Virus record (IMG/VR): IMGVR_UViG_2740892427_000001
Length of the DNA stretch: 64,000 nucleotides
Direction: 5' to 3' (one strand)
Source of the DNA: a virus
Lineage: Duplodnaviria; Heunggongvirae; Uroviricota; Caudoviricetes
Shown here: positions 1 to 64,000 of the stretch, one piece after another
Layout: each line of letters starts with the position of its first letter
Position numbering within the stretch: position 1 is the stretch's first letter
Translations under genes and position numbers: made by a program
Notes under the pieces: model-generated
What the model saw: the letters and a program-made list of their open reading frames with translations, nothing else
Database searches by the model: none
Told to the model about the DNA's origin: nothing

Positions 1-118
1 CACGGCTGAACTCAACCAGTTTCTCCGGGGATATATCCTCCTCCGTAGCGAGCGTCTCTAGTCGTTCGAGTATGTTGAAGGCTTTTTCTTGGGTAATAGC
101 AGAGTGCGATGTGGTCAT
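1..118 (-). CDS. hypothetical protein, N-terminal 39 codons only (gene continues beyond window start)
   Basis: ATG at 118-116 overlapping stop of the neighbouring gene (ATGA); frame open to position 1. Confidence 0.35.
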   Translation of the reverse strand, partial: MTTSHSAITQEKAFNILERLETLATEEDISPEKLVEFSR

Positions 119-516
119 TTTCTTTCACCTTCAATGTTCGTGGCGCTGGCAAGATTGTCCTTGCGAAGAAGAGCGGCTATGCGCTTACTTCCATCCGAGA
201 TAACGCCCTCGTAATACTCACGCTGCTCGTTGAGTTTTGATTTTGCCAACTCCAGTTGTTTTGTTAGTTCCGCAATACGGCAAACATCGTTGATACGCGT
301 TTCCTCTAATGCGTTGATCTCATCCAGTAGTGCCAGCACGGTTTCTGGTCCGGCCAGAAATTTGAAGGCGTTGAGGGCATCAATATCAACACCGCTATCT
401 TTAAGTTCCTGTTCGCTTATCAGATCATCATCAACTGGCAACATTAACAGGCGTTCCATTGCCGGAATTGCACGCTCTGCCGCCTCACGCAGTGCCTGAT
501 AGTCAATCTTGCTCAC
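115..516 (-). CDS. hypothetical protein (133 aa), GTG start
   Basis: ORF with GGAG 8 nt upstream; GTGA overlap with upstream gene. Confidence 0.5.
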   Translation of the reverse strand: MSKIDYQALREAAERAIPAMERLLMLPVDDDLISEQELKDSGVDIDALNAFKFLAGPETVLALLDEINALEETRINDVCRIAELTKQLELAKSKLNEQREYYEGVISDGSKRIAALLRKDNLASATNIEGERK

Positions 517-1013
517 TGGATGACTCCTTTACGAAGCTGTTCAGCAATACTTACGCATATCTCTGCGCCTCTAATCAGCCCCGGAACGTTCTTGTTTGGC
601 CCAACTTCACCATCAACAAAATCAATCATCGCGTTACGAGCCATATCCACGCCCTGCGCACGTACTTCAGCCAGAAAAGCATCGGTGGCTGGAGTCTCCG
701 TTAATTCGCTAACCCAATTATCTCCGTGTTCCTCGGCACACATCGTATCGAATGCTCGCTCAGATTCTTTCAGGGCTGCATTCTCCGCCGCTAATGCGTC
801 TCTTTGCGCCCGCAACTTCTCAATTTCGGCAGCCATGTAGTAACCAACCATAGCGAAGACGGCAAAAGAGTTGTCTGCCTCATCAGGCGACACTGAGGCC
901 ATTAGCAGGCCATCGTAAAAATCGTGACTCCCATTGGTGATCGCCACCGCATAGGAGTCGTGGTTCTCGCGCTTGTGAATGAGAACTACGGGATTTTCGA
1001 TTTTGTTACTCAT
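513..1013 (-). CDS. hypothetical protein (166 aa)
   Basis: ORF preceded by the conserved AAAGGAAAAACAC-ATG-type initiation region. Confidence 0.6.
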   Translation of the reverse strand: MSNKIENPVVLIHKRENHDSYAVAITNGSHDFYDGLLMASVSPDEADNSFAVFAMVGYYMAAEIEKLRAQRDALAAENAALKESERAFDTMCAEEHGDNWVSELTETPATDAFLAEVRAQGVDMARNAMIDFVDGEVGPNKNVPGLIRGAEICVSIAEQLRKGVIQ

Positions 1014-1151
1014 GTGTTTTTCTCTTCTTTGCTGTTACATAAGCACTACCAAGTGCTGGTTTATTTTCACAAATAAGAAAAGGTAGAAAACAATTTATTT
1101 AAGGCCACAACTTATGGCCTTTATTTATTCATGCCGAAGGATTTGTAGCGT

Positions 1152-1532
1152 CTAATTGCCGGATAAAATGGGGTGAGGTGCTTGCCAGTAGGCTCCACCG
1201 GTCCATGTGAACCCCATGCGAATAAGAGTGTTTATTGCGGCTTTGGTAGACTCCGATTCGACACTGGCTTTTCGAAACTCTTGAACCTCTTTCGCCAACT
1301 TGTATGTAATTGTGCAGGGGACGATTGCAGCCCAGCCTTTCTCATGACTGTTAATGACCATCTGGATGTGACCATCCAGAATAGGTTGATTAGGCATGTT
1401 ATTGAAAATGTCTGCCTGTTTTTGAATGTGAAGAAAAAGCCTTGCCAGCTCCATTTGCTCACTACGAGACAAGGGATTATCAAGAGGGCTTTTTGCAAAA
1501 GCGGCTATACGCTGTGCGTCAATGCCAAACAT
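1152..1532 (-). CDS. hypothetical protein (126 aa)
   Basis: ORF, ATGA overlap with upstream gene. Confidence 0.5.
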   Translation of the reverse strand: MFGIDAQRIAAFAKSPLDNPLSRSEQMELARLFLHIQKQADIFNNMPNQPILDGHIQMVINSHEKGWAAIVPCTITYKLAKEVQEFRKASVESESTKAAINTLIRMGFTWTGGAYWQAPHPILSGN

Positions 1533-2236
1533 CAGCGCACCTCACCATCTTTATGGCTGGAGTTAACTTCCGCCATTAAATGTCTGACGTAATCGACAAG
1601 AGAGCCACCTGGTGGAATCTGGCATTCCTCAACTAACTGGAAGTAGATATCCGCTGCATTACGTGTATTGCTACCCGCACATATTCTTTCTTCCCGAAGT
1701 GCATGAAGCTCGTTGATCAAACGGTCACACTCTCCGTTACGCTGATCCACAACGGCCTCAAGCTCTGCGACGCGTTCACCTGGCGTCTTACCTTCTTTGC
1801 GTTGGATGGTAACGACGAAATCGCCAATTGCAGGGACGTTGTAATCCAGCTCAAGGTAGTTTTTGGCACCGCTGCGGACGAACTCACCCGCGAACATGGT
1901 GGCGAACATCGCAGAGGCCACTTCGTCGTTGAAAAGTGACTCCAGATCTAACGGAGTCCCGGCAGCAAGAGCCTCTTTTGCTGTATCCATTGCATCCATG
2001 AACCGATCAAACTCACTAGCGCGCTTTTCCAGGTCTTTCCATTGCTCGCTCCAACGTTTGGCAACGAAGTCTATGAATGTTTTCGCGGATTCATCAAAAT
2101 CCCCCTCAAACTTAACGATGCCTTTATCAATAATGATCTGGCCTACCGCATCCTCTGCATAACCTTTCAATGTAAACTTGAAAGGAAAATCAGAATGGCC
2201 TGTGACGTTAAAATGCTCTAACTGGAGGTTGTTCAT
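1532..2236 (-). CDS. hypothetical protein (234 aa)
   Basis: ORF with conserved initiation region GAGAAAAACAC-ATG. Confidence 0.6.
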   Translation of the reverse strand: MNNLQLEHFNVTGHSDFPFKFTLKGYAEDAVGQIIIDKGIVKFEGDFDESAKTFIDFVAKRWSEQWKDLEKRASEFDRFMDAMDTAKEALAAGTPLDLESLFNDEVASAMFATMFAGEFVRSGAKNYLELDYNVPAIGDFVVTIQRKEGKTPGERVAELEAVVDQRNGECDRLINELHALREERICAGSNTRNAADIYFQLVEECQIPPGGSLVDYVRHLMAEVNSSHKDGEVR

Positions 2237-2297
2237 GTGTTTTTCTCTTATCGTTTAGTTATTACATTCTTACACAAATTAAGTAAGTATTTACCTA

Positions 2298-3983
2298 TCA
2301 TTTAACGCGTTTGAAAACGTATACGCTGACTGTGATCCCTGTGTCTTCAAACTCGTTGGTAAACGACTTCCCTCTGGCATAAACGTAATTATCCATCGTC
2401 ATCCAGTCCAGTATTGGCGCAGTGCCCGGCAATACTGCTACAAGACGCCCGCCGACTTTCAGATGCCCCAGCGCAGCCAGCGTGTGCTCTCTATGACGAC
2501 CAAGCGAGTACGGCGGGTTCATAACGATTTTGTCGAACTGATAACCTACGTTGTCCTCAGACCACTTTATGAAGTCGCAGCAAATCGTGTTCGTATACCC
2601 TTTTCCGCGCAGGATATCAGCGAAGAGAGGTGCGATTTCTATGCAGGTAACATCTTCCAGATCGGCGTTAATATAGGCCAGAAGATCCCCACGTCCGGCT
2701 TGAGGCTCCAACAACTTCTCACCAGGCTTCAATTCAGTGGCTCTGGCAACGTACTCAGCAATCAAGCGTGGGGTAGGGTAGAACTGGTGTGATTTTGTAT
2801 CCGGTATTAAACCGGTAGCCACAATCGTATTTAGCGTATGGCCGATCTCATACGGGAACTGCCAGTGCTTTTTCTCCTGCACGCCGCCAATGAAGCTCAG
2901 TGTGCGCTCAAGCTCTTCCACCTGCGACTTCTGGAGAGCTGAATCAGAGAAGTACCATACGCCTTTGTCTTTGCTAAATCGCCCGTCACGAAGCGCAGTG
3001 CGAACCGGCACGGAGATCGTCTTCTGGATTAACCCGAACTGCTTTGGTGCCCGTGTTTTTGGCGCAGTTCGGCATGGCGCGGGAATTGCAGCAGGCATAC
3101 TGTAAGCCAGCACCTCATTCAACTTCCAGGCCACGTCAGGATGTATTTCAAAGTGAACGTTGCCGTTCTTGAACATCTTCACGCGCATCAGATTTCCATC
3201 GACGTTCATCCAGTCACCGGTCTGGCAGTCGTTTGCCCGATACGCAGCTGATAGCACCTCAGCAGTGCGGTTGATGGTAATAAATTCTTTGTGCGCGAAG
3301 AAATGAAGCAAGACACGCAGATCGTCGATATAGTCCTCTTTGCGATAGTTCACACTAACGCTGTCCCGCCAGAAATCAGAAATGCAGTCAGCGATTATCA
3401 GACGTTCGCTGAAACCGTTTGTCTTATTTGTCTTGTGCGCAGGACTCAGCGCCTTAAACAAGCCATACACGCGCTCAGAGAGATATTTGTGCCTGTCATT
3501 CAGCAAATTAAGCATCGTGGGTATGACCGTTTCTGCTTTGAACTCCGGTACACCAACGAACTCTTTAACCTTCATCTGGTAGCCGGTTCTGTCAGTTTTG
3601 ATGACTTCCTGTTTGCCCTCTATAAACTGCTCGCGCCACTCATCTCGACGGGAAGCTGGCATGATCAGCAAAACGTTAGTCATGTCCGTGACCTTCCTCC
3701 AGTACTCGGCCCAAATATTCTGTTTCACCCATTCCAGATCGACTTTATCCAACCAACCTCGATTTAAACGCGAGCGATCTTCATCTGGTCGATGGTTTAG
3801 TCTCAGCAGGCGATTAATCATGTTGTGGCGTTCGTCGCCATAAACGAAGTCGTGTACCTGATACATGAAGGCGATCTCTTTCTCGCACTCGGCCACAATT
3901 TCGTGGATGACGTTCATTTCCTGCCGATAGTCGATAGCAGTGTTTGAGTTGGCATCGTCGATGATGGAAAGGGCTGTATTCAT
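2298..3983 (-). CDS. two-domain protein: N-terminal domain of unknown function fused to C-terminal SAM-dependent DNA methyltransferase domain
   Basis: C-terminal third contains LEPQAGRGDLL (SAM-binding-like) and IVMNPPYSLG ((D/N)PPY catalytic motif of N6-adenine/N4-cytosine MTases). Confidence 0.65.
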   Translation of the reverse strand: MNTALSIIDDANSNTAIDYRQEMNVIHEIVAECEKEIAFMYQVHDFVYGDERHNMINRLLRLNHRPDEDRSRLNRGWLDKVDLEWVKQNIWAEYWRKVTDMTNVLLIMPASRRDEWREQFIEGKQEVIKTDRTGYQMKVKEFVGVPEFKAETVIPTMLNLLNDRHKYLSERVYGLFKALSPAHKTNKTNGFSERLIIADCISDFWRDSVSVNYRKEDYIDDLRVLLHFFAHKEFITINRTAEVLSAAYRANDCQTGDWMNVDGNLMRVKMFKNGNVHFEIHPDVAWKLNEVLAYSMPAAIPAPCRTAPKTRAPKQFGLIQKTISVPVRTALRDGRFSKDKGVWYFSDSALQKSQVEELERTLSFIGGVQEKKHWQFPYEIGHTLNTIVATGLIPDTKSHQFYPTPRLIAEYVARATELKPGEKLLEPQAGRGDLLAYINADLEDVTCIEIAPLFADILRGKGYTNTICCDFIKWSEDNVGYQFDKIVMNPPYSLGRHREHTLAALGHLKVGGRLVAVLPGTAPILDWMTMDNYVYARGKSFTNEFEDTGITVSVYVFKRVK

Positions 3984-4086
3984 AATTGCACCATTAAGAA
4001 GTGATTTGTTTAATGGTGCAATTATTTCAAAAATGAAAAGGTACTAAATAGAAATAAACAGGCAATCCTTCAAATAAAGGCATTGG

Positions 4087-4985
4087 CTAATCATACTTGG
4101 AGGTATTTATCACCAGAATTTTGTTTGTATAAATCTTCTTAATATCCCATGTGACATTACCGGAATACCATTGACCGTTATATACTTGGTTTCCAGTTGC
4201 ACCTGTCATTGTTACATAGACAGGTCTGTCGTAATCGGTTCGTCTATAGTTATATACCCCAACCATAGCAGGCATTACCGCACATGGATACCCCATATCT
4301 ATTGTAAATTGAGGGTCAGAAATAGTGATAAGTTTCGCATCAAGGGGCATCATCTCACCGTGATACACCATTGCGCCTGCGCTGTTATACATGGCAATGC
4401 CATAGCCAGAATGTGGTAACACCATATCAGAAAAAGCATAAACTATTATTGTTCCGGGGCTACCATTTACCTGATGCAATCTGAGAGCATTGTATCCGTT
4501 ACTATGCTCATGAATAAACATCATGTTCGCCTTATTACTGCTTTTTATGAAGAAAAAGCATGATTTGTTTGATGGGATTGATGTTTGAAAAACAGAACCT
4601 TTAGATGCAGACATTGTCCCTTTATTAATCAGATTTTGCGGAGTAAATTCTGGACTCATCCACAAACTTCCATCTGATTGAGTAATTGACATCCCGAACA
4701 TAATTATCCCCAGTATGTGTATATGTAAGAACCAAGCCCCGTATATAAATTTGACCAACTAACCGTATTTCCATTAATAGTAACATTTGGAACAGGTAAA
4801 TTGATGTAGTTGTCGTTGTTAAGAGGCATTAATGACCACACGGCATGTAGTGATTTACCCGGTGGCGGATTAGAGTACGTCTTAGAGCCTGATGACGCCG
4901 TAAATCGATCAAGAAAAAAAATAGGTGTAAGGAAGCCAGTAACGTTAATTCCTTTATTGTTGTAAATCCCTGTACCGTATGCCAT
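4087..4985 (-). CDS. Asn/Gly/Tyr-rich hypothetical protein in AT-rich DNA, split into two overlapping frames (4704..4985 and 4087..4758) by an apparent frameshift
   Basis: two same-strand ORFs overlap at 4704-4758; adding one base in the C4 run 4737-4740 joins ...SNLYTG to AWFLHIHILGIIMFGM...; downstream ORF only has a TTG start. Confidence 0.35.
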
Positions 4986-5039
4986 TTTTCACCCTTGTTT
5001 TTATCAACACAATATGGCCGATCATGCGGCCATATCAGA

Positions 5040-5609
5040 TCAATTAGAGCTTTGAAAGACTTTGTGTGGTTGTGTTGCGAGGTTATGTCGATGGCTTAAC
5101 TCACGCATCATGTCTTCAAGGCGACTCTTTGTGTCGTCGAGTTGGTCGGCCATTGCTCCCAAAAGCTGACGAACGGCCATCGGATCATCGCTGTTTAGTG
5201 ATGGCATTTTATAACCCGCCTGAGAAGACATAAGATTGAACGCAGACATCAACATCGTTAGAGAGGATTTAAGCCCAGCAATTTCACGATCTTTGCTGGC
5301 AATAATCGCCTCACTCTTGTTAGTGTCATCAGTTCGTTGAGTCTCGCTCACCATATCCAAAGTCGCCTGCAACTTATCAGCGCGCTCTTTTTCAGCAAGA
5401 TAATGAACACCGAAATGATGTGCTAAAGCTACAACCTGAGTTGGCTCTTCAAAGGTGGACTCAAAATTAAGTGCTGTAACCACTCTCTCAAATATGGAAA
5501 CGTCTTCTATTCCTCGAAGAATGGCTAACATTTTGACCAGTTCATTAGCATCCATTTCTTCGAATAAGGCGTTTTGTTCATCAGCTATCGCTTTGCATTT
5601 CTTGCACAT
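5040..5609 (-). CDS. hypothetical protein (189 aa)
   Basis: ORF with AGGAAAAACAC-ATG initiation region and AAACAAGTTGTTT palindrome upstream. Confidence 0.6.
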   Translation of the reverse strand: MCKKCKAIADEQNALFEEMDANELVKMLAILRGIEDVSIFERVVTALNFESTFEEPTQVVALAHHFGVHYLAEKERADKLQATLDMVSETQRTDDTNKSEAIIASKDREIAGLKSSLTMLMSAFNLMSSQAGYKMPSLNSDDPMAVRQLLGAMADQLDDTKSRLEDMMRELSHRHNLATQPHKVFQSSN

Positions 5610-5906
5610 GTGTTTTTCCTAATGCTTAAACAAGTTGTTTTCTTATTGGCTTTATTGTGATGTGGCATAAAAGGGGAGCAAGCTAAACGTAAAGGTGCAA
5701 ACTCTCTATTTCGGTCAACGAAACACAAGGGCCATTTGGCCCTTGTCATTAACACGTTGCTTTACGGACTAGCGGATAAGCGAAGTAGATCGCCAAACCA
5801 ATGAGGACGCCATCAGAAATGACAGACATCATCTTTCCCGTAAAATCCACCAACACCGCCATCACCAGAAGAGCAATGACGATCACAAGCCGGAATCTCT
5901 CAAGCA

Positions 5907-6332
5907 TTAGAGATAAGCATCCAGTGACAACTGAAGCGCCTGGGCGATCTTTTTCAGTGCCTGCTCTTCTTGTTCACCAATGCCATCCTGATCGGCAATA
6001 TCAAGGCACAGACACAGAACATCGACCGCCTCTGGAGTACCCGCAATATCAGAAAGCTCACGAATAGCCTGTGCATTAGCAGAACGAGGGGACGCTTCGT
6101 AACGAGCACGGATATTGGCGCTCATTTGGGCAATTTCACCAGCAAACGGAGAAAACGCAGGCAGAGCTGCAATTGTCTTCTCAAGAATGGCAATTTCTTT
6201 TGCGTCACATGTGCCGTCGGCATAGGAGATCATGTACGCGCCCCACACGGTGGCCTCAACCGCATCACGGTTCTCCATTTTTTTGACTTCGATAACTGCT
6301 TTACGAGTTTTCTTTTTGAAGAAACCTAACAT
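5907..6332 (-). CDS. TerB-like protein (tellurite-resistance TerB domain family)
   Basis: duplicated ...ADGxxDxxE... pattern (YADGTCDAKEIAILEK; IADQDGIGEQEEQALKKIAQALQL) typical of TerB. Confidence 0.5.
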   Translation of the reverse strand: MLGFFKKKTRKAVIEVKKMENRDAVEATVWGAYMISYADGTCDAKEIAILEKTIAALPAFSPFAGEIAQMSANIRARYEASPRSANAQAIRELSDIAGTPEAVDVLCLCLDIADQDGIGEQEEQALKKIAQALQLSLDAYL

Positions 6333-6425
6333 GTGTTTTCCTTTTGTTATTTGTCAAAACAAGTTGTTTTATAGTTTCATAAATTGCTTACGCAAAGATG
6401 GTCAATGCATATGCACTAACAGCCG

Positions 6426-6614
6426 TCAGAAATAACCAAGTACCGAACCGACTGGAAAAACAAAAATCCCAACTACACGAGCCAAGGTCATGCCAGCCTG
6501 AAACTGGAGATCGCCAGAGCAAACAAGTTTTATAATGTTCGATACCCAACCGGCGGCCATGAGGGCAAGAATTGCCAGCCAAATTTTTCCAAAGTGATTT
6601 GAAAACCAGTTCAT
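6426..6614 (-). CDS. small hydrophobic membrane protein (62 aa)
   Basis: two predicted TM segments; alternative overlapping frame 6388..6618 looks less protein-like. Confidence 0.4.
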   Translation of the reverse strand: MNWFSNHFGKIWLAILALMAAGWVSNIIKLVCSGDLQFQAGMTLARVVGIFVFPVGSVLGYF

Positions 6615-6623
6615 ACAACCGCC

Positions 6624-7118
6624 TTAGTCACAGCATGATCCTGAGTAACCGGATGAACTTGAGGTATCGCATCCACCGTCATCCCATCCAGAGTGACAGG
6701 ACGCTCTACTGGAGTGGTGGTAATTGTCGTCGACGGAGGTGTGGTGATGGATGAACCCGGCATCAAAAGGCTCTGGCCGGCTGGAACGGCTACCGTCGCC
6801 AGTGAAACTATAATGAGAACGTAGGCCATTGGTTTCAGCCTCTTTCTTTGAAAATTTTCCATTCGAACTGTCCTTGTTGTTTTTCTCCTTCACTAAAGGC
6901 CGTGTACTTTTCGCTTCGCGTGAAGAACCAGAGGCAACAATCGCCCCCACGTTCGCAACAACTGACGCTTGATTATCTAAACGTTCATTCAGCAACCGAA
7001 CGGTAGTCTCTAGTTCATCAAGACGTGACATAACACGACCGCTAAACAATTCGGCCAAAATTTGACGTAAAGAACGAGGACGTTTAGTTGCAGAAGTGAA
7101 ATAGGTTTGACGTGCCAT
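6624..7118 (-). CDS. hypothetical protein; C-terminal half overlaps another frame (6611..6862) that encodes a signal-peptide-bearing Thr/Pro-rich product
   Basis: N-terminal ~80 aa look protein-like, C-terminal part is low complexity; the true gene structure here is unresolved. Confidence 0.3.
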   Translation of the reverse strand: MARQTYFTSATKRPRSLRQILAELFSGRVMSRLDELETTVRLLNERLDNQASVVANVGAIVASGSSREAKSTRPLVKEKNNKDSSNGKFSKKEAETNGLRSHYSFTGDGSRSSRPEPFDAGFIHHHTSVDDNYHHSSRASCHSGWDDGGCDTSSSSGYSGSCCD

Positions 7119-7147
7119 GTGGACTCCATCCAGTGTCAGAAAGAGTT

Positions 7148-7169
7148 GCGGCTGGCGATTGCCAGCCGC
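7148..7169. other. stem-loop GCGGCTGGCgattGCCAGCCGC
   Basis: 9-bp perfect stem upstream of gene 6624..7118. Confidence 0.45.
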
Positions 7170-7263
7170 CTTTCTCGTTCCATCCTGGAACTGTGTCTTA
7201 CCGACACATTGTCATCCTGACGCTGATAAGATACATGATTTAAAATGATAGGTAAACACTTAC

Positions 7264-7857
7264 TTACTGCTTGTTATAAACAAAACCAATATCTTTCTTG
7301 TGAGGCATATCTGCTGCTGAAAAAGCTGCGATCTTCGCGAGTCGATCACATATTTCATTTTCACGATGCCCGGCGTGACCTTTAACCCACTTCCAGCGAA
7401 CATTATGTCGACTTGCGGCCTCATCCAGACGTTTCCACAGATCAACATTCTTTACCGGTTTTTTATCAGAAGTCATCCATCCATTACGTTTCCACCATTT
7501 CATCCACTGTGTCATGCCGTTTTTCAGATACTGGCTATCAGAGTACAAAATAACGTTGCATGGATATTTCAAACGCTCCAGCCCGATAAGTGCGCCCATC
7601 ATCTCCATGCGGTTATTGGTGGTGCTATGAAAACCATCTGAGAACTCGCGTTCCTCACCACGATACTGGAGAACGATACCGTAACCGCCCGGGCCACCCG
7701 GATTTTTAAGGCAAGAGCCATCACTAAAGATTTTCACGGTTTTGAGCTGGGGATTGAACTCTACGACAGGCGTTGTGGGATTGGTGCGGGGAGAATTTTT
7801 GTTTTTGGCTTTTTTGCGAGTTTTTGCTTGCGATCGGGCTGGTGTCTTCGTCGTCAT
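7264..7857 (-). CDS. rnhA: ribonuclease HI with Lys-rich N-terminal extension
   Basis: [16 protein letters not shown]...MEMMGAL...YSDSQYL...[18 protein letters not shown] match RNase H catalytic core; start moved to ATG 7857 with AGGAG 7 nt upstream. Confidence 0.85.
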
Positions 7858-8439
7858 ATAAACTCCTGAATCAAGCGCCGCGCCGATTTTTTCCTCGCGC
7901 GTGCGCACACGCGTGCGTGTTAATAATTATTAAAATAAACAAATTACTTCCCAGAACAGGTTTTTATAAACCTGAACTGAACGAACGAAGTGAGTGAAGT
8001 TCACCTCGAACGAAGTGAGAGGTTGTCTTTTCAGGTAATACTCTCCCAGGGAGGTGAGTATAAAATTCCTCACCAACCTGGTCGTTTCATAACCTGAAAA
8101 GCTATGGTCTAAGTCTACTGCCAGCTTAGACTTGGGAAGTTATGGATGACAGCACCCCAGAACCGAGATCTTCCCACACTTTATGAAGGGGAGTACTGGA
8201 TTCAACCTCTCGAAACACCCCAGACTCGACAATCATAAAGTGACCCTTGTCTCTGCTCACTTTGGTTCCCCCTTCCCCGACACCTATACGGCACCGGTTC
8301 TACGCTGGTAGTGAGCTTTTTTAAACCTGACGCCAGTGACGCTTACCCCCACCCATCAGGTCGAGCCTCCAGTCTACGACTGGAAACTATCATATCTTAG
8401 CACTTACAATTCACTTTATGAATAGTTTGTACTTATCTA

Positions 8440-8694
8440 TCATTGTGATTGATTATTTTCTCGACCATGTAGTTGAACATTCAAGGCAAACACCTCATTG
8501 ATCAACTCACCTAAAAGCTGTTCAACAAGTTCGCGATGCTCTCCAAGATGCAAGCACTTAATTGCCCACTCGTACAAGTTGAAAGCCTGCTCACGATCTT
8601 TCATCATTTCACGAGCCTGGGCCAGAAAATCGCTCTCTACGAGCGCAACGACATTAGTCGGGTATGACATGTTGGTTTCCTTAAAGTGGTTCAT
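8440..8694 (-). CDS. hypothetical protein (84 aa)
   Basis: ORF. Confidence 0.45.
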   Translation of the reverse strand: MNHFKETNMSYPTNVVALVESDFLAQAREMMKDREQAFNLYEWAIKCLHLGEHRELVEQLLGELINEVFALNVQLHGRENNQSQ

Positions 8695-8773
8695 AAAATC
8701 GATTTTAAAGCGTCTGGGAAGGGGTTCTAGTGGATTCTGTAGTGATGTTCAGGTCTGGAGTCTCTGATACAAA

Positions 8774-8834
8774 ACAGCCTGCTTCCGTATATTAATAATT
8801 AATATGTAGTTATTTATATATACAGAAGCAGGCT
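8774..8834 (-). terminator. long stem-loop AGCCTGCTTCCGTATAT-n23-ATATACAGAAGCAGGCT just downstream of the Dam gene
   Basis: 17-bp arms, AT-rich loop, U-rich tract follows on the minus strand. Confidence 0.5.
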
Positions 8835-8855
8835 AATTACAGACGCCAGAACAAA

Positions 8856-9449
8856 CTAAGCAGCCTTCTTTGATGGTCTTTTTTTCCTGATCACATTCGC
8901 AGGATCATACCCTCCCAGACTTTTCATGACGTCCAAAGGGATCTTGCTTATAGAGTGCCCAGCGTCCTGACAGAATCCTCGAAAAACAACGAGCATACTG
9001 CCACCGGGGTTGATGTTTACTTCTACCTGACCCAAATTGACGTCAGGCTCGACAAACGCTACGCGGCCACCAGACAGAATAATCGTCTCATTCGCATACT
9101 CTGTTGCACGCTCATACCACTTTGTATCGAGGGATTGAGGAATTAGCATCACTGTTGTAACTCCGCGAGCCTGCTCACGTATAGCAGCATCAATCCAGGG
9201 GGAGATTTTGGAGTAGGGTGGATTGAGGAAGGCAATTGTACCTGGCTGTCCCCATTCAGATTTCAAAGCATCACGCTCAATGCCTATGAAATTAGGCAGC
9301 TTTGCGTTGTCCTTGTTGCAGGCAACGTCAACATCAAATGTCACTCCAAGATAACGTTGAATGGCAGAAAACAGCCAATCAGGTGTTCTCCAGAGGTCAC
9401 GAAGAGAGTTGTCGCGCTTTCGCTGTTTGATTTTTTCGGCTGCAATCAT
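8856..9449 (-). CDS. phage-type DNA N6-adenine methyltransferase (Dam-like)
   Basis: LNPPYSKISPWIDAA motif and ~200-aa size typical of small phage Dam enzymes. Confidence 0.75.
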   Translation of the reverse strand: MIAAEKIKQRKRDNSLRDLWRTPDWLFSAIQRYLGVTFDVDVACNKDNAKLPNFIGIERDALKSEWGQPGTIAFLNPPYSKISPWIDAAIREQARGVTTVMLIPQSLDTKWYERATEYANETIILSGGRVAFVEPDVNLGQVEVNINPGGSMLVVFRGFCQDAGHSISKIPLDVMKSLGGYDPANVIRKKRPSKKAA

Positions 9450-9525
9450 CTTCTTTCTCGATAGGTAAGTGATTACCTATTTTTGCATTTGATTTTATGT
9501 CTGGCAATCAAATAAAACGCGCCAG

Positions 9526-9553
9526 AAATGCAAACGAGAAGCTCTCTGGCGCG
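9526..9553. terminator. bidirectional terminator CGCGCCAGA-loop-TCTGGCGCG flanked by A/T runs
   Basis: 9-bp GC stem, TTTTT on both strands. Confidence 0.6.
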
Positions 9554-9632
9554 TTTTTGTGGTGCTGGGTATGTGATTGGCTTACCCAGCACTATAAAGC
9601 TCTCTATGGGCTTTATTTTCAGTAGGGGAACG

Positions 9633-10442
9633 TCATCCAATAGTGTACTCCGCGACAAACTTCTTAACGATCGGTGATTCTTCGTTCAATGTTAGATTTC
9701 CACCGTCTCTAACGGCAATTCCTGTCGCTGGAAATACAGCCATCATTTGCCCAGCCTGAGTTGACGCAGTGTTAAGCGGATACGGTTTTTCTGGATTGCT
9801 CATTAAAGCAATCTTAATACTATTACTTGTAGCCTTCTTTTCTGTGAGAAGGTGTCTCATGGAAATTACCGTGTAAACACTAATATCTGGACCTCCGCTA
9901 AACCAATTAAGAAGGTTTAATATCTTATCCTTTGCTTTGACAGGCGCGTTATCGTAAGCGTCTAAGAAAATATCTTTTTCTAAGCCCGCTTTATTGAAAA
10001 ACGAATCATCTTTATCACTTAAAGTAAAACGAGGACCTCTTGCAGTACGAGCTTTTTTATTTGTATTGCTATCATTTGACTGTTGAACTTTTAATTCATC
10101 ATTAACCTCAACACACTCTTCAACCTCAATAAATCCCAATTGTTCTGGCTCGTTTTCGGCAGATTCAACACTTTCAGCGTTAATTACGTTTATAGGCTCA
10201 TGCGCTAACTCCAACTCATTTAAAGCAGAGCTGAAATCACCTGCTTTTTCTTCATTGAACAGTTCTTCGGCAACATCATCAGAACTCATGGCTACGCCAG
10301 CATCGAGGCCGAGCAGCAGATCGTCAATATCATCAGTATTTTCAACCTGTGCGGCTTTCTTTACTGGTTCATCAAGTGATTGCAACATGGCTGTCAGCTC
10401 GTCCAGATCATCATTTGTCATTACATTTTCAACCGAACTCAT
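9633..10442 (-). CDS. highly acidic hypothetical protein (269 aa)
   Basis: N-terminal ~130 aa strongly Asp/Glu-rich (DDLDEL..., NEPEQLGFIEVEECVEVNDE). Confidence 0.55.
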   Translation of the reverse strand: MSSVENVMTNDDLDELTAMLQSLDEPVKKAAQVENTDDIDDLLLGLDAGVAMSSDDVAEELFNEEKAGDFSSALNELELAHEPINVINAESVESAENEPEQLGFIEVEECVEVNDELKVQQSNDSNTNKKARTARGPRFTLSDKDDSFFNKAGLEKDIFLDAYDNAPVKAKDKILNLLNWFSGGPDISVYTVISMRHLLTEKKATSNSIKIALMSNPEKPYPLNTASTQAGQMMAVFPATGIAVRDGGNLTLNEESPIVKKFVAEYTIG

Positions 10443-10600
10443 GTAAGTCTCCTTCTGTTTGGTTACATTTGCGTTTCGATGGCTACATTTTGACTAAACC
10501 TATCAGGCGGAAAAGTATTAAATACAGGCAGGAAATGATTGAAAGGCGACTGTTCTTTAAAAGAAAGCCTACTTTAAACTTTTTAAAGTAGGCTTTTGTT

Positions 10601-11155
10601 TTACACAATTTCAGAGGGTAATTTAAAAAATCCGTACTTATTACGTGCCTTAAAGAAGCATTGCATCATTAAGTTTGTGTCATATAAGGCACTATGTGCT
10701 TTGGCATGATCGTATATAAAGCCAAGAGAGAAGGCCAACTCTTCAAGGCGGGGACGTTTACCGTCTTCTGTGGCCCACAGGGAAAATATAGTGTCAATCA
10801 ATGGGATGTCTGGAAGCGAAAAACCGTAACTTTTCAGCTCATGCCTAATAAACGGAATATCGAACGCTTCGCCGTTGTGGGCTATCCAAATATCGGAAGA
10901 AGAGAGATACGAAGCGACAGATGAAGCGTGATCGGCTAGTAACGGCTCGGCGGCTAAATCTTCAAGACTGATGCCGTGTACCGCTTGCGCTTTCGGATCG
11001 ATACTGCGACGCGGGTTGAACCGCATTACAAAACTATCAACCATTGTCTGTGTCTCCAGTTCATAGCGGGTAATTGCGATTTCAATAATTTTATGACCAG
11101 CAAGGAAATCCAGTCCCGTAGACTCGATATCGATGCCTGCAACAATCGTTGTCAT
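10601..11155 (-). CDS. DnaQ-like 3'-5' exonuclease (DEDDh, Pol III epsilon-like)
   Basis: Exo I GIDIESTG, Exo II HNGEAFDIPF, Exo III HSALYDT. Confidence 0.8.
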   Translation of the reverse strand: MTTIVAGIDIESTGLDFLAGHKIIEIAITRYELETQTMVDSFVMRFNPRRSIDPKAQAVHGISLEDLAAEPLLADHASSVASYLSSSDIWIAHNGEAFDIPFIRHELKSYGFSLPDIPLIDTIFSLWATEDGKRPRLEELAFSLGFIYDHAKAHSALYDTNLMMQCFFKARNKYGFFKLPSEIV

Positions 11156-11164
11156 CAGAACTCC

Positions 11165-11584
11165 TTACAACTTCTTAGCGCCCTTAAGTAGTGCGCTACG
11201 TACAAATTGAGCCGCTTTTTTCAAAGTTTCTTCACTGGTTTCACAGACAATCGGATCTTTCCACTTACCTGACACAGTGTTGAGAATATTGATTTGGTTG
11301 CTATCCAGACAAACAGAGATATAAAGCACCGTGCCACCAGCCAGCATCAAATGCATAGGAAACAGAGGCTTTTTACTGCCTTCACTGAACTGAGACATGG
11401 CGATGTTAATGGCTTCACCCACTTGTGTACCAACAAGCCCCTGCGCAGTTTCGAATATGGCACGAATAGCCAGACGAGCCTCTCGATCGCTCATAAGCGA
11501 CCGGGAATGTTCGTCCGCTACACGAATCAAAGCCTCTGTTGTTTTCCGATCCAGTTCATCTTCAAGCAACATTTCACTAAACAT
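11165..11584 (-). CDS. hypothetical protein (139 aa)
   Basis: ORF. Confidence 0.5.
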   Translation of the reverse strand: MFSEMLLEDELDRKTTEALIRVADEHSRSLMSDREARLAIRAIFETAQGLVGTQVGEAINIAMSQFSEGSKKPLFPMHLMLAGGTVLYISVCLDSNQINILNTVSGKWKDPIVCETSEETLKKAAQFVRSALLKGAKKL

Positions 11585-11645
11585 TTTTTATCCTTAACCC
11601 ATTTTGAGAGTTTTATTGTCGCAATGTCGAAGAGGCGAACAATTT

Positions 11646-12290
11646 CTAATGAACGGTCACTCGGCCACAGAACCGGTTTTCTATCTTTTCTACAGCGTTA
11701 TCTAGCATTCTCATCACTGATCTGGCTCTTGCTTCAACTGTGCGATACCGGTTGGAAACGACGAAGGTTTGCAGATCTCCCCTTTGCGGATGCAGGTGAA
11801 TTTTTGTCAGTTCCCCGCACATCAACGCATCAATACGAGCGACATACAGACGGTCTAATGATGCTCGTTGTGACCGCAAGTAATCTCGCTCTGAGAGAGC
11901 GACCCCCGGGCGTAGGCCAGCAATGGCGTTAAAGTTTGAAATAGCAGTTTTGTGGCAAAACTTTTCGATATCGAGGGCTAACTCAATACACCGATCTTCA
12001 TTTGTATGGCCGACCAAATCCAACGTGTAGGCCATAACATCAGCAGGTGTGCGATCGATAACAAAGCCTTCAACACCACGCGTAAGTAGCTCTATATGCT
12101 TTGCTATTTCCATTTGAATCTGAAGCCGCTCATATAGAGGCATAGAATCACCTACTCGAACACCGAGGCGGCTCATCAAACTTCCGACACCAGCATCCAC
12201 GTAAGGGATTCCGTAATGTTTGTCGATATATTTAGCCAGGGTTGTTTTCCCACTGCCCTGAGCACCAGTGATCCCAATCCGGTAATCCAT
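11646..12290 (-). CDS. P-loop nucleotide kinase (putative dNMP kinase)
   Basis: Walker A GITGAQGSGKTT at N-terminus; sits in the nucleotide-metabolism cluster. Confidence 0.55.
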   Translation of the reverse strand: MDYRIGITGAQGSGKTTLAKYIDKHYGIPYVDAGVGSLMSRLGVRVGDSMPLYERLQIQMEIAKHIELLTRGVEGFVIDRTPADVMAYTLDLVGHTNEDRCIELALDIEKFCHKTAISNFNAIAGLRPGVALSERDYLRSQRASLDRLYVARIDALMCGELTKIHLHPQRGDLQTFVVSNRYRTVEARARSVMRMLDNAVEKIENRFCGRVTVH

Positions 12291-12766
12291 TACGACCTTC
12301 TGTATACGATCTGCGAAAAGCCAGGCTCTTCCTCGCTGGCTCGTTGGGTATAAGCTGTTTCAACAGGCACAAAGCCTAAGTTACGCATCATGCTTGCCGG
12401 GAAGAAGGCATCGGCGTTTGGTACATCAACGCCGATGTGGGAGAGCCAAATCTCTTCAACATGCGGCATGAATAGCGAGTAAATTTGTTCCCCGCCAATC
12501 ACCCACACAGGCTCTGGTAATCGCAACACATCATCCACACCAGCAGGGTAGAATCCATTTGGTACAAAGCCATGAGAGCGCGTCAAAACGAGGTTATGAC
12601 GCTCTGGAAGAGGGCGTTTGAGACTTTCCATCGTTTTACGCCCCATAACGACAGTGGCGTTTTTGGTGAGTCTCTTAAATAGCTTCAGATCGGTAGAACA
12701 ACGCCAGGGCAGTTCGTTCGCTATGCCGATCTCATAGTTACGGCCAACAGCAGCGATCATCTTCAT
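12290..12766 (-). CDS. folA: dihydrofolate reductase
   Basis: MIAAVGRNYEIG...LPW...VVMGRKT...RPLPERHNLVLTRS...WVIGGEQIY match DHFR throughout. Confidence 0.85.
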   Translation of the reverse strand: MKMIAAVGRNYEIGIANELPWRCSTDLKLFKRLTKNATVVMGRKTMESLKRPLPERHNLVLTRSHGFVPNGFYPAGVDDVLRLPEPVWVIGGEQIYSLFMPHVEEIWLSHIGVDVPNADAFFPASMMRNLGFVPVETAYTQRASEEEPGFSQIVYRRS

Positions 12767-13176
12767 TTGCTCACCTCATAGATGACCGGTCGATGGTGAG
12801 AGTCGGCTAAAGCGGCACGGAGTCGAGGATCGTGCACCAGCGCAGCGATAAGCAGATCGCCTTTATGCTCCGCTAATGTGCGCTTAATATGCTTCTCATA
12901 ACTGGTGCCATTCGGTACGAGATGAAGCCAGTCATAATCAACGCCAAAATCTTTCAGCCATCGTTTAGTTGGCGCTTCAAGAGTTTCAGAGCGGCTACTG
13001 ATAAGCACCACTTCAGCCCCTGAGCGAGCAAAACCACGCAACATACGGCTGGTGGGGAAAATGAGTTCATCACCGGCAATGAGCTGGCCTGCATCCGCGT
13101 CAGATACTGATTTACGATGGCTGGCATTTGCCAGCACACCTTCAATTTCGCATAAGACATACATACCTCTTGCCAT
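12763..13176 (-). CDS. hypothetical protein
   Basis: start moved to ATG 13176 (ATGGCAAGAGG) to remove a 47-nt overlap with thyA; no confident motif. Confidence 0.4.
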   Translation of the reverse strand: MARGMYVLCEIEGVLANASHRKSVSDADAGQLIAGDELIFPTSRMLRGFARSGAEVVLISSRSETLEAPTKRWLKDFGVDYDWLHLVPNGTSYEKHIKRTLAEHKGDLLIAALVHDPRLRAALADSHHRPVIYEVSK

Positions 13177-13177
13177 A

Positions 13178-14281
13178 TCACACCGCCACTGGAACCTTGA
13201 TCCACGGTAGAGGGTCATAGCCAAGAATTAAAACCTCGTCCCATTTGAAATCATCCAACTCTGACCATTCATGAGGGAAAATAACGACCGGATCTGAATG
13301 CTCTGGAGCCTGTCGTTTCATTAGCTCACACACACCTTCCATGTGGTTGTTGTACAAATGCACGTCAAAGCCAAAATGCACAAATGCACCGGCCATGTGA
13401 CCCGTAATCTTCGCGAGAAAATGAGTGAGAATGCCATAGCCAGCAATATTGAATGGCATACCAACAAAAGTGTCTACGCTACGCTGTACGAGGCAGGAGT
13501 TGAGGATGCGTTTGGGGATTCCAAGTTCATCCAGTTCAGCTTCAGTAACACTGCCGTCCATCTCCAGATCGTATAGCATCTTGGTGTAGATAGACTCGTA
13601 ACCGAGGCGACTGTGTTGAAGACCAATGTCAGTTGCCATCGTTAAACGGGTTTCAAAATCCAGCTCACGACTCCACAAAGAGAAGACAAAGTGGCAAGGT
13701 GGCAGTTTCATATCCTCAAGCTCGCCTACGTTCCATGCGTTAAGCATGATGCGACGATCGGTAGGGTTCGTGCGCAGTGTATCGACAATACGCTGTAGCT
13801 GATCGATTTCACGGGACAGCACTACGCGATCTTCACTGATACCCAGGTATCCCTCGACTTTGTACCCGCGTTCACGGAAAGTAGCGATCTTGCTCAGATA
13901 TTCACTATGGCTCACGATGCGGGTATCTTCCCATCGACGCCACTGCTTACCGTAAACCGGCCCCAAATCGCCATTCTCATCGGCCCATGCATCCCAAATC
14001 TTAACGCCGTTATCCTTGAGAAATTGGATGTTGCCCGTGCCTTTCAGATACCACTCAAGTTCGACAAGTAGTGGCTTAAGATTTACCGCCTTTCCAGAAA
14101 TAAGCGGCACAGTCCCACCAGTAAGCATGTAGTAAGAGGGAACGTAGCAGGTGCTTAAAGTGCCAGTGCCTGTGCGATCATCAGCCTGCACGCCGCTTTT
14201 AAGCACCGTCTCAATAACTTTTGCATACGATGCGTTTGTTACCTGACCGTTCGTATGCTCTCGATTCAAAAGGAGTGACAC
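13178..14281 (-). CDS. thyA: thymidylate synthase (ThyA family, extended 367-aa form)
   Basis: DRTGTGT, DLGPVYGKQWR, catalytic LPPCH, PFNIAGYGILTH, GYDP; roughly 100 aa longer than E. coli ThyA. Confidence 0.85.
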   Translation of the reverse strand: MSLLLNREHTNGQVTNASYAKVIETVLKSGVQADDRTGTGTLSTCYVPSYYMLTGGTVPLISGKAVNLKPLLVELEWYLKGTGNIQFLKDNGVKIWDAWADENGDLGPVYGKQWRRWEDTRIVSHSEYLSKIATFRERGYKVEGYLGISEDRVVLSREIDQLQRIVDTLRTNPTDRRIMLNAWNVGELEDMKLPPCHFVFSLWSRELDFETRLTMATDIGLQHSRLGYESIYTKMLYDLEMDGSVTEAELDELGIPKRILNSCLVQRSVDTFVGMPFNIAGYGILTHFLAKITGHMAGAFVHFGFDVHLYNNHMEGVCELMKRQAPEHSDPVVIFPHEWSELDDFKWDEVLILGYDPLPWIKVPVAV

Positions 14282-14365
14282 AAAAACCTCACAAAGATAA
14301 GTAATTACTTATTCATCGTGTGAGTTTACATTCATTGAGAGAACAAGACCAGACAGATAAAAAAA

Positions 14366-14384
14366 TGGTGGCCATAGGCCACCA
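14366..14384. terminator. stem-loop TGGTGGCCataGGCCACCA after an A7 run
   Basis: 8-bp stem. Confidence 0.5.
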
Positions 14385-14451
14385 AAACGAATAGTCATTC
14401 CAGAGTTTTATTACGCATGTTAAATATACACAGATAGATAACTACCTACAA

Positions 14452-15321
14452 TTATTTTTTGATCATTCCGTACATTGCTGAGGCTTTAGCTTGCTCAACA
14501 AAGGAGGATAAATCGACATCACTATAGGTTGGAGACTTCAGAATCTTTCCATCGGAAATTCGAAAACCGATCATCTTATCGGTGCCATCAGCATGGCGGA
14601 ATCCCAGATCTGAAGAGTCGTATTTGCAGTTGGCCACAGCCTGGCGACGTTCCTCAACATCAGCAGGCCATAATTTTGTCATGTTAGACCGATGAATTTC
14701 GCCAACCAGCTCGACGACATTGATACCGAGGAAATCAGCCAGTCGATAAGTCATCATGCACGCCACATAGATTTTGTTCATTACACGGCGCAGTTCCTGA
14801 ATCAGCTCAGAATCCTTAACAGTCTTCTTCTCAAGTTTATCTGCCAGCTCTTCGAGCATACATGACGCCTCACGAGCTTCCTGAAATGGCATTGCCATAT
14901 CATCGAAAACAGTGTTACCGGGCACAAAAATTGTCTGCATAAAGCGATCAATGCTCTGTTCCTGCGTGTAATAGGTCATGCCGGTAGAAATACCACCTTT
15001 GATGGAGACCATCGTACCAACACCAACGTATAAAAAGTCGGCCATTGCATCCAGCAGTTGCTCAATATCCCCATTCATTGCGGCTGGAATACCTTCCACT
15101 ACAGCTTCTTCATGAATCAGGCTTGCACGGAGACGAAGCAGCTCTGGTGTCGGCATAACGCGTCTCGGATGCTGGAAGAGTTCATGAAACTGATCGACCA
15201 TCTTGTAAATACTTTCAGTGGCTACACCATGGCCTTCATGCAACTCATATGGTTCTGGCTTAAATCCAATGAGTCGATCGGTGGCAAGTTTCAGGTGGTC
15301 AGTCAGTTTGGTAAAGTTCAT
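14452..15321 (-). CDS. putative all-alpha NTP pyrophosphohydrolase (MazG/HisE-like)
   Basis: start moved from 15519 to ATG 15321 (RBS AAGGAA) to clear nrdB; EEAVVEG...DIEQLLDAMADFLYV acidic helix pattern; weak assignment. Confidence 0.35.
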   Translation of the reverse strand: MNFTKLTDHLKLATDRLIGFKPEPYELHEGHGVATESIYKMVDQFHELFQHPRRVMPTPELLRLRASLIHEEAVVEGIPAAMNGDIEQLLDAMADFLYVGVGTMVSIKGGISTGMTYYTQEQSIDRFMQTIFVPGNTVFDDMAMPFQEAREASCMLEELADKLEKKTVKDSELIQELRRVMNKIYVACMMTYRLADFLGINVVELVGEIHRSNMTKLWPADVEERRQAVANCKYDSSDLGFRHADGTDKMIGFRISDGKILKSPTYSDVDLSSFVEQAKASAMYGMIKK

Positions 15322-15398
15322 GCTAGTTTTGTTCCTTCTTAATTCTTGTGATCCATTGTGGCCCAGCGTTGCCAGGCCACATAATGCTTTGTATCGGT

Positions 15399-16541
15399 TT
15401 ACAGGTCTGCAAACTGGCTTAGAGAAGCCTTGTCCACGGTAGAATCGATCTGACCTACCAGATATGTGCTTTGCTCTGCCTCTTGTGGTGCAATTTGCAG
15501 TGTGTCGGTTAACAACCACTTGTTCATCCAGACCAGCGGATCAGTGGTAACTTCTGGAAATAAAGCCTTCAGGCCAAGACGATTCATAGCCAGATTGGTT
15601 CGGTATTTTACATAGGTCTTCAGAATATCCGCGTTTAAACCAATCATCGAACCGTCTTTGAAGAGATAGTCTGCCCAGTTCATTTCTTGTTCGGCGACTG
15701 ATTTCATGGTGTCGTAAATGACGTTTTCTTCATCAGCAGCAATCTCTTTCCACAATAAACCTTCGCGACCGGTACGCATGAAGCGGATCATGCGTTCAGT
15801 TCCTTCGCAATGCAGAGCTTCATCACGGGCAATAAAGCGCATAATTTTGGTGTTACCCTCAAGCAACTTCCGTTCGCCAAAGGCAAACGTACATGCAAAA
15901 CTTACATAGAAACGGATCGCCTCAAGCGCATTAATGGACACTAACGTGCGGAAAAGCTGACGGTGCAAAGGGTATGGCTCCCAGCCATATTCATTTACGT
16001 ACAGACGTTCAAACTCTTTCTCACCTAACGACTGGCGCTCGCAGGTCATCCCATAAAGCCTGTCATATTCAGCAGAGATACTGATCGCTCGGTTGATGAT
16101 TTCTTCATCCGTAACAATACCGTCAAAAACAATGCTCGGATCGTCCACCATGCCACGAATAATGTGGGTGTAGCTGCGGCTATGGATAGTCTCAGAGAAA
16201 GACCATGTTTCAACCCACGTTTCCAGTTCAGGAATAGAGATAAGCGGCAGCAGCGTTGCATTTGGGCTACGTCCCTGAACTGAATCGAGCAACGTTTGAT
16301 AACGGAGATTACTCAGGAAAATGTGGCGTTCGTGGTCCCGCAGCTTCGTATTGAAGTCGATGCGATCGCTCGAAATATCAACTTCTTCCGGCCGCCAGAA
16401 GAAAGACAATTGACGTTCAATCAACTTTTCAAAATCACGGTATTTTTGTTGATCGTAACGAGCCACGTTGACAGATTGTCCGAGGAACATAGGCTCTTTG
16501 GTTGCATCATTAGCACCCAAACGGAACGTTGAATATGACAT
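15399..16541 (-). CDS. nrdB: ribonucleotide reductase class Ia beta subunit
   Basis: 380 aa, close to enterobacterial NrdB in length and motifs ([13 protein letters not shown]-terminal tail). Confidence 0.9.
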
Positions 16542-16647
16542 GTGTTTTTCCTTTTTCTTTTTTGGTGCGTTTAAACAAGTTGTTATCTTATGTGTTTAAA
16601 CAAGGCTTACAAATCAAAGAGAAGGTGGGGATATCCCCCACCATATG

Positions 16648-18963
16648 TCAGATTTTGCAGGCTCCGTCGCACTCATCTTCTGGCTCGACGGCTACAGCTT
16701 GCGTCAGTGGATTCTGCGGTTCGTCGTCATCACGCTTTCCTGCCCCATCTCTGGTGTTGTGGTAGTAAAGCGTTTTAACTCCCATCTTGTAGGCGAGAAG
16801 CAAATCTGACAGTAGCGTCATCATTGGGACTTTATCGCCTTCAAAGCGAGAAGGGTCATAGTTGGTATTGGCTGAAATAGCCTGGTCAAAGAACTTCTGG
16901 ATGATCGCCACCTTTGTCAGATAGCCGCGGTTGTCCGGCATATCCCACAGGTATTCATACTGTTCCTTCAGTTTTTCAAACTCAGGCACGACCATCTTAA
17001 CGATGCCGTCCTTAGAAGATTTCACCGACACCGGGCCACGAGGCGGTTCGATGCCGTTGGTGGAATTAGTGATCTGGCTGGAAGTCTCGCATGGCATTTG
17101 TGCCGTCAGTGTGGAGTTGCGAAGGCCGTATTTTGCAATACGTTCACGCAGTTCTTCCCACGGCATCTTTAACTCAAAGTTGGTTTCGCCACTTTCGTCT
17201 AATGAAGAACGGTAATGGTCGATCGGCAACTGACCAATTGCGTACTTGGTCTGCTCAAACCAGTCACACTCACCTTTTGCTTCAGCAAGTCGGCAGCTGG
17301 CGTCAAGAAGGTAATACTGGATAGCTTCGAACGTTTCATGCACCAGTTTATTGCCAGCGGTATCAGAATAACGAACGCCATTCTTTGCCAGGTAATAAGC
17401 AAAGTTGGTTACACCAATTCCCAGGCTACGACGAGCTTTGGCAGGCACTTCGGCTGCCTCCATCGGATAGTCTTGATAATCCAGTAACGAATCCAGTGCA
17501 GCAACGGCATAGAACGCCACCTCTTTAAGAGACTCCAGTGAACGGATGGCTCCGAGGTTAAAAGCGGATAAAGTGCATAGCGCGATCTCACCGTTCGGGT
17601 CGTCGGTAAATGCCAGTGGACGGGTGGGTAGAGTGATCTCCATGCACAGGTTTGACTGGCGAACAGGTGCAAGAGCAGGAATGAAAGCGCCATGCTCGTT
17701 AATATGATCGACGTTCGCAATATAAATTCGGCCCGTGGACGCTCGTTCCTGCATCAGAGATGAGAACAGCTCAATGGCAGGTACTGACTTCTTGCGAATT
17801 GAATCATCGGCTTCGTATTTATGGTACAGCTTTTCAAACAGATCCTGGTCTGTGAAGAAGGCTTCGTACATATCAGGCACATCATGCGGGCTGAACAGAG
17901 TGATGTTCTCGCTTCTGACGAGTCGACGGTACATTAGACGGTTACTCATGACGCCGTAATCAAGATGGCGAACGCGGTTTTCATCAATACCACGGTTATT
18001 TTTCACCACCAGCAGACTTTCAACCTCAAGATGCCAAATCGGGTAAAACGCTGTTGCTGCGCCACCACGAACACCACCTTGCGAACAAGATTTAACAGCC
18101 GTCTGGAAATGCTTCAGGAATGGAATAACTCCGGTATGGGTGGCTTCACCATTGCGGATCTCGCTGCCCAGCGCACGGATACGGCCAAAACCAATACCAA
18201 TTCCAGCACGACGTGAAACGTAGTCGATAATTGCGGCTGAAGCTGCACTAATCCCTTTCAGACTATCGCCAGACTCAATCAGCACACAACTGGAGAACTG
18301 ACGGGTTGGAGTACGGACGCCGGCCATGATTGGTGTGGGCAGAGACAGTTTGAACGTACTTGTAACGTCATAGAAACCTTTGACCATCTCCATACGTGTT
18401 TTGCCAGCGCAGTCGTCTTCCCAATTCTGGAACAGACACATGCCTACCAGCATATAGATATGTTGCGGCCCCTCATGAATCTCACCAGTAACACGGTTTT
18501 GAACGAGGTATTTGCTTTGCAACTGCACCGTAGCTGCATAGCCAAAAAGATCGTCACGTTTAGGCTTAATGTAATTGCCGAGTTCTTCGATCTCTTCAAA
18601 TGAATAATGTGTCAGCAAATCCTTGTCATAAACGCCCTTGTTAACGTTCTTGACAATGTGTTGGTGGAAGTTCGGATAGTCGTAACGACCGAAGGCATCT
18701 TTGCGGATTTTAAAAATGTTCAGGCGGGCAGCCACCTGCGAGTAATTTGGTGCATCTGGTGAGATCAAATCAGCGGCAGATTTAACCAAAGCCTCATGCA
18801 ACTGGCTGGTGGTAATCCCATCAAAAATGCTGGCCGCAGCTCCCATTGCTACAGCGGATGCGCTTACACCACGAATGCCTTCTACGCCATACATTACGAC
18901 GCGGTTGTATTTTTCTTCGGATAACGGCTCTGTTTGGCCGTTACGTTTTACGATGCTTATCAT
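16648..18963 (-). CDS. nrdA: ribonucleotide reductase class Ia alpha subunit
   Basis: 771 aa; LVQNRVTGEI, PTRQFSSCVLIE, SNLCMEI, C-terminal ...CDGACKI. Confidence 0.95.
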   Translation of the reverse strand: MISIVKRNGQTEPLSEEKYNRVVMYGVEGIRGVSASAVAMGAAASIFDGITTSQLHEALVKSAADLISPDAPNYSQVAARLNIFKIRKDAFGRYDYPNFHQHIVKNVNKGVYDKDLLTHYSFEEIEELGNYIKPKRDDLFGYAATVQLQSKYLVQNRVTGEIHEGPQHIYMLVGMCLFQNWEDDCAGKTRMEMVKGFYDVTSTFKLSLPTPIMAGVRTPTRQFSSCVLIESGDSLKGISAASAAIIDYVSRRAGIGIGFGRIRALGSEIRNGEATHTGVIPFLKHFQTAVKSCSQGGVRGGAATAFYPIWHLEVESLLVVKNNRGIDENRVRHLDYGVMSNRLMYRRLVRSENITLFSPHDVPDMYEAFFTDQDLFEKLYHKYEADDSIRKKSVPAIELFSSLMQERASTGRIYIANVDHINEHGAFIPALAPVRQSNLCMEITLPTRPLAFTDDPNGEIALCTLSAFNLGAIRSLESLKEVAFYAVAALDSLLDYQDYPMEAAEVPAKARRSLGIGVTNFAYYLAKNGVRYSDTAGNKLVHETFEAIQYYLLDASCRLAEAKGECDWFEQTKYAIGQLPIDHYRSSLDESGETNFELKMPWEELRERIAKYGLRNSTLTAQMPCETSSQITNSTNGIEPPRGPVSVKSSKDGIVKMVVPEFEKLKEQYEYLWDMPDNRGYLTKVAIIQKFFDQAISANTNYDPSRFEGDKVPMMTLLSDLLLAYKMGVKTLYYHNTRDGAGKRDDDEPQNPLTQAVAVEPEDECDGACKI

Positions 18964-18980
18964 GTATCACCAAATAAAGA

Positions 18981-19002
18981 GGGCCACTATATTTAGTGGC
19001 CC
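18981..19002. other. stem-loop GGGCCACTatatttAGTGGCCC in the nrdA 5' region
   Basis: 8-bp perfect stem. Confidence 0.45.
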
Positions 19003-19036
19003 ATGTTAATAGATAAGCACTTACCTATCAATGAAA

Positions 19037-19606
19037 TCAAATGAGAGACTTAAGAACATCGCGCACCTGGCGGAACTGATCCGTTTGCATACCGGTATGG
19101 ATGGCAGCCACCGCATCAGCCAAATGTTCGTTTTTGTTCACGAGAACATCCTGTCCAGATTGCTTACGACGCAGCCACGGTGCTTTAGGGTGTTTTTTCG
19201 TAGCCCACTGGATAATCTCTTCTTTCGATGTAGTAAGTTTATTGCCAACAAAATGCTTGATTTCGTTTGGAGTGACCTGGATCAATGGCTTATCCACACA
19301 CGCAAGTACACCGATACAAATACCGTAAGACGTCTGCGAACGAGAGTTTTGGCTCCCAACCGGTAGTTCACAAAAAACCATATTCGCCTTATCAATGATT
19401 GGCTTCGCAACACGCCATATTTCACTGGCACGGCGCAGATCGTCACTGTTCACACGAACAGTCTTTTTGTTACTCCCCGCTTTAGTCTCAACAAGAGTAA
19501 GGCCGTGAATCTCAAGTTCGTCCGTTTCAAGGTCTAAAGTGCCCACAGCAAGCCCAAAGTTGCTCATAGAGGGATCAACACCAACTACGCTGATTTTTTT
19601 ACTCAT
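19037..19606 (-). CDS. RuvC-like Holliday junction resolvase (putative)
   Basis: N-terminal VVGVDPSMSNFGLAV resembles RuvC IxGIDPG motif; ~190 aa. Confidence 0.5.
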   Translation of the reverse strand: MSKKISVVGVDPSMSNFGLAVGTLDLETDELEIHGLTLVETKAGSNKKTVRVNSDDLRRASEIWRVAKPIIDKANMVFCELPVGSQNSRSQTSYGICIGVLACVDKPLIQVTPNEIKHFVGNKLTTSKEEIIQWATKKHPKAPWLRRKQSGQDVLVNKNEHLADAVAAIHTGMQTDQFRQVRDVLKSLI

Positions 19607-19615
19607 ATAGTCTCC

Positions 19616-29398: not shown

Positions 29399-30229
29399 TT
29401 ATTTCACTGTAATGAAAGGAGTGTTAGCCCCTTGAGTCATGTACTGCGGTAACTGGCCATTCCATTTATTGATGGCTTCCAGTTCCATAACGTTCGGGTT
29501 TTGACGCAGAGCTTCACCGCGCAGACGAATGGCGTCTGCTTCTGCTTGCGCACGAGCACGGATAGCATCAGCTTCACCATTAGCCTGTTCACGTAGCATA
29601 TTCGCCTCAGCTTTACGCTGTTCGACTTCCTGCTGACGTTGCAGAGTACGCTGGTTAGCCGTTACTTTGGCGTTAATAGATTCAATGACGGTTTTTGGGT
29701 AATCAGGCTTTCCAACCCATGACAGGCTCAGTACCTCAATACCAACCGGAGACATCTCTTTCTGAATATCTTTCAGTGCGTTGTCCAGCAATTGTGCCTT
29801 ACCACCGTCGATAAATGAGTCAGTGGTCATACGGCTGGCCAAACGGTTTAGAGAGTCGGCAATTTTCTGACGCAGATCTGATTCGGTGATATCGTCTACG
29901 CCTTTGCGATAGGTCTGGAACACCGTCGTTACCTTGTCACGATTAACCAGATACGCAACGCCAATTTTGTGACCAATAGCAGTACCGTCACTCATCTGGA
30001 ATGTGAACGGTTCGTCGTAGGTCTTCATTTGTTTGAAGGTCGGGAATACGTAAAGTTCGGTGTTAAGACCTGTCCATTGGCGACCAACGCCAACCACTTC
30101 ACCAATCCCTTTGTCTTCACCTAATTTGTTTACTTTGATGCCAACGTATCCAGGCTCCACGCGATCACAGCCAGTAAGACCCATTGTGCAAATAGCCGCC
30201 AGAGCAACTGCAAGTAAACCTTTCTTCAT
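29399..30229 (-). CDS. SPFH/band-7 (stomatin/HflK-like) domain lipoprotein
   Basis: lipobox GLTGC; SPFH-like core followed by Ala/Glu-rich coiled coil (EANGEADAIRARAQAEADAIRLRGEAL). Confidence 0.7.
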   Translation of the reverse strand: MKKGLLAVALAAICTMGLTGCDRVEPGYVGIKVNKLGEDKGIGEVVGVGRQWTGLNTELYVFPTFKQMKTYDEPFTFQMSDGTAIGHKIGVAYLVNRDKVTTVFQTYRKGVDDITESDLRQKIADSLNRLASRMTTDSFIDGGKAQLLDNALKDIQKEMSPVGIEVLSLSWVGKPDYPKTVIESINAKVTANQRTLQRQQEVEQRKAEANMLREQANGEADAIRARAQAEADAIRLRGEALRQNPNVMELEAINKWNGQLPQYMTQGANTPFITVK

Positions 30230-30232
30230 TAC

Positions 30233-30433
30233 TTATTTCCCCTTTGCTTTGATTAATGAGTTGATAAACTTACGACCAGCAATAAGACCGATTACAGGAG
30301 CACCAAAACCAACGATAACTCCAAACATGACGGCTAAATCACTCTTGGTAGAAATCAGCGACGGAACCAGTAAACCGTAGATGAGAGCCACTGAAAGGCC
30401 TGTGGTTACTGCCAATAGATAGATTTTGATCAT
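30233..30433 (-). CDS. small two-TM membrane protein (66 aa)
   Basis: hydrophobic ORF immediately upstream of and co-oriented with the SPFH gene. Confidence 0.5.
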   Translation of the reverse strand: MIKIYLLAVTTGLSVALIYGLLVPSLISTKSDLAVMFGVIVGFGAPVIGLIAGRKFINSLIKAKGK

Positions 30434-30501
30434 GTGTTTTCCTATGTGGTTGTTATGCGAAAATAATAAGTAAGTACTTATATATTTTCAAGAGATAAAA
30501 A

Positions 30502-30520
30502 AGGCGTCCTGTGGACGCCT
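30502..30520. terminator. stem-loop AGGCGTCCtgtGGACGCCT, near-identical to the one at 29363-29382
   Basis: 8-bp GC stem, aaaaa upstream and ttgtgttt downstream. Confidence 0.6.
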
Positions 30521-30525
30521 TGTGT

Positions 30526-32865
30526 TTACTCTTCTACTGACTCGGTGGGGTTGTCTTTTGCTCTTCGGTCGTCGATTGCCTGCAAAGCCGCAATGATTTC
30601 AGCCAGTGGCTTCTCCCGATACATCTCGACGATCTGCGATTTGGTGTATTTCTTGTCACCAATTTCAACTCGCCCGCTGGCGTTCTTTGGCAGGTATCCT
30701 TCTTCCAGCATGTACTCGACGAGCGATTCGATAACGTCGAGGCCACGAGTAGGATCGAAGTAGAATTTCCAGGTGCATTTGCCATACGGTGGTGCAACTT
30801 TGTTTTTGATGCATTCTGCGCCTACGTCCTGGCCGATCTTCTCTTTACCATCCTTCATCACCGATGCACCAAGACGGATACGTACAGAAGCGTAGAACTT
30901 CGGTGAATCGCCGCCTGGTGACGTAGTAGGGTCGCCAAACATTACACCGATTTTTGTGCGAACCTGATTCAAGAAGATGATGCAGGCGTTGTATTTGCGT
31001 GCCCACAAAGCCAGAGTAGGGAAGTTCGCACTCGTCGCACGAGCCAGTGCCGTATTGTCGTTCATGTTTAGCTGATCTTTGTCTTTGGCAGTGCCTTCAG
31101 CCATCTTTTCGAACTTCTCGGCTTTGGAGTTCGGAACCATAGACGCAAGAGAGTCAGCCACGATACAGATAGGTGCTGATTCGGGGATAAGCTCTTCATC
31201 ACGAACCAATTTAAGTATTGTGCCGATCAACTCTACAGAGTCTTCGAAGGTATCTGGCTGCTTGTATACCCACTGACCGTCATCCTCATCTGCGTTCAGG
31301 CCATTGGCTACAGCCAGGCCAACGTCAAAACTGTTTTCATGATCGAGGAATACCGCCAGACCATCTTGTTTTTGAGCGGAGATCATCGCTGCTGTTGCAA
31401 GGAATGTGTTGTGGCTGATAATCCCGTTAGACCAGAAAGAGTGTGTTTCCGGCATCGCTACGTCGAACGTTGGTGCTTCACCTTCCTCAATAGCCACGAC
31501 TTCGTCGTAGAACAAGTTAGAGCCAATTACCGCTGCCAGTTGTGCAAACAGATGCTCGTTAAAACGATTCTTTCTGCCAATGAAGGAGACATAGATTTCT
31601 CGCAGTTTGTCTATTCCGACACGATCGCCGCGGCCAATAACGTGGTCTACCAGAGCGTAGTCTTCACGGGTGGTCTTGGTGAGCGACTCGTAGAGTGATT
31701 TCACTAAGCCGCTGATGTGCGGAACATAGCCTGAGTAAGTGCGGTCAAAACCAATGTCCCGTTTGGTTGCCACTGATAAACGTGCCGGAGATTCGAAACC
31801 AATCGTTGACAGAAAAAGGTCGTAATTAGAGCCACTGAATGACAGCCGGTAATATGTATTTTCATAACCCGCGACGTGTTTTTCAGAGATAGTTGACGTA
31901 ATCCCCAGATTCAGGAGCATGAGGCGAATTTGCTGTAGCAGCAGCCCACTCGCGCTCACAACCTCAATGCAGCGACCATCATTGACGTGGCATTCCAGCT
32001 CAAAGTAGCCGCGAAGGAATGCAATTTGAGCCTCGCTATTGGCGCGACGCACACTCAACGGAACCTGCTTGCCAGCATCTTTCTCATACTCCAGACCATA
32101 TTCTTTAAAAAGCAGCGAACGCACCTCTTTGCTAAACAGCACATGGTCTTCCGAGCCGTTATGTTTTCTCGTAACTGGCATCTTGTCTGATACCAGCGAA
32201 ATGAGGCGGTAGTACTCATCCTTGATGAAAGGATCTGTGTTAGAAAAATTCACTGAATTTTCAGAGGCCACGTATCCGTCAGCAATTAAATAGCCCATCA
32301 GTTTTGCGATATTGGCATCCAGGTGCTGATCGCCGAATTGATGTGTGCCAACCATTGAAGGAATCGTGTCGCCTACACTGATTTTTTCAGCATGTCGCCA
32401 GACGACATTACCTAAGTCGTCAACCACACGGATTGGGTGACGGAACGTAGCCTCGATATAACCGCCTGATGCCAGCTTAATACGCTTGAATTTGCGACGG
32501 TTGTTCCATGTCAGGTGTGAGGTCTTCTCTATCACGCCATTTTCATTGATGAGTCCAACGTTATGCTCTACATCGCGAGTAGTGCATGTCGCTTTGTACC
32601 CTTCAATCTCAAACAACTCTTTCACTGTTACCATTCCACGCTCCGTCAGCAGCATGGTGTCTGCGGTAACACATTTCCCCGCGCTTGGTGGCCCGAATAC
32701 TTCGACGATACGACCACATGGGAAGCCGCCATCGTAACGACCAGAAATAGCTTTGTTTAACGGTGGAAAGCCTGTATCAATCCAATGAGTTACTTTCTGA
32801 ATTTCGTCGTTGCTACCGATTTTCTTTTTCAGAGCAAGTGCCAGTGCGGATTTTCCTTTTGCCAT
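30526..32865 (-). CDS. recA: RecA/UvsX-like recombinase precursor containing an intein
   Basis: exteins GRIVEVFGPPSAGK / TFLATAAMISAQ...IIFLNQVRTKIGVMFGDP...KFYASVRIRLG match the RecA core; 422-aa insert in the P-loop. Confidence 0.9.
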   Translation of the reverse strand: MAKGKSALALALKKKIGSNDEIQKVTHWIDTGFPPLNKAISGRYDGGFPCGRIVEVFGPPSAGKCVTADTMLLTERGMVTVKELFEIEGYKATCTTRDVEHNVGLINENGVIEKTSHLTWNNRRKFKRIKLASGGYIEATFRHPIRVVDDLGNVVWRHAEKISVGDTIPSMVGTHQFGDQHLDANIAKLMGYLIADGYVASENSVNFSNTDPFIKDEYYRLISLVSDKMPVTRKHNGSEDHVLFSKEVRSLLFKEYGLEYEKDAGKQVPLSVRRANSEAQIAFLRGYFELECHVNDGRCIEVVSASGLLLQQIRLMLLNLGITSTISEKHVAGYENTYYRLSFSGSNYDLFLSTIGFESPARLSVATKRDIGFDRTYSGYVPHISGLVKSLYESLTKTTREDYALVDHVIGRGDRVGIDKLREIYVSFIGRKNRFNEHLFAQLAAVIGSNLFYDEVVAIEEGEAPTFDVAMPETHSFWSNGIISHNTFLATAAMISAQKQDGLAVFLDHENSFDVGLAVANGLNADEDDGQWVYKQPDTFEDSVELIGTILKLVRDEELIPESAPICIVADSLASMVPNSKAEKFEKMAEGTAKDKDQLNMNDNTALARATSANFPTLALWARKYNACIIFLNQVRTKIGVMFGDPTTSPGGDSPKFYASVRIRLGASVMKDGKEKIGQDVGAECIKNKVAPPYGKCTWKFYFDPTRGLDVIESLVEYMLEEGYLPKNASGRVEIGDKKYTKSQIVEMYREKPLAEIIAALQAIDDRRAKDNPTESVEE
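31408..32673 (-). mobile_element. intein with LAGLIDADG homing-endonuclease domain, inserted in the recA Walker A motif
   Basis: starts Cys (CVTADTMLL), TxxH block ATFRHP, LMGYLIADGYV and FLRGYFELECHV, ends ...NGIISHN followed by Thr+1. Confidence 0.8.
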
Positions 32866-32867
32866 GA

Positions 32868-33140
32868 TCAGGCTCCTTTTGTTTCGTTGATTCGTTTTAA
32901 AGCGGCGGATTCGTCGAATACAATCGCATCGTGGTTAAGGAGTCTGGATACACGAGCGAGGATTTTTACGACCTGCTCGCTGACTAATCCAAACTCGCGA
33001 TCTGTCGCTTTCATTCCGGCAGCGCCCAGAATTGACGGCAGTGCGATGACAGCGTACTCACCGTGATAAAAGACAATCTCTTTTGCCAGTTGGGTAGGGG
33101 TGGTTGTAGCGCCATTAATAATCGATTTAAGCATTAGCAA
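32868..33140 (-). CDS. hypothetical protein (90 aa)
   Basis: ORF between the FEN and recA genes. Confidence 0.45.
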   Translation of the reverse strand: MLMLKSIINGATTTPTQLAKEIVFYHGEYAVIALPSILGAAGMKATDREFGLVSEQVVKILARVSRLLNHDAIVFDESAALKRINETKGA

Positions 33141-34129
33141 TACCTTTCGAATGGAAGAACAAACACTTCAAGGTCTTCAAGGAACGAACGGAAATTCAGC
33201 TCGTAGCACAGTTGCTCGAATGCTTTCACGTCACGATTGCCTTTGATTGTTTCGATTTCGGTAGGCGGAAACTTCGTCTCAATCAGGTTCATTAGCGTGA
33301 TGTTTCTCTTGAACGCTTCGAGCATTCGACAGCCTGTTTTCTCGTTGAAGGCATTCTTCGCTAGTTTGTTGAAGGCGGTCTTATGGCGTCCTTTGTCAAC
33401 CACGATTGAGCCGTCGTTGATGCCGCGTACCATCGTTGCGACACTTCCCCATTCATGCAGCAGCTCTTTCGCACCGCCAGCACCAATGCCACCAACACCG
33501 CTAATGTTGTCCGATTTATCGCCTTGTAATGCTTTTGCTTCCAAAAATGCGCGAGGCGTGGCGAATCCTGTCAGCTCCGCAAATTGCTCAAAATTAACCT
33601 GCTTGTTTTTGGCGTCTTCACGCAGGCTTACCCAGCTTACGTTTTCACGAACTAACTGAAGCCAGTCGCTATCGCCTGTTAACAGATAGATGTGTTCAAC
33701 GGTTGGCTGCGGTGCCATGCGGGATACCAGCAGCCCGGCCAGATCATCCGCTTCTGCATCTTTTGCAATGAGTTGGGTAACTCCAAGCGCGGTCATCATT
33801 TTGAGGATGTATGGCTTCTGGATAGCAAAGCCTTCCTTCATCTTTTTCATATCAGGATCGTCGTCGCGATTTGCTTTGTAGTCCGGGTAAAAGTCGCGAC
33901 GCTTGTCACTAAATCCATCCCAAAGAATCATAGGTCGGGCATGGAGGATGGAGGCATAACGACGGACGTTCTTAACAAAGCCGAAAGCAGCCTGTACTTC
34001 CATTTCGCCGTTGTGCAATTTGTCAGATTGTTGGTGGTAATAACCCAGGCTATTGCCATCTACGAAGAGATAATTCACCGGTACATTCCTTCCAAAAAGT
34101 AAGGCGTCCGTAGAGGCCTTACTGGTCAC
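33134..34129 (-). CDS. 5'-3' exonuclease / flap endonuclease (T4 RNase H / T5 D15-like)
   Basis: N-terminal LFVDGNSLGYYHQ and downstream acidic motifs (LTGDSDWLQLV) typical of the FEN/53EXO family. Confidence 0.8.
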   Translation of the reverse strand: MTSKASTDALLFGRNVPVNYLFVDGNSLGYYHQQSDKLHNGEMEVQAAFGFVKNVRRYASILHARPMILWDGFSDKRRDFYPDYKANRDDDPDMKKMKEGFAIQKPYILKMMTALGVTQLIAKDAEADDLAGLLVSRMAPQPTVEHIYLLTGDSDWLQLVRENVSWVSLREDAKNKQVNFEQFAELTGFATPRAFLEAKALQGDKSDNISGVGGIGAGGAKELLHEWGSVATMVRGINDGSIVVDKGRHKTAFNKLAKNAFNEKTGCRMLEAFKRNITLMNLIETKFPPTEIETIKGNRDVKAFEQLCYELNFRSFLEDLEVFVLPFERYC

Positions 34130-34138
34130 GTAATGGGA

Positions 34139-35167
34139 TTACAGAGAGTCCAGCTCTCTCAGTAGGTCATCCAGACCTTCATCTTCCGTCGCAGATGCGG
34201 TTGCTACAGATGTCGCTGCGACTGCTTCAGACTCTTTGACTGATACGGCAACGGCAGCGGAACTTGCCTCTGGTTTAAATTCAGTTTCAACGGCACGGAG
34301 GATTTCTTCATCAACCAGACTGGTTGGTTCAGAAGCCGGTGTGTGCGCGGTTGCTACAGCCGTCGCTCCTTCTGTATGACCAGTGACAGAGCCAAATCCA
34401 GGTAGTGCCGCAGCCGATGTTTTCGCGGTTGAGGAAATTGCTGGTGCAGATGCTGCGGCAGTTGGTGCAGCGATGCCAATCAGACGACCCATAGTGCGAA
34501 CTGTCGACAGAAGACGAGTTTCATCAGCCTGATTTGCGTATGCGATCAGATCATGCTGGGTGTTCCAGAATTTATCTTCGATATCGCCTTTGTAGACTTT
34601 ACGCTTAGGCGAGACGTCATATTTGGTATCGCGACCAGAGCCAGTACGTTTAATCAGGAATGCGTAGCCTTCCTCTTTGCTCAGTGGATTGCCGATATCA
34701 TCAGCGATGTCTTCGGTGATTGCTTTGCAGATATCATCGAATACAGTAGACGGCAGCTCGATTAACTGGCATTTCTCAGCATCTGCGAAATCCTCACGAG
34801 CAGAAAGAATGCCGTTGACCAGGTAGCGAGGAGTGGCACGCATTTGACCGATGCGTTCTTCCATTGCTTTGTTACCCTTGTGACGAGCGCGACCTTCCAT
34901 CACCATTTCGCATAGCTGACAAGCGCGACCGTGAGTATGTTGCTCACAAATATAAGCGTTGGTTGCTTCTTTACCTTCCTCGTTCTGATACTTAACGTAG
35001 TGCATACCGAAAGTCTGGAAGAACTTACCGTTTGGGTCGTCTTTATTCGGGAAGATGCGGATATAGTTGACGCCGTCTTTTAAGCGAGTCAGATCAACGT
35101 TGTTGCCACGTTTGGCGGCAATGTCTTCACGAGTTTTGTTAAGCAAATCAAGTAATGTCTTAGACAT
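34139..35167 (-). CDS. single-stranded DNA-binding protein, T4 gp32-like
   Basis: Zn-ligand-like C..H..C..C cluster (ICEQHTHGRACQLC), Ala-rich linker, acidic C-terminal tail EDEGLDDLLRELDSL. Confidence 0.6.
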   Translation of the reverse strand: MSKTLLDLLNKTREDIAAKRGNNVDLTRLKDGVNYIRIFPNKDDPNGKFFQTFGMHYVKYQNEEGKEATNAYICEQHTHGRACQLCEMVMEGRARHKGNKAMEERIGQMRATPRYLVNGILSAREDFADAEKCQLIELPSTVFDDICKAITEDIADDIGNPLSKEEGYAFLIKRTGSGRDTKYDVSPKRKVYKGDIEDKFWNTQHDLIAYANQADETRLLSTVRTMGRLIGIAAPTAAASAPAISSTAKTSAAALPGFGSVTGHTEGATAVATAHTPASEPTSLVDEEILRAVETEFKPEASSAAVAVSVKESEAVAATSVATASATEDEGLDDLLRELDSL

Positions 35168-35284
35168 GTGTTTCTCCTTGTTGTGATTTGGCCGATGGCG
35201 CTATGCGCGTTGGGCTTTCGTTCATTCGTGGCTCTTTCGAGCTGTTAAATGATAGATCAGTACTTACTTATTATCTATCAAAAA

Positions 35285-35716
35285 TCAACGGGGAGTAATA
35301 AAGCGTTCAGAGCCTAATCGCTCTAATTCAACGATGGCCATCTTTGACGCCTGAACGATCATGTCTCGGCGATGCGAAAAGGCGGCGACAGCATGTTTGT
35401 ATATGTCTGCGATGTGCCGTGCTTCATCCAACTTCTGCCGTTTAGACAGATACTGTGGGTTTGTTTTAACCTTAGCGTCCAGTACAGACTCGTTGAACTT
35501 AATGCCGTTCATACTCAAGTTCTTACGCTCTGTGTCGTATAGCTTTGCTTCAACAGCTTCAAGGTTAAGTTTTGCCTCTGCGACATCTCGATCTGCCTGC
35601 GCTAGTTTTGACCCATACTCCATTAAAAGCCGTGGCTGTTTACGCCATACTTCCTCAAGGTTGTCGCGGTCGAACTCCAGATCGGCCATGATTTTAGAAA
35701 AAATATCAGTGTTCAC
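35285..35716 (-). CDS. hypothetical protein (143 aa); possible recombination mediator by position next to SSB/RecA
   Basis: ORF; coiled-coil-like; context only. Confidence 0.45.
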   Translation of the reverse strand: MNTDIFSKIMADLEFDRDNLEEVWRKQPRLLMEYGSKLAQADRDVAEAKLNLEAVEAKLYDTERKNLSMNGIKFNESVLDAKVKTNPQYLSKRQKLDEARHIADIYKHAVAAFSHRRDMIVQASKMAIVELERLGSERFITPR

Positions 35717-35924
35717 TCTAATAGGTTCCTACTTATAAAATCTGTATCAATTATATCAAACAGAGAACGGGTTTATGGCGTCATGTCAACTTTGTTCAGG
35801 GGAAAATATTGAGATCACCGAAGATAATTAGTTGTCTTATTTTGGTAAGCTGTGCTGACCATCTTTAGGTCACATACATGAGATGGATGGGGGTGTGGCA
35901 TGAACGGATGAAATTCAGTCGCCG

Positions 35925-35953
35925 TTGACAGATGTCAACACTGTGAATAGAAT
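35925..35953 (+). promoter_or_regulatory. sigma70-consensus promoter TTGACA-17 bp-TAGAAT with the -35 inside the palindrome GTTGACAgaTGTCAAC
   Basis: -35 at 35925-35930, -10 at 35948-35953, GGAGG RBS at 35963-35967, ATG 35971. Confidence 0.6.
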
Positions 35954-35970
35954 ACTATTATCGGAGGCGA

Positions 35971-36195
35971 ATGAAGCAACATCCGAATAAGCATATTCAA
36001 GCAGCCATTGACTATGCATTAAGTAAAGGCTGGATCTGGGTAGCAGCTGGTGGTGCTGCACATTGTTTTTGCAGACTGCGATGCGGTAATCCAGAAGGTG
36101 AACACAAAACTCACCAAATGAGCGTATGGTCGACTCCGGGTAATCCCGAAAACCATGCCAAACAGATCAAACGAATGGTTGATCGTTGTAAATGA
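35971..36195 (+). CDS. small basic Cys/His-containing protein (74 aa); HicA-like resemblance is weak
   Basis: ORF with strong promoter and RBS; followed by terminator hairpin 36200-36221. Confidence 0.5.
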   Translation: MKQHPNKHIQAAIDYALSKGWIWVAAGGAAHCFCRLRCGNPEGEHKTHQMSVWSTPGNPENHAKQIKRMVDRCK

Positions 36196-36199
36196 TTTC

Positions 36200-36221
36200 A
36201 AGGCGGCATTAGCCGCCTTTT
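36200..36221 (+). terminator. rho-independent terminator AAGGCGGCattaGCCGCCTTTT
   Basis: GC stem plus T-run. Confidence 0.65.
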
Positions 36222-36255
36222 GCAGAAACTGTCCAACTATCTTCAAAGGAAAACT

Positions 36256-36819
36256 ATGGCGCTTTATAACTTCACTCTGACGCTCTCAGGCGTATCGTAT
36301 GAGACGGAAGGACTGGAAGACGCGCTGTACCAAAACGGCTGTGACGATGCGCTAATTTGCGCATATGGAAACTCCGTCTATGTAGAATTTGACCGCGAAG
36401 CACAATCACTTGATGCAGCTATCGCATCTGCGGTCGACAATATTGAATCAGCCGGTATCGGTGCAATTGTTGAATCCGTCGACTCGGCTCTTGTGGGCTT
36501 AAGCGATATCGCGGAACTGACAGACCTGTCTCGCCAGGCAGTGGCGTTGCTCAAAGACGGTAAGCGCGGAAGCGGCGACTTCCCTTGCCCTGTACAACGC
36601 ATAAAAGGCCAGTCTCCTCTCTGGGATTGGGCTGATGTGGCTGAATGGCTCATGAATAACGGACGACTTAAAGAGGGCGATCAAATTGTCCAAAATGCCC
36701 GAACTTTGAGTAAATGGAATCTGGCGCTTCGAAACAGCGTCTCGAAAGATTTCAACGAAATAGAGCAAATTGCGGAGAAACTGATTAAACGCCGCAAAGA
36801 TATTGCGAAATGCGCATAA
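36256..36819 (+). CDS. hypothetical protein with internal HTH-like segment (188 aa)
   Basis: start set to ATG 36256 (AAGGAAAACT-ATG); LTDLSRQAVALLKDGKRG helix-turn-helix-like. Confidence 0.5.
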   Translation: MALYNFTLTLSGVSYETEGLEDALYQNGCDDALICAYGNSVYVEFDREAQSLDAAIASAVDNIESAGIGAIVESVDSALVGLSDIAELTDLSRQAVALLKDGKRGSGDFPCPVQRIKGQSPLWDWADVAEWLMNNGRLKEGDQIVQNARTLSKWNLALRNSVSKDFNEIEQIAEKLIKRRKDIAKCA

Positions 36820-36820
36820 T

Positions 36821-36844
36821 GATGCCCGCCAATTGGCGGGCATC
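36821..36844 (+). terminator. stem-loop GATGCCCGCCaattGGCGGGCATC
   Basis: 10-bp perfect stem immediately after the stop codon. Confidence 0.55.
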
Positions 36845-36935
36845 TGTTCTCTGTAAAGGTGTCTGGCATCGTCTGGTTCGTTAACGTTTACTAAACCAAT
36901 GGTGACAAAAATTAGTTATCTTTGAAAAATAAAGG

Positions 36936-36964
36936 TTGCATGAAAAGAAGGGGTATGCGTTAAT
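36936..36964 (+). promoter_or_regulatory. cspA-like promoter (TTGCAT-17 bp-GTTAAT) with AT-rich upstream element, giving a ~180-nt 5' UTR
   Basis: hexamers at 36936-36941 and 36959-36964; resembles the host cspA promoter arrangement from memory. Confidence 0.4.
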
Positions 36965-37148
36965 AGCATCGTTGGTTTGCAAGACAGACCTTATGTAAGC
37001 AGTTTTAGTAAAGCAGTCTCAGTTCAGTGTTATCTTCTGATTTCCCTTCTTCGTGAGTCTCCTCCTTAAGTGCCTAAGTAAGTCCCAATCTATACAGATC
37101 AAATTCTCGCCGCACTATGTGGCTCACAAAATTAAGAAGGTAATATCT

Positions 37149-37364
37149 ATGTCTAATAAAATGACTGGTTTAGTAAAATGGTTTAACTCTGATAAAGGCT
37201 TTGGCTTTATTTCTCCTGCTGATGGCAGTAAAGATGTTTTTGTACATTTTTCGGCAATTCAGAGTAATAATTTCCGCACTTTGGAAGAAGGCCAGCAGGT
37301 CGAATTCTCTATCGAGAATGGTGCTAAAGGCCCAGCAGCAGCAAATGTCGTTGCTCTAAGCTGA
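37149..37364 (+). CDS. cspA: cold-shock protein, CspA family
   Basis: [23 protein letters not shown]...[10 protein letters not shown]...[20 protein letters not shown]: RNP1/RNP2 cold-shock-domain motifs; start set to internal ATG 37149. Confidence 0.9.
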
Positions 37365-37639
37365 TTCAACGCTGATGATCCTCATTTCTACAATAACGAA
37401 GACGGTGTAAGCCTGAGTGGATAGATTTGTAGGATTGTACAAGTTGAATAAATTAGCATGGTAAGGCCATGCTAATTAAATCGACACAACGGCCAGTTTA
37501 TTCCATAAAAGTGAATTGCCCATTGTGGCGAAATGCGGGGTTGCCGCATGAATAGTCAAAGGCAGAAGCTAACTGCCGGCATGGCAAAACAAAGTGCGTA
37601 AGAGGAGTGACTTCCTCAACAAGCGCCATAATTCTTTAT

Positions 37640-37661
37640 AAACCCGCCAACAGGCGGGTTT
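37640..37661. terminator. bidirectional terminator AAACCCGCCaacaGGCGGGTTT + TCTTTATT
   Basis: perfect 9-bp stem between convergent csp and dnaE. Confidence 0.7.
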
Positions 37662-37667
37662 TCTTTA

Positions 37668-40600
37668 TTACTTATTTATTGTCTCCGCGATATCAGCCAG
37701 AATGGCCTCCAGTCGCTCTCCTTCTTCCGGTCGGAAGTACAGGATATTCGGGTTAAATCCGTAGAAGACGGTTGCATCAAGCTCTGGGAAGTACTCCTTA
37801 CGACCAATCAGATCTGATGGTTTACTCTTATTGTTAAATAGTGCGGTTGAACGACTACCACACGTCAAAATGTAGGTTGGTCGTACAAGATTAATTTCTT
37901 CCCGCATAAAGTCTGTGAACTGGCCTATCTCGTCTTTGGTATAGTCTTTCTCTTTGTCCTTAACCTTCTTACAAACACCCGTGACATAAAGATCGCCCAT
38001 GCGCAGATCTCCAACTGTCAGTAGTTTTGCCTTAAAGTCGTCGTATCCGTTCTCCATGAAGTAGCCGGTACGAGCGTCATTGCCGTTCGCATTGTCCAGA
38101 ATGATCATGATTTTGGGTTTAATACCAATAGTCGGGCGTATCAACTCCTCACCCAAGCCCATTTCAGCCGCCATACGTGTCATGAGTACGTTGATTTCGG
38201 CAGAACGCTTAGGATTCATTTCGAACGGACGTGATGCTTTAACAGCGTCAATGATGAGATTGCCCATCAGCTCAGCCTGGTCGCGCAGTCGTTCAGGATC
38301 AGTTGCTGGCAGACTGCCTGGCTCAATTGACGCAAAAGCCCCTACTTTATGAAGCGACTCGCGTACACGACTGTTACATGCACGCTTCTCGACCGCTTCA
38401 TCGAATTGTGCCACTGACTCGAATTTGCCACCAACTTTCTCACGCGCACGCATAATTGCCTGACAACCATTTTCAGAACAGCCTTTCACAGCAGAGAATG
38501 GCGCATACAGTGCCTGACTGCCGTCTTCGAGTGTGCGGATCTCAATTCGGTTAGATGACACATTAACGTCTGGTGGCAATACGCGAATGCCATAGGTCAG
38601 CGCATCCTTCACCAGCCCCTGATGCTTATCCTCGCCCAGAATGGTGAGCGCAGCTGCGAAGAACTCAGCAGGGTAGTGCGTCTTTAGCCACATAGACTGA
38701 TAACTGATTAAAGAATAAGCAACACTGTGTGATTTGTTGAAGGCATATCCACCGAACTTCTCAAAGGCGTCCCATATTTCTTGGGCTTTTTCCTTACTGA
38801 GACCTTCTTGTTCAGAGACGATCTCCACGTAGTCTATGCCGTCACTAATAGCCTCGCTGTAGCTTCTACGCTTACCGTCTGAGCAATCCAGTTTTGCGTG
38901 TTTGTGAACCTCTACAGTACCTCCATTTTTGAGTGACAGTGTCACCCAGCCTGCTTGTGCTCGTTCTACAAAATCGCTGCCGATCGCTTTCATCTTATCC
39001 ATGTTCTTTTTACCGATAGCGGAACGCAGAGCGTCTGCTTCGGCCATAGAGAACCCGGCAAGTACTCGGGAACTTTGCATGATTTGTTCCTGATAGAGCA
39101 AAACACCATTAGTCTCCCGGGTGACTTCCTCAAGACGCGGATGAATTGAATGTGGAGCCATGAAGCCTTTGGCCACGGAGACATAGTCGTCCAACATGCC
39201 GGATTGGATCGGGCCTGGTCGGAAGAGTGCGGTCGTGGCGACAACGGTCTTGAAGCTCATTGGCTCGATGCCACCGCCCAGATCTTTAAGCAACTTACGC
39301 ATGGGGCCGGACTCCAGCTGGAATACGCCCTGCGTGTACCCTGCAGCGAACCCATCCAGAACCTTGCGATCGTCCAGTGGGATAGCGTCGAGATTGATGT
39401 CTTCCCCGGTACTCTCTTTGATGTAGCGTTTCGCGCTATCCAGAAGATCGAGCGTTGCCAGGCCAAGCACGTCCAGCTTAATTAGGCCCATAGCCTCGCA
39501 GTAACGCTTGTCAAATGCGATACAACGCGCGTCACCACGGCGCTCAACCGGTGTACGTTCTGTCAGAGGAACACCTGCTACGATCATCCCTGCCGCATGT
39601 CTACCAAAGCCACGCATAAGGCTTTGTAACTTGCAGGCTGCATTGAATGCATCAGGATATTTTGTTGCGTATTTGTCGAGACTTGCCAGTTGTTCGCGCA
39701 GCTCTTCCAATGGAAGGCTATCATCCTCGACGTTCTTCAGTTCTTTTGATACCGCCATATCTGCGGACTCCACACCATAAATACGAGCGGTGTCACGTAG
39801 TGCAGATGCCGCGCCCAGATAGGTGAAGTTCGGAATGCCTGCAACGTAATCTTCGCCGTAGCGTTCATTCAGATACTCGATCACCTCATGGCGACGTGCC
39901 TGGCTGAAGTCCAAGTCCGCATCCGGCAAGTCGAGACGCTCAGGGTTGATGAAACGCTCAAACAGAAGACCGTGACGGATTGGGTCGACGTTGGTTATGC
40001 CTATGCACCACGCCACCAGAGAACCGGCAGAGGAACCACGACCAGGCCCGACAGGAATGCCAGTTTCACGGCTGTGATTCATCAGATCGCGTACCATCAG
40101 GAAGTAACCACAGAATCCCAGGCGAGTCAGCGTGTCCATTTCGTACTTTAGCCGCTCAACATAAACCCTGTTCTCAGAAGCAGGTGGTGTGTATCCAAAC
40201 TCTTTTGTGGTAAGACGTTTACGCAGCCCTGCAACAGCCAGTTTCATCAGCGTTGCAGGTTCGTCGTCTGCCATCTTGGGCAGTGCTGGTGGCAATTCAT
40301 GCCAGCGCCATGTGCAGGCATCGATAATGGAGTCCTGCGTTGTTGAGGCCATTGCAGCTGTTACCGGCACATCCATGCGAACGGAGAAGGCTTTAAGCGC
40401 CTCAAGGAGATGGCGACGACCATTGATGGCGTTATCTCGCTGGTGGGGGATACGCAGACGATGCGGCTGGTCGATTTTTATGTTGTTCGTAACCATGTGC
40501 GCAATGTCTTTAATGTCTGCATCGTCGATCGATTCGTAATAAGCGGGATAGAACGCCACTGGCTCTATTTTCAATGCGCTGGCTACTTTCATCGCTCGGA

Positions 40601-41174
40601 CGTTAATCTGGTCGTAGAATGGGGTAGGGTGCGGATAAACCACGCTATAGAAGTTGTCTTTCCCGCCCGCTGTAATCAGTGAGCTTATGATTTTTGCAAA
40701 ATCGTTGCGTTGGAACACGCTACCGATGTCGGAAGTGAGCAGGATGATGTTGCCTTTGGCATATGTAGAAACCAACTGTTCGAGCGAGAGACGCGGTACA
40801 AAGTAGAACTGTTCTCGTGTGTTGGCCACCGTCATTAGTTCGCAGATGTCGCGATATCCTTTCTCATTTTTAATTAGAGCGGTAAACGAGTAGTTACGTC
40901 CTCGCTCCAATGATTCCATACATCCCTTAGACTCTTTAGCAAGTTTAGCCCGGTGCTCGTATGTGGGATCATCAACGATGTTTAGTTTCACACCACAAAT
41001 AACCGCCATGTCGTCACCAGCGGCACGTTGTAGTGGAATAACGCTCGCAATATTCATGCTATCTGCTGAAATTACAGCGGTGTAGCCAGCTTCTCTGGCA
41101 ATCTTCACCGCGTTTTCTGCTTTTAGAGCCGACTCCCCAAGTGAGAAGTCAGTTCGAACCATCAGTGCTTTCAT
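37668..41174 (-). CDS. dnaE: DNA polymerase III alpha-type catalytic subunit (DnaE family)
   Basis: 1168 aa; N-terminal PHP-domain-like region, central GPGRGSSAGSLVAWCIGIT and PDxD motifs; length close to bacterial DnaE. Confidence 0.9.
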   Translation of the reverse strand: MKALMVRTDFSLGESALKAENAVKIAREAGYTAVISADSMNIASVIPLQRAAGDDMAVICGVKLNIVDDPTYEHRAKLAKESKGCMESLERGRNYSFTALIKNEKGYRDICELMTVANTREQFYFVPRLSLEQLVSTYAKGNIILLTSDIGSVFQRNDFAKIISSLITAGGKDNFYSVVYPHPTPFYDQINVRAMKVASALKIEPVAFYPAYYESIDDADIKDIAHMVTNNIKIDQPHRLRIPHQRDNAINGRRHLLEALKAFSVRMDVPVTAAMASTTQDSIIDACTWRWHELPPALPKMADDEPATLMKLAVAGLRKRLTTKEFGYTPPASENRVYVERLKYEMDTLTRLGFCGYFLMVRDLMNHSRETGIPVGPGRGSSAGSLVAWCIGITNVDPIRHGLLFERFINPERLDLPDADLDFSQARRHEVIEYLNERYGEDYVAGIPNFTYLGAASALRDTARIYGVESADMAVSKELKNVEDDSLPLEELREQLASLDKYATKYPDAFNAACKLQSLMRGFGRHAAGMIVAGVPLTERTPVERRGDARCIAFDKRYCEAMGLIKLDVLGLATLDLLDSAKRYIKESTGEDINLDAIPLDDRKVLDGFAAGYTQGVFQLESGPMRKLLKDLGGGIEPMSFKTVVATTALFRPGPIQSGMLDDYVSVAKGFMAPHSIHPRLEEVTRETNGVLLYQEQIMQSSRVLAGFSMAEADALRSAIGKKNMDKMKAIGSDFVERAQAGWVTLSLKNGGTVEVHKHAKLDCSDGKRRSYSEAISDGIDYVEIVSEQEGLSKEKAQEIWDAFEKFGGYAFNKSHSVAYSLISYQSMWLKTHYPAEFFAAALTILGEDKHQGLVKDALTYGIRVLPPDVNVSSNRIEIRTLEDGSQALYAPFSAVKGCSENGCQAIMRAREKVGGKFESVAQFDEAVEKRACNSRVRESLHKVGAFASIEPGSLPATDPERLRDQAELMGNLIIDAVKASRPFEMNPKRSAEINVLMTRMAAEMGLGEELIRPTIGIKPKIMIILDNANGNDARTGYFMENGYDDFKAKLLTVGDLRMGDLYVTGVCKKVKDKEKDYTKDEIGQFTDFMREEINLVRPTYILTCGSRSTALFNNKSKPSDLIGRKEYFPELDATVFYGFNPNILYFRPEEGERLEAILADIAETINK

Positions 41175-41358
41175 GTGTTTTTACCTTTATGGTTTTTTTG
41201 ATTTTGTCATTGGGGAAGCCTACGAACTTCCCATACATCGAAATCGCAACTTCTTTTGCTGATTGGTGACAATCGGTCTTGTCTGGACATACCAGACAAG
41301 CCTTACCAGTTTCAGAAGCAGCGATAAGAGAGCCGAAACATCCTTTACGCACGATCAA
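41149..41358 (-). CDS. small Cys-containing hypothetical protein (69 aa), TTG start
   Basis: ORF overlapping the dnaE start; weak. Confidence 0.2.
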   Translation of the reverse strand: MIVRKGCFGSLIAASETGKACLVCPDKTDCHQSAKEVAISMYGKFVGFPNDKIKKTIKVKTHESTDGSN

Positions 41359-42590
41359 CCAAATATTTTTTGAACAACTTCACGAGCCGCTTGTGCAGAA
41401 GCTGAAGGGAGTTTGTTAATGAAAGAACGCTCAATACCTGTCACAAAGTCGCCTCGCATCATTCCAATCTTGGCCGACAACAAAAGTTCACGAGGGCCAA
41501 TTGGCTGACTGATAAGGTGTTCTTCGTATCCATCGCGAACGATACCGGCAAACTTAACCATCTTTTCTGCGTATTCATCCACGATACCGGCATTTATCAA
41601 CATGTTGATCTCTGCCTCTTTGCTCATGTATTTCACATTCGAAACGATGCCAAAACGCGAAAAGTTCGCGGCGTTCTGGATGTTTGTACCCTGGTACAAG
41701 CCGGTTTCATCACCAGATCCGTTCGTGTTGCCAGTGCCAATGAAAGCAAACCGTTCATGCGGAGTAATGCGACGCCATTCTGGAGTCGCCTCTTTGATGA
41801 CCAACGCTTCACCTTCCAGCACTGGCTGATACACGCCAAGAATCTGTGGAAACGCAAAGTCGTATTCATCCGCGAGGTAAACCCAGCCATGCTTCATTGC
41901 GAGCGCAAGCAAGCCAGGCTCGAAATACGTAGAGCCATCACGCGCCAGAATTTGCCCCGTAACATGTGCCTCTTCCATTGATGCTGTATGTTGGGCACGG
42001 ATCAACGGACGATTGAGCAAAGCACATAGTTGTGTAGGCAATGACGATTTGCCTGTTCCTGCATGACCCCACAAATAGCCAGGTATGCCAAGTTCAAGCA
42101 TCATGAAAATGTCTTTGATCAGTTCGAAGTCGCCATATACGTAGCCCTTCTTCACTTCTGGAACGAACTCTGGAAACGGCGTATTGACGTTGACGCTAAC
42201 CATGAGCGGCGTCCCACGTTTTGTTCCGAGTTCTTTCACCGTTACATTTAGCAGTTCGTGAGCTGCGACCAGATCTGTCTTGTACTCAACTGTGCCTGTG
42301 TAGCCTGGGCTACTGGTCACGCCAGATGATTTGGCCATTTCGCTTTTTTGCTCGGCACGTTTAGCTTGAATTGCATCAAGTGCCTTTTTCGATAGCGTTG
42401 GCTCATCTGGAAACTGTGTTGTGTACATTTTCAGTACGGTGTCAGGATCGGCATCTTTTACTGACTCAGGAATGCCCTCGCAATTACCATTGGCTACATG
42501 GGACTTAAAATAGTGAAATGATTTTCCGCACCACTTGCAAACAAGGTAATCAGAAGGATTTTTTTCATTTTGCAGTGCAGTAGTAGTCAT
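41355..42590 (-). CDS. AAA+ ATPase, MoxR/CobS-like
   Basis: Walker A GHAGTGKSS, Walker B VYLADEYDF; N-terminal Cys/His cluster. Confidence 0.7.
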   Translation of the reverse strand: MTTTALQNEKNPSDYLVCKWCGKSFHYFKSHVANGNCEGIPESVKDADPDTVLKMYTTQFPDEPTLSKKALDAIQAKRAEQKSEMAKSSGVTSSPGYTGTVEYKTDLVAAHELLNVTVKELGTKRGTPLMVSVNVNTPFPEFVPEVKKGYVYGDFELIKDIFMMLELGIPGYLWGHAGTGKSSLPTQLCALLNRPLIRAQHTASMEEAHVTGQILARDGSTYFEPGLLALAMKHGWVYLADEYDFAFPQILGVYQPVLEGEALVIKEATPEWRRITPHERFAFIGTGNTNGSGDETGLYQGTNIQNAANFSRFGIVSNVKYMSKEAEINMLINAGIVDEYAEKMVKFAGIVRDGYEEHLISQPIGPRELLLSAKIGMMRGDFVTGIERSFINKLPSASAQAAREVVQKIFG

Positions 42591-42685
42591 GCGTTTTTCC
42601 TTTGTTTTCTAATGAGCGTTCAACTTCTTATATAAATATATCATTATCTATCGTAAGTGGTTACTTATCGTTAAGGCTGTTTTGT

Positions 42686-44794
42686 TCACTTTAAAATGAT
42701 ACGAGATAGTTCAGTAACTACAGATGAACCAAGACTATCAACGCTCGTTACCAGGGCATGATTTGAGTAAAATCTCTCCGGTGCGTCAGTCATGATGCCA
42801 ATTGCCATCAAATCAATGTCAGTCTGCGTTTCAATTTGCTTCGCAACCGAACGCAAATGAGCGTCAAAACCTCTCCCAACAGCCCACGGCTCGCCATCGC
42901 TCAGAACAAGCATGATCTTCCTGTCCTCCATGCGACCGGAAAATAACGATGCAAGGCTGGCTATGCTTTCACCATCCACGTTATTAAGAAGTGGGAATGT
43001 GTAGCCTACGCACCCCATACGTGAGCGAACTTCGCGAGAATTTACCTTTTCATTCCAATTTTTGATGATAGGTAGCATTAAAGATTCAAAGCGAGAGAAC
43101 TCATACTTGACAGCCTTAAGTTCTCCTGCCGCCATATGACTACCAAATGTAGTGAAGCCGGTGATAATGTTGGGAACATTTATTCGATCAAGGGCATCGG
43201 CGATGGTATATGCACTTGCAAGAGCCAATTGTATCGTTATACCCCTCATTGAACCTGATAAATCAATCACTTGTTGAACACAGGCGTTAACGGCTTTAGA
43301 TTCTTCTTTTTTACGAAACACGCGATCATCATTCATTGCTAATCTGTAGATACTAGAACCATGAATGCGCCCCCGACGCTGGCCCGGTATAAACTGAACT
43401 CTGTTTCTGCTTGCTATTGCTCGCTCCAGGTCTTTTGCCAGCGTCGACGAAACACCTGACGAAAGATGCTTTTCAATATATTTGTCGAAGAGCTGGTTGC
43501 CTTCAGGAACGATGCGATAGCGGCTGATTGGACATCCTCCTAAATCAATATCGGAGAATGTTTTAATAAGCCGTTTGATATGGGCTTCTGCCTGATCAAT
43601 CGAGCCGATGAAGTCGTATGAGCGATTGTATGGCCTGTATTCGCTTTTCGAGCTTTCTGTTAACTCGCTTTTAATCGTTTCGGATAGAGCATCTTCTGTC
43701 ATGCCTCCGACTTCATCTTCTATGCTATCCAGCTCCTCTAAAGCCTCTTCCAGACTCATTTTTGACGGAGTTGGGATATCTGAAGAGCCGTCTTCTGTCG
43801 TTTTTCTTTTTTCGTGGTCAGCGGTTAATGATTCTGACGCCGCGTTATCAGAAGCATCAGAATCTGATACCTCTTTATCATTTTCTGTATCATCGAATAT
43901 TGTTTCTGATGATTCAGAATTATCTGAATCATCACTGTTGTTATTATCATGTTTGTGCTTACTATGTGATTCTGATTTGATAGATTTGTGATTATCTAAC
44001 AATGAAGGTGTCTCATGATCTTCGTTGTCTTCATTGTTTTCTCCAGAGGCATCCGTCTGGTCAGCGTCAGAAGGATCGGAAGTTTTTCCCGGAGCTGACT
44101 CCTTACCTTTGCTTTCACTTTCAGTGTCTTTGAGGATCTTAGCTATGGTCGCAGCCACCTTTACACAATCCTCGGTGCAAGACATGTTACGCACGGCCAC
44201 ATCGATACCATGTTCTTTTAATAATGAAATTGGTTTCTCAATGACAGGCCAGTATTCATCCATGAAATCTACGAACGGTGCTTGGCCATCCCAGGCTCTT
44301 ACAACCGGACAGAGAAAGAAGTTTAGAAAAAGCGCGCGCTGATCTTTGCCACAATAAGCAATAGCCTCTGAAGCCTTTGGTTTAAAGACTTTTTCGATTA
44401 TAAGGCGCTGAGTTGCCATCAGATTACGTCTTGTTCCGTTAAAGACCTGACCCATTTTTCGCTCGATGAACACGTCTTCTAAGGCATTCCATAGCGACCA
44501 GGAAGGAACGCGTCCTTTTTCTCTCATTTTGTTGGACACACGAATATCGGTAAACAAAATGTGAGCAACCTCATGATCGAGAAATCCGCGCACAGCATTC
44601 ATCAATGCCGGTGTTGCGTTATCCGGGATTGATGGGATGTTTACGAGAATTGGCTCTCCATCATCGTTATAGCGTACATAAGCGTCGTCCCCTCGTTCTG
44701 CAACAGGGATGTTTTTACCTGAAAGGAGAGCGACTACTCGTTTTACACTGTCACGGAAGTCCTGAACCTCTTTGATGGAACGTTTTTTAGACAT
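42686..44794 (-). CDS. vWA-domain protein (CobT-like partner) with long acidic Ser/Asp-rich insert
   Basis: C-terminal MIDAS motif VIDLSGSM; ~170-aa low-complexity acidic region in the middle. Confidence 0.65.
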   Translation of the reverse strand: MSKKRSIKEVQDFRDSVKRVVALLSGKNIPVAERGDDAYVRYNDDGEPILVNIPSIPDNATPALMNAVRGFLDHEVAHILFTDIRVSNKMREKGRVPSWSLWNALEDVFIERKMGQVFNGTRRNLMATQRLIIEKVFKPKASEAIAYCGKDQRALFLNFFLCPVVRAWDGQAPFVDFMDEYWPVIEKPISLLKEHGIDVAVRNMSCTEDCVKVAATIAKILKDTESESKGKESAPGKTSDPSDADQTDASGENNEDNEDHETPSLLDNHKSIKSESHSKHKHDNNNSDDSDNSESSETIFDDTENDKEVSDSDASDNAASESLTADHEKRKTTEDGSSDIPTPSKMSLEEALEELDSIEDEVGGMTEDALSETIKSELTESSKSEYRPYNRSYDFIGSIDQAEAHIKRLIKTFSDIDLGGCPISRYRIVPEGNQLFDKYIEKHLSSGVSSTLAKDLERAIASRNRVQFIPGQRRGRIHGSSIYRLAMNDDRVFRKKEESKAVNACVQQVIDLSGSMRGITIQLALASAYTIADALDRINVPNIITGFTTFGSHMAAGELKAVKYEFSRFESLMLPIIKNWNEKVNSREVRSRMGCVGYTFPLLNNVDGESIASLASLFSGRMEDRKIMLVLSDGEPWAVGRGFDAHLRSVAKQIETQTDIDLMAIGIMTDAPERFYSNHALVTSVDSLGSSVVTELSRIILK

Positions 44795-44892
44795 GGCTAA
44801 TCCTTTGTTATGAAAACAAATTATTTACTAGTGTGTTTAATGTAGCACTGCGCGAACAGGGAACTAAGCCATTCGCGCAGGGAGAAGAGGGG

Positions 44893-45105
44893 TTAACAGA
44901 TTCTGACGGCTAAAGACCCGGAGCCGGTATTGAGAAGCGTGAAGCGTTTGTTGTTAAGTTCGAATATAAATCCAGTTGTGTCATTCACACCAACCTGAAT
45001 CTGCTCATTCGGTAGATCGGTGAGGATGTCAGCTACACACTCATCAACTAATTTCTGTACGTGTCCGATCTCAAGAGCGATTAGGCTGGAAATAGTGGTG
45101 TTCAT
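44893..45105 (-). CDS. hypothetical protein (70 aa)
   Basis: ORF divergent from the HTH regulator gene. Confidence 0.35.
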   Translation of the reverse strand: MNTTISSLIALEIGHVQKLVDECVADILTDLPNEQIQVGVNDTTGFIFELNNKRFTLLNTGSGSLAVRIC

Positions 45106-45282
45106 TCAATCAGTCCATTCTAACTTATACTATGGTAAGGAATACTACTAAAATTTGTATCAATACTGAATACATTCATATCATATGCAAGTTGATTTTC
45201 TTACCTATTTTTGGCTAATTTTTCTCCGTGCAATGGCCTTTAACCGGTCTTTTAAGTGCCTATCGAAAAAAATGATAATAGC

Positions 45283-45328
45283 TTTACAACCCTAACCTTT
45301 GATGTAATATCGGTAAGCACTTACCAGA
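45283..45328 (+). promoter_or_regulatory. sigma70-like promoter TTTACA-16 bp-TAATAT overlapped by the palindrome ATCGGTAAGCACTTACCAGA
   Basis: -35 at 45283-45288, -10 at 45305-45310, palindrome at 45309-45328, ATG 45357. Confidence 0.5.
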
Positions 45329-45356
45329 GAGAATTGAACGCGCAAAGGTTGTAACC

Positions 45357-45743
45357 ATGTCTGATAACAAGATTGAATTTATAGAAAGTCGCTACGCTGC
45401 TTTTATCGCAGGGTTGATTGAATCCTCACCTATGAGCCAGGCCCAGATAGCCAAAACAATTGGGTATAAAAACGCCAACAACCTTTCTTTAATTAAAAGC
45501 GGCAAAATTCCTTTGCCTATCGATAAGGTTCGTCCGCTGGCGCTGGCACTGGGTATTGAGCCAAGTCGTCTTATGATGATGGTGCTGGAAGAACGCCAAC
45601 CCGAACTCGCAGCATTTTTATACAAAGAAGGCACTGCTCCTCTTAACGAGGACGAAAAACAGGTTCTTGCTGCATATAACGAGCGATTCGGTAAAGAGAA
45701 AGGCGCATCACAAAAGGTTGTTGAGGCCATAAAGTCTCTATGA
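45357..45743 (+). CDS. HTH-domain transcriptional regulator (XRE/Cro-cI-like)
   Basis: SQAQIAKTIGYKNANNLSLIKSGK helix-turn-helix. Confidence 0.6.
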   Translation: MSDNKIEFIESRYAAFIAGLIESSPMSQAQIAKTIGYKNANNLSLIKSGKIPLPIDKVRPLALALGIEPSRLMMMVLEERQPELAAFLYKEGTAPLNEDEKQVLAAYNERFGKEKGASQKVVEAIKSL

Positions 45744-46841
45744 AAAATTTACACGAATAAGCTCTGTTGATAGACGATCTCCCTTAAATTTGTGGTCAAT
45801 TTCGTCTAAATCCGGTTGCTCTACGATTGATGCGATGTACGTCGAGAAACTTTCTAAGGCGTCTCGCATCTCGTCCATATAATCGTGCCGGTCGTAGACC
45901 CGATCTATCCCCTCAAGACTGTGGTTCATGATTTTACGTGATACCTCCTGGCTTATGCCTAATGCTGGGAAGTAACTACGCGCAGTACGGCGCAAATCTC
46001 GGGGTGTAAATGGCTCAAGCTCCATCAGTTCTGGTCGTTCCAGAATACGACGTAATGCCTGGGCTATTGCCACTTTAGACATAGGAAGGTCTTTCCCGAT
46101 TTTTTTATTCGAAGGCACGAGCCACTGGCTGTCTTTACCATATTCGAACAACTCTTCAATACAAGTGCGCATTAATGAGCTTAAAGGCAGAGAATGCTCA
46201 CGGGCAGATTTGTTCCTCTTGCCTTGATTCCAAACCCCACGCTTAAGATTGAACTCACTTTTTTTAGCCCGCAGTACTTCGTCAGGTCGTCTTGCGGATA
46301 CAAGACATAGCCTGGCCGCCCATTTTGTACCAGCACACACATTGAAGTAGTCCCATATATTCCAGAACACCCATACCTCTGCGTCGGTCAGCTTCCGCTC
46401 GCGAGGTGTGGGCTTTGCGCCACCGGCAACTTTGTTAAGTGACATATCGTTTAACGGTGACACGTCTATCATCCCCTGGAAGGCGCACCAGCTAAGGAAC
46501 TGCTTCATCAGAGAGAAAACGCGGCGACCCATAACAATTTTGCCATCCAGTATTAGTGGGTTGACCAGTTGGTTCACCATGAACCTATTAATGTCACTTA
46601 CTTTTACATCGGCAATGTGCGGCAAAACATGTATCAAAATACAATGAACAGCGATCTCTGGCCGACGTCTGGTTATCAGCAGAGATAAGCGAGTGAATAA
46701 CATGAATGCGTCCGAGAATCTCATGTCATTGCTGACCTGGGAGATCGTAACGGCCTGCATTTGAGATGCTCTTTCGAGATACTCTATCGCCTCTTTTGAG
46801 GTGTTCTCCGCAGCGCGTGCTCTGTCAAAGCTATTTTTCAT
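45738..46841 (-). CDS. tyrosine recombinase / integrase family protein
   Basis: C-terminal catalytic region TPRDLRRTARS...NHSLEGIDRVYDRHDY (R...HxxR...Y pattern). Confidence 0.75.
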   Translation of the reverse strand: MKNSFDRARAAENTSKEAIEYLERASQMQAVTISQVSNDMRFSDAFMLFTRLSLLITRRRPEIAVHCILIHVLPHIADVKVSDINRFMVNQLVNPLILDGKIVMGRRVFSLMKQFLSWCAFQGMIDVSPLNDMSLNKVAGGAKPTPRERKLTDAEVWVFWNIWDYFNVCAGTKWAARLCLVSARRPDEVLRAKKSEFNLKRGVWNQGKRNKSAREHSLPLSSLMRTCIEELFEYGKDSQWLVPSNKKIGKDLPMSKVAIAQALRRILERPELMELEPFTPRDLRRTARSYFPALGISQEVSRKIMNHSLEGIDRVYDRHDYMDEMRDALESFSTYIASIVEQPDLDEIDHKFKGDRLSTELIRVNFS

Positions 46842-46937
46842 ATGACAATCACCGAGTTACGCCGATGTACTGTATAAGTAAACAGTATATTAGGCATAGA
46901 TTCTTATAGGATCAAGAGTAAAAGTAACTCATTTTTA

Positions 46938-46976
46938 CTAATGATTCCATACATAGTAGGTATGGAATCATTTTGA
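46938..46976. promoter_or_regulatory. 12-bp inverted repeat AATGATTCCATA-(n13)-TATGGAATCATT upstream of the recombinase gene
   Basis: perfect arms; the arm sequence recurs at 48711-48725 and 49737-49751. Confidence 0.45.
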
Positions 46977-47051
46977 CGTTGTTTTTTGAATTTTAAGGGA
47001 AACGGGAGTGAGTTTGGTGGGAATAAAAACGGCTCCTGTGAGCCGTTAAAA

Positions 47052-47297
47052 TCAGAGGGTGCTGACGTATGCAGCCAGTTCTGTGTATCCGCCAATCGGT
47101 TGGCCATCGATCAGCACTTGGGGGATAGTCTCTACCGGTTTACCAACAATTTCACTTAGTTTTTCCTTGTCGATACCGGCAGTGGTGATGTCGATGTACT
47201 CATAATCACCGTAGCCATGTCCCTTTAGTTGCTTCGCCAGCTCGACCGCACGTTTGCAGTATGAGCAGTTATCTCGTCCGTAGATAGTGATCGTCAT
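47052..47297 (-). CDS. glutaredoxin-like protein (NrdH/NrdC-like redoxin)
   Basis: IYGRDNCSYCKRA CxxC motif in an 81-aa thioredoxin-fold-sized protein. Confidence 0.75.
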   Translation of the reverse strand: MTITIYGRDNCSYCKRAVELAKQLKGHGYGDYEYIDITTAGIDKEKLSEIVGKPVETIPQVLIDGQPIGGYTELAAYVSTL

Positions 47298-47644
47298 TGC
47301 TTTGCCTCATGCCACTTTTGCTTCAGGAGATAGCCTTCCAGGGGCCAGATTTGATCGATAGCATCTTTTCGAGCGTACTCGCGACCAACATCAAAGTTGA
47401 AGATTTCTGGTCTTACGCACGCAGATTTTCCCGTTACGGTATATCCATTTTTGAGAACCATAACGCAGAACGTTAAGAGTTTTAACGACTCATGACCTTT
47501 GTCGATATCTGTTTTTGAATTGTAAACAGAGATGAAGTTATCCCCGTGGCTGGCATCATATGCAGTGAAATAATGTTCACTTTGAATGAGTTGTTCAATG
47601 TGTTCAGGGGTGACTTTTAGTGGTGTGTTATCTTTGCTGGTCAT
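47294..47644 (-). CDS. hypothetical protein (116 aa)
   Basis: ORF, ATGA coupling. Confidence 0.5.
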   Translation of the reverse strand: MTSKDNTPLKVTPEHIEQLIQSEHYFTAYDASHGDNFISVYNSKTDIDKGHESLKLLTFCVMVLKNGYTVTGKSACVRPEIFNFDVGREYARKDAIDQIWPLEGYLLKQKWHEAKQ

Positions 47645-47690
47645 TATTTCTTCCTACAAAGTTCGTAGACTTGACTCTTTCAGTTGCAAA

Positions 47691-47710
47691 AAAGGGGCCG
47701 AAGCCCCTTT
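47691..47710. terminator. bidirectional terminator AAAGGGGCcgaaGCCCCTTT
   Basis: perfect 8-bp stem, A-run upstream, T-run downstream. Confidence 0.7.
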
Positions 47711-47784
47711 GAATTTTGCGCTGAAAAAAAGTGTTGCTAGGATGTTAGCAAGCTATGGTTAAGAACGTCTGCCGTAATTGTCTA

Positions 47785-47864
47785 TCACAGCGTTGAGCGG
47801 TCTGGTTTATGTTAGCGGAGTCTTAATCTGGGTGATTAAAAGGCCAAACCGCTCAACGCTGTGT
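47785..47864 (-). other. long stem-loop (~20-bp stem, 38-nt loop) immediately 3' of tRNA-Ser
   Basis: arms atcacagcgttgagcggtctgg / ccaaaccgctcaacgctgtg; the single mismatch is G-U-compatible only in the minus-strand transcript. Confidence 0.5.
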
Positions 47865-47865
47865 T

Positions 47866-47952
47866 TGGCGGAGAGTAATGGAATCGAACCATCATCGCTT
47901 GCGCAATGGGACGGTTTTCAAGACCGCTTGAGCACCATGCTCCCTACTCTCC
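47866..47952 (-). tRNA. tRNA-Ser (anticodon UGA), class II with long variable arm, encoded CCA
   Basis: manual fold: acceptor GGAGAGT/ACTCTCC, anticodon loop CUUGAAA, T-loop GGTTCGATTCC. Confidence 0.7.
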
Positions 47953-48050
47953 AGCTATTGTGATGGTCGGTGCTGAACTCCGACACAGGGTTGTAGCAAG
48001 CCCCGCAAAGCGCGCACTACTGTAGTTGCGGCACATCAGCCTGTGCATTC

Positions 48051-48133
48051 ATCACAACGGTAAGATCACTACCTTTCGACCAGTCATTGTGCACATGAAC
48101 GACGATTAACCGTAATGATCTTATCGTTGTGTT
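48051..48133 (-). other. imperfect long stem-loop in tRNA spacer
   Basis: arms atcacaacggtaagatcact / aatgatcttatcgttgtg. Confidence 0.35.
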
Positions 48134-48180
48134 GTGAAGCCAGATGCTTATCTTCTGGTTGCTTCAAAGAGCTGCACTTC

Positions 48181-48271
48181 CTCACAACGGTAAGAGCACT
48201 GGTCTGACTCTATCGATTTACGGGCTTGTGGGTCAGTATCGCCGATTCGCCCAATGCTCTTACCTGTTGTG
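48181..48271 (-). other. imperfect long stem-loop immediately 3' of tRNA-Thr
   Basis: arms ctcacaacggtaagagcactgg / ccaatgctcttacctgttgtg. Confidence 0.4.
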
Positions 48272-48272
48272 T

Positions 48273-48348
48273 TGGTGCCGGTTAACGGGATCGAACCGCT
48301 GACATCCTGCTTACAAGGCAGACGCTCTACCAACTGAGCTAAACCGGC
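48273..48348 (-). tRNA. tRNA-Thr (anticodon UGU), encoded CCA
   Basis: GCCGGTTTAGCTCAGTTGGTAGAGC...CUUGUAA...GGTTCGATCCCGTTAACCGGCACCA. Confidence 0.8.
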
Positions 48349-48352
48349 AATT

Positions 48353-48439
48353 TGGTGGGGAGTGATGGAGTCGAACCACCCGAGTCGCAATGACAGTAGA
48401 TTTACAGTCTACCCCGCTGCCCCTACGGACTAACTCCCC
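48353..48439 (-). tRNA. tRNA-Tyr (anticodon GUA), long variable arm, encoded CCA
   Basis: anticodon arm GTAGACTGTAAATCTAC, T-loop GGTTCGACTCC, acceptor GGGGAGT/ACTCCCC. Confidence 0.8.
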
Positions 48440-48444
48440 TAAAT

Positions 48445-48519
48445 TGGCGATGGTGGGTGGATTCGAACCACCGACCAGTTGGTTAACAGCCAACTGCTCT
48501 ACCGCTGAGCTACACCATC
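48445..48519 (-). tRNA. tRNA-Asn (anticodon GUU), encoded CCA
   Basis: GATGGTGTAGCTCAGCGGTAGAGC...GTTGGCTGTTAACCAAC...GGTTCGAATCCACC. Confidence 0.8.
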
Positions 48520-48782
48520 AATTCAGCACTGCCAGTATTTATTACTCAACAGTGCCAATCGCGACGGTTTAGTTTCTGCCAGGAAACGCACCGCTACTTG
48601 CACTTTTCGTTAGTGCCAGACGCTTTCGACTTCGCTCAATAGTAGAAGGCAAAATCTTTAAGTAGATGATGTTTCTGAGGACAGCACCTACTTTGTAATT
48701 TATACAATGTGATGTATGGAATCATTTGTTGTGAAAACAGGCACCAATGGCAACAGTGGTTAAACCTACACAACAATCCTGT

Positions 48783-48909
48783 CTTCACAACGTTGAGGCC
48801 ACTACTCCGATTGAATGTTTGCCCAACATGTTACATATCAACGCTCGCCGGTATCTCTGTGAATAGAACCTTAGAATTGATAAAAATGTAATGGCCTCAA
48901 CGTTGTGTG
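48783..48909 (-). other. long stem-loop (18-bp stem, ~86-nt loop) upstream of the tRNA cluster
   Basis: arms cttcacaacgttgaggccact / aatggcctcaacgttgtgtg; mismatch G-U-compatible on the minus strand. Confidence 0.45.
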
Positions 48910-49069
48910 CTGGCTAACCATACCAGCCGGGCTACGTCGCCGCTTTTTAACCCAGTATAAACGACATAATTGAACAAAATGACGTAACAGGATGGGCGGT
49001 CAGTGGCTAAGAATCCGGGAGTCATATGGAGTTGAAAATATACCAACCGCCCATTCTGTTACTTCATCG

Positions 49070-49107
49070 GATAGGGCATAGTGGTTTGGCTGTCTATGCC
49101 CTATCCT
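49070..49107. other. perfect 13-bp stem-loop GGATAGGGCATAG-n12-CTATGCCCTATCC
   Basis: read directly. Confidence 0.5.
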
Positions 49108-49311
49108 GCGTTCTGCAATCACACTCGCTCAGTGTGTCCCATTTCGGTAACGAGGCTGGAAACTGACCTCGCTGGTGTTTGGCTTATTAGGCTACTGCCA
49201 GATAGACTTCTTCGTTTGCACTTGTATTTAAGTTCAAACAGTCGCGTCTCAACGAAAACAAAGTCATCTTATACATAAAAGATAAGTAAGTAAATACTTA
49301 TCATGATGTTT

Positions 49312-49602
49312 CTATTCGGTTGTGACTTTTTTGATCAAGGCCACTCTACGACTAGGTGTTCTTGTGATGGTGGCAGTGAATCGTTTCGCCTGGATAGTAA
49401 TGGTTTCGTTCTCCTTAAGTTGCCCGTAGCGAGTTTCCACCAGGGTGCCAAGACGCCACAGACCATCATCGATACGTTTATGACTAGCAAATTTAATCAG
49501 CAACAGTTTTACGACTAACTGACCTACGTAAAAGGCGAATGCGACTCCGGTCGCTAAGAAATAGGTGGCCAACCACCATTCCCAAGAAGTTAAATTGCTC
49601 AT
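49312..49602 (-). CDS. membrane-anchored hypothetical protein (96 aa)
   Basis: N-terminal TM segment. Confidence 0.4.
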   Translation of the reverse strand: MSNLTSWEWWLATYFLATGVAFAFYVGQLVVKLLLIKFASHKRIDDGLWRLGTLVETRYGQLKENETITIQAKRFTATITRTPSRRVALIKKVTTE

Positions 49603-49751
49603 TTTTTCACCTTTGTTTCATGAACTACCCGATACACACGCTTTCCGATGCACAGTGTTTTGGTTTTAAGTTCCTGCTTAATTAAATCACGACAGATGCC
49701 GAAGCCGATAAGGAAGCCACCCATAAAAGCTAATGAGATGTATGGAATCAT
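49599..49751 (-). CDS. small membrane peptide (50 aa), paralog of 49947..50126
   Basis: MIPYISLAFMGGFLIGFGICRDL...GKRVYRVVHET; ATG lies inside the repeated ATGATTCCATACATC motif. Confidence 0.3.
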   Translation of the reverse strand: MIPYISLAFMGGFLIGFGICRDLIKQELKTKTLCIGKRVYRVVHETKVKK

Positions 49752-49963
49752 TTTAACACTCCTGATTCTACTAATTGCTGTAGCAATACTTTCCCTTTAT
49801 CAGTTAACTGGTAGTTGGCCGAACACCACGTTTCAGAAACGTTTGCAACCAACCCTAAACGCTCTAACTTAGCTCGCGTTTTAGGCTTCCAGTACTCAGG
49901 GAACTCCGGCCACTTACTGATTTCATGAAGCGTTTCCTTCTCCCGTTTACTTAATACGATCAT
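49748..49963 (-). CDS. hypothetical protein (71 aa)
   Basis: ORF with AAGGAG RBS. Confidence 0.45.
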   Translation of the reverse strand: MIVLSKREKETLHEISKWPEFPEYWKPKTRAKLERLGLVANVSETWCSANYQLTDKGKVLLQQLVESGVLK

Positions 49964-50126
49964 CCTTAATCTCCTTCAGGGTGTTGGTTATTTCTACAAT
50001 GCGATAAATACGACCGCGTCTTTCTATAACACCGCTTTTAATGTAGTCATTGATGCAACTGGACATCACCACAATACCTATGAAAAAACCAACTGCTAAA
50101 AATGCAATCATCCAGCCGAGCATCAT
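49947..50126 (-). CDS. small membrane peptide (59 aa)
   Basis: MMLGWMIAFLAVGFFIGIVVM...RGRIYRIVEIT; ATGA coupling to the ligase stop. Confidence 0.3.
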   Translation of the reverse strand: MMLGWMIAFLAVGFFIGIVVMSSCINDYIKSGVIERRGRIYRIVEITNTLKEIKDDRIK

Positions 50127-51445
50127 TCTTTATCTCCGATTCGATCTTCTGTATCGCGTAAGCAACGCGGCCATTTCAGTCGGGGGTGGCGTAAGCTGCC
50201 ATCCGGTGTTTTCTCGTGACAATGAACCTCAACAATACGACCACGGTACTTCTCTTTGTTGTTCCAGATCTCGTCCAGATATTTATGCTTAATACCGCTC
50301 GCACGAACGATGACGCCGTTTTCAAGACGAATAACAATTTTTCCAAGCGTGTTGGCAAAACCAGAGTCCGGATCGCCCGGCTCAAAATCGATAATTTCAC
50401 CATCTTCTGAATCTTCGTCTTTTAACTTCCACCAGCTGCGGGTACGTTTAAACTCGTAAACAGAGTTCGGATCTTTGCCCATCTCCCCTTCTTCGTTATC
50501 GTCCAGGCGTTTCATGAAGCGTTCGATGAAGTCTTCGTGGCTATGGATGATATAGAACGGATGTAGGTGAATGTCTTGCGCGTAGTCTTCACTGCGATCG
50601 TTTTTGAACAACGCCACGAGAATAGCCAGGCGCTCTTTCAGCTTCATACCTGTCTTTGCATACTCTTTGGATTTAGCCTGTGCCCGCCATTCCGGTAGGA
50701 AAAAGTCGAAAACATGATAAATAGCGCCAATTGCCTGCACGTTCTTTTTGCGCAATGCAGATACGGACTGGTTAAATGAACCGGCTGTTCCTTCACCATC
50801 GAAGAAGATGTGTTTGTGGCCTGAAAGTTTGCCTAATTCGAGCATTGCTGGCTTTAGGTGATCGAGAGACGTGATTGGATTACCAGTACGAGAAAGGAAG
50901 TTAACCTCTTCCTCGTCAACAATAACCTCGCAAATTACTCGCAAACCATCGAGCTTAAGACTGCCAATCATCGGCCATTTTGCTTTAGGATTTGGCTTGA
51001 AGGGGTATTTGTCGCCTTTTTCTTTATACGGTGACGCCAGCTGCACCTCGAATTTCGGAATGGGATTTTCAAAAACCTTGTTGCATAGGCTAATCCCAAC
51101 ACCTGCTTTCGGGTCTTTTAAGAGGAAACGACGGAACACGTCCTGCCCATCGGCGCACATTGACGCCACGATAGACTCAACAGCTGCTATTGCTGCGTTC
51201 CCCGTCAGCTCGCGAGAGGCCAGCTTATTCAGTACATCAATGGCTTTTTCGTCACTTGGGACGGACTCACTAAGCGGCTCTGCCACTTTGTATTTCTTTA
51301 CCCCAAAACGGATGAAAGGGTTGAGCATCAATGAAACCATGCTTTGTTCAAAGTCATCCATGTTGGCCAATGCCTCTTTTTTTGCATTGGTTCCCATAGC
51401 TTTCATTTCGTCCAGCTTATGCTTAAGTGCGATCAACTTTTTCAT
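50123..51445 (-). CDS. ATP-dependent DNA ligase
   Basis: adenylation motif I MIGSLKLDGLRVI (KxDG) and downstream nucleotidyltransferase motifs. Confidence 0.85.
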   Translation of the reverse strand: MKKLIALKHKLDEMKAMGTNAKKEALANMDDFEQSMVSLMLNPFIRFGVKKYKVAEPLSESVPSDEKAIDVLNKLASRELTGNAAIAAVESIVASMCADGQDVFRRFLLKDPKAGVGISLCNKVFENPIPKFEVQLASPYKEKGDKYPFKPNPKAKWPMIGSLKLDGLRVICEVIVDEEEVNFLSRTGNPITSLDHLKPAMLELGKLSGHKHIFFDGEGTAGSFNQSVSALRKKNVQAIGAIYHVFDFFLPEWRAQAKSKEYAKTGMKLKERLAILVALFKNDRSEDYAQDIHLHPFYIIHSHEDFIERFMKRLDDNEEGEMGKDPNSVYEFKRTRSWWKLKDEDSEDGEIIDFEPGDPDSGFANTLGKIVIRLENGVIVRASGIKHKYLDEIWNNKEKYRGRIVEVHCHEKTPDGSLRHPRLKWPRCLRDTEDRIGDKE

Positions 51446-51924
51446 TGTTGTTTTGCCTCCATATGTTGATCGATTTGCTCATGTGTTTCTTTTGTTGTTT
51501 CTTCAAGCAACGCCGCATACACGTCAGTGATCGCTGTTTGTGATGTGGCGCTCTTCTTAACCATGCTATTAATCGTTACACTGTCACGTTTTCGTTTTAT
51601 AGTTCTGGCTTGTTTATTCCGTTCTTCAACCTCCTTAATGAGTGCGGTCATATCTTCGAAATACAGAGATTCTCCTTTACGAATCTCTTCAACCATCATT
51701 TTTAACGCCTTGCATTTGCCTGCTTTGATAGCGGTTGCGCACGACTGGAATGAAGTTCGAGGAAGACGGTTTTCTTTGAAGGCAAGAATGGTGTGCTGGC
51801 AAACGGAGTAGCTGCAATATGCCGACTCACCGTTTATCTTTACTTCCTCACAACGAAGTGAATAACCATTATTTCCTGAAATAGAGGGGATTTTTGACAA
51901 ATCAGCTTTCACAACCACCGCCAC
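51442..51924 (-). CDS. hypothetical protein (160 aa), Cys-rich N-terminal part
   Basis: ORF. Confidence 0.5.
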   Translation of the reverse strand: MAVVVKADLSKIPSISGNNGYSLRCEEVKINGESAYCSYSVCQHTILAFKENRLPRTSFQSCATAIKAGKCKALKMMVEEIRKGESLYFEDMTALIKEVEERNKQARTIKRKRDSVTINSMVKKSATSQTAITDVYAALLEETTKETHEQIDQHMEAKQQ

Positions 51925-51979
51925 AAATAATCTTGTACTTACCTATCATTCTTTGCGTAAAAAACGACACACTGAGAGA

Positions 51980-52762
51980 TTACCAACTTCCCCAGCTAAT
52001 CATCTTGCGCTGATTGCTTTCTAAGCGATAGGGGGCAAGAAGCTCTGTGACATGATTGGTGGCGTATGATTTAGCCTCTTGCTCTATCATCGGTAATTCG
52101 TTAGCAATCCTGACCACCTTCCCAGCAAATTCCGCCATTACGCCATCACATGCCTTCCCAGCATCAATAACGATATGCACCAGATCCAACTGGCTTTTGC
52201 ACATGTCCCAAAGAGTCGAATATTCGCTCTCCCTGATTACATTTACGGCATCATTAGCCCCTTTATTAAGCAAGACTTCCAACAGGTTTGTCGGGGTAAC
52301 GAAATCGGCTTTAAGTGACAATGTTCTCTCACCTTTTATCGACCGTAAGTACTCTTCGTAGTTTTGCTTGTCTTCCAGCAAAACTAAGCTATGCATAGTT
52401 AGAAGTGATTCCTGAATAGCCTCTTCAATAATACTGTCGTTTGGCGCACAAAAAACGGTATTTGTGTAGATCACTTTGCCATCCATCCATGCCCCAACCT
52501 GCACTTTAAGACTGATCGGGTTTTCTTTGCTAATAAAAACAACTAATGCAGAACGCCGTGCACAAGAAGGTTCACCCCATACGTGTAACTTAACCTTCAG
52601 ATAAGGTAGCCCCGGTAGCGGGATCTCGACCAAACGAGTGGCGATATGATCCATTGCTGTTTTTACGGCTTTTTCAATGATGTCTAGCCGATTGCTCTCG
52701 CTGATTTCTAAACCAGTTTTATCAATGATGTCGCAGGCTAATTTCTGAATTTCGTCTTTCAT
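51980..52762 (-). CDS. hypothetical protein (260 aa)
   Basis: ORF. Confidence 0.5.
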   Translation of the reverse strand: MKDEIQKLACDIIDKTGLEISESNRLDIIEKAVKTAMDHIATRLVEIPLPGLPYLKVKLHVWGEPSCARRSALVVFISKENPISLKVQVGAWMDGKVIYTNTVFCAPNDSIIEEAIQESLLTMHSLVLLEDKQNYEEYLRSIKGERTLSLKADFVTPTNLLEVLLNKGANDAVNVIRESEYSTLWDMCKSQLDLVHIVIDAGKACDGVMAEFAGKVVRIANELPMIEQEAKSYATNHVTELLAPYRLESNQRKMISWGSW

Positions 52763-52837
52763 ACAAACTCCTAGCTAACAGATGAAAGTATTCTTACAGA
52801 AAGATAAGTAATCATCTACTTATTTTATCGGCACTTG

Positions 52838-54019
52838 TTACGATAGCGCCTTAATGCCTAAAACCTTGCTTTGCAACTCCAACTGTCTGGTATACGGTTT
52901 TGCCCGATAATAGGCTTTGATAATTTGTTCTGGCGTTGCATCGCCTGGGTCGAGTCCTTCCTCGCCCAAACACGCTACTTTGACATTAAGACCAATACTG
53001 GTCAGTCGCCTGGCTGCGGCCATAGTGTTGCGTATAGCTTGCTTTTCACTATCCCACATCATGATCACATTACGTAATCCACGCGCCTTGAGCGTCAGGA
53101 ACGCGCCCAACTGATCTTCTGCATCCTGAGTGGTGTTGCCAGATAGATGCATCCCGAACGTTCCTATTGGTTCCACGTAATCACGTAATGTTTCTTCATC
53201 AAAAATAGCTCGTTTAACTCCCATAACATCGAACGCCCCCTCACAGACAACTACAGTCTGTTTGCCAACTGCATTATGGCCGTTGTAGAGAAACTTACCT
53301 GAAGCTGGAAGCTGCATAGGAAAGAGGTAGCGGCGTTCTGCTGTACCGGTAATGTCTCGTCCCTGAAATGTCTTCATTACCCCATCCAGATCGTAAACCG
53401 GTATCAGTATTCGCATATCGAATATCTGTCCTTTAACCTGATCTGTATACGGATCTACATAGGCGTGCTTGCCTTCGACGCAGTATCGTAGGTCAAAATA
53501 TTTTGCCATTTCAGGTGATATGTTTCGTTCAACCAGATAGTCTGGAAGACGGCCATCTATAGGAAGCTCGTAATGACGAGGGAGTGCAACTGGCCCCTCT
53601 AACTCGACTGTGCTTGCAAGCACTAGCTCTTCTTTCTTTGGTGCCCACCCCTGGGAAAGAAGAGCGTTCTGCACATATTCCTCGAACTGTCGTCGTGATT
53701 TACCGCTGTAGTGCTTGAGGAAGACCAGCTTATTGAACTGAATCTCTTCGGGATGATCACCAGCGAAGCATTTGCCGACGCCACTGGTCAGATTGAAATA
53801 TACCTTCCAGTTGGAGCTGCCGCATACCGGACACTCCTTGATATTCACTTCACGACCGCGAGTACTCACGCCTCCACGTCGATAAACGATACCTTCAGTA
53901 TCCAACCATTGTTCAAAATCTAATTCGGTAATTAGCTCTTTCAGCTCGCTCACGATAATTCCACTTTTAACAGGCAATATTGTGACCAACCTAAATGTTG
54001 ATATAACATAAAGGCTCAT
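52838..54019 (-). CDS. DNA primase (zinc-ribbon + TOPRIM)
   Basis: CPVCGSSNW...GKCFAGDHP zinc ribbon; TOPRIM VVCEGAFDVMGV and MMWDSEKQ; start set to ATG 54019 (CCACAAAAGAAAAACAC upstream). Confidence 0.8.
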   Translation of the reverse strand: MSLYVISTFRLVTILPVKSGIIVSELKELITELDFEQWLDTEGIVYRRGGVSTRGREVNIKECPVCGSSNWKVYFNLTSGVGKCFAGDHPEEIQFNKLVFLKHYSGKSRRQFEEYVQNALLSQGWAPKKEELVLASTVELEGPVALPRHYELPIDGRLPDYLVERNISPEMAKYFDLRYCVEGKHAYVDPYTDQVKGQIFDMRILIPVYDLDGVMKTFQGRDITGTAERRYLFPMQLPASGKFLYNGHNAVGKQTVVVCEGAFDVMGVKRAIFDEETLRDYVEPIGTFGMHLSGNTTQDAEDQLGAFLTLKARGLRNVIMMWDSEKQAIRNTMAAARRLTSIGLNVKVACLGEEGLDPGDATPEQIIKAYYRAKPYTRQLELQSKVLGIKALS

Positions 54020-54100
54020 GTGTTTTTCTTTTGTGGTTTGGCAAAAGAAAAGTTGTTTCACCAATGAATCAAGCGTGGAGGTGTTCTCCACGCTTATTTT

Positions 54101-55441
54101 TTAGGTAACGTCTAAGATTCGCTCAATGAAGCGCATTTGTTCGAGGTTTTGTTTAACGCGAATGCTGATCCCTCCCTGCTGGTTACGTGAACCAGCAAAG
54201 TAGAGACGAGCCTCTCCTTTCGCTTCTTCTTCTTCGGTTTTGTTGATCGTTATTACCAGGTCAGCAATACGTACTTTTTCGATGTTGTCGGCAGCGTGCA
54301 TCATTGTGGCAACTTCTGACGCGCCACCTTCACGGTTTGTCTGCGATGCCGTGATCCCAGCAACGTTATGCTTGTCATAAAGAGCACGTAAATCGGTGTA
54401 GATACTACGAATGTTGGCGCGATCATCACGAAGGTCATAACTGGCACGCATCAAATCTGCGTAGTCGACAACAACCATGTCAGGTACCATGCCGTTGGCT
54501 TTCATGCTGTTAAGCATACGGTCCAGATCTGCCGGTGACATACTTCCTGACGGACGCTCAACCACCCACAAACTACCAATCCCCTTCGTGGCTCCCAACT
54601 CTGCCAACTTACGATGAACCTCATCGCGCCGTTCCACCAGCTTGGACATTTCTGTCTCCGACAATCTTGCATCAAAACGGTCGGATAAAATGGTGGTGTG
54701 AACCTCCAGCGAGAGATACAGAACATTGTAGCCAGCAAGCGTTGCGTTTATGGAAAACTCACCCATTGCGGTCGATTTACCGGATTTAGCGAACCCCATG
54801 AAGAGCACCATTTCGCGCTTTGCCCAGCCTTTTTGGTACAGCAACCTATCGAGCAGAGGGAGTCCAGTTGTAATGCTGTTTGGCACATACTCCTCTGAAG
54901 CCTCATATTCACGCGCTTTCAATCGCTCACTTGCGGAGGTGTAGTAGTCATAGATTCCGGTCGCTTCGTTCGATCCAATCTGCTGAACCTTGGCCATGAT
55001 TGCCATCGCCCCCTGAAAGTCGCCTTTCTCTTTCAGTTCAGCAGCCTTAATCAGAGCATCATCAAACGCTACACTTTTTGCGAAGGTTGATACCTGGTCA
55101 ACCATGTACGAGGTATCGGACAATTTTTCTGCAAGAATGCGCTTAAACGCAGCAACAACATCGGCGAATAGTTCCTCACGGATAGTCTTATCGCGTTTCG
55201 CACGCTTAAGCATATCCAGAATTGCAGATGAAGAGGGCGCGCTCTTGTACATACGGTAATAGCCCGAAACCATATTAACCAATATGGCATTGGCCGCATT
55301 GGCAAATTGGCTAGGCACAACCAGATCTCCCGCACGAGTAAGAAACTCGTGATCACGACAAAAATATGCCGTCAGTCTGTTCTGGAAATCTTCATCAAAC
55401 TCTTCGGACAGCCCGCGTCCTGTATGGCAAAGTTCGGTCAT
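54101..55441 (-). CDS. replicative DNA helicase, DnaB-like
   Basis: RecA-fold Walker A GFAKSGKST, Walker B VVVDYADL, N-terminal helical domain. Confidence 0.85.
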   Translation of the reverse strand: MTELCHTGRGLSEEFDEDFQNRLTAYFCRDHEFLTRAGDLVVPSQFANAANAILVNMVSGYYRMYKSAPSSSAILDMLKRAKRDKTIREELFADVVAAFKRILAEKLSDTSYMVDQVSTFAKSVAFDDALIKAAELKEKGDFQGAMAIMAKVQQIGSNEATGIYDYYTSASERLKAREYEASEEYVPNSITTGLPLLDRLLYQKGWAKREMVLFMGFAKSGKSTAMGEFSINATLAGYNVLYLSLEVHTTILSDRFDARLSETEMSKLVERRDEVHRKLAELGATKGIGSLWVVERPSGSMSPADLDRMLNSMKANGMVPDMVVVDYADLMRASYDLRDDRANIRSIYTDLRALYDKHNVAGITASQTNREGGASEVATMMHAADNIEKVRIADLVITINKTEEEEAKGEARLYFAGSRNQQGGISIRVKQNLEQMRFIERILDVT

Positions 55442-55484
55442 GTGCTTTCCTTTGTTTTTTAAACAAATTGTTTTCTAGTATTAG

Positions 55485-56234
55485 TTAATTAGATAGGGGA
55501 TCAATAAACCGCCGTGCTTCTTCCAGTTCTTCTGGAAAGTGGGCGGAAATAAGGCGCTCTGGAACGATTTCCATTAGCCAGATAGCGGAGAAAATTGCGC
55601 GTATGCGCTTGCTGCGAGGGATGGTGCGCAAACGCTCCAGAATCCACTCAAAATAGCTTTCCTGAATCGGGTTGAACTGCATGTCTCCCATATGCTTAAA
55701 GCTAACCAGAGAGTCATCCAGACGGGTTGTTGCGCGTATGGCTAATTTCTCTTCAAATATCTCAATCAGTTCTGGCTGCCACAAATGCTGTGGGCGAGGC
55801 AGCTTGTCCCACAGACGTCGTGCAGCTGCGGAAAGAACAGTGGAGATAAAGTAGTCGTATGAGCAGCAATAGCGATCCGCAAACTGGCGTGCTTTCCATA
55901 GCGACGTTTTATTGGCAGTCGACAACTCCTGATAAGGCAGGCGTTTTAACCCGGTGGTGAACGGAGCTGTTTCAAAGTGTTCGCGACCGTGCGTCAGCAT
56001 GATATTTGAGTACTGACGTTTGTATGCCTCCGTAAAAAGACAGGTGGCCATGAGAGGATGCATGTCGCGGTAATCAAACCACTTCGTCTCGAAGAGTTCA
56101 GCCTCGTCTTTACAGCGCGACAAACCAATGTTTTCAGCGACCCACTTGTCCATAACAGCGGTATTCCACTCTGTCATGAAGTCGTACTGGTCGTTGTCGA
56201 TGGTATCGAAAAAGATTTGGCTCATGTGGCTCAC
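55485..56234 (-). CDS. hypothetical protein (249 aa)
   Basis: ORF upstream of the helicase gene. Confidence 0.5.
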   Translation of the reverse strand: MSHMSQIFFDTIDNDQYDFMTEWNTAVMDKWVAENIGLSRCKDEAELFETKWFDYRDMHPLMATCLFTEAYKRQYSNIMLTHGREHFETAPFTTGLKRLPYQELSTANKTSLWKARQFADRYCCSYDYFISTVLSAAARRLWDKLPRPQHLWQPELIEIFEEKLAIRATTRLDDSLVSFKHMGDMQFNPIQESYFEWILERLRTIPRSKRIRAIFSAIWLMEIVPERLISAHFPEELEEARRFIDPLSN

Positions 56235-56341
56235 CTGGTAGGTAGTTACTTACTTATCACAATGAGCGGATGATAGCGACTGGTGGCAGTTTTTGGAAGT
56301 GGAAACGGAAGGGAATGTATCTGGGAAGTCAGCAGAGAAAA

Positions 56342-56399
56342 GACCTGCTTCCGTATAAATAATAATAAGTAACTTAGTATTTATATACAGAAGCAGGTC
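56342..56399 (-). other. long stem-loop GACCTGCTTCCGTATA-n26-TATACAGAAGCAGGTC, paralog of 8774-8834
   Basis: shared 14-bp arms with the same G-U-compatible mismatch in both copies. Confidence 0.5.
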
Positions 56400-56597
56400 A
56401 AAAACCAACCCAACCTAGTTTTTAGTCTCATGGTATGCAACCTTAAGATCTACTTCAAAACAGCTGCACGCCAGACGGTTGTAACATTGTTAAGTGTAAC
56501 AAATTATTGTAGATTACTCAGGCACAGAATAGCATCTACAACTTAAGAAACGTCCAGAAATAAACAATGTACCAATCACGTAGAAAGGGAATTAAGA

Positions 56598-64000: not shown

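Follow-up and report, generated by a model that had tools for sequence, protein, structure and literature searches.

Orphan methyltransferases are known to protect mobile elements (PMC11541004, PMC7736820), and two of them, the single-strand-specific plasmid enzymes M.EcoGIX and M.BceJIII, protect the element as it enters a new host (Fomenkov et al. 2020, PMC7736820). Among clinical Escherichia, Shigella, Salmonella and Klebsiella, phage-plasmids of the SSU5 type occur frequently, with resistance genes as part of their cargo (PMC9600943; bioRxiv 10.1101/2025.09.12.675607), and a DefenseFinder screen of these elements found few anti-defence systems (bioRxiv 10.1101/2025.09.12.675607).

By sequence comparison, the window analysed here (the whole stretch of 64,000 nucleotides) is an SSU5-type phage-plasmid, sharing 98.8% identity with the Escherichia phages CMS-2020a and Cyrano as well as synteny with SSU5. 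In a sequence-only reading, two methyltransferases and an acidic protein had been grouped as one anti-restriction arsenal. The three ORFs are present as that reading gave them, and both DNA methyltransferase genes are genuine and of a kind usual on mobile elements, whereas the acidic protein as a DNA-mimic anti-restriction protein found no support. The arsenal also dissolved as a single system, because palindromes precede ThyA and Dam and follow RNase H and the larger methyltransferase, a placement that puts the three genes in separate expression units. The joint explanation that we prefer and regard as probable is that of three separate genes, namely a phage Dam, an orphan N6-adenine methyltransferase and a replication-module winged-helix protein that is not a mimic. 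The features are listed in Table 1.

Table 1. Positions of the methyltransferase genes, the acidic winged-helix gene and associated features in the window.
Feature	Position	Strand	Residues	Details
Palindrome copy	2279..2298			Abuts stop codon of 561-aa methyltransferase; 43 bp upstream of next gene (1532-2236)
Orphan methyltransferase	2298..3983	-	561 aa	DUF4942-containing N-terminal module, small alpha/beta linker domain, C-terminal N6-adenine-type catalytic domain
Catalytic Rossmann domain	2301..2798	-	aa 396-561	HQFYPTP (399-405), LEPQAGRGD (425-433), NPPY (489-492, window 2508-2519)
DUF4942 (PF13708) match	3099..3566	-	aa 140-295	Within the ~390-aa N-terminal module
Genes between the two methyltransferases	4087..8694	-		Unrelated accessory and housekeeping genes
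Palindrome copy	7248..7267			Overlaps RNase H stop codon; upstream of strong hairpin (7148-7169) and ORF 6624-7118
Phage Dam-family N6-adenine DNA methyltransferase	8856..9449	-	197 aa	PF05869, TIGR01712; NPPY (aa 76-79, window 9213-9224)
Palindrome ATAGGTAAGTGATTACCTAT	9461..9480			Perfect 20-bp copy, operator-like; 12 bp upstream of Dam ATG, overlapping sigma-70-like -10 element
Acidic/winged-helix protein	9633..10442	-	269 aa	Acidic disordered N-terminal half, basic winged-helix C-terminal domain; last conserved gene of replication/nucleotide-metabolism module
Winged-helix domain	9645..10025	-	aa ~140-266	Invariant K173, N176, S188, Y190, T225, Q229, Q232 ('GTAxSQxGQ' helix); beta-hairpin wing
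Acidic region	10053..10442	-	aa 1-130	Conserved short amphipathic helix (DDLDELTAMLQSLDE, aa ~11-25), then variable acidic linker
DnaQ-like 3'-5' exonuclease	10601..11155	-		PF00929, E 3.9e-22; conserved upstream neighbour of acidic winged-helix gene

The 561-aa protein matched phrog_6263 'DNA methyltransferase' (E 9e-300), and its AF2 model had a mean pLDDT of 82.6. As previously read, the methyltransferase core with NPPY is confined to the C-terminal third, where the predicted class I Rossmann methyltransferase fold carries its motifs in the order X, I and IV. Sequence and predicted fold both show this catalytic identity, and the fold and motif order are those of gamma-type N6-adenine DNA methyltransferases (M.TaqI, M.BseCI, CamA and Type I HsdM). 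In contrast to these enzymes, the 561-aa protein lacks a C-terminal target-recognition domain, as the chain ends ~70 residues past NPPY with completion of the Rossmann sheet; neither a specificity subunit nor an endonuclease gene was found among the neighbours, and a ~390-aa module precedes the catalytic domain. Alignments to M.TaqI, M.BseCI or HsdM span only 150-190 residues.

The N-terminal domain, earlier given as ~380 aa of unknown function, is indeed present, and Pfam DUF4942 matches within it (E 1.6e-20, 74 bits against a gathering threshold of 25). In the family alignment, the architecture of the protein is kept from E. coli to Variovorax, and the many invariant residues of the N-terminal module include W95, R164, R171, H183-T185-N186, D221-L222-R223, H277 and H281-P282. 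A profile search of solved structures gave no relative of the DUF4942 module, and the matches in a structure search with the full-length enzyme were dominated by the catalytic domain. When the N-terminal part alone was the query, the homologues found were without exception this fused protein, of ~555-570 aa, or fragments of it. We propose that the DUF4942 match region is the DNA-binding or target-selection part, and that the enzyme would rely on the whole fused module (DUF4942 plus the small alpha/beta domain) to bind DNA or choose its sites. We infer DNA as its substrate, together with recognition sites and a protective effect.

Relatives of this enzyme occur often on IncHI2 plasmids, in the leading regions of IncF plasmids and among phages; the protein matches at least 5000 PLSDB records over all or part of its length. 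The DUF4942 methyltransferases of IncHI2 plasmids share its architecture with 31% identity over the full length, and their gene adjoins a Dam-family gene. A 187-aa 'class I SAM-dependent methyltransferase' of IncF leading regions, which adjoins an antirestriction gene, DUF1380, DUF3560 and DUF932, is 33% identical to the catalytic domain but is devoid of the N-terminal module and has NPPF instead of NPPY. The same type of catalytic domain also occurs within large phage proteins. Our literature search found no published activity for the IncHI2 DUF4942 methyltransferases or the IncF 187-aa protein. M.EcoGIX and M.BceJIII resemble the 561-aa enzyme in being orphan enzymes on mobile elements, and they illustrate what such a methyltransferase can achieve in the absence of a classical partner. 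The parallel is one of function alone; they belong to the beta class and have DPPY (PMC7736820), and they are not homologous to an enzyme with X-I-IV order and NPPY.

The smaller enzyme had been called Dam-like, and it proved to be a typical member of the phage Dam family, to which M.EcoT1Dam and M.EcoVT2Dam presumably also belong (PF05869/TIGR01712). Both of these enzymes are specific for GATC (PMC4996451, PMC6602927). The protein of the window is likewise small and orphan, exceeded the thresholds of PF05869 (E 5.4e-38, 130.8 bits; threshold 28.1) and TIGR01712 (113.6 bits; cut-off 97.05), and carries NPPY as the catalytic (D/N)PP(Y/F) motif. Homologues were found in 1550 phage records, Stx/lambdoid phages among them (39% identity). 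It differs from the rest of the family in sharing just 25-39% identity with the copies of lambdoid, Stx and T1-like phages and in the phage-plasmid-specific palindrome over its promoter; the gene seems to be transcribed from a promoter of its own, which this operator-like element overlaps. By analogy with the characterized enzymes, the phage Dam most likely methylates the element's own DNA to give G(m6A)TC. The window contains 281 GATC sites (observed/expected 0.87), showing no avoidance.

The neighbours of the two methyltransferase genes are membrane, unknown-function, RNase H, Ea22-like and winged-helix genes. Neither the ORFs nor the annotated neighbours adjoining either gene include a restriction endonuclease gene, and PADLOC restriction-enzyme models did not match the flanking genes; by sequence, both methyltransferases are orphan (solitary). 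In the mechanism that we propose, both enzymes would methylate the phage-plasmid DNA before packaging, and the pre-methylated DNA would be refractory in the next host to restriction enzymes cutting the same sites. Such self-protective methylation by both enzymes is plausible. The leading explanation other than protection is that the methyltransferases mainly serve the element's own biology, through replication timing, packaging control, mismatch-repair escape or epigenetic switching, which we regard as possible though doubtful. Enterobacterial hosts already methylate GATC, E. coli having a Dam of its own, and this lowers the protective value of a second Dam, so the role of the phage Dam may be replication, packaging or regulation instead. 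GATC methylation controls packaging at the pac site of P1. An own-biology role is further favoured by the palindrome over the Dam promoter, an operator-like element of the sort that many replication genes carry, and by the retention of both methyltransferase genes, without variability, across SSU5-like elements. However, relatives of the 561-aa enzyme stand in plasmid leading regions beside antirestriction genes, and this kind of location is associated with protection on entry (PMC11541004, PMC7736820). Protection and an own-biology role could coexist.

The 269-aa protein had been described as strongly acidic with an N-terminus dense in Asp/Glu, which is true of its N-terminal half, while the C-terminal half is basic. 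The acidic region contains 35 D/E against 6 K/R, and its pLDDT was 28-64 over most of the length and below 50 for aa 84-132. The family comprises at least 670 sequence clusters (E<=1e-3), all of them stand-alone proteins, 210-330 aa long, that share the bipartite charge pattern. Across the family, the arm varies in length and sequence with many indels but retains its acidity, and a [DE]L[DE]x[LM][LMF]xxL[DE]-type motif occurs in 53 of 123 distant relatives under a strict pattern. The C-terminal domain is confidently predicted as a helix-turn-helix core followed by a beta-hairpin wing; it is basic (pI 8.85; family median 9.27), and conservation extends to K169, K173, T225, Q229, Q232 and one basic position of the wing, features that speak indirectly for DNA binding.

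The acidic gene closes a collinear replication and nucleotide-metabolism module, after a DnaQ-like exonuclease, in SSU5-like phage-plasmids and in Pseudomonas, Rhizobium and Stenotrophomonas phages. In Pseudomonas phage nickie the order is dnaE, SSB, RecA, SbcCD, RuvC, nrdAB, thyA, DHFR and dnaQ with the acidic gene at the end, and in Rhizobium RHEph10 and Stenotrophomonas BUCTxx99 it lies directly, or a few small ORFs, downstream of the exonuclease gene, so that SSU5, nickie, RHEph10 and BUCTxx99 have this neighbourhood in common. Considering this conserved synteny, the gene is a core gene and not an accessory DNA mimic, and by sequence its product is a core component of that module in a wide clade of siphoviruses of ~105-120 kb. 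Beyond the fold, conservation and synteny, which the analysis shows, a partner and an activity can be proposed. The basic winged-helix domain would bind DNA, and the acidic disordered arm, tipped by the short amphipathic helix, would recruit or regulate a partner as phage DNA is replicated or its replication controlled, this partner being a replisome protein, a host protein or the protein's own DNA-binding surface. A winged helix can also bind protein rather than DNA. In SSU5-like elements the acidic gene always adjoins Dam, and some link to methylation is possible there.

By analogy with T4 MotA and acidic activation domains, the protein could instead be a phage-specific transcription factor whose winged helix reads clade-conserved promoters while the acidic N-terminal helix contacts host RNA polymerase. 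In structure comparison its closest folds are the ArsR, MarR, Fur and PadR regulators; the putative recognition helix is nearly invariant across phages of very different hosts, as a clade-conserved DNA target predicts, and the N-terminal amphipathic acidic motif is conserved. The protein shows 0-15% sequence identity to winged-helix regulators (ArsR/SmtB, MarR, Fur, PadR, TubR), lacks a Pfam match and has a long acidic disordered arm, and none of their sensory or dimerisation domains was detected in it. Against a transcription factor, a site search of 49 kb of phage nickie, covering palindromes only, gave no recurrent site. The one strong recurrent palindrome of the window is absent from nickie and RHEph10 and is therefore unlikely to be the site of the acidic protein, and the gene ends a replication module, not beside other regulators. 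We consider a transcription factor rather unlikely.

A more speculative pair of proposals, unlikely when taken jointly, is that the DUF4942 module gives a methyltransferase without a recognition domain an unusual targeting, e.g., replication-coupled or of low specificity, as for M.EcoGIX, and that the acidic winged-helix family is unrecognised and widespread and acts as a core factor in the replication or expression of a large clade of ~110-kb siphoviruses and of SSU5-type phage-plasmids, with an N-terminal acidic peptide capturing a conserved host or replisome component.

It is improbable that the 561-aa enzyme methylates RNA (rRNA or tRNA m6A) instead of DNA. Its best structural matches do include the rRNA m6A methyltransferases METTL5, KsgA and Erm, but all Rossmann m6A enzymes have a common fold, so fold ranking discriminates weakly between DNA and RNA substrates. 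Against an RNA substrate, the DNA enzymes EcoR124II HsdM, M.TaqI and an adenine-specific DNA methyltransferase came first among the sequence-profile matches, with PADLOC MTase_II/mad2; M.TaqI and CamA had the highest identity among the structural matches (25-27%); and homologues are encoded in the leading regions of plasmids and next to a Dam-family gene.

The weakest explanation is the original one, in which the 269-aa protein is an Ocr/ArdA-like DNA mimic acting with both methyltransferases. The strong negative charge of the acidic half, retained across the family, and the adjoining Dam in SSU5-like elements speak for it, as does a distant SSU5-like contig with a Tad2-like anti-defence gene between its Dam and DUF4942 methyltransferase, which indicates that this stretch can hold counter-defence genes there. 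However, T7 Ocr and ArdA are compact folds with surface carboxylates imitating the DNA backbone, whereas the acidic half here is predicted to be disordered and variable in length rather than rigid and charge-patterned. Structure prediction gave no folded mimic, the conserved part and only confident fold being the basic winged helix. The protein had no match in Pfam, NCBIfam, PADLOC (anti-restriction and defence models included) or PDB, and its PHROG matches were of 'unknown function' only. Furthermore, the gene is syntenic with dnaQ even in phages without an adjoining Dam, unlike typical accessory counter-defence genes. We therefore rejected the DNA-mimic identity as very improbable.

Two conserved orphan methyltransferases could help SSU5-type elements to cross restriction barriers, and their methylation targets, once known, would aid host-range prediction. 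The DUF4942 methyltransferase family merits attention as one that is very widespread on plasmids, yet without a published activity in our literature search. The label of the acidic protein needs correcting, as this uncharacterised protein is part of the core of a broad phage clade and not an anti-restriction candidate to propagate.

The 20-bp palindrome occupies 15 intergenic sites in the window. The position upstream of Dam is kept in SSU5 (12509-12528) and recurs in the distant SSU5-like contig (1253-1272), directly before its Dam, and the RNase H copy is kept in SSU5 as well (10256-10275). Between the two methyltransferases lie two membrane 'moron' genes, phrog_5508, a TciB-like DUF3927 gene, a TerB/TciA-like gene, two small ORFs, RNase HI and phrog_5343, with no match to PADLOC defence models, and this stretch differs between Cyrano-like phages and SSU5.

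The interval 2298-10442, in which the minus strand carries all of the genes concerned, matched the Escherichia phages CMS-2020a and Cyrano over its full length at 98.8% identity and Salmonella phage SSU5 over part of its length at about 83% identity, and its gene order agreed with the records of all three phages. Therefore, the window is an SSU5-type phage-plasmid. The sequence-only reading had presented this interval as an anti-restriction-like arsenal made of two methyltransferases and an acidic protein whose charge pattern resembles that of DNA mimics. When the open reading frames were checked, all three were present as described. The observation is thereby confirmed and its interpretation is supported in part: both orphan adenine methyltransferases hold up, and the acidic protein belongs to the replication module and on present evidence is no DNA-mimic candidate.

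The 561-aa protein has its methyltransferase core at the C-terminus, with NPPY at residues 489-492, and Pfam DUF4942 lies upstream at residues 140-295. Across 25 aligned relatives, which range from Enterobacterales to Variovorax and from 92% to 33% identity, the whole architecture was kept, and the family motifs follow the order HQFYPTP, LEPxAGxGD and NPP(Y/F). The AlphaFold model was good (mean pLDDT 82.6), the family profile matched EcoR124II HsdM and M.TaqI with an E-value of about 2.5e-4, and PADLOC matched the enzyme to its mad2 and Type II methyltransferase models. Considering that the protein ends about 70 residues past NPPY, the usual C-terminal target-recognition domain is missing. 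The alignment showed numerous invariant positions in the ~390 N-terminal residues, profile search returned no solved-structure relative of this module, and when the module was searched alone, all homologues were the fused protein of ~555-570 aa or its fragments. Since the module is always fused and aligns with invariant positions, we infer from these comparisons that it would supply DNA binding or site selection. The role of the DUF4942 module for a methyltransferase without a recognition domain is a point of interest.

The enzyme is matched, whole or in part, in at least 5000 plasmid records. IncHI2 plasmids carry full-length relatives with 31% identity, and in one examined case, pCFSAN001068 (3349-4161 and 5944-7635 of locus L006), only two genes' distance separates a full-length DUF4942 methyltransferase from a Dam-family enzyme, so that this plasmid pairs the enzyme types found together in the phage-plasmid. 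As a stand-alone 187-aa protein with NPPF (33% identical), the catalytic domain is present in the IncF leading region, where its neighbors are an antirestriction gene, DUF1380, DUF3560 and DUF932. It also occurs inside very large phage proteins and inside a phage protein that bears the annotation Lar-family restriction alleviation. Among the genes of leading regions, orphan methyltransferases form a prominent class, and for one of them protection of a plasmid on entry has been shown (PMC11541004; PMC7736820). Homology of the 561-aa enzyme to the best-studied orphan example, M.EcoGIX, was rejected because M.EcoGIX is a beta-class enzyme with DPPY (PMC7736820); the two are analogous in function and not homologous. 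The literature searched reported no activity of any DUF4942 methyltransferase and gave no functional data on DUF4942, the pHCM2 and SSU5 methyltransferases or SSU5 operators.

The assignment of the second enzyme as Dam-like was borne out: the 197-aa protein was matched by Pfam Dam (PF05869) with an E-value of 5.4e-38, passed the curated threshold of NCBIfam TIGR01712 'phage N-6-adenine-methyltransferase', and contains NPPY at residues 76-79. By tblastn, the family was found in 1550 phage records and is thus very common in phages, with Stx-converting and other lambdoid phages among the homologues at about 39% identity. We take M.EcoT1Dam and M.EcoVT2Dam to be members of PF05869 as well. Both have the specificity G(m6A)TC (PMC4996451; PMC6602927). 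For the enzyme of the window, methylation to G(m6A)TC is predicted. GATC avoidance, considered as a sign of restriction pressure, was not seen in the window, which contains 281 sites (observed/expected 0.87), and no endonuclease gene adjoining Dam was found among the open reading frames or in annotated relatives. It is an orphan Dam of the ordinary phage kind. Both orphan adenine methyltransferases of the window are of a sort usual on mobile elements, and they could plausibly protect the element from restriction.

The 269-aa acidic protein (pI 4.27 overall) is strongly acidic as described only in residues 1-130, which hold 35 Asp/Glu vs 6 Lys/Arg; residues 131-269 have a pI of 8.85, so the protein is bipartite. 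PDB sequence searches with a single sequence and with a profile gave spurious low-complexity matches alone (dihydroorotase and p300), and a BFVD fold search gave weak matches alone, all to unnamed phage proteins. A first homology search found relatives in SSU5-like elements alone; with an exhaustive profile search, the number of representative clusters rose to 670 at E<=1e-3, with 289 at E<=1e-10. All members are stand-alone proteins of about 210-330 aa that align over most of their length. In a diverse alignment, a short amphipathic acidic helix of the type DLDxLLxxLD at the N-terminus is followed by a variable acidic linker, a basic patch and a winged helix with the invariants K173, N176, S188, Y190, T225, Q229 and Q232. 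In a set of 123 distant members, median net charge was -23 for the N-terminal part (pI 4.17), and the C-terminal domain showed a median pI of 9.27.

Annotated phages with this family have genomes of ~105-122 kb only, and the family occurs in SSU5-like elements, Pseudomonas Nickievirus phages, Rhizobium RHEph10-like phages and Stenotrophomonas phages. These are phages of four host groups, and some of the phages are not phage-plasmids. In RHEph10 the gene directly follows a DnaQ-like exonuclease, and in Stenotrophomonas BUCTxx99 the order is thymidylate synthase, AAA ATPase, a hypothetical gene, exonuclease, a few small open reading frames and the acidic gene. In Pseudomonas phage nickie it is the last gene of an extended collinear block with a counterpart in the window (dnaE, SSB, exonuclease, RecA, SbcD/SbcC-like, RuvC, nrdA, nrdB, thyA, DHFR, kinase and dnaQ). 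So conserved a position marks the acidic gene as core to the replication and nucleotide-metabolism module and not as an accessory counter-defence gene. Given this core position, an acidic half that is disordered and rich in indels, and a winged helix that is basic, the DNA-mimic reading is unsupported. A general role as a phage DnaE partner was rejected, DnaE being present in 1214 phage records vs about 30 for the acidic protein. The protein is a widespread, uncharacterised winged-helix protein of the phage replication module, and what this family does is of interest. Beyond the observed fold and conservation, a working model is that it may act as a DNA-binding adaptor or regulator. In this model, the acidic arm together with the N-terminal peptide would either contact a partner or cover the protein's own DNA-binding surface. 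The long collinear module common to nickie (55000-104000) and SSU5-type phage-plasmids points to a deep relationship between these elements and a ~110-kb siphovirus clade of Pseudomonas, Rhizobium and Stenotrophomonas.

The acidic gene, Dam and the 561-aa enzyme gene are not one system. A search for possible binding sites revealed a 20-bp palindrome, ATARGTAA-N4-TTAYYTAT (ideal form ATAGGTAAGTACTTACCTAT), with 32 matches at <=2 mismatches when both strands are counted, which make up 15 intergenic loci; in shuffled sequence, 0.27 matches are obtained. Each copy is intergenic, 2-131 bp upstream of a minus-strand gene start, and the genes that follow include Dam, ThyA, RNR alpha and a gp32-like SSB. 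A perfect copy precedes the Dam start codon by 12 bp and overlaps a sigma-70-like -10 element. Another copy lies 12 bp upstream of ThyA, and further copies cover the RNase H stop codon and abut that of the 561-aa gene. The palindromes place the three genes in different expression units. Both SSU5 and a distant SSU5-like contig retain the Dam-proximal copy, but 49 kb of nickie and 10 kb of RHEph10 lack the motif. Nickie and RHEph10 both encode the acidic protein, so the palindrome is unsupported as the binding site of its winged helix. From this distribution, the palindromes probably form a network of operators for a regulator specific to phage-plasmids rather than a target of the acidic protein, and which regulator binds them is a further point of interest; candidate repressors of the element are an HTH repressor next to the integrase and an S24 LexA-like protein. 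The layout of the network is comparable to the scattered C1 operators of P1, and we found no earlier description of the palindrome in the literature searched. Just downstream of one copy, RNase H and ORF 6624-7118 are separated by a strong GC-rich hairpin of 9 bp (7148-7169), which carries T-runs on the two strands and resembles a bidirectional terminator.

The stretch between the methyltransferases encodes RNase HI, TerB/TciA-like and TciB-like proteins, two membrane 'moron' genes and several unknowns, and PADLOC gave no matches to these genes. It differs between Cyrano-like elements and SSU5: the moron genes, with ~78% nucleotide identity to phages JenP1, JenP2 and BRET, are replaced in SSU5 by an anti-repressor gene and look like an exchangeable cassette. 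In the distant SSU5-like contig (L008), the order of acidic protein, Dam, other genes and DUF4942 methyltransferase is kept with different intervening genes. A Tad2-like (anti-Thoeris family) gene lies between its two methyltransferases at 3992-4309. In some lineages, this stretch may be a site where counter-defence genes gather.

Features of the window
Feature	Position	Strand	Evidence
561-aa methyltransferase	2298-3983	-	NPPY, DUF4942
Moron cassette	4087-4985	-	phrog_425 'membrane associated protein' + phrog_557 'outer membrane protein'
Dam	8856-9449	-	PF05869, TIGR01712
Acidic protein	9633-10442	-	
Thymidylate synthase, 367 aa	13178-14281	-	ThyA family PF00303 match
cspA thermoregulator	36971-37389	+	full-length Rfam match, 187.6 bits vs gathering score 78
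Four tRNA genes (Ser-tga, Thr-tgt, Tyr-gta, Asn-gtt)	47866-48519	-	
Palindrome	2279-2298		
Palindrome	7248-7267		
Palindrome	9461-9480		
Palindrome	14293-14316		
Palindrome	19009-19028		
Palindrome	23693-23712		
Palindrome	28513-28532		
Palindrome	30466-30485		
Palindrome	35252-35271		
Palindrome	42632-42651		
Palindrome	49282-49301		
Palindrome	52804-52823		
Palindrome	56238-56257		
Palindrome	56365-56384		
Palindrome	60972-60991		

Elsewhere in the window, the thermoregulator match implies that a cspA-like cold-shock gene with its 5' UTR adjoins the DNA polymerase III alpha gene, and an offset of about 1 kb relative to phage Cyrano in this region suggests an insertion. The Cyrano annotation lists Asn, Thr and Ser tRNAs only, in contrast with the four in the window. 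The thymidylate synthase is labelled ThyX in Cyrano but matches the ThyA family here; it is covered by the 266-position Pfam model in two stretches, and thus appears to contain sequence that the model lacks.

Follow-up and report, generated by a model that had tools for sequence, protein, structure and literature searches.

The minus-strand region at positions 4087-4985 of the window, the 64,000-nt stretch of tailed-phage DNA analyzed here (IMG/VR record IMGVR_UViG_2740892427_000001), comprises two intact, tightly coupled genes, ORF1 and ORF2, and not one interrupted gene. Their products probably form, as its two subunits, a receptor-binding protein (RBP) at the tail tip of a phage-plasmid, with ORF2 as the likely receptor-binding body. 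A tail-tip receptor-binding module is indicated by the protein family, by the fold (with weak to moderate Foldseek support), by where the homologues lie in other phages, and by co-variation with the C-terminus of the central tail fibre protein J. This module has already been recognized bioinformatically (2021-2026), and partly by proteomics, so the pair is of a known kind in an unusual genomic position. The apparently new points, i.e. the distant position, the alternative locus and allele, the correspondence of ORF1 to an N-terminal domain and the co-variation with J, are useful but incremental.

The window is part of an SSU5-like Escherichia coli phage-plasmid. A 1,051-nt query around 4087-4985 shows 99.4% identity to Escherichia phage Cyrano, which is pLF82, the phage-plasmid carried by E. 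coli LF82, and is described as an SSU5-like siphovirus phage-plasmid (PMC9928086), and coordinate mapping places the window at 22.9-86.9 kb of Cyrano in reversed orientation. The same query matched about 112 E. coli/Shigella plasmids at 95-99.8% identity (about 120 records in total). Almost all of these plasmids are non-mobilizable and, among the matches listed, most are 105-116 kb in size.

The initial annotation considered this region AT-rich, and its G+C content is indeed 38.7%, compared with 45.9% for the window; among 899-nt sliding windows this value belongs to the lowest 0.7% and lies 2.6 SD under the mean. Codon usage follows the same trend, with GC3 values of 0.36-0.37 for ORF1/ORF2 and 0.41-0.59 for the neighbouring genes. 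The richness in Asn, Gly, Tyr, Ser and Thr noted earlier was likewise found in both computed compositions (ORF1: N 12.9%, G 10.8%, Y 8.6%, S 9.7% and T 9.7%; ORF2 is similar). Positions 4087-4985 correspond exactly to the span of the minus-strand coding sequence, within which and around which the following features were distinguished:

4048..5062 (approximate, about 1.0 kb), no strand assigned: cassette; the DNA outside these limits aligns with plasmid pECOH89 and a Klebsiella plasmid, both of which are pair-free at this locus
4087..4701, minus strand: ORF2, 204 aa, ATG at 4701, stop codon at 4089-4087; putative large, all-beta subunit
4699..4712, minus strand: gene junction CTGGGGATAATTATG, containing a GGGGA Shine-Dalgarno sequence, TAA, 2 nt and the ATG of ORF2
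4704..4985, minus strand: ORF1, 93 aa, ATG at 4985, TAA at 4706-4704; putative small subunit
4746..4752, minus strand: heptamer A AAT TTA in the ORF1 frame; candidate -1 frameshift site, rejected
5003..5044, minus strand: stem-loop that covers the end of the upstream 189-aa gene (stop codon at 5040-5042) and the adjoining spacer; -17.5 kcal/mol, z -3.1
5040-5609: 189-aa gene
5749-5907: 52-aa ORF, whose counterpart in related plasmids is annotated as DUF3927
5907-6332: TerB/TciA-like gene

A break of the reading frame had been proposed at the C4 run at 4737-4740, but none exists there. The ORF1 frame reads through the run and ends with ...YTGLGSYIYTYWG before its stop codon, and this C-terminus is kept in the aligned ORF1 homologues (n=13), with the exception of one aberrant metagenomic sequence. 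The GGGGA Shine-Dalgarno sequence of ORF2 comes from the Trp-Gly codons that are the last ones of ORF1, and nearly all ORF2 homologues possess an M-[FYH]-G-M-S-I-T N-terminus at the position of the ORF2 ATG. Judged from its sequence, the junction appears to have a translational-coupling layout. The two-ORF arrangement is kept in seven loci (40-100% protein identity), with a stop-to-start distance of 2-8 nt, while in a divergent pair of plasmid pECOH89 the ORF1 stop and the ORF2 start overlap (TAATG). The split was found in every close relative (40-99% identity), among which no product of about 300 aa was found, and the dN/dS values for both ORFs (0.06-0.11; 0.08 for ORF1) indicate purifying selection. 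Because the split is conserved, ORF2 has its own start and purifying selection is strong, the region is best described as two coupled genes, with neither a broken gene nor a frameshift fusion. In a promoter and terminator scan, ORF1 was not directly preceded by a sigma-70-like site, nor was ORF2 followed by a canonical terminator, and the pair is probably read through from upstream.

A few ORF1 variants deposited from public assemblies (P0020 and P0028) contain local frameshifts, either internal or running past the stop codon, which are probably assembly errors. They illustrate how easily this AT-rich locus is miscalled.

The joined product of about 300 aa envisaged in the initial annotation is represented by two genes here, but proteins of this form do occur among distant relatives. 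An exhaustive profile search yielded 111 relatives of ORF2, most of them 200-230 aa long. Nine of the 111 are single chains of 309-325 aa, in which the ORF2-like part begins near residue 95-115 and the N-terminal ~100 aa share homology with ORF1 (hhalign probability 94.9%, E 4.8e-8). The concatenated ORF1+ORF2 sequence aligns with these proteins end to end and collinearly. On the strength of these alignments, the ~300-aa joined form corresponds to a real ancestral or alternative single-chain form; in the clade of the window, the split lies exactly at the domain boundary and is conserved.

The N-termini of ORF1 (4985-4900) and ORF2 (4701-4620) share a similar motif of about 25 residues, M-x-[YF]-G-x-x-[IV]...G...[TS]-P, and MAFFT placed the N-termini of the ORF2 family onto that of ORF1. 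A duplication within the ancestral single-chain protein is a possible origin of this motif.

In the PHROGs database, ORF1 belongs to phrog_557 ("outer membrane protein"; E 6e-29) and ORF2 to phrog_425 ("membrane associated protein"; E 2e-69), both over the full length. Neither protein gave matches in Pfam or NCBIfam, and none to Lom or Cor. The database names are not borne out by the sequences: neither protein has a signal peptide, a lipobox, a transmembrane segment or a hydrophobic N-terminus, and no beta-barrel signature was recognized, so that a membrane or outer-membrane location was rejected. The internal hydrophobic segment mentioned in the initial annotation is present; it is weak and not transmembrane-like, with a maximal Kyte-Doolittle 19-residue mean of 1.1, below the level of a transmembrane helix.

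Neither a profile of ORF2 nor one fused relative matched the sequence of any PDB chain. A Foldseek comparison with a solved RBP, that of Rtp44/Oekolampad (PDB 9rpt), which binds LptD (PMC12685063), gave an E value of 0.067 and a TM score of 0.31, a weak to moderate structural similarity. The Rtp44/Oekolampad RBP is a single chain paired with a small lipoprotein exclusion factor, whereas the candidate RBP of the window is split; sequence similarity between the two was not detectable, and Oekolampad and Rtp were absent among the tblastn organism names listed or tallied. When ORF1 and ORF2 were joined and modelled by AF2 together with 17 fused relatives, the result was too poor to use (pLDDT 58, pTM 0.40), and a heterodimer was not supported by the modelling.

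Split homologues were identified in 291 phage records (tblastn with ORF2), and the pair, or its fused form, lies directly beside the gene for the central tail fibre or J in JenP1, Bas04, TL-2011c, DU_PP_V and the contigs L015 and L017, which is not the case in the element of the window. In the Nonagvirus JenP1 the pair is placed between J and another tail gene, and in the T1-like phage FritzSarasin/Bas04 it is convergent with a J-like gene and adjacent to a Cor-like exclusion gene. The pair follows the tail-fibre genes in the Stx phage TL-2011c; in Stx podophages it is found after tail-fibre/needle genes and before lom. In one T5-like phage of Pectobacterium, the gene behind pb4 is homologous to ORF2. 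Two more fused relatives (315 and 321 aa; L015 and L017) start at the stop codon of gpJ within lambda-like tail modules of the order tape measure, M, L, K, I, J and fused gene. The locus occupied by these homologues is the "bona fide RBP locus" that small siphophages have downstream of gpJ; it has been reported to match terminal-receptor specificity (Maffei et al. 2021, PMC8594841), and was confirmed in a 2026 preprint (10.64898/2026.04.02.716166); RBP families in the preprint are defined by >30% identity.

The locus of FritzSarasin/Bas04 and JK16, phages using BtuB as receptor, contains a homologous pair of 92 and 204 aa (49% and 40% identity to ORF1 and ORF2, respectively), with the same stop-start junction and a J protein with a homologous C-terminal region of about 190 aa. 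It differs from the window in that the pair adjoins J together with the Cor-like gene, while the window pair is separated from J by about 60 kb and no immediate neighbour is annotated as an exclusion gene. RB-TnSeq data for Bas04 list sdaC and dcrB besides btuB. Upstream of its pair, Bas04 encodes the 89-aa product of bas04_0025 (L010 4451-4720), which resembles the Cor proteins of superinfection exclusion (phrog_1119, E 1e-7).

Matusiak et al. (2025, PMC12309495) modelled the same pair as capping the central spike at its "knife-like" C-terminal tip, the model covering the FhuA-using Dhillonvirus JLBYU60, phi24B and a Pseudomonas phage. The pair proteins were predicted in that study to have low membrane affinity, with no signal peptide, lipobox or transmembrane segment (Table 1 therein). 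The 204-aa gp54 was found in the virion proteome of phi24B, and extra density was observed at the needle tip (cryo-EM preprint 10.64898/2026.04.10.717836); by analogy with this homologue, the products of the window pair may also be virion components. The gp55/gp54 pair of phi24B (Traversvirus) and the JLBYU60 pair carry the same database labels and have the same size (204 aa) as the window pair, and the Stx-phage homologues share 61% identity with ORF2 and accompany a central-fibre protein ending with ...VYD.N..L.VRIGRL. They are parts of podophage or virulent-siphophage tail modules using BamA or FhuA, whereas the window copy resides in a plasmid-prophage outside the tail module. Since phages bearing homologues use BtuB (Bas04, JK16), FhuA (JLBYU60) or BamA (phi24B), receptor specificity is not transferable to the window pair (40% identity to Bas04), and assignment of a receptor by homology was ruled out.

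The last ~190 aa of Cyrano J are homologous to the ends of the J proteins of JenP1 and Bas04 (38% and 32% identity, respectively; E ~1e-33). Elsewhere JenP1 J is barely similar to Cyrano J, and Bas04 J also aligns over the N-terminal ~970 residues with 29% identity. Cyrano J thus represents the short "knife-like" tip type with a C-terminus homologous to that of JenP1/Bas04 J. In most family-bearing contexts examined, including the Stx needle and T5-like pb4, the central fibre terminates with ...VYD..N...V.IGRL, and in the two fused contexts J ends with the related motif ...SYD..NRPAAVMGQRL.

Plasmid pECOH89 encodes a J protein 98% identical to that of Cyrano and is devoid of the window cassette. 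It contains a divergent pair (84 and 202 aa, with 34% and 26% identity to ORF1 and ORF2, respectively), located between a tail-fibre gene and a holin gene:

L018 7894-8756 (NC_023916.1 37893-38755): divergent pair of pECOH89, the one with the TAATG overlap

No second pair of the pECOH89 type was found in the window or in Cyrano. A tblastn search of all plasmids with ORF2 revealed 264 places in 253 records, approximately one pair per element (about 122 of the window type and 131 divergent); up to about 11 plasmid records have more than one copy, so "one per genome" is a tendency and not a rule. In Klebsiella SSU5-like plasmids and Yersinia pestis pMT1, the match to the C-terminus of Cyrano J stops 32 residues before the end, and almost no Klebsiella plasmid carries the pair (tblastn). 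In the Klebsiella plasmid examined, which is cassette-free at the locus, J ends in a different domain of about 165 aa and not in the 32-residue tip. Co-variation of the pair with the J terminus, sampled in three comparisons among SSU5-like plasmids, is expected of a pair that attaches to the short J tip, providing the receptor binding that other J proteins carry in cis. The J-like tail protein of a Klebsiella SSU5-like plasmid (L020 1-6041; NZ_CP107315.1 7100-19237) has 4,045 aa, with a domain of about 165 aa at its end where pair-carrying phages have the 32-residue tip.

We infer from these data that the pair assembles on J and binds a receptor in the element of the window. According to this model, a single transcript would give two separate polypeptides by translational coupling. 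ORF1, the N-terminal domain of an ancestrally single-chain protein of about 315 aa, would act as a tail-proximal adaptor, and ORF2 would form the beta-rich distal binding body of that ancestral chain. Together they would cap the short conserved C-terminal tip of the J trimer (the central tail fibre), and the capped tip would recognize a terminal outer-membrane receptor, triggering DNA ejection. In the plasmid lineage of the window, the cassette has landed about 60 kb from the tail operon.

Searches of the literature retrieved no description of a pair distant from the tail operon in phage-plasmids, of an alternative-locus and alternative-allele pattern with an unchanged J, of ORF1 as the N-terminal domain of single-chain forms, or of co-variation with the J terminus. 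Clinical E. coli often harbour phage-plasmids of the SSU5 group, some of which bring resistance genes with them, and their infection range depends on RBPs. The probable RBP identity therefore matters for a pair that public records label "hypothetical", "outer membrane" or "membrane associated". If the pair is an RBP, then an RBP may be encoded at a distance from the tail genes and at alternative loci, and be exchanged with virulent phages; its recognition would improve the prediction of host range and receptors from genomes. The pair is also a target for deletion and swap experiments, and annotators are warned against calling it a frameshifted pseudogene. The split and fused forms, together with the co-variation of the J terminus, provide a natural system for the docking of detachable RBPs on central fibres.

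One point against the RBP interpretation is the position of the pair. In Cyrano coordinates J occupies 17.7-22.4 kb and the pair 81.9-82.8 kb, and the surroundings of the latter consist of DNA-metabolism and accessory genes, which is atypical for a structural gene. The initial annotation placed the region between a two-domain methyltransferase gene and a TerB-like gene; a TerB/TciA-like gene does lie nearby, but the 189-aa gene and the 52-aa ORF intervene. The location outside the tail operon, among methyltransferase, TciA/B-like and Ead/Ea22-like genes, would be explained if the pair had been co-opted for an accessory role other than that of a virion component, such as a secreted or released RBP decoy, receptor masking (superinfection exclusion) or tail-assembly chaperoning. 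The database names "moron" and "membrane associated" agree with such a role, and a structural or chaperone-like option was raised for the homologous pair before the cap model was favoured (PMC12309495).

We nevertheless consider co-option unlikely. The sequence features expected of envelope proteins are missing both here and in the published homologues, the phi24B homologue is present in virions, the distribution of the cassette is complementary to that of the pECOH89 tail-module pair, and the cassette co-varies with the J tip. Moreover, the Cyrano genes with above-background expression in the LF82 lysogen (PMC9928086) do not include CYRAN_88/89, which argues against a role in lysogenic conversion or exclusion. 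Envelope morons and exclusion proteins (Lom, Cor, Llp and Rtp45) are distinguished by a membrane-embedded fold, by expression in the lysogen and by either a signal peptide or a lipobox, and the window pair does not display these traits. The earlier suggestion of an anti-host segment is not supported for ORF1/ORF2, whose family, fold, context elsewhere and co-variation with the J C-terminus indicate a tail-tip module.

The proposal of a horizontally acquired accessory gene is supported. The module is a self-contained, AT-rich cassette of about 1 kb that moves among virulent siphophages, Stx podophages, phage-plasmids and small integrative islands. At the locus of the window the pair is missing in pECOH89 and in one Klebsiella relative, in both of which the flanks could be aligned, and coverage patterns suggest the same absence in other E. 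coli and Klebsiella relatives. Where the window has this stretch of about 1.0 kb (roughly 4048-5062), pECOH89 has a spacer of only 140 nt that contains a GC-rich terminator. The stem-loop at 5003..5044 lies inside the cassette-specific left flank, where it replaces the GC-rich terminator hairpin of the cassette-free plasmids. At the nucleotide level the window pair is 78-86% identical to its counterparts in phage PhiR41_1 and in three virulent Nonagvirus phages, JenP1, JenP2 and BRET; for these three the value is 78-79%, and the match takes up about three-quarters of the 1,051-nt query, in its central part. The pair occurs in siphophages, podophages, phage-plasmids and small integrative islands, and its G+C content is lower than that of the rest of the locus in almost every context, as in these three phages:

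PhiR41_1: pair 0.37, rest of the locus 0.46
TL-2011c: pair 0.42, rest of the locus 0.52
JenP1: pair 0.38, rest of the locus 0.415

The identity to JenP1, JenP2 and BRET and the atypical G+C content would also fit a hitch-hiking cassette, recently received from a Nonagvirus-like phage and unused in this element, in which J or the long tail fibre would recognize the receptor; the phage-plasmid does encode, in addition, a 1,341-aa P1 S-like tail fibre. This explanation seems quite improbable to us, as about 120 E. coli/Shigella SSU5-like plasmids carry the pair intact (95-100% identity), purifying selection on it is strong, its J is devoid of a C-terminal binding domain of the type present in the pair-free Klebsiella relatives, and sister plasmids without the cassette contain a substitute pair.

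The location of the cassette outside the late tail operon and its fit to a J-tip motif common to many coliphages led us to one further, frankly speculative and doubtful, idea. The cassette could be a trans-acting host-range plug-in with its own expression schedule, capping the tails of the phage-plasmid as well as those of co-resident prophages or satellites with a compatible tip, and thereby retargeting the particles.

Least credible is a single protein of about 300 aa produced by -1 ribosomal frameshifting at 4752-4746, or a frameshifted pseudogene. The heptamer A AAT TTA is a canonical X XXY YYZ site in the ORF1 frame, located where the ORF2 frame is already open (from TTG 4758 in the window), and fused homologues exist. 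The heptamer is nevertheless present in only two of the seven loci (here and in PhiR41_1) and is missing in JenP1, and in TL-2011c a stop codon closes the ORF2 frame upstream of the ORF2 ATG. The frame offset from ORF1 to ORF2 is 2 in five of the seven loci and 0, behind TGA, in the other two (L004 and L006), hence the loci have no frame relation in common; every ORF2 starts from an ATG of its own, with a Shine-Dalgarno sequence and a conserved N-terminus, the ORF1 C-terminus downstream of the heptamer is conserved, and close relatives yielded no fused-size product. Programmed frameshifting was rejected on these grounds, and a pseudogene was ruled out by the presence of the split in all relatives down to 40% identity and by dN/dS values far below 1. 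Readthrough of a stop codon is possible only in L004 and L006, where ORF2 is in frame behind TGA, and does not apply to the window. As a lesser, speculative variant, low-level -1 slippage at the heptamer might add a fused isoform in the lineage of the window. The two ORFs resemble the lambda G/GT tail assembly chaperones in having two overlapping frames in a -1 relation in a tail-related context, but the downstream ORF of the window pair has its own start, neither the frame relation nor the slippery site is conserved, and there is no homology.

Several further observations concern the flanks of the cassette. A perfect 16-bp inverted repeat is present at 3982-3997/4010-4025, and its minus-strand 3′ arm enters the ATG (3983) of the DUF4942 methyltransferase gene. 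The predicted RNA fold has an energy of -20.6 kcal/mol (z -6.1). The repeat also occurs in pECOH89, where one G:C pair has become A:T by a compensatory change; a role in translational or operator control of the methyltransferase is possible. In pHH107-1 (L019 2754-3612), a type I restriction HsdR gene is found beside the pair, in place of the DUF4942 methyltransferase gene of the window. The cassette flank is itself a variable defence or modification spot.

The metagenomic contig L017, with its fused RBP gene after J, also contains colicin/microcin-family, UmuDC-like and ParA/ParB-like genes (10,000-16,400) and appears to be another phage-plasmid. Three E. coli islands of about 9-12 kb (L005-L007, about 4,600-13,300) encode an integrase and, in two of the three, an AlpA-like protein; one is located between eutB and eutA. 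They carry homologues of the pair (94 and 211 aa; 8001-8924 in L006), then a 76-aa ORF and a gene for a 732-aa tape-measure protein (phrog_1538, E 8e-101). These islands look like satellites bringing their own RBP and tape measure and, with the pair near their own tape-measure gene, they may use the same trans-capping trick as that considered above for the phage-plasmid.

Follow-up and report, generated by a model that had tools for sequence, protein, structure and literature searches.

A TerB-DUF3927 gene pair shared with phage P1, and a probable pair of overlapping genes beside it, in an SSU5-like phage-plasmid

TerB is among the most widespread bacterial stress and defense domains; its mechanism is still unexplained, and it has recently been found in several anti-phage systems. 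Why a phage should carry such a domain, and which of the small genes around it belong with it, are questions raised by a locus in a 64,000-nt stretch of viral DNA (IMG/VR record IMGVR_UViG_2740892427_000001; hereafter the window), an SSU5-like phage-plasmid that is ~99% identical to Escherichia phage Cyrano. A sequence-only reading of this DNA had proposed a TerB-domain protein followed by small membrane and secreted-like proteins, among them a 62-aa protein with two transmembrane segments and an ambiguous locus with two overlapping frames, and had considered the placement of TerB here unexpected. All the ORFs that it named are present where it placed them, every one on the minus strand (Table 1). 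Because of this shared orientation, the small-protein genes lie upstream of the TerB gene and do not follow it.

Table 1. Features of the TerB locus, in window coordinates
Feature	Position	Strand	Basis and remarks
189-aa conserved backbone gene	5040..5609	-	phrog_5508; downstream border of variable slot
Swappable tciA-tciB cassette, about 730 nt	5696..6425	-	Pairwise blastn against empty and Rha-containing sites
Intrinsic-terminator-like hairpin	5725..5746	-	9-bp stem, 6 G-C pairs, T-rich tail; ACAAGGGCCAAATGGCCCTTGT GTTTCGTTGA
tciB, 52 aa, DUF3927 two-helix hairpin membrane protein	5749..5907	-	Pfam, PHROG, hydropathy
tciA, 141 aa, TerB-fold, predicted cytoplasmic	5907..6332	-	Pfam, PHROG, fold model
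62-aa two-helix predicted inner-membrane protein, backbone gene	6426..6614	-	phrog_6006, hydropathy
Gene S (embedded), 83 aa	6611..6862	-	phrog_15659; +1 frame with respect to L
Gene L, 164 aa	6624..7118	-	phrog_10411
Perfect 9-bp G+C-rich hairpin, interval between RNase H gene and gene L	7148..7169	.	Terminator-like on both strands

The tciA-tciB gene pair

Profile searches bear out the TerB assignment. The protein matches Pfam TerB (PF05099) over residues 33-136 with 31.5 bits (gathering cut-off 24.4), and over its full length it matches phrog_632 ("tellurite resistance", E = 5e-63). It is 79% identical to TciA of phage P1, in whose genome record tciA is annotated, and the homologous genes of Cyrano are labelled "P1 TciA-like" and "P1 TciB-like"; tciA is already known from P1 and is not new. 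Fold comparison alone linked TciA to TerB-like structures: sequence searches against solved structures, both with the single query and with a 25-sequence profile, returned nothing meaningful, while the AF2 model is confident and has the TerB-like 2H5N and 2OU3 as its sole near-full-length structural matches. The model shows a bundle of six helices, preceded by an N-terminal tail that is disordered and strongly basic (MLGFFKKKTRK...). The TerB family is defined by a duplicated acidic D-G...D/E motif, one per half-domain. TciA carries two candidate segments, YADGTCDAKE (residues 37-46) and IADQDGIGEQEE (residues 112-123), and its residues D39, C42, E46, D111, D114 and G117 are invariant across 25 homologues. 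TciA is a genuine TerB-family protein with a TerB fold.

Directly downstream lies tciB, a gene overlooked in the sequence-only reading. Its product scores 48.3 bits against Pfam DUF3927 (cut-off 25), matches phrog_1470 ("TciB-like") and shares 39% identity and 75% similarity with P1 TciB (E = 8e-11). The tciA stop overlaps the tciB start (TAATG), so that tciB appears translationally coupled to tciA. A terminator-like hairpin begins 3 nt past the tciB stop and, judging from its sequence, would mark the end of the cassette transcript; at the other end, a consensus scan of the coding strand upstream of tciA yielded no promoter. Since this terminator comes directly after tciB and tblastn of P1 TciC against window positions 5000-6000 gave only spurious short matches, we conclude that the third gene, tciC, is missing at this locus.

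The same pairing recurs in other phages. To identify partners, we searched the ORF that comes after each TerB gene with the Pfam DUF3927 profile; the 52-aa TciB was too insensitive a tblastn query and returned 9 records only. A TciA orthologue is followed by a same-strand DUF3927 gene in seven of eight sampled phage contexts. The DUF3927 gene lies directly downstream of the TerB gene in the window, in P1, in the lambdoid JLK-2012, in Fostie and in the lytic N4-like FSL SP-058. It is an unannotated ORF in Pseudomonas phage Nican01 (35 bits), and the corresponding ORF of an Erwinia jumbo phage falls below threshold (21 bits). Vibrio phage MS02 has a TerC/Alx membrane protein adjoining TerB instead of DUF3927, and one database entry (P0144) joins TerB and DUF3927 in one chain; the AF2 model of this fusion, taken as a proxy for the TciA-TciB complex, offered no usable interface (pLDDT 63, pTM 0.37). 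At least 100 phage records and 786 plasmid records contain a TerB homologue. Given the recurrence of the TerB-DUF3927 pair across phages, the presence of TerB in this phage is not the surprise it had been taken for.

A swappable slot beside a backbone module

We compared 12 relatives for the content of the slot that the 62-aa gene bounds on one side and the 189-aa backbone gene on the other; the 189-aa gene adjoins the slot in all of them. This slot holds tciAB, rha or nothing: a gene for a Rha antirepressor replaces tciAB in SSU5, pHCM2 and two others, and two plasmids carry neither tciAB nor rha. Pairwise blastn against pHCM2, with its Rha-containing site, and Enterobacter pEh22_1, whose site is empty, showed that the boundaries of the cassette are sharp, with the terminator at its end; homology to the empty-site relative restarts near window position 5695, about 30 nt past the hairpin. 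The tciAB genes are thus an accessory cassette, shared with phage P1 and residing in a swappable slot. Among P1-like elements tciABC is likewise variable (PMC9603915), and in P1 itself these genes were scored as non-essential (PMC10695390).

The three genes upstream of the cassette behave differently. L, S and the 62-aa gene are retained whether the slot has tciAB, rha or nothing, and the 62-aa gene in particular is present in all the SSU5-like relatives. As had been proposed, the 62-aa protein has two hydrophobic helices by hydropathy; the start of its gene overlaps the stop of the 83-aa ORF (ATGA). Because the 62-aa and signal-peptide genes stay in place where tciAB is replaced or absent, they are not the conserved partner of tciA. 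The supposed clustering of TerB with small membrane proteins therefore survives in part: TerB is tied to one such protein, but this is TciB, downstream, and not those encoded upstream.

L, S and the 62-aa protein form a backbone module separate from tciAB and found only in SSU5-like elements. L belongs to an orphan family, for which 1.84 billion proteins yielded 17 representatives; a scan of genome contigs with the 164-aa protein gave no confirmed relative, and a scan of viral contigs with a distant member (P0167) gave no result. The hairpin that separates gene L from the RNase H gene may be the upstream edge of the transcription unit that comprises L, S and the 62-aa gene, with tciAB where present. 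We also observed distant lone homologues of the 62-aa protein in phages of Aeromonas, Vibrio and Octadecabacter.

The probable overlapping genes L and S

The locus that the sequence-only reading had called ambiguous contains two ORFs of 164 and 83 aa in different frames, and its description of one product as Thr/Pro-rich and bearing a signal peptide agrees with what we find for S. This protein has a basic N-terminus, a hydrophobic segment (residues 8-34), a Thr/Pro-rich middle and a conserved C-terminal LDGM-x-x-D-x-I motif; the hydrophobic segment is predicted to be a signal peptide or signal anchor, and S to be exported. L is without a transmembrane segment (maximum 17-residue hydropathy 1.03). 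Its N-terminal helical part is conserved (RPRS-x-R-x-x-LAELFSGR...LEE), and its C-terminal half, specified by the same DNA as S, is rich in His, Cys and Ser and ends in C-x-SGW(D/N)...(C/S)CD, a motif kept even in the most distant members. S runs 13 nt beyond the L stop, which falls at the same place in every lineage. PGAP/RefSeq-type annotation calls L only and omits S.

Both frames are open in eight of eight diverged lineages, which are near-independent because synonymous sites in the flanking genes are close to saturation, whereas the other four frames have, with a single exception, one to seven stops in the same 237-264 nt. Selection acts on both frames. In the N-terminal part of L, variability across the three codon positions follows a normal coding pattern (0.36/0.24/0.52); within the overlap the coding signature is that of the S frame (0.25/0.21/0.35), and the third position of L becomes the least variable (0.22 versus 0.52 in the N-terminal part). 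Synonymous changes at columns with invariant residues are found at 79 of 90 positions in flanking genes, compared with 10 of 18 in S (P = 0.003) and 3 of 11 in the C-terminal half of L (P = 4e-5). An SD-like motif 7-10 nt upstream of S is conserved in 8/8 lineages, as is an ATGA/GTGA overlap of S with the 62-aa gene. Together these features make true dual coding the most likely account of the overlap, with both translation products predicted, and they favor two genuine overlapping genes over a gene and an artefact; the locus had been rightly singled out.

Could one of the two frames nevertheless be a passenger? If only the 164-aa ORF were real, as automated annotation has it in calling L alone, the 83-aa ORF would be a chance open frame, and a +1 frame is indeed open in 10-70% of synonymous shuffles that keep the L amino acids. 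We regard this as very unlikely, given the suppressed variability of the L third codon position and the scarcity of synonymous change in the C-terminal half of L, together with the protein-like layout of S (charged N-region, hydrophobic core, conserved C-terminal motif), its SD-like motif and its ATGA junction with the next gene. The converse, in which S alone functions in the overlap and the C-terminal half of L is a tolerated read-through tail without function, is less improbable but still unlikely. It would fit with a codon-position signature that belongs to S and not to L, with the low complexity of the L tail, and with rare database variants that fuse L into the S frame, at three different sites, and lose the C-terminal half of L; that half may accordingly be dispensable, unless these variants are sequencing errors. 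It does not readily explain why the L frame is open in every lineage when the chance of this given the S protein is 0.04-0.13 per lineage (synonymous shuffles), why the L stop always comes 13 nt before that of S, why the C-terminal motif of L persists in the most distant members, or why S shows less synonymous change than flanking genes do.

The same fusion proteins, one class of which arises at a TTTT run, could be taken as a sign that programmed ribosomal frameshifting joins the two frames into an L-S protein. We reject this reading, the least probable of all: fusions make up well under 1% of members, single-base indels explain them, S has a conserved start and SD-like motif of its own, and no slippery site is conserved, the fusions having arisen in different lineages at three positions unrelated to one another. 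P0016, which at first looked like a distant relative of S, comes from a draft assembly and turned out to be a chimera in which a frameshift joins both frames. The backbone module would then consist of a cytoplasmic L, an exported or membrane-anchored S encoded inside it, and a 62-aa membrane protein coupled to S.

Possible roles and relation to known systems

In ter operons TerC is thought to recruit or anchor TerB at the membrane. By the reading that we favor, at a probability of roughly 60%, tciAB is a membrane-conditioning cassette shared with P1, and L, S and the 62-aa protein are a separate SSU5-like backbone module. TciB would recruit TciA to the inner membrane, or anchor it there, on the cytoplasmic side, and the pair, if it interacts and is located as predicted, would condition the membrane (its ion, proton-motive-force or stress state) to the benefit of the phage. 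It would be expressed and exert any phenotype mainly in lytic development, and would not be a tellurite-resistance determinant. Searches of the literature found no function experiments or phenotype data for tciA or tciB, and nothing relevant on DUF3927 or TciB.

A different role is conceivable for the cassette, namely that of lysogenic conversion or defense: being expressed while the element resides as a plasmid-prophage, it would protect the host against tellurite, pore-forming colicins or superinfecting phages, an effect already reported for ter operons on IncHI2 plasmids. TerB domains are present in the validated systems Shango, Bunzi and Dionysus, the optional, variable slot with its own terminator is a moron-like layout, and reviews have proposed a role of this kind for tciABC (PMC11652158; PMC9603915). 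We hold this to be a possible but clearly less probable role. The TerB-DUF3927 pair is also carried by strictly lytic phages, in which there is no lysogen to protect; by annotation, P1 tciAB lies downstream of C1-operator-controlled ban promoters and hence in an operon repressed by C1, and the lambdoid pair has Q on one side and the lysis genes on the other, which puts it in the late region that depends on Q. The absence of a consensus promoter upstream of tciA also speaks against a defense cassette, as does the lack of any match of TciA, TciB, the 62-aa protein, S or L to PADLOC models, including those for Shango and Bunzi, at E <= 0.1. An NCBIfam scan likewise gave no matches. The terC, terD, terE and terZ families had no match among the neighboring proteins, and the annotation of the 9 kb surrounding the homologous Cyrano locus includes none of them, which again argues against defense of the ter type.

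TerB is used by host defense systems and is wide in both virulent and temperate phages, and the same slot hosts an accessory gene of the Rha antirepressor type, so by analogy tciAB might instead serve anti-defense, as a decoy or antagonist of host TerB "membrane surveillance" or of pore-forming abortive-infection effectors. This seems doubtful, and more so than a defense role: the argument is one of analogy, and TciA is a bare TerB fold with nothing added.

Compared with the membrane-conditioning reading, a more ambitious one can be entertained tentatively, in which TerB-DUF3927 is a pan-phage lytic-growth module and L, S and the 62-aa protein are a previously undescribed SSU5-like module. If it is true, the pair is not a tellurite or colicin resistance determinant and would keep the inner membrane productive or blunt membrane-targeting abortive-infection or "membrane surveillance" defenses, and a cytoplasmic Cys/His-rich product and an exported Thr/Pro-rich one would be specified by a single piece of DNA, with coupling to a two-helix membrane protein. 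Neither the TerB pair nor the L/S overlap overturns current understanding. The minimal, portable pair of TerB and a 52-aa hairpin nevertheless provides a simple system for TerB action at the membrane, and our findings suggest that hundreds of phage and plasmid records may carry a misleading label in "tellurite/colicin resistance". L/S is a clean, testable case of a coding gene omitted by standard annotation across about 680 sequenced plasmids.

The arrangement of L and S is reminiscent of lambda Rz/Rz1, where the longer gene, whose product is partly helical, likewise contains in its +1 frame a short gene with an exported Pro/Thr-rich product. The short gene of Rz/Rz1 ends inside the longer one, however, whereas S ends 13 nt beyond L. 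An i-spanin has an N-terminal transmembrane helix and an o-spanin a lipobox cysteine; L has no such helix and S, in the window, no cysteine at all, and we therefore rejected a spanin assignment. Neither protein matches a spanin PHROG or Pfam family or shows sequence similarity to Rz/Rz1.

With TerB of terZABCDE, TciA shares the Pfam family, the helical fold and a similar size, and a membrane partner is expected in both cases, but that partner is the multi-pass TerC in the ter operon and a 52-aa DUF3927 hairpin in the window. The TerB proteins SngA of Shango, BnzA of Bunzi and DinB of Dionysus also stand beside membrane proteins, and a membrane surveillance role has been proposed for these systems. 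Unlike them, tciAB comes without a helicase, ATPase or pore-forming-toxin partner; moreover, it is encoded by phages, including lytic ones, while the TerB anti-phage systems reside in host defense islands. The closest counterpart is tciABC of P1, which resembles the window in gene order, in its abutting or overlapping genes and in being an optional, variable module of a phage-plasmid family. P1 has tciC, which this locus lacks, and its tci genes follow tRNA genes in the C1-controlled ban operon, whereas the tciAB slot of the window is preceded by the gene of the 62-aa membrane protein and lies far from the tRNAs of the element.

Gene order and the TerB-DUF3927 pair

Over its full length, window 5000-8000 is 98.9% identical to Escherichia phage Cyrano, with further megablast matches to SSU5-like phage-plasmids from E. 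coli, Salmonella and Klebsiella. All genes of the TerB region lie on the minus strand, and every ORF proposed by the sequence-only reading is present where it had been placed; the small proteins said to follow the TerB gene, however, are encoded upstream of it. A mechanical ORF list begins the RNase H ORF at a GTG (214 aa) but the gene is 594 nt (197 aa) in the near-identical Cyrano record, so its true start codon is uncertain.

Features of the window and of two related phage records
Feature	Sequence	Coordinates	Strand	Match or remark
RNase H	window	7908..7264	-	first in coding order
Hairpin between RNase H and L	window	7148-7169		perfect 9 bp, G+C-rich; terminator-like score on both strands
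L, 164-aa ORF	window	7118..6624	-	phrog_10411
S, 83-aa ORF, different frame from L	window	6862..6611	-	phrog_15659
62-aa two-helix protein	window	6614..6426	-	phrog_6006
Variable slot	window	6426-5609		
TerB protein (tciA)	window	6332..5907	-	Pfam TerB, phrog_632
52-aa DUF3927 protein (tciB)	window	5907..5749	-	Pfam DUF3927
189-aa backbone protein	window	5609..5040	-	last in coding order
cspA thermoregulator 5'UTR	window	36971-37389	+	Rfam, 187.6 bits (gathering score 78)
Three-tRNA cluster	window	48276-48519	-	Rfam
60-aa ORF	Pseudomonas phage Nican01 (PP179318.1)	1335-1517	+	unannotated; DUF3927, 35 bits (cut-off 25)
TerC-TerB pair: TerC/Alx-family membrane-protein gene and, immediately downstream, the TerB gene	Vibrio phage vB_VpaP-MS02 (OR102882.1)	1-794 and 898-1323		annotated

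Profile searches upheld the TerB call (Pfam TerB, 31.5 bits against a cut-off of 24.4; phrog_632 'tellurite resistance', E 5e-63). An AlphaFold2 model of TciA with 25 homologues as input is confident (pLDDT 87, pTM 0.82) and predicts six helices within residues 22-132 and a disordered, strongly basic N-terminus; the protein belongs to the TerB family and fold, and sequence searches with it matched no solved structure. The gene has no terC, D, E or Z nearby and is therefore not assigned to a ter operon. Its full-length tblastn match to P1 TciA is at 78.7% identity, and the gene is P1 tciA. The partner had been named wrongly, overlooking a DUF3927/TciB-like membrane hairpin encoded downstream (48.3 bits, cut-off 25), whose start overlaps the tciA stop (TAATG) and which shares 39% identity and 75% similarity with P1 TciB. 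The Cyrano record annotates the two genes as 'P1 TciA-like protein' and 'P1 TciB-like protein'.

TerB homologues occur in at least 100 phage records (tblastn), and we inspected the gene directly 3' of TerB in eight phage contexts. DUF3927 follows in the SSU5-like window (48 bits), P1 (106), lambdoid JLK-2012 (72), Fostie (54), the lytic N4-like FSL SP-058 (45; its TerB is only 35% identical) and Nican01, whose ORF directly after TerB is a TciB-like gene missed in the deposited record; an Erwinia jumbo phage gives 21 bits (E 3e-4), below threshold. In MS02, no DUF3927 match was obtained for two of the three small ORFs tested downstream; this phage carries a TerC-TerB pair in place of TerB-DUF3927. 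The survey therefore indicates that phage TerB regularly comes with a membrane-protein partner, and one database entry (P0144) joins TerB and DUF3927 in a single chain. The pair is thus a conserved two-gene unit well beyond P1, a modest addition of the present analysis, and the placement of TerB, which had been called unexpected, is not so: P1 tciAB is the established name of the TerB part and the unit is conserved in varied phages.

The pairing persists in phages without a lysogenic state; in P1, the record annotation puts tciAB downstream of ban promoters under C1-operator control, and in JLK-2012 and Fostie the two genes fall within the interval from Q to the lysis genes. Together, these observations point to use of the pair in lytic growth.

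A variable slot between backbone genes

The tciAB cassette can be separated from the genes upstream of it. The interval between the 62-aa and 189-aa genes holds tciA-tciB in the window, E. coli pMRY16-002_2, Cronobacter, Enterobacter ludwigii and Klebsiella; a Rha-type antirepressor gene in SSU5, pHCM2, E. coli CT29 and Enterobacter hormaechei (loci L004, L009, L011 and L012); and nothing in Enterobacter pEh22_1 and Citrobacter pRHB20-C15_2 (L013 and L019). Homology to the empty site stops directly after the 62-aa gene stop. A strong hairpin terminator starts 3 nt past the tciB stop, and some 30 nt further on, near window 5695, the homology resumes. The slot is a hotspot of accessory-gene exchange in SSU5-like phage-plasmids. 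Among plasmid records, 680 carry the 164-aa gene and 425 carry TciA at 90% identity or more, giving an estimate, as a ratio of two separate record lists, of about 60% of SSU5-like elements with the cassette.

In P1-like elements tciABC is likewise a variable region, missing from about half of one subgroup (PMC9603915); no tciC is present here. In P1 and JLK-2012, tciAB stands right after a tRNA-Asn/tRNA-Thr pair; the tRNA cluster of the window is about 42 kb from tciAB. Elsewhere in the window, the Rfam match suggests that the phage-plasmid carries a cspA-like cold-shock gene together with the leader that regulates it.

Two overlapping frames upstream of the slot

The interval 6611..7118 had been flagged as ambiguous, with two overlapping frames. 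We compared eight lineages with mutual amino-acid identities of 40-60% (two E. coli types, SSU5, CT29, Cronobacter, E. ludwigii, Citrobacter and Klebsiella). Both L (158-179 aa) and S (83-92 aa) are open in all eight, with S always in frame +1 relative to L, its stop 13 nt past that of L and overlapping the start of the 62-aa gene (ATGA or GTGA); a purine-rich, SD-like motif lies 7-10 nt 5' of the S ATG in every lineage, even where the underlying L residues vary. With a single exception, the remaining four frames contain one to seven stops each over the overlap.

Mean pairwise differences at codon positions 1/2/3 were 0.36/0.24/0.52 in the non-overlapping part of L, an ordinary coding signature, and 0.32/0.27/0.22 in its overlap part, where the third position is least variable, a comparison complicated by recombination at the overlap start. 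L therefore cannot be the sole coding frame there, and the signature of S (0.25/0.21/0.35) indicates that S is certainly under selection. With the S protein fixed, the L frame stays open in only 4-13% of synonymous reshuffles per lineage; the reverse reshuffle is uninformative, as chance alone leaves S open in 10-70% of trials. At conserved four-fold codons, synonymous differences amount to 0.49-0.76 in the L N-terminal part and the 62-aa, RNase H and 189-aa genes, and just 0.34 in S and 0.12 in the L overlap part. At columns with the same residue in all eight lineages, synonymous variation occurs in 79/90 flanking columns, against 10/18 in S (Fisher P = 0.003) and 3/11 in the L overlap part (P = 4e-5). 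Such suppression in both frames is the mark expected of two selected frames, and the L C-terminal motif C-x-SGW(D/N)...(C/S)CD is retained in the most distant members found (proteins P0165 and P0167). On this sequence comparison the overlap is most likely truly dual coding. The S gene, missing from PGAP-style annotation, is very probably real beside L, a further modest addition.

Rare database variants (proteins P0028-P0030, P0033, P0168 and P0171; locus L015) fuse the L N-terminal part into the S frame by single-base indels, one in a TTTT run at window about 6750-6756 (minus-strand CCTTTTGATGCC). The indels fall at three different sites, which argues against a conserved frameshift site; the variants may be homopolymer or sequencing errors, or natural mutants without the L tail. 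Mosaic 164-aa proteins (P0024, P0027 and P0031) join a CT29/SSU5-type N-terminal half to an E. coli-type C-terminal half at the start of the overlap, suggesting that the two halves of L recombine as separate units.

Proposed role and likeness to known systems

The earlier observation of this gene cluster is confirmed and its interpretation partly supported. We hold the anatomical account (the parts, their coupling and their distribution) at roughly 0.9; the mechanism these suggest is tentative, and we would not be surprised to see it replaced. TciB would insert in the inner membrane and hold TciA at its cytoplasmic face, where the basic tail of TciA would probably help to bind acidic lipids. 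In the literature TerB is described as membrane-associated, and a membrane-surveillance role is suggested for it in defence systems. We favour a role in phage development, in which TciAB would keep the membrane in a productive state, because lytic phages keep the pair and because of its lytic-phase operon position; countering membrane-directed host responses would be a related possibility. Protection of the lysogen by tciAB is placed second. In a review, tellurite or phage protection by tciABC is no more than a suggestion (PMC11652158). No defence-system model matched in the region, and tciABC was non-essential in a P1 CRISPRi screen (PMC10695390).

By their predicted features, L, S and the 62-aa protein form a conserved, envelope-directed backbone module. 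L has a conserved, probably helical N-terminal part, a tail rich in His, Cys and Ser, and no transmembrane segment. S starts with a basic N-region and a hydrophobic segment (residues 8-34), followed by a linker rich in Thr and Pro and by a C-terminal motif that is conserved, a layout that fits a predicted signal peptide or signal anchor. In an exhaustive HMMER search, just 17 representative clusters among 1.84 billion contained L; every one of these is SSU5-like, and S is as restricted. Phages of Aeromonas, Vibrio and Octadecabacter have distant lone homologues of the 62-aa protein, with gene surroundings that are uninformative; the homologues in the unrelated aquatic and marine phages AsC4_1 (Aeromonas, L017) and 1.177.O (Vibrio, L018) are isolated small genes about 40% identical to it, the latter in a moron-like placement on the opposite strand within a head/neck gene block. 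The defining features of spanins are absent from L and S, although their embedded layout is reminiscent of the Rz/Rz1 spanin genes.

Follow-up and report, generated by a model that had tools for sequence, protein, structure and literature searches.

The region between orf84 and rnhA

We found that positions 7945 to 8366 of an E. coli SSU5-like phage-plasmid almost certainly form the core of a structured RNA gene (the window, below, is the whole 64-kb stretch of DNA that was analyzed). The best explanation overall, which we hold tentatively, is a minus-strand gene for a large structured noncoding RNA, in the same sense as its neighbors. A structured noncoding RNA was one of the readings offered in an earlier note on this DNA. 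Support for it comes from sequence conservation and covariation, from G-U pairs confined to one strand, from a conserved promoter, and from published RNA-seq data.

The earlier note had described positions 7910 to 8440 as a hairpin-rich region free of open reading frames (ORFs) of 60 amino acids (aa) or more. None of the ORFs lying wholly within these limits reaches that length (the longest have 48, 44, and 42 aa), and two ORFs intrude at the left edge, namely a 74-aa TTG ORF (7773-7997, plus strand) and rnhA through an alternative GTG start at 7908. The individual features that it listed were all found where it placed them or a few bases away. The direct repeat placed at about 7982-8030 is CGAACGAAGTGAG, present in two exact copies (7982-7994 and 8007-8019); the GGTGAG/CTCACC hairpin lies within arms at 8046-8058 and 8069-8081, enclosed in turn by arms at 8027-8039 and 8089-8101; and the GTCTAAG/CTTAGAC and CCAGTC..GACTGG hairpins span 8107-8131 and 8364-8388, respectively. 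The copy of a dispersed palindrome placed at 8421-8445 is the degenerate copy GATAAGTACAAAC (8425-8437, minus strand) of a motif that is enriched in the window. What the note called a GC-rich near-palindrome (7896-7920) is a run of 25 nt in which purines and pyrimidines alternate (CG/CA), and the limits of the region, itself real, were refined to a conserved functional core at 7945-8366. The features of the locus are as follows, in the order of their coordinates.

7264-7860, minus strand: rnhA, RNase HI (Pfam entry PF00075), commonly though not invariably the downstream neighbor
7861-7944: AT-rich spacer and GC-rich element before the rnhA ribosome-binding site
7875-7906, minus strand: terminator-like GC-rich hairpin, its loop an A-run and its U tract weak; second candidate 3' end
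7896-7920: alternating purine-pyrimidine (CG/CA) tract of 25 nt, the longest in the 64-kb window
7921-7944, minus strand: AT/U-rich, sequence-variable stretch right after the core, possibly a weak terminator tail; first candidate 3' end
7945-8366, minus strand: conserved structured RNA core, ~420 nt, more than 10 helices
7945-7957, minus strand: invariant UUCUGGGAAGUAA, 3' domain
7952-7979, minus strand: terminal hairpin, 3' domain
7996-8007, minus strand: GAGG-UGAA-CUUC hairpin, 3' domain (which also holds two CUCACUUCGUUCG copies)
8027-8101, minus strand: H14/H15, supported helices
8107-8131, minus strand: H13, supported helix
8126-8260, minus strand: 44-aa GTG ORF, CYRAN_81 of phage-plasmid Cyrano; frame not conserved
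8133-8176, minus strand: H11/H12, supported helices
8177-8242, minus strand: H8-H10, supported helices
8255-8316, minus strand: H3-H5 domain, supported helices
8324-8362, minus strand: H2, supported helix
8364-8388, minus strand: putative transcription start (~8386-8388), then 5' hairpin P1
8367-8439: promoter and variable 5' hairpin
8394-8402, minus strand: extended -10 element TGcTAAGAT (hexamer 8399-8394)
8417-8422, minus strand: putative -35 hexamer TTCATA of the RNA promoter, from comparison of relatives; TT kept in all clades
8424-8437, minus strand: operator-like degenerate copy of the dispersed palindrome
8440-8694, minus strand: orf84 (phrog_5343), conserved gene upstream of the RNA slot in almost every lineage examined

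Conservation and covariation of the core

Among 60 non-identical relatives, the core is 84 to 93% identical, and identity drops to 70 to 78% in orf84 and rnhA and to ~50% in the segment 8367-8439. The minus-strand fold has an energy of -191 kcal/mol (z = -6.05), and none of 100 shuffled sequences folded as well. The RNA occurs in three clades, which we call main, pCP102, and L176. In the main clade (49 sequences), 99.6% of the cells were paired, and we found 8 compensatory pairs, with 66 cells versus 17.5 ± 3.2 in shuffles (0/500). Once the pCP102 clade was included (23 sequences), the compensatory pairs numbered 25, versus 6.6 ± 2.0 in shuffles (0/500) and at most 6 in slid controls; a direct comparison of the window with pCP102 yielded 22 compensatory changes and 21 one-sided changes that preserve pairing. 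L176, the third clade, shows the same architecture built from different sequences. The ~420 nt following the 5' hairpin fold into a defined multihelix architecture, which these comparisons show to be kept across the three clades.

The pairing is that of an RNA read from the minus strand: we counted 728 G-U versus 3 A-C cells, the intermediates at compensatory pairs were all minus-strand G-U, and alifold assigned -143 kcal/mol to the minus strand against -115 kcal/mol to the plus strand. Several elements were less constant. The direct repeats differ in spacing and sequence between clades, and the CUCACUUCGUUCG repeats flank the GAGG hairpin, their pairing being lost in pCP102. We rejected the long-range helices H6/H7 and the helix H16 of the first RNAalifold model, which received no support from the pCP102 clade, where a GAGG-NNAA-CYUC hairpin was a better fit, and also a G-rich/C-rich pseudoknot (GAAGGGG with CCCCUUC), which is lost in pCP102 in an alignment judged by eye.

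Putative promoter and ends of the transcript

Upstream of the core, key promoter positions are conserved within otherwise variable sequence. The -35/-10 site scores under the 9/12 threshold of our promoter scan and was called by comparison: the -10 hexamer fits TAnnAT in every clade, and the spacer between -35 and -10 measures 17 nt, its sequence not being conserved. The P1 hairpin is retained throughout, in each of 17 variants of its sequence and in every clade, with unrelated sequences between clades. From this conservation, we infer that sigma-70 RNA polymerase would start at ~8387, using TTCATA, the 17-nt spacer, and the extended -10 element TGcTAAGAT, and that the transcript would begin with a protective 5' hairpin. 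In most relatives, the palindrome is a perfect 14-mer, GGTAAGTACTTACC, ending 1 nt short of the -35 hexamer; it is missing at the pCP102 locus, where another inverted repeat lies upstream of the -35 hexamer.

At the other end, no canonical intrinsic terminator was found after the core in the main clade. The GC-rich hairpin at 7875-7906, followed by UUGAUU and then by the rnhA Shine-Dalgarno sequence, contains a motif common to all three clades, CGCGCGAGG with an A-run (7887-7901). The alternating purine-pyrimidine tract has 15 to 29 nt in relatives and 6 nt in the pCP102 clade. The transcript would stop at ~7930-7940, in the U-rich stretch past the invariant UUCUGGGAAGUAA, or else at ~7873, with the GC hairpin, so that the RNA would measure 450 to 515 nt.

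Expression in lysogens and coding capacity

Strand-resolved RNA-seq data, in the form of per-gene counts rather than mapped ends, were available for Cyrano, a phage-plasmid 98% identical to the window. In Cyrano lysogens, the FPKM values of CYRAN_81, located within the core, are 113/121, versus 9.5 for orf84 and 8.4 for rnhA, and its log2 values in LB, DMEM, and macrophages are 6.8 to 10.35 versus 2.6 to 5.8 (PMC9928086). The RNA level is thus 12 to 40 times that of both flanking genes and 12 times the local background, and it rises inside macrophages. Such a level relative to both flanks indicates that the RNA is transcribed as a unit of its own and that its transcripts stop short of rnhA, and none of the five RNA-seq conditions in Cyrano showed read-through into that gene. 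The locus combines, as prophage morons do, its own conserved promoter with expression in the lysogen above that of neighboring prophage genes; it is also, like P4 CI and P1 c4, expressed in the lysogen from the leader region of an early operon that is silent, according to the Cyrano RNA-seq data and the gene order. The earlier note had named the lack of a transcript and of conservation as what would speak against its proposals, and we found both a transcript and conservation above that of the neighbors.

CYRAN_81 is annotated as a protein in Cyrano and appears among the protein "morons" listed by the authors of that study (PMC9928086). A small protein gene, be it the 44-aa CYRAN_81 or another short ORF, is nevertheless an explanation that we give almost no credence: the 44-aa ORF is intact in 13 of the 23 representatives, frameshifted in four lineages, and devoid of its start codon in the pCP102 clade; this start is a GTG with no evident ribosome-binding site, the codon positions are equally conserved, and the 42-aa and 35-aa ORFs are intact in 2/23 and 1/23 representatives, respectively. 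Since the CYRAN_81 frame is not conserved, we take its RNA-seq signal to report the RNA. In RefSeq, the locus is unannotated, and the type phages misannotate it as protein, as CYRAN_81 in Cyrano and as the N terminus of SSU5_090 in SSU5.

Neighbors, clades, and occurrence

Homologs of orf84 have 76 aa, counted from the second Met, and its AlphaFold model (pLDDT 79) is a three-helix protein; it matched no Pfam family, its PHROG is one of unknown function, and the model gave no significant fold match in the PDB. Downstream, the pCP102 clade carries, in the place of rnhA, a Tad2-like gene with its own promoter-like site, which speaks against the RNA being no more than a leader for rnhA. In other lineages, the slot is occupied by a second structured RNA (type 2), unrelated in sequence and with no homology to type 1 detectable by nhmmer, which ends in a textbook terminator ~20 nt before rnhA; in two type-2 lineages, the RNA is still present with the next gene on the opposite strand. 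The slot is in this respect moron-like, an unrelated structured RNA sitting there in other lineages. RNase H follows the slot in 4 of 5 lineages, covering the two unrelated RNA types, which hints at a functional link.

Of 72,556 PLSDB plasmids, 687 (~1%) carry the RNA, as do 232 of 5,426 complete E. coli genomes. SSU5-like phage-plasmids are common in their hosts, clinical E. coli, Klebsiella, Enterobacter, and Salmonella.

Searches for known families and targets

With Rfam 15 at gathering thresholds, the window gave no match between 7700 and 8800, and relaxed scans of the window copy and three divergent homologs returned scattered miRNA and snoRNA noise (E > 0.07). The families without an Rfam match include C4 antisense RNA, GOLLD, ROOL, plasmid copy-control RNAs, and riboswitches. 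Neither ARAGORN nor tRNA models matched a tRNA or tmRNA in the region, the only tRNAs of the window being at 47.8 to 48.5 kb. Elsewhere in the 64-kb window, we found no antisense complementarity to the RNA of 13 nt or more, and 12-mers occurred at chance level. Six 18- to 19-mers of the core (three sequences and their reverse complements) were printed in no paper searched, and the literature on SSU5 or pHCM2 combined with noncoding RNA contained nothing relevant; in the literature searched, the locus has not been described as an RNA.

Candidate functions of the RNA

We propose that the folded RNA itself is most likely the product, a lysogeny-expressed "RNA moron" whose near-invariant loops and junctions would act on a partner, and that transcription would be closed off, as a by-product, ahead of the downstream early or antidefense genes. 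That the RNA is mainly free-standing and acts in trans is plausible, if short of probable.

The main alternative, which we judge possible though rather unlikely, is that the RNA works in cis, as a leader or attenuator that resembles either a riboswitch or the "RNA immunity" type of P4 CI, N15 CA, and P1 c4. It would be transcribed constitutively in the lysogen, its fold would halt the polymerase before the early genes (rnhA and then an antirepressor in SSU5, the Tad2-like gene in pCP102), and a signal or phage factor would permit read-through. A superinfecting relative may be a further target, reached in trans. The phage-plasmids P1, N15, and P4 use leader-derived RNAs in such an attenuator or immunity manner. 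The arrangement fits, with the RNA co-oriented with the next gene and directly upstream of its ribosome-binding site, the GC hairpin and a short U stretch ending 4 to 8 nt before the Shine-Dalgarno sequence, and the type-2 terminator in the same slot; yet the downstream gene varies by clade, that of pCP102 having its own promoter-like site, and two type-2 lineages keep the RNA upstream of an opposite-strand gene. An abundant RNA with silent downstream genes is the pattern of an OFF state, the SSU5 antirepressor lies four genes downstream, and no convincing sigma-70 promoter separates the RNA from rnhA in the main clade, so that rnhA may need read-through, which favors a leader or attenuator role. 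Against this stand the lack of read-through in the five RNA-seq conditions and our failure to find a conserved terminator/antiterminator alternative. Likewise, one slot with differing RNA types resembles the variation of immunity regions, but neither a C4-family match nor complementary target sites of 13 nt or more were detected, and the RNA, with ~440 nt of near-invariant sequence, far exceeds the usual size of such leaders. The long regulated leader for rnhA envisaged in the earlier note could survive as a secondary role; the reading is weakened by rnhA staying at background while the RNA is abundant (5/5 RNA-seq conditions) and by the clade with a Tad2-like gene in the place of rnhA.

Bacterial RNAs of more than 400 nt with such structural conservation are rare, and the known ones have usually proved functionally complex. 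We consider it unlikely, but worth stating, that the phage-plasmids of Enterobacteriaceae harbor here a new class of large RNA with a complex fold, comparable to OLE, GOLLD, and ROOL, which would have its own biochemical or sensing function; examples would be a riboswitch-like sensor gating antidefense payloads (RNase HI, Tad2-like) or a partner RNA of RNase H on R-loops. If so, the slot between the orf84 family and RNase H would be a hot spot into which two or more unrelated structured RNAs were drawn for the task.

More improbable is a role at a replication origin, as a primer or R-loop RNA of the ColE1 RNA II, T4/T7, or mycobacteriophage prophage-origin type. The structured transcript would form a hybrid with the AT-rich and (CG/CA)n DNA downstream, from which RNase HI would cut a primer for DNA synthesis. 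RNA-based origins have a precedent in extrachromosomal prophages (PMC7157519). Here, expression of the RNA occurs in the plasmid state, the locus lies within a replication and nucleotide-metabolism module, and the core is followed by an AT-rich stretch, the unusual alternating tract, and an A-run, but a RepA replicon, typed IncFIB or rep_cluster, is ~18 kb away (RepA ORF 26244-27299; ~17 kb in Cyrano), and neither the promoter scan nor the alignments revealed in the core a conserved plus-strand promoter like that of antisense RNA I. RNase H is the usual downstream neighbor of two unrelated RNA types, although the pCP102 clade and two type-2 lineages have no phage RNase H, and the many conserved loops and junctions exceed the needs of a primer. 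The RNA strand is G-rich, with a plus-strand GC skew of down to -0.35; as a sign of an origin, we discarded this skew, which is driven by transcription direction and is uninformative.

A DNA-level element read as double-stranded DNA or cruciform (a cluster of protein sites or, as the earlier note had also suggested, a packaging signal or lytic origin) would accommodate the direct repeats, the operator-like palindrome, and the potential Z-DNA tract, but is very improbable given a constraint on minus-strand RNA pairing, with Watson-Crick and G-U covariation on one strand that is unlike a duplex site or cruciform, repeats that vary between clades, and an observed transcript.

The promoter, the fold, and the set of clades make roles in phage-plasmid maintenance, immunity, induction, and antidefense testable, and seed alignments now exist for two candidate new RNA families.

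Comparison with known systems

The c4 RNA of P1/P7, CI of P4, and CA of N15 are, like this RNA, borne by phage-plasmids or plasmid prophages, driven by a constitutive promoter in the lysogen, and located at the head of a silent early or antirepressor operon. They measure ~70 to 90 nt and act with short complementary sites, whereas the present RNA has ~450 nt, more than 10 helices, no Rfam match, and no detectable target. GOLLD, ROOL, OLE, and raiA share with it a length above 400 nt, very well-conserved sequence and secondary structure, a link to phages or mobile elements, and a function that cannot be deduced from context; it differs in matching none of them in sequence or structure (Rfam scans), in residing in Enterobacteriaceae phage-plasmids away from tRNAs, and in being expressed in lysogeny. 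ColE1 RNA II and the origins of cluster A mycobacteriophages (PMC7157519) are likewise structured plasmid-state transcripts of several hundred nucleotides with AT-rich sequence downstream and, for ColE1, RNase H; in our case, RepA lies elsewhere, there is neither homology nor a promoter of the antisense RNA I type, and an origin role is putative. Prophage morons resemble this locus in having their own promoter, expression in the lysogen above silent neighbors (PMC9928086), and a slot with varying cargo, the difference being that the cargo here is a large structured RNA instead of a protein gene or a small sRNA.

A slowly evolving noncoding stretch between orf84 and rnhA

Over the 1 kb around the RNA locus, identity is 98% to the Escherichia phage-plasmids CMS-2020a, PhiR41_1, and Cyrano; for Salmonella phage SSU5 it is 82%. 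By sequence, the window is therefore an SSU5-like phage-plasmid. The minus strand carries every gene near the locus, in the order exonuclease, 269-aa ORF, Dam-like methyltransferase, orf84, gap, rnhA, and small accessory genes. The main landmarks are as follows.

8856-9449, minus strand, Dam-like methyltransferase
8440-8694, minus strand, orf84
7264-7860, minus strand, rnhA (RNase HI)
26244-27299, RepA, about 18 kb from the RNA locus (about 17 kb in Cyrano)

The RNase HI has a Lys/Arg-rich N-terminal extension of about 40 residues (7741-7860, minus strand), outside its Pfam RNase_H match (residues 41 to 179 of 198). The element also encodes a cold-shock protein, accompanied by its RNA thermosensor (36971-37389, plus strand; Rfam cspA thermoregulator 5' UTR, matched in full length at 187.6 bits, E = 7e-50), and a four-tRNA cluster (47866-48519, minus strand; Ser-TGA, Thr-TGT, Tyr-GTA, and Asn-GTT).

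Starting from the RNase HI and orf84 proteins, we gathered 84 loci. The alignment comprised 62 distinct sequences, namely, the window and 61 relatives, whose identity to it was scored per segment. In divergent relatives, the DNA identity was 70 to 78% for orf84, 69 to 77% for rnhA, and ∼50% for positions 8367-8439, while 7861-8366 retained 84 to 93%. Column by column, the near-invariant block (here called the core) spans 8366-7945 (minus strand), and 3' of it lie an AT-rich variable spacer, a GC-rich element, and the rnhA ribosome-binding site. Such slow change in a noncoding stretch, set against the much faster-evolving protein genes flanking it, means that it is under selection of its own.

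An earlier note had described the gap as ORF free and hairpin rich, and all the features that it listed were found: an exact 13-mer direct repeat, CGAACGAAGTGAG (7982-7994 and 8007-8019), a nested hairpin pair (8027-8101), the hairpins GTCTAAG/CTTAGAC (8107-8131) and CCAGTC..GACTGG (8364-8388), and a GC-rich tract (7896-7920). No ORF of 60 aa or more lies wholly inside the gap, the left edge of which is entered by a 74-aa plus-strand ORF (7773-7997) and by rnhA if read from its alternative GTG codon (7908). A tRNA search of the locus returned none.

RNA type 1, the RNA of this locus, was found in 687 of 72,556 PLSDB plasmids (Klebsiella, 310; Escherichia, 195; Enterobacter, 88; Salmonella, 49; Citrobacter, 24; Cronobacter, 10). 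Twelve phage records have it too, as do 232 of the 5,426 complete E. coli genomes; there is almost always one copy per replicon. RefSeq annotation at the locus is blank. SSU5_090, the SSU5 rnhA coding sequence (L001 2562-3326), includes ∼170 extra nt upstream, an extension that takes in the final 74 nt of the RNA; its start and CYRAN_81, a 44-aa protein within the core of Cyrano (L085 20428-20562), are probably misannotations of the reference phages. Short ORFs were rejected as protein coding, the 44-aa frame being intact in 13/23 representatives and frameshifted in four lineages.

Covariation supports an RNA read from the minus strand

Folded as a single sequence, the minus strand reaches -191 kcal/mol (z = -6.05), versus -159 kcal/mol (z = -4.95) for the plus strand. 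RNAalifold on 49 distinct copies of the main clade, to which the window belongs, gave 128 pairs with 99.6% of cells paired. Compensatory double changes affected 8 pairs, for a total of 66 cells versus 17.5 ± 3.2 in shuffled alignments (0/500), and slid controls gave at most 3 compensatory pairs. One-sided changes nearly always passed via G-U (728 G-U versus 3 A-C cells), and the intermediates of fully compensated pairs were 100% G-U on the minus strand. As these would read as C-A mismatches on the opposite strand, the alignment identifies the core as an RNA read from the minus strand; the consensus fold reaches -143 kcal/mol in the gene sense versus -115 kcal/mol in antisense.

Searching outward from a divergent member, we reached copies on plasmid pCP102 (Enterobacter sp.) and on a plasmid of Cronobacter sp. 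JZ38, ∼68% identical to the window; this pCP102 clade also includes four viral contigs. Among 23 sequences including the clade, 25 pairs were compensatory versus 6.6 ± 2.0 after shuffling (0/500; slid controls, at most 6), and the window compared with pCP102 by itself had 22 pairs altered on both sides with pairing retained. The earlier note had proposed looking for conservation and covariation in relatives, and both are present: the core outconserves the two flanking genes, and compensatory pairs are well above shuffles. An orf84 homologue led to a third clade, L176, found in a public sequencing run (nhmmer E = 3e-18); its H2, H12, H13, and long H14/H15 hairpin differ in sequence with an unchanged architecture. 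The well-supported helices are listed below.

8324-8362, minus strand, H2
8255-8316, minus strand, closed by H3
8177-8242, minus strand, H8 to H10
8133-8176, minus strand, H11/H12
8107-8131, minus strand, H13
8027-8101, minus strand, H14/H15

The long-range helices and H16 of our first model received no support from pCP102, where a small hairpin, GAGG-NNAA-CYUC (7996-8007), fits better. Several loops and junctions are very highly conserved (UGGGUGGNGG, a GGAA tetraloop, the H13 CUGGCA loop, ACAACCUCUCACUNCGUUCGAGG, and UUCUGGGAAG), which argues that the RNA may act on a specific partner. A search of the 64-kb window for antisense targets of the RNA found none.

Putative promoter and ends of the transcript

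A candidate promoter precedes the core just past the orf84 stop, where conserved -35 and -10 positions stand alone amid sequence that is scrambled in relatives. A simple promoter scan misses the site because it scores 8/12.

8424-8437, degenerate palindrome copy, upstream of the -35
8422-8417, minus strand, -35 TTCATA, the TT kept in all three clades
8399-8394, minus strand, -10 hexamer of TGcTAAGAT, 17 nt past the -35; TG-n-TAnnAT in all three clades
8388-8364, minus strand, 5' hairpin starting ∼7 bases after the -10
7896-7920, alternating purine-pyrimidine (CG/CA) tract of 25 nt, the longest in the 64-kb window
7887-7901, CGCGCGAGG and an A-run at the end of the alternating tract, common to all three clades
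7875-7906, GC-rich hairpin of the main clade, followed by UUGAUU and the rnhA Shine-Dalgarno sequence

The 5' hairpin exists in 17 variants, wholly different in sequence between lineages and always a hairpin (-4 to -17 kcal/mol), and it has the appearance expected of the protective stem-loop of a primary transcript. The conserved block stops at an invariant UUCUGGGAAGUAA (7957-7945), followed in every clade by a U-rich, sequence-variable stretch, in which a scanner called a weak terminator in pCP102; L176 has a closing helix and then U6 at the same place. The alternating tract, ∼40 nt past the end of the conserved block, is a potential Z-DNA former; its length is 15 to 29 nt in other members, against 6 nt in pCP102. 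Near-identical E. coli elements differ in the length of the A-run (5 to 9). Because there are two candidate ends, the U-rich stretch and the GC-rich hairpin further on, we infer a transcript of 450 to 515 nt, whose exact start and end are likewise estimates.

Most relatives have a perfect palindrome, GGTAAGTACTTACC, directly upstream of the -35, at about -50 to -37 relative to the promoter; the geometry is that of lambda CI activating PRM, as a resemblance only. The dispersed palindrome (approximately ATAGGTAAGTACTTACCTAT) occurs in the window at 2282, 7251, 8424, 9464, 14296, 19012, 30469, 35255, 45312, 49289, 52803, and 56245, with 3 strict matches versus 0.01 expected. The other copies usually lie right after a -10-like hexamer, 15 to 60 nt before a minus-strand start codon, and the palindrome looks like a putative operator where a global repressor would sit on early promoter start sites. 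At 18950-19030 (minus strand) and at ∼2830-2900 in L065/L066, a short GC hairpin with a U-run comes immediately after it, giving the order promoter, operator, terminator. This layout, also seen in unrelated phage contigs with a related RNase HI and without the large RNA, may be a tiny leader or attenuator needing antitermination.

The RNA is expressed separately in lysogens

In near-identical Cyrano, CYRAN_81 (78657-78791) falls within the RNA core (78552-78973). Its FPKM values are 113 and 121, versus 9.5 for CYRAN_80 (orf84) and 8.4 for CYRAN_82 (rnhA) (S1 Table of PMC9928086). In log2(fpkm+5), CYRAN_81 reached 6.8/6.9 in LB stationary phase, 9.3/9.0 at 1 h and 6.9/6.9 at 6 h in DMEM, and 9.0/8.2 at 1 h and 10.35/10.3 at 6 h in macrophages, and its two neighbors stayed between 2.6 and 5.8 (PMC9928086). 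CYRAN_81 being far above both neighbors, the RNA is made in the plasmid state as a distinct unit, and in none of the five conditions does transcription continue into rnhA. The structured noncoding RNA suggested by the earlier note is thereby borne out as a conserved minus-strand RNA with no coding frame, separately expressed in lysogens of a near-identical element, and the locus is an unannotated, expressed, structured RNA gene of ∼0.45 to 0.5 kb with three clades.

One slot, at least two structured RNAs

Upstream of the RNA, the methyltransferase and orf84 are constant, and the downstream gene varies. The main clade and L176 have rnhA there, and the pCP102 clade (L089 3527-3838; L090) has a gene with its own promoter-like site that encodes a 103-aa Tad2-like protein (anti-Thoeris, PF11195, E = 2.5e-7). 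Because of this difference, the RNA is not simply the rnhA leader that the earlier note had offered as one alternative; rnhA is only the usual neighbor. The position after the RNA suggests an exchangeable accessory or antidefense slot.

Homologues of orf84 were found on 728 plasmids. Thirty Klebsiella plasmids without RNA type 1 hold another noncoding element of ∼480 nt in the same slot, RNA type 2 (L169 3238-3740, plus strand, on K. pneumoniae plasmid OW968253.1; also L171 to L175, L178, and L179), with no similarity to type 1 detectable by nhmmer. It folds with z = -5.9, prefers the sense strand (-149 versus -120 kcal/mol), and shows 14 compensatory pairs in 6 sequences versus 7.2 ± 1.8 shuffled (0/500). 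At its 5' end is a hairpin with a U-run, and at its 3' end a clean terminator. In a divergent relative, two RNase H genes come next, and in two lineages the next gene is on the reverse strand. As types 1 and 2 occupy the same place and the downstream genes vary, we read the interval downstream of orf84 as a slot for one or another of at least two structured RNAs, with RNase H as the usual but dispensable downstream partner. RNA type 1 and this analogous second family are widespread on clinically common phage-plasmids.

Possible functions and comparison with known systems

The analysis shows a conserved, structured minus-strand RNA with no coding frame, independent of rnhA in one clade. We tentatively favor a free-standing RNA expressed in lysogeny, the fold of which would be the product and which would also terminate transcription ahead of the early genes. 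A cis-acting attenuator or immunity-type leader, by analogy with P4 CI, N15 CA, and P1 c4, is possible, if rather doubtful. A primer or R-loop RNA for an origin, processed by RNase H and comparable to ColE1 RNA II or the RNA-based origins of mycobacteriophage prophages (PMC7157519), is improbable: ColE1 replicons have an RNA I-type antisense promoter, which is absent here, and the element has RepA. A DNA site, as the earlier note had also considered, a protein-coding stretch, and chance are together very unlikely.

Every Rfam model fails on the RNA, including GOLLD, ROOL, and OLE, so that the covariance-model scan places it in no known family. With the RNA I-type promoter absent and RepA present, we therefore regard it as a new family among the structured regulatory or orphan RNAs of mobile elements, closest in expression pattern to prophage "moron" or phage-plasmid leader RNAs and in size and conservation to the orphan large RNAs GOLLD, ROOL, and OLE.

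Follow-up and report, generated by a model that had tools for sequence, protein, structure and literature searches.

Two related hairpins in an SSU5-like phage-plasmid

The stretch of DNA analysed in this work (64,000 nt, hereafter referred to as the window) shows 98% identity to Escherichia phage Cyrano, the pLF82 phage-plasmid of E. coli LF82, and to CMS-2020a, and about 78–83% identity to Salmonella phage SSU5, which, judged by sequence, makes it an SSU5-like phage-plasmid. Two long hairpins are present in it (Table 1). Every gene in the vicinity of both hairpins is encoded on the minus strand, with the exception of one window-specific ORF next to the second hairpin.

Hairpin copy 1 starts 21 nt past the stop codon of a Dam methyltransferase gene and has a U-run behind it on the minus strand, in agreement with its original description as a terminator-like element following this gene. 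About 500 nt downstream of this copy, the homologue of CYRAN_81 (8126–8260, minus strand) is found, a 44-aa ORF. In LF82 lysogens, CYRAN_81 reached 117 counts in the RNA-seq table with its neighbours at background, and it could be a moron or a small RNA.

Copy 2 is situated, as had been described, in a divergent intergenic region upstream of the first gene of the helicase-primase operon, at a distance of 107 nt. In the window, this copy has no co-directional gene upstream; its neighbour is a plus-strand cargo gene, and the short hairpin beyond that gene also ends the convergent par operon. In the intervals from each hairpin to its downstream gene, no strong match to the sigma-70 promoter consensus was detected. 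Directly 3' of copy 2, at 56270–56320 on the minus strand, there is a conserved stretch with five TTCC repeats (CTTCCCAGAtACATTCCCTTCCGTTTCCACTTCC), after which a weak promoter-like pair, TTCCAA-17-TATCAT, was recognised by eye, under the threshold of the scan. This stretch and the promoter-like pair may represent the regulated promoter region of the helicase operon.

Table 1. Positions of the hairpins and neighbouring features in the window.
Feature	Coordinates	Strand	Remarks
Next co-directional gene 3' of copy 1	8440..8694	-	Hypothetical, CYRAN_80 homologue
U-rich tail of copy 1	8767..8775	-	GUUUUGUAU
Hairpin copy 1 (Dam locus)	8776..8834	-	17-nt arms, AT-rich interior partly paired
Dam methyltransferase gene	8856..9449	-	Pfam PF05869, E = 5e-38
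249-aa gene	55485..56234	-	First gene of the helicase-primase operon
U-rich tail of copy 2	56333..56341	-	UUUUCUCUG
Hairpin copy 2 (helicase locus)	56342..56399	-	16-nt arms; covariance model 82.2 bits
Window-specific cargo gene	56598..57275	+	225 aa, without Pfam match; occupies the variable slot to the left of copy 2
Ordinary 7-bp bidirectional terminator-like hairpin	57291..57308	.	Separates the cargo gene from the convergent parG-like gene
parA (222 aa) and 119-aa parG-like gene	57314..58341	-	In relatives, the operon continues via cargo to copy 2

Structure of the hairpins

Both copies were predicted to be paralogous hairpins sharing their arms and one wobble-compatible pair, and this is confirmed at both positions. 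The 14-nt arms CCTGCTTCCGTATA and TATACAGAAGCAGG of copy 1 (8778–8791 and 8819–8832) recur identically in copy 2 (56344–56357 and 56384–56397), and the sole non-Watson-Crick pair is in both cases C·A on the plus strand, corresponding to U·G on the minus strand. When the closing pairs are included, copy 1 possesses 17-nt arms (8776–8792 and 8818–8834) with 25 nt between them, and copy 2 possesses 16-nt arms (56342–56357 and 56384–56399) with 26 nt between them, each 94% complementary. The AT-rich loops of the two copies are homologous as well, a point missing from the original description; therefore, the whole unit of ~57 nt was duplicated, more than the arms.

On either strand, both copies fold with z-scores of -5.2 to -6.8, and none of 200 shuffles folded as well. 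The 101-nt minus-strand segments reached -31.2 and -32.5 kcal/mol (z = -5.2 and -6.6). A covariance model of the hairpin was built from relatives and scanned over the 64 kb window, where it scored copy 2 at 82.2 bits (E ~1e-14) and copy 1 at 77.8 bits (E ~1e-13) on the minus strand. No third copy was detected in the window, the next match being an unrelated hairpin at ~21 bits (maximum 21.5). This difference in score excludes chance and leaves exactly two copies in the window. At the gathering threshold, no Rfam family matched either hairpin, and the sub-threshold matches were generic long hairpins (miRNA precursors).

The best match of the model outside the family (21 bits) is a near-perfect palindrome at 10559–10601, which lies between two minus-strand genes and has 20-nt arms (AAAAGAAAGCCTACTTTAAA and TTTAAAGTAGGCTTTTGTTT). 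It looks like an ordinary bidirectional terminator.

A hairpin family at three fixed loci

The complete Cyrano genome contains exactly three copies of the hairpin. The first follows Dam, the second separates the parA / parG-like / cargo operon from the 249-aa / helicase / primase operon, and the third, which lies outside the window, is located between an 88-aa gene and terS. When the 249-aa protein, Dam and TerS served as search anchors, the same three loci came up wherever the contigs allowed, and neither new nor empty insertion sites were found among the genomes inspected. Thus, while the window itself holds only two copies, related genomes have three fixed loci, and the element is conserved among them, so the original prediction, which a lack of further copies and of conservation in relatives would have helped to refute, stands in this respect.

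A pattern scan of viral contigs yielded more than 120 hairpin loci, and BLAST located the hairpin in 740 PLSDB plasmids, including pMT1 of Y. pestis. The hosts of these plasmids are Klebsiella, Escherichia, Enterobacter, Yersinia, Salmonella, Citrobacter and Cronobacter, and nearly all of the plasmids are about 100–125 kb in size and non-mobilisable. Searching species-representative genomes with the 249-aa profile gave seven loci, with two very distant homologues carrying upstream hairpins of other sequence, and in the most divergent lineage the hairpin loop extends to roughly 50 nt. Combined, this is a widespread hairpin repeat family, and apparently an undescribed one: the literature searched contained no earlier description of it, and papers pairing "SSU5" with "hairpin" were unrelated to it.

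A fourth copy in a plasmid of E. albertii is only apparent, as the stretch is duplicated in the record. In this circular record (NZ_CP099878.1), the genes of ~1.1–12.2 kb recur at ~110.5–121.6 kb (roughly at least 11 kb) together with a second terS-locus hairpin, which is probably an assembly overlap. Among the species-representative genomes, SSU5-like contigs bearing the hairpin also turned up in metagenome-assembled genomes that are called "Bacillota bacterium" and "Candidatus Fimivivens"; these are most likely mis-binned contigs of enterobacterial phage-plasmids.

Conservation of the arms

The arms are 92–97% identical, both among orthologues and between paralogous loci (92% for the three paralogous loci), while the loops (69–86%) and the 40-nt flanks (50–79%) drift. 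In a covariation test on 42 distinct copies, the signal did not rise above that of shuffles; because the arms hardly vary, this result carries no information on RNA structure in either direction. The shared wobble position is not fixed and appears as U·G, C-G, U-A or C·A among relatives. In one Dam-locus lineage, another arm position has undergone a complete C-G to U-A change, and in the helicase-locus copies a further one runs through C-G, U·G and U-A. The length of the element ranges from 51 to 57 nt among relatives as a result of TA slippage.

On the sense strand, G·U exceeds C·A at two loci (39:3 and 9:1), while the Dam locus shows no excess (9:11). This strand bias was considered as proof of function at the RNA level and rejected as decisive, since it fails at the Dam locus and could also be produced by recombination that joins unlike arms or by C-to-T mutation biased to one strand.

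Several genomes have helicase-locus and terS-locus copies that agree at 55 of 55 positions, and a rare arm variant may recur at two loci of one genome, in one case in inverted register. Such patterns suggest gene conversion among the copies, a process made plausible by annotated homologues of RecA, UvsY and UvsW. We infer that the identity of the copies stems from common descent and such gene conversion, which, together with selection for a long stem, can explain the likeness of the arms without a dedicated recognition protein. The claim that the arms are conserved in sequence, beyond structure, is borne out by their identity and the covariation null, but the protein or RNA recognition site deduced from it is possible and not required, given that gene conversion may suffice and that the varying length of the element argues against a rigid dimeric DNA-binding site.

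Cargo exchange at the helicase locus

The homology between the window and its relatives ends exactly at the edge of copy 2, beyond which lies variable cargo with its own terminator. Therefore, copy 2 is a retained backbone feature and no divergent-promoter element. Across 78 helicase loci, 21 unrelated left-flank classes were counted compared with four right-flank classes, with the junction at the base of the stem, and up to eight different cargos adjoin one hairpin type. The left-arm variants tend to move with the cargo, which leads to chimeric U·G pairs; a matching U-A pair is retained in one genome. The ~30 nt on the right-hand side of the hairpin occur in two exchangeable types.

Probable termination of transcription at the hairpins

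In principle, an intrinsic terminator requires a stable G+C-containing stem-loop in the transcript and a U-tract right after the stem. Both window copies provide the stem-loop, and both are followed by a U-tract on the minus strand, which is conserved at these two loci in most lineages; the plus-strand tails of both copies are poor in U. The Cyrano counterparts of these U-runs lie at about 31214–31222 and 78139–78147. At the helicase locus, 78 of 80 viral-contig relatives have 103–122 nt between the hairpin and the 249-aa gene, and a TCTTTT-type U-run nearly always follows the hairpin (TCATTT, TCTTGT and CATGTT are among the few variants). Where upstream ORFs were inspected, namely in Cyrano, SSU5 and other relatives, it lies 6 to ~55 nt past the last co-directional cargo gene. 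Copy 1 is located downstream of a co-directional gene in the window itself, and copy 2 in the relatives read. The original description saw no obvious terminator role for copy 2, but this applies to the cargo gene of the window only, as the hairpin of relatives closes a co-directional operon. Within the window, the lack of a co-directional gene upstream and the separate terminator of the par operon do count against a terminator at copy 2.

Published RNA-seq of LF82 bears on the Cyrano orthologue of copy 2. CYRAN_28, CYRAN_29 and CYRAN_30 show 50, 89 and 55 normalised counts, respectively, and CYRAN_31, immediately beyond the hairpin, shows ~6 counts at a background median of 9.8 (PMC9928086 Table S1). 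In one condition, log2 values of 10.4 and 2.6 were recorded on the two sides of the hairpin (PMC9928086 Table S1). This gene-level fall shows that a transcription unit ends within the 193-nt gap, and the hairpin is its probable end point. At the Dam and terS loci, the genes on both sides are at background in the lysogen, and hence these data are uninformative there (PMC9928086 Table S1).

The stems of E. coli terminators average 7–8 bp, with a typical geometry of 7–9 bp and a loop of 3–5 nt, and in another system terminators with stems longer than 14 bp resist processive antitermination (PMC10325885). With 16–17 bp and an A+U-rich extension, the hairpins described here depart from this geometry, which is atypical yet not disqualifying for a terminator. 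A simple terminator scan called neither window copy. The tails of the Dam-locus copies with a U-run score 2.9–4.0, and that of the E. coli-lineage type nearest to the window scores 2.87, compared with a 99th percentile of 3.17 for the background in the window.

The terS copy has the same arms but lacks a U-tract on the sense strand (tail score 1.0–2.0), and the U-tract is likewise absent from the Dam-locus copies of two distant lineages. Therefore, termination cannot by itself account for the family. A distant Dam lineage shows a decayed hairpin of which the right arm persists as a remnant, and 10 nt downstream of this remnant a canonical terminator is found (13-bp stem followed by GUUUUUCU), which looks like a functional replacement of the hairpin.

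Taken together, we consider it somewhat better than an even chance that the hairpins are long-stem intrinsic terminators which insulate the modules of SSU5-like phage-plasmids. On the minus strand, the transcript would form a stem of 16–17 bp, rich in G+C at its base and both A+U-rich and partly paired at its top, ahead of the U-run. This structure would stop the upstream unit, either Dam or parA / parG-like / cargo, and would thereby keep read-through from reaching the module that comes next (the CYRAN_80 array or the helicase-primase operon). Termination would take place at the hairpin itself, and the long stem may render the stop robust, for instance against antitermination. The likeness of the copies would reflect their descent and conversion, and at the helicase locus the hairpin would double as the fixed right-hand junction of the cargo-exchange slot. 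Besides the copies that lack a U-tract, points that weigh against this reading are the covariation null, the failure of the G·U excess at the Dam locus and the lack of a strong sigma-70 match ahead of the downstream genes.

Alternative explanations

Many copies are enclosed by an outer inverted repeat (GGTCTGGGAG ... CTCCCAGACC), the 3' half of which lies beyond the U-run, and the whole units of ~100–125 nt fold into a rod of -42.8 to -51.1 kcal/mol (z = -8.1 to -9.4). Complementarity of the flanks is strong at the terS locus (mean z = -3.2) and at the Dam locus of four SSU5/Klebsiella-type representatives (z = -3.4 to -4.1), weak at the Dam locus of the window lineage (z about -0.9), and absent at the helicase locus (mean z -0.2), where many cargo variants have wholly removed the left strand of the outer repeat. 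A distant lineage displays the same architecture, although both the inner and the outer helices differ in sequence. In phage lambda, read-through of sib/tI completes an RNase III substrate. The hairpin could similarly be the core of a ~100-nt rod serving in RNase III processing or retroregulation, a reading that we regard as possible though unlikely. Terminated RNAs would then retain a protective 3' hairpin, whereas read-through would complete the outer helix and expose it to RNase III. Such cutting, e.g. of antiterminated lytic transcripts, might separate or destabilise the upstream message, and it could coexist with a terminator. The position of the outer 3' strand beyond the U-run, the flank scores at terS and at the SSU5/Klebsiella Dam loci, and the architecture kept by the distant lineage with different helix sequences all argue for this reading, which also accommodates the copies without a U-tract. 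However, the outer helix is weak or missing in the two copies of the window, its left strand is lost in many cargo variants, and all of these observations fit a DNA palindrome equally well.

A palindrome read as DNA by a phage-plasmid protein, whether as repressor operator, transcription roadblock, dispersed centromere, or packaging or replication site, and perhaps acting as a terminator too, is in our judgement distinctly unlikely. It would account for arms that stay nearly identical at three loci and in several genera while loops and flanks drift, for the terS copy that keeps these arms without a U-tract, and for the placement of each of the three sites shortly before a lytic module (terS, helicase-primase and the early array). 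There is also precedent for a terminator palindrome that is a LexA site (bioRxiv 10.64898/2026.08.19.745784). A dimeric operator or a parS-like centromere would nevertheless be expected to have half-sites at a fixed spacing, and the spacing varies by 6 bp (51–57 nt elements), which is unfavourable for a dimer touching both arms. In addition, arm mismatches are tolerated, and the three copies of the Cyrano genome include none near the parA promoter or a repressor gene. The SSU5 and Cyrano database records both open within the loop of the terS copy, which also speaks for this reading, but record ends inside a repeated palindrome are also a product of assembly breaks, and two viral contigs likewise end within the helicase-locus copy. 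The numerous left-flank classes, the eight cargos on one hairpin type, the homology edge in the window and the left-arm variants travelling with the cargo could instead point to a recombination anchor or cassette boundary, selected primarily for cargo swapping. This we hold to be very improbable: of the three loci, only the helicase locus serves as a hot spot for cargo, and the flanks at Dam and terS are conserved; the exchangeable segment to the right indicates that the hairpin is not the sole crossover point; and any conserved 55-nt island beside a variable slot would act likewise as a by-product. A palindromic unit with terminal inverted repeats, an AT-rich centre and several copies per genome also resembles a MITE-like miniature mobile element or an integron attC-like site inserted at several places. 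As all genomes examined carry it at the same three loci, extra or empty sites were not found, no target-site duplication was noticed in an unsystematic look, and Rfam gave no match, the chance of such an origin is close to negligible.

Several specific candidates were rejected. The RYYYAAC and GTTRRRY boxes of attC are absent, by eye, from the ends GACCTGC ... GCAGGTC, and a single site beside cargo forms no cassette array. As for a MITE, all genomes inspected are occupied at the same three loci, and the one extra copy belongs to a duplicated stretch of a record. For the flanking CCCAGAC, a role as a promoter or operator motif of general use was considered, but the rest of the window shows no enrichment of it. 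A cos or packaging site at the terS copy had been suggested by the record ends, for which an artefact of assembly or record opening was judged more likely. In GenBank, the SSU5 and Cyrano records were opened inside the terS hairpin loop 1 nt apart, which splits this copy into the segments 28342–28379 and 1–17 in Cyrano, and ~964–1000 and 1–18 in SSU5; these openings probably result from an assembly break or from a record-opening convention at a repeated palindrome, and less probably from a physical DNA end next to terS.

Comparison with known systems

The lambda sib/tI site, treated reportedly by Plunkett and Echols in 1989, resembles the present elements in that a terminator hairpin is embedded in a longer helix, the far strand of which is transcribed only on read-through. 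It differs in being a single site in lambda, compared with three here, and the outer helix is weak or missing in the window copies. The RNase III sites of phages T7 and T3, on which Dunn and Studier are said to have reported in 1973, are alike in being several similar intergenic hairpins on the coding strand between co-directional genes. The T7 sites are characterised by an internal bubble and are not known to have a terminator U-run. T7/T3 sites share no sequence similarity with the SSU5-type hairpin, whose processing is conjectural. PeSL cassettes of the T4 type and lambdoid boundary sequences also place a repeated stem-loop at the edges of variable slots, where it offers homology for shuffling. 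In contrast to these, the SSU5-type hairpin has three copies only, of which one lies by a variable slot, and no promoter was recognised inside it.

The closest likeness in geometry is to TerR of the Bacillus plasmid pLS20, which combines a stem far over 7–9 bp with a G+C-rich base and a U-run, and which likewise closes an operon of a mobile element ahead of genes that have to be kept silent (PMC10325885). The resistance of TerR is independent of sequence and the element occupies a single site (PMC10325885), whereas the SSU5-type hairpin keeps one sequence at three loci across genera, with one copy lacking the U-tract. Moreover, unlike for TerR, no antitermination system was identified in the phage-plasmids analysed here. 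The yobI terminator, in which a terminator-stem palindrome bound by LexA lies directly upstream of the next unit (bioRxiv 10.64898/2026.08.19.745784), has a comparable position; in contrast, a protein that binds the SSU5-type hairpin is hypothetical, and the spacing of the hairpin arms is variable.

Other structured elements

Between the terS hairpin and the start of terS, at ~40–134 of Cyrano, a direct repeat (AAACAAGTTG) occurs twice. The same stretch holds a second, canonical terminator-like hairpin (AGAGCGC..GCGCTCT followed by GUGUGUUUU) that abuts the ribosome-binding site. This second hairpin is conserved across lineages, with a compensatory change from GAGCGC/GCGCUC to GAGCAC/GUGCUC. 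A conserved terminator-like hairpin before terS suggests that the late operon may be under antitermination control.

Elsewhere in the window, the stretch 36971–37389 (plus strand) gave a full-length match to the Rfam cspA thermoregulator (RF01766, 187.6 bits), and a 5' leader of the cold-shock type is thus apparently part of the phage-plasmid. The three longest inverted repeats of the window (47786–47863, 48050–48134 and 48979–49067), with arms of 20–23 nt set 38–45 nt apart, flank a cluster of three tRNA genes at 48276–48519 (minus strand).

Implications for SSU5-like phage-plasmids

SSU5-like phage-plasmids are commonly carried by clinical Enterobacteriaceae, and plasmids found in Salmonella and in Yersinia pestis (pMT1) belong to the group. 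Accessory genes travel on SSU5-like phage-plasmids, and resistance genes on phage-plasmids have been reported in the literature. As a fixed edge of a variable slot, the copy-2 hairpin bears on where such cargo is exchanged. The 55-nt palindrome is also a compact sequence marker for the SSU5-like group, and it explains the tendency of short-read assemblies of these plasmids to break there.

In the literature searched, there was no account of how SSU5-like elements silence their lytic modules beside constitutively expressed plasmid genes. A conserved stop signal repeated three times at module borders provides a testable handle on this insulation. It is conceivable, though we think it improbable, that the hairpin and the GGTCTGGGAG / CTCCCAGACC repeat together constitute a sequence-specific switch common to SSU5-, pHCM2- and pMT1-type elements. 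If so, the plasmid state would correspond to a dead-stop terminator at three module borders, and on induction a phage factor (an antiterminator, an RNA-binding protein, or RNase III cutting the completed rod) would read the arms and jointly open or process all three borders. One signal would then couple the replication, early and late modules, and the same unit would be the crossover point for cargo.

Follow-up and report, generated by a model that had tools for sequence, protein, structure and literature searches.

A RecA-like gene interrupted at its Walker A motif

The window analyzed here, a stretch of 64,000 nucleotides, carries at 30526..32865 (minus strand) a recA-like gene whose source is an SSU5-like phage-plasmid of Enterobacteriaceae. 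The gene is one open frame of 779 codons plus a stop and encodes a precursor composed of an N-extein, an intein and a C-extein. A Shine-Dalgarno sequence, AGGAG (32873..32877, minus strand), lies 8 nt 5' of its ATG, and the ORF upstream ends in a TGA directly before this ATG, giving an operon arrangement. The recombination-module genes upstream of the precursor (32868..35716, minus strand) encode a small hypothetical protein, a 5'-3' exonuclease, a gp32-like SSB and a UvsY-like mediator, names that were taken from the annotation of Escherichia phage Cyrano and of the RefSeq plasmid pAVS0223-B. Cyrano itself contains a CDS of identical length annotated as 'RecA'. The precursor CDS of pAVS0223-B is annotated 'LAGLIDADG family homing endonuclease', as is the 779-aa protein in most E. 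coli RefSeq records, and other RefSeq names for the same precursor are 'intein-containing recombinase RecA' and 'hint domain-containing protein'. This is a systematic annotation problem, in that the endonuclease label masks a recombinase gene in comparisons of phage-plasmids.

The N-extein (64 aa; 32674..32865, minus strand) ends in the Walker A residues GPPSAGK and can be aligned with E. coli RecA as far as K72, and the C-extein (293 aa plus stop; 30526..31407, minus strand) starts with Thr+1 (TFLATAAM…) and carries Walker B together with loops L1 and L2. Joined, they form a contiguous RecA-type protein of 357 aa in which Walker A is restored to GPPSAGKT, and which matches Pfam RecA in a single stretch, residues 27-281 (2e-42; 145.8 bits, cut-off 27). 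Alignment of the joined exteins to E. coli RecA, a check proposed in an earlier sequence-only reading of this DNA, is contiguous with no gap at the junction (GRIVEVFGPPSAGKTFLATA). In the Walker B region, CIVADSLAS aligns to VIVVDSVAA of E. coli RecA, and the L2 loop is conserved, with NQVRTKIGVMFGDPTTSPGG aligning to the E. coli protein. The sequence-only reading had described the rejoined flanks as a RecA/UvsX-type core; the RecA part of that description stands, with PDB RecA chains matched at 6e-35, and the UvsX part does not (9gbg, 2e-9; 3io5, 1e-5), so that UvsX was rejected as the host family. The score against the RecA equivalog model (NCBIfam TIGR02012) is 153.7 bits, below the cut-off of 325.3, and for this reason the protein is best named RecA-like; it belongs to a diverged lineage of phages and plasmids and is no equivalog of the cellular RecA.

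Architecture of the insert

The insert (31408..32673, minus strand) encodes 422 aa, precursor residues 65-486, comprising a HINT splicing domain and a LAGLIDADG endonuclease domain, and its insertion point is between the Lys and Thr of Walker A (GPPSAGK/T, the slash marking the insertion point here and below). Translation of 30526..32865 returns exactly the 422-aa CVTADT…IISHN insert of the sequence-only reading, and every motif named there was found, namely Cys1, TxxH, two LAGLIDADG-like motifs, the terminal His-Asn and Thr+1. Block A, CVTADTMLLTERG (32635..32673, minus strand), begins at Cys1, the predicted nucleophile, within a TIGR01445 match covering intein residues 1-83. Block B, GGYIEATFRHPIRV (32425..32466, minus strand), has its TxxH at T76…H79 (T76-F-R-H79, ATFRHP), and the pattern 'AT.(N/R)HP.RV' is kept in relatives. 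Blocks F and G, PTFDVAMPETHSFWSNGIISHN (31408..31473, minus strand), are the most conserved stretch of the family and close with the terminal His421-Asn422, the TIGR01443 match covering residues 402-422.

Within the endonuclease domain, the first LAGLIDADG motif, LMGYLIADGYV (intein residues 125-135; 32269..32301, minus strand), supplies the acidic residue D132 and aligns to LGYLIADGTL of the TliVMA intein. The second, FLRGYFELECHV (intein residues 219-230; 31984..32019, minus strand), supplies the acidic residue E227 and aligns to FINAYIVCDGYY of the same intein. The latter motif is atypical, reading ELEC against the consensus DADG, with Glu for the usual Asp and Cys for Gly; ELEC or ELES is conserved in full-length relatives that are 40-45% identical to the intein.

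The profile search for Hint and LAGLIDADG domains that had been suggested gave Pfam and NCBIfam matches above their cut-offs, much stronger than chance would produce. Pfam RecA (3e-36), LAGLIDADG_3 (2e-17) and Intein_splicing (2e-11) all exceeded the curated cut-offs; against the intein, PF14890 matched residues 9-422 (4e-12; 46.6 bits, cut-off 35.8) and PF14528 reached 4e-18 (65.8 bits, cut-off 22.5). The NCBIfam models intein_Nterm (TIGR01445; 35.3 bits, cut-off 24.5) and intein_Cterm (TIGR01443; 16.9 bits, cut-off 15.6) were also matched. An AF2 model of the intein (pLDDT 82, pTM 0.86) had the TliVMA intein 7qss as its top Foldseek match (E 1.8e-20, TM 0.70). It also matched PI-PfuI, PI-PkoII, PI-SceI and I-DmoI, pointing to the pseudo-dimeric alpha-beta-beta-alpha-beta-beta-alpha LAGLIDADG fold, and, across about 110-125 columns, solved inteins with mini-inteins among them, pointing to a HINT fold. 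Thus profiles, the gap-free extein alignment, empty alleles and the predicted fold agree on an intein between the P-loop Lys and Thr, which is a classic intein site (PMC5050341). Judged from its motifs and modelled fold, the insert is a canonical class-1 intein with a predicted two-motif LAGLIDADG endonuclease.

Empty alleles, selection and probable mobility

A comparison with intein-free alleles had also been proposed, and natural empty alleles with the junction GK/TF were found. In Escherichia phage CMS-2020a the gene lacks the insert, is 98.5% identical (15 differences in 1074 nt) and encodes the same 357-aa extein protein. Its empty junction falls at the same nucleotide as the intein insertion, the empty-site sequence being …GGTCCTCCAAGTGCAGGGAAA followed directly by ACGTTCCTTGCAACAGC…. 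The same intein is present in 248 PLSDB plasmids from 8 genera. This recA occurs in 250 of 5426 complete E. coli genomes, plasmid-borne in every case, and about 114 of these 250 carriers match the intein-containing query over 80% or more of its length, so that ~2% of complete E. coli genomes (114/5426) have the intein. A scan of genome contigs with the intein gave two loci, on a Kluyvera plasmid and in an Anaerolineae MAG, in a set of one genome per species where exact peptide patterns were needed, which makes it unusable for prevalence. The intein is already widespread and an ordinary mobile element, and it represents no new kind of system.

Alleles from IMG/VR were compared, 21 with the intein and 63 empty; the sample is not random and its allele frequencies are therefore not population estimates. 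The full 1266 nt of the intein are kept in 21/21 filled alleles with neither stop nor frameshift, and no stop codon occurs in the 14 distinct intein protein variants. The dN/dS ratio is 0.16 for the whole intein and 0.19-0.21 for its endonuclease part, with fewer nonsynonymous changes than expected in both (p = 6e-8 and p = 9e-5, respectively). Extein polymorphism in the clusters with filled alleles is likewise mostly synonymous (synonymous to nonsynonymous, 34:1 and 59:8). These substitution patterns indicate that purifying selection is acting on both the intein and the exteins. Since the exteins of filled alleles are conserved, the recombinase appears to be still selected, which requires splicing.

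Across the 210 pairs of filled alleles, intein identity is always at least 96.5%, whereas that of the exteins falls as low as 82%, and dS is 0.09 in the intein against 1.2-2.1 in the exteins. Between the window and Klebsiella phage vB_KpnS_p4727, the intein has 96.9% nucleotide identity and the exteins 78.6% and 82.6%, with identity stepping sharply at both intein junctions. Moreover, filled and empty alleles coexist in three extein clusters of at least 95% identity (9 filled and 20 empty, 11 and 14, and 1 and 14). All filled alleles share two short flanks that are probable co-conversion tracts, GCGGGGAAA upstream (Ala-Gly-Lys codons; 32674..32682, minus strand) and ACATTCCT downstream (Thr-Phe-Leu codons; 31400..31407, minus strand). 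The former is found in 21/21 filled and 4/63 empty alleles (Fisher 4e-16) and the latter in 21/21 and 0/63 (Fisher 3e-20); the order GCGGGGAAA, intein, ACATTCCT is seen in all 21 filled alleles in any extein background, and both flanks together in 0/63 empty ones. Protein-level selection was rejected as the source of the shared flanks, as all flank differences are synonymous. Because four empty alleles have GCGGGGAAA, that flank may owe something to natural variation and not be due to conversion throughout. From these comparisons the intein looks recently mobile, and the nearly identical copies carried by diverged phage-plasmids from several genera mark a recent exchange of genes between these plasmids.

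Proposed mechanism, alternatives and related inteins

The reading that we favor, with a probability of roughly 0.85, is that of a class-1 intein with a LAGLIDADG endonuclease at the Walker A Lys/Thr junction, probably a mainly selfish element that is spreading among phage-plasmids. A precursor of ~87 kDa would be translated with its ATP site split and hence presumably inactive. The HINT domain would then excise itself by means of Cys1, the Thr-His of block B, the terminal His-Asn and Thr+1 as nucleophile, and the exteins would be ligated into the 357-aa RecA-like protein with an intact GPPSAGKT, as the residues present and the selection on the exteins suggest. When related phage-plasmids share a cell, the free 422-aa intein would cut intein-free recA alleles, and repair off the filled allele would copy the intein with ~9 nt of flank on each side, a homing step to which the population patterns point. 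The intein would accordingly be mainly a selfish passenger, now spreading in phage-plasmids of Escherichia, Klebsiella, Enterobacter and their relatives. A selfish homing element that does no more than splice accords with the population data.

In P-loop NTPases, splitting of Walker A necessarily leaves the precursor inactive, and it can soundly be inferred from Walker A chemistry that the ATPase is inactive until the intein has been spliced out, as the sequence-only reading had expected. The further suggestion of that reading, that recombination may be conditional on splicing, is plausible: the inactive precursor ensured by the split would also suit a co-opted intein that splices only on a signal (ssDNA, redox or temperature) and thereby turns on the recombination module. 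Such a switch would find precedent in the RadA inteins of Pho and Tsi, which splice in a temperature- and ssDNA-dependent manner and whose host recombinases, homologous to the present one, share the insertion motif (PMC5790916), and the clustering of inteins at P-loops has been argued to reflect function (PMC4760082). Cys30 of the intein is conserved in most full-length relatives, and a redox trap with Cys1 is speculation. However, about half of the otherwise near-identical phage-plasmids are without the intein, which is therefore dispensable for the life cycle of the element; an intein that has lately spread horizontally, its endonuclease intact and under selection, shows the pattern of a selfish element, and co-opted regulatory inteins such as that of Pho RadA are mini-inteins lacking an endonuclease (PMC5790916). 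We regard a signal-dependent switch as unlikely. By analogy with RadA, its more specific form would be a mesophilic, E. coli-resident counterpart in which the intein gates the recombination module on ssDNA or oxidative stress with the homing endonuclease still active, and we hold this to be slightly more doubtful again.

Ordinary homologous recombination without endonuclease action could also produce the co-conversion tracts and the dS contrast. It is conceivable, at low odds comparable to those of the RadA-like counterpart, that the intein splices with a dead or dying endonuclease and has spread by such recombination and vertical descent only. The non-consensus ELEC of the second LAGLIDADG motif would agree with this, as would the phage-plasmids' own recombination module, which favors mosaicism. 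The more distant same-site relatives P0007, P0011 and P0013 either no longer have the first motif or retain little of the endonuclease, losses which show that decay, as a stage of the homing cycle, takes place in this family. Against a dead endonuclease stand the low dN/dS of the endonuclease part with its significant nonsynonymous deficit, the absence of stops and frameshifts from all 21 full-length copies, and the presence of D132 and E227 together with retention of ELEC or ELES in the 40-45%-identical relatives. The conversion tracts are, moreover, very short, single codons in L066 and L069, and such tracts typify the repair of a double-strand break at the site more than they do general recombination. 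The reading that there is no intein, but either an insertion domain that does not splice or a recA pseudogene that a free-standing LAGLIDADG endonuclease gene has split, can appeal to the RefSeq endonuclease name for the whole 779-aa protein, but it is very improbable and effectively refuted by significant HINT matches that flank the endonuclease domain on both sides, a fold like that of solved inteins, the empty allele and strong purifying selection on the exteins of filled alleles, the insert being moreover in frame with internal start and stop signals absent, its Cys abutting the preceding Lys and its His-Asn the following Thr, and other RefSeq names calling the protein an intein-containing recombinase or a hint domain protein.

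The favored reading, a homing intein, places this element in a known family. A word-index homologue search with the intein gave 13 matches, and the size of the family was seen by exhaustive search of cluster representatives (50% identity clusters), where at least 73 of the best 148 have the same RecA junction. Of these 73 RecA relatives, 71 have Cys1, 67 have Thr at +1 and the other 6 have Ser there. These RecA P-loop inteins of bacteria and phages share the insertion point (G.{4}GK/C … HN/T or S) and a median length of 422 aa, with 27-48% sequence identity to the present intein; members are P0007, P0011, the P0014-P0161 representatives, an Anaerolineae MAG RecA (L086) and the 'protein RecA' of Bacillus phage fHSPT3. 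In some of them the endonuclease domain is degenerate or missing. Most of them reside in canonical bacterial RecAs or in RecA-like proteins of Herelleviridae, whereas the present copy occupies a divergent RecA-like gene of SSU5-type phage-plasmids and forms a near-clonal lineage (identity at least 96.5%).

The RadA inteins of Pyrococcus horikoshii and Thermococcus sibiricus likewise interrupt the P-loop of their host recombinase, a member of the RecA superfamily (PMC5790916), and the RadA intein HINT domain superposes on that of this intein (4e2t, E about 1e-4). They are, however, mini-inteins without endonuclease from archaeal hyperthermophiles with experimentally shown conditional splicing, in contrast to the intein here with its intact endonuclease. 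The Mycobacterium tuberculosis RecA intein (PI-MtuI; NF007072) also combines a RecA host with a LAGLIDADG-type endonuclease, but it has a different insertion site and belongs to a gene on an actinobacterial chromosome. The NF007072 model gave a weak match in its intein part (2.7e-5) and scores far short of its cut-off (99.9 against 1024 bits), and since model positions 32-253 align with contiguous extein residues 20-269, the insertion point of its intein is a good way downstream of the P-loop. TliVMA (7qss), PI-PfuI (1dq3), PI-PkoII (2cw7) and PI-SceI (1vde) have the same overall two-domain fold as this intein (Foldseek E 1.8e-20 to 1e-8, TM at most 0.70) at only 10-21% sequence identity, their hosts being V-ATPase, RNR and DNA polymerase. 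Full-length inteins of Twort-like/Herelleviridae DNA helicases, in proteins some of which are annotated 'intein-containing DNA helicase precursor', are 31-34% identical over all 422 residues and differ in having a helicase and not RecA as host and in belonging to phages of Gram-positive bacteria. The TerL1-a inteins of mycobacteriophages differ in host protein (terminase large subunit), phage group and bacterial phylum.

Our literature search found no paper on inteins in SSU5 and none describing E. coli as without inteins, and combining intein with phage-plasmid or pHCM2 returned irrelevant matches, mostly on toxin-intein antimicrobials. Novikova et al. count 56 bacterial RecA inteins (PMC4760082). 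The value of the present finding is practical and not conceptual, in that it offers a natural, full-length and apparently active intein and endonuclease from phage-plasmids that live as prophages in E. coli, Klebsiella and Enterobacter. Naturally occurring filled and empty alleles that are nearly isogenic would allow work on homing, on co-conversion and on conditional splicing, if there is any, in the bacterium that is easiest to handle as a host.

RecA-type host protein and its intein

In this analysis, the recA-like precursor gene (30526..32865, minus strand) reads as one open frame of 779 codons, lying immediately downstream of the stop of the preceding ORF and starting at an ATG with a well-matched Shine-Dalgarno sequence, AGGAG, 8 nt upstream. 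On translation, the 422-codon insert noticed in the sequence-only reading falls exactly at 31408..32673 (minus strand; residues 65-486, CVTADT…IISHN), bordered by GPPSAGK and TFLATAAM. Every intein motif named in that reading is present, namely Cys1, the block T76-F-R-H79, the two LAGLIDADG-like motifs LMGYLIADGYV (intein residues 125-135) and FLRGYFELECHV (219-230), and the C-terminus PTFDVAMPETHSFWSNGIISHN. The Lys|Thr position has been described as the 'classic' P-loop insertion position (PMC5050341); inteins cluster in P-loops, and 56 bacterial RecA inteins have been documented (PMC4760082).

Profile searches matched Hint-type as well as LAGLIDADG models. The full 779-aa protein exceeded the curated Pfam thresholds for RecA (3e-36), LAGLIDADG_3 (2e-17) and Intein_splicing (2e-11), the insert alone matched LAGLIDADG_3 (4e-18) and, over residues 9-422, Intein_splicing (4e-12), and the NCBIfam models of the N-terminal and C-terminal intein splicing regions both exceeded their cut-offs. 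Moreover, an AlphaFold2 model of the insert (input 11 sequences; mean pLDDT 82, pTM 0.86) best matched endonuclease-bearing inteins, TliVMA (E 1.8e-20, TM 0.70), PI-PfuI, PI-PkoII and PI-SceI, followed at lower rank by mini-inteins (among them the splicing domains of Pho RadA and Mtu RecA) and by I-DmoI, a free-standing LAGLIDADG enzyme. When the sequence is aligned to the TliVMA intein, D132 and E227 fall on the acidic catalytic positions, one in each LAGLIDADG motif.

The joined exteins gave a single unbroken Pfam RecA match (2e-42, residues 27-281) and aligned without a break across the junction to the E. coli RecA structure, with GRIVEVFGPPSAGKTFLATA opposite 20 RecA residues; alignment to solved structures shows conservation of the Walker B and L2 regions. 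The host had been called RecA/UvsX-type, of which the RecA part holds and the UvsX part does not: RecA chains were matched at 6e-35 and UvsX only at 2e-9, which identifies the host as RecA-type. The extein protein scores 153.7 bits against the NCBIfam RecA equivalog, below the cut-off of 325.3, and 'RecA-like' is its proper name. Given the function of Lys and Thr in Walker A, it is reasonable to regard the precursor as unable to bind and hydrolyse ATP.

Genomic setting, distribution and naming

The window is an SSU5-like phage-plasmid, colinear at 97-99.5% identity with the E. coli plasmid pAVS0223-B and also colinear with two Escherichia phages, Cyrano and PhiR41_1. Together with genes for a UvsY-like mediator, gp32-like SSB and 5'-3' exonuclease and with a small ORF, the recA-like gene makes up a recombination module. 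The genes nrdA, nrdB, dnaE and those for DnaB-like helicase, thymidylate synthase and ligase are classic intein hosts; in this replicon their lengths are ordinary, by annotation alone. Adjoining the thymidylate synthase gene is a phage-type dihydrofolate reductase (~12290-12770, minus strand, placed through colinearity with pAVS0223-B 95631-96107), whose RefSeq name in the near-identical plasmid is 'trimethoprim-resistant dihydrofolate reductase DfrA51', a putative resistance by name. The sole stretches of the window not aligning to pAVS0223-B hold two lipoprotein-like ORFs of 167 and 225 aa (23806-24309 and 56598-57275, both plus strand), opposite in strand to their neighbours and with signal peptides ending in Cys; they look like variable cargo slots, and where the second lies, pAVS0223-B has a gene for a LEM-3-like GIY-YIG domain. 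At 47866-48519 (minus strand) four tRNA genes (Ser-TGA, Thr-TGT, Tyr-GTA, Asn-GTT) form a cluster that is also annotated in that plasmid.

Intein DNA at ≥90% identity is present in 248 PLSDB plasmids, from Escherichia (123), Klebsiella (71) and Enterobacter (41) as well as Citrobacter, Shigella, Cronobacter, Kluyvera and Salmonella. This recA was found in 250 of 5426 complete E. coli genomes, plasmid-borne every time, and in 114 of the 250 carriers coverage of the intein-containing query reaches 80% or more. When 1.84 billion cluster representatives were searched exhaustively, 268 proteins came up at E ≤ 1e-30; the best 148 of these include 93 homologues of RecA, and at least 73 have the same junction, G.{4}GK|C…HN|T/S, their inteins having a median length of 422 aa. 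Examples include a chromosomal RecA of 996 aa from an Anaerolineae MAG (DAOTTO010000406.1, 2219-5206) with two inteins: one, a LAGLIDADG intein of full length, occupies the same P-loop position and is 45% identical to that of the window, and the other, in the L2 loop (KIGVMFG|C…VVHN|SPETT), is a mini-intein. The Herelleviridae 'protein RecA' of Bacillus phage fHSPT3 (825 aa; PP626411.1, 1288-3765) has at the corresponding site an intein that is not annotated (GKPGGGK|C…NHN|STLAF; 33% identity), and for the helicase inteins of Twort-like phages identity is 31-34%.

A literature search found no paper on this phage-plasmid intein, and the names given to the 779-aa protein by depositors and PGAP vary among RefSeq and GenBank records (e.g., WP_001051807.1 in NZ_CP124417.1, 4284-6623). 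Most E. coli and Klebsiella records name it 'LAGLIDADG family homing endonuclease', Enterobacter plasmids 'intein-containing recombinase RecA', and other records 'hint domain-containing protein', 'recombinase RecA' or 'hypothetical protein'. We reject the reading, suggested by the RefSeq name, of a homing-endonuclease gene instead of an intein-bearing recombinase.

Allelic evidence for mobility

Intein-free alleles exist in related genomes. Escherichia phage CMS-2020a has the gene without the insert (357 codons, junction GK|TF) and differs from the window exteins at 15 of 1074 nt, five of these differences, all synonymous, being at -19, -16, -10, -7 and +2 from the insertion point; Salmonella phage SSU5 encodes an intein-free 'putative RecA-like recombinase' of 358 aa. 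Among 84 alleles from phage records, IMG/VR and one Kluyvera plasmid, 63 are empty and 21 filled, every insert being exactly 1266 nt without a stop codon.

In a comparison with Klebsiella phage vB_KpnS_p4727, the window has 96.9% DNA identity in the intein, 78.6% in the N-extein and 82.6% in the C-extein, with sharp steps at both junctions. Across 210 pairs of filled alleles intein identity is always at least 96.5%, with extein identity down to 82%; synonymous divergence is 1.2-2.1 for the exteins and 0.09 for the intein. Three extein backgrounds, defined as clusters at 95% identity, mix the two allele types (9 filled and 20 empty, 11 and 14, and 1 and 14). Independently of the outer background, all filled alleles share GCGGGGAAA upstream and ACATTCCT downstream, flanks that occur together in none of the empty alleles (Fisher 4e-16 and 3e-20). 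Two filled alleles of the E. coli background (L066 and L069) differ from the empty form solely in the nearest codons, GCA to GCG and ACG to ACA, and the shared tract can therefore be just a few nucleotides. Gene conversion initiated by the endonuclease, with short tracts of co-conversion, would be expected to leave this pattern; general recombination is a formal alternative as its source.

Two alleles are disrupted. In E. coli plasmid p2 (CP059946.1) the recA-like gene is broken by a ~770-bp IS1 copy, with terminal repeats GGTGATGTTGCCAACTTACTGAT and an InsAB-like ORF, inserted in the intein coding sequence at the point equivalent to window 32243-32250. A Klebsiella-type allele (IMGVR_UViG_2724678972_000008, ~2480-2520) lacks the entire N-extein, its breakpoint falling inside the P-loop codons, within a few bases of where the intein inserts (…GGCGAAGCCGGCT|GCTGGTAAA|ACCTTC), and the upstream sequence resembles the Walker A region of a different gene (…LTFATGEAGC…). 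Possible origins are a deletion at the homing site and a fusion, through microhomology, of two P-loop genes.

Evidence for retained function, and significance

We consider it highly probable (about 85%) that the element is a selfish intein, competent in splicing and either still homing or recently active in homing. Extein polymorphism in the two large intein-bearing clusters shows synonymous to nonsynonymous codons of 34:1 and 59:8, an excess suggesting that the recombinase is under continuing selection in filled alleles and, if so, that splicing restores it. An intein that splices but whose endonuclease is inactive, a reading to which the non-consensus second LAGLIDADG motif might point, seems improbable; dN/dS is ~0.16 for the intein and 0.19-0.21 for the endonuclease part, with nonsynonymous changes below the neutral expectation in both (p = 6e-8 and 9e-5). 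The suggestion that conditional splicing, of the kind described for a P-loop intein of archaeal RadA (PMC5790916), regulates recombination is improbable, since the intein is absent from about half of near-identical elements, its endonuclease is intact and under selection, and the known regulatory RadA inteins are mini-inteins without an endonuclease.

The intein in this RecA-like protein is real and was correctly read. It joins a well-populated and well-understood kind and is already labelled as such, in part, by automated annotation; it is useful chiefly for correcting annotation and as a natural system convenient to work with in E. coli.
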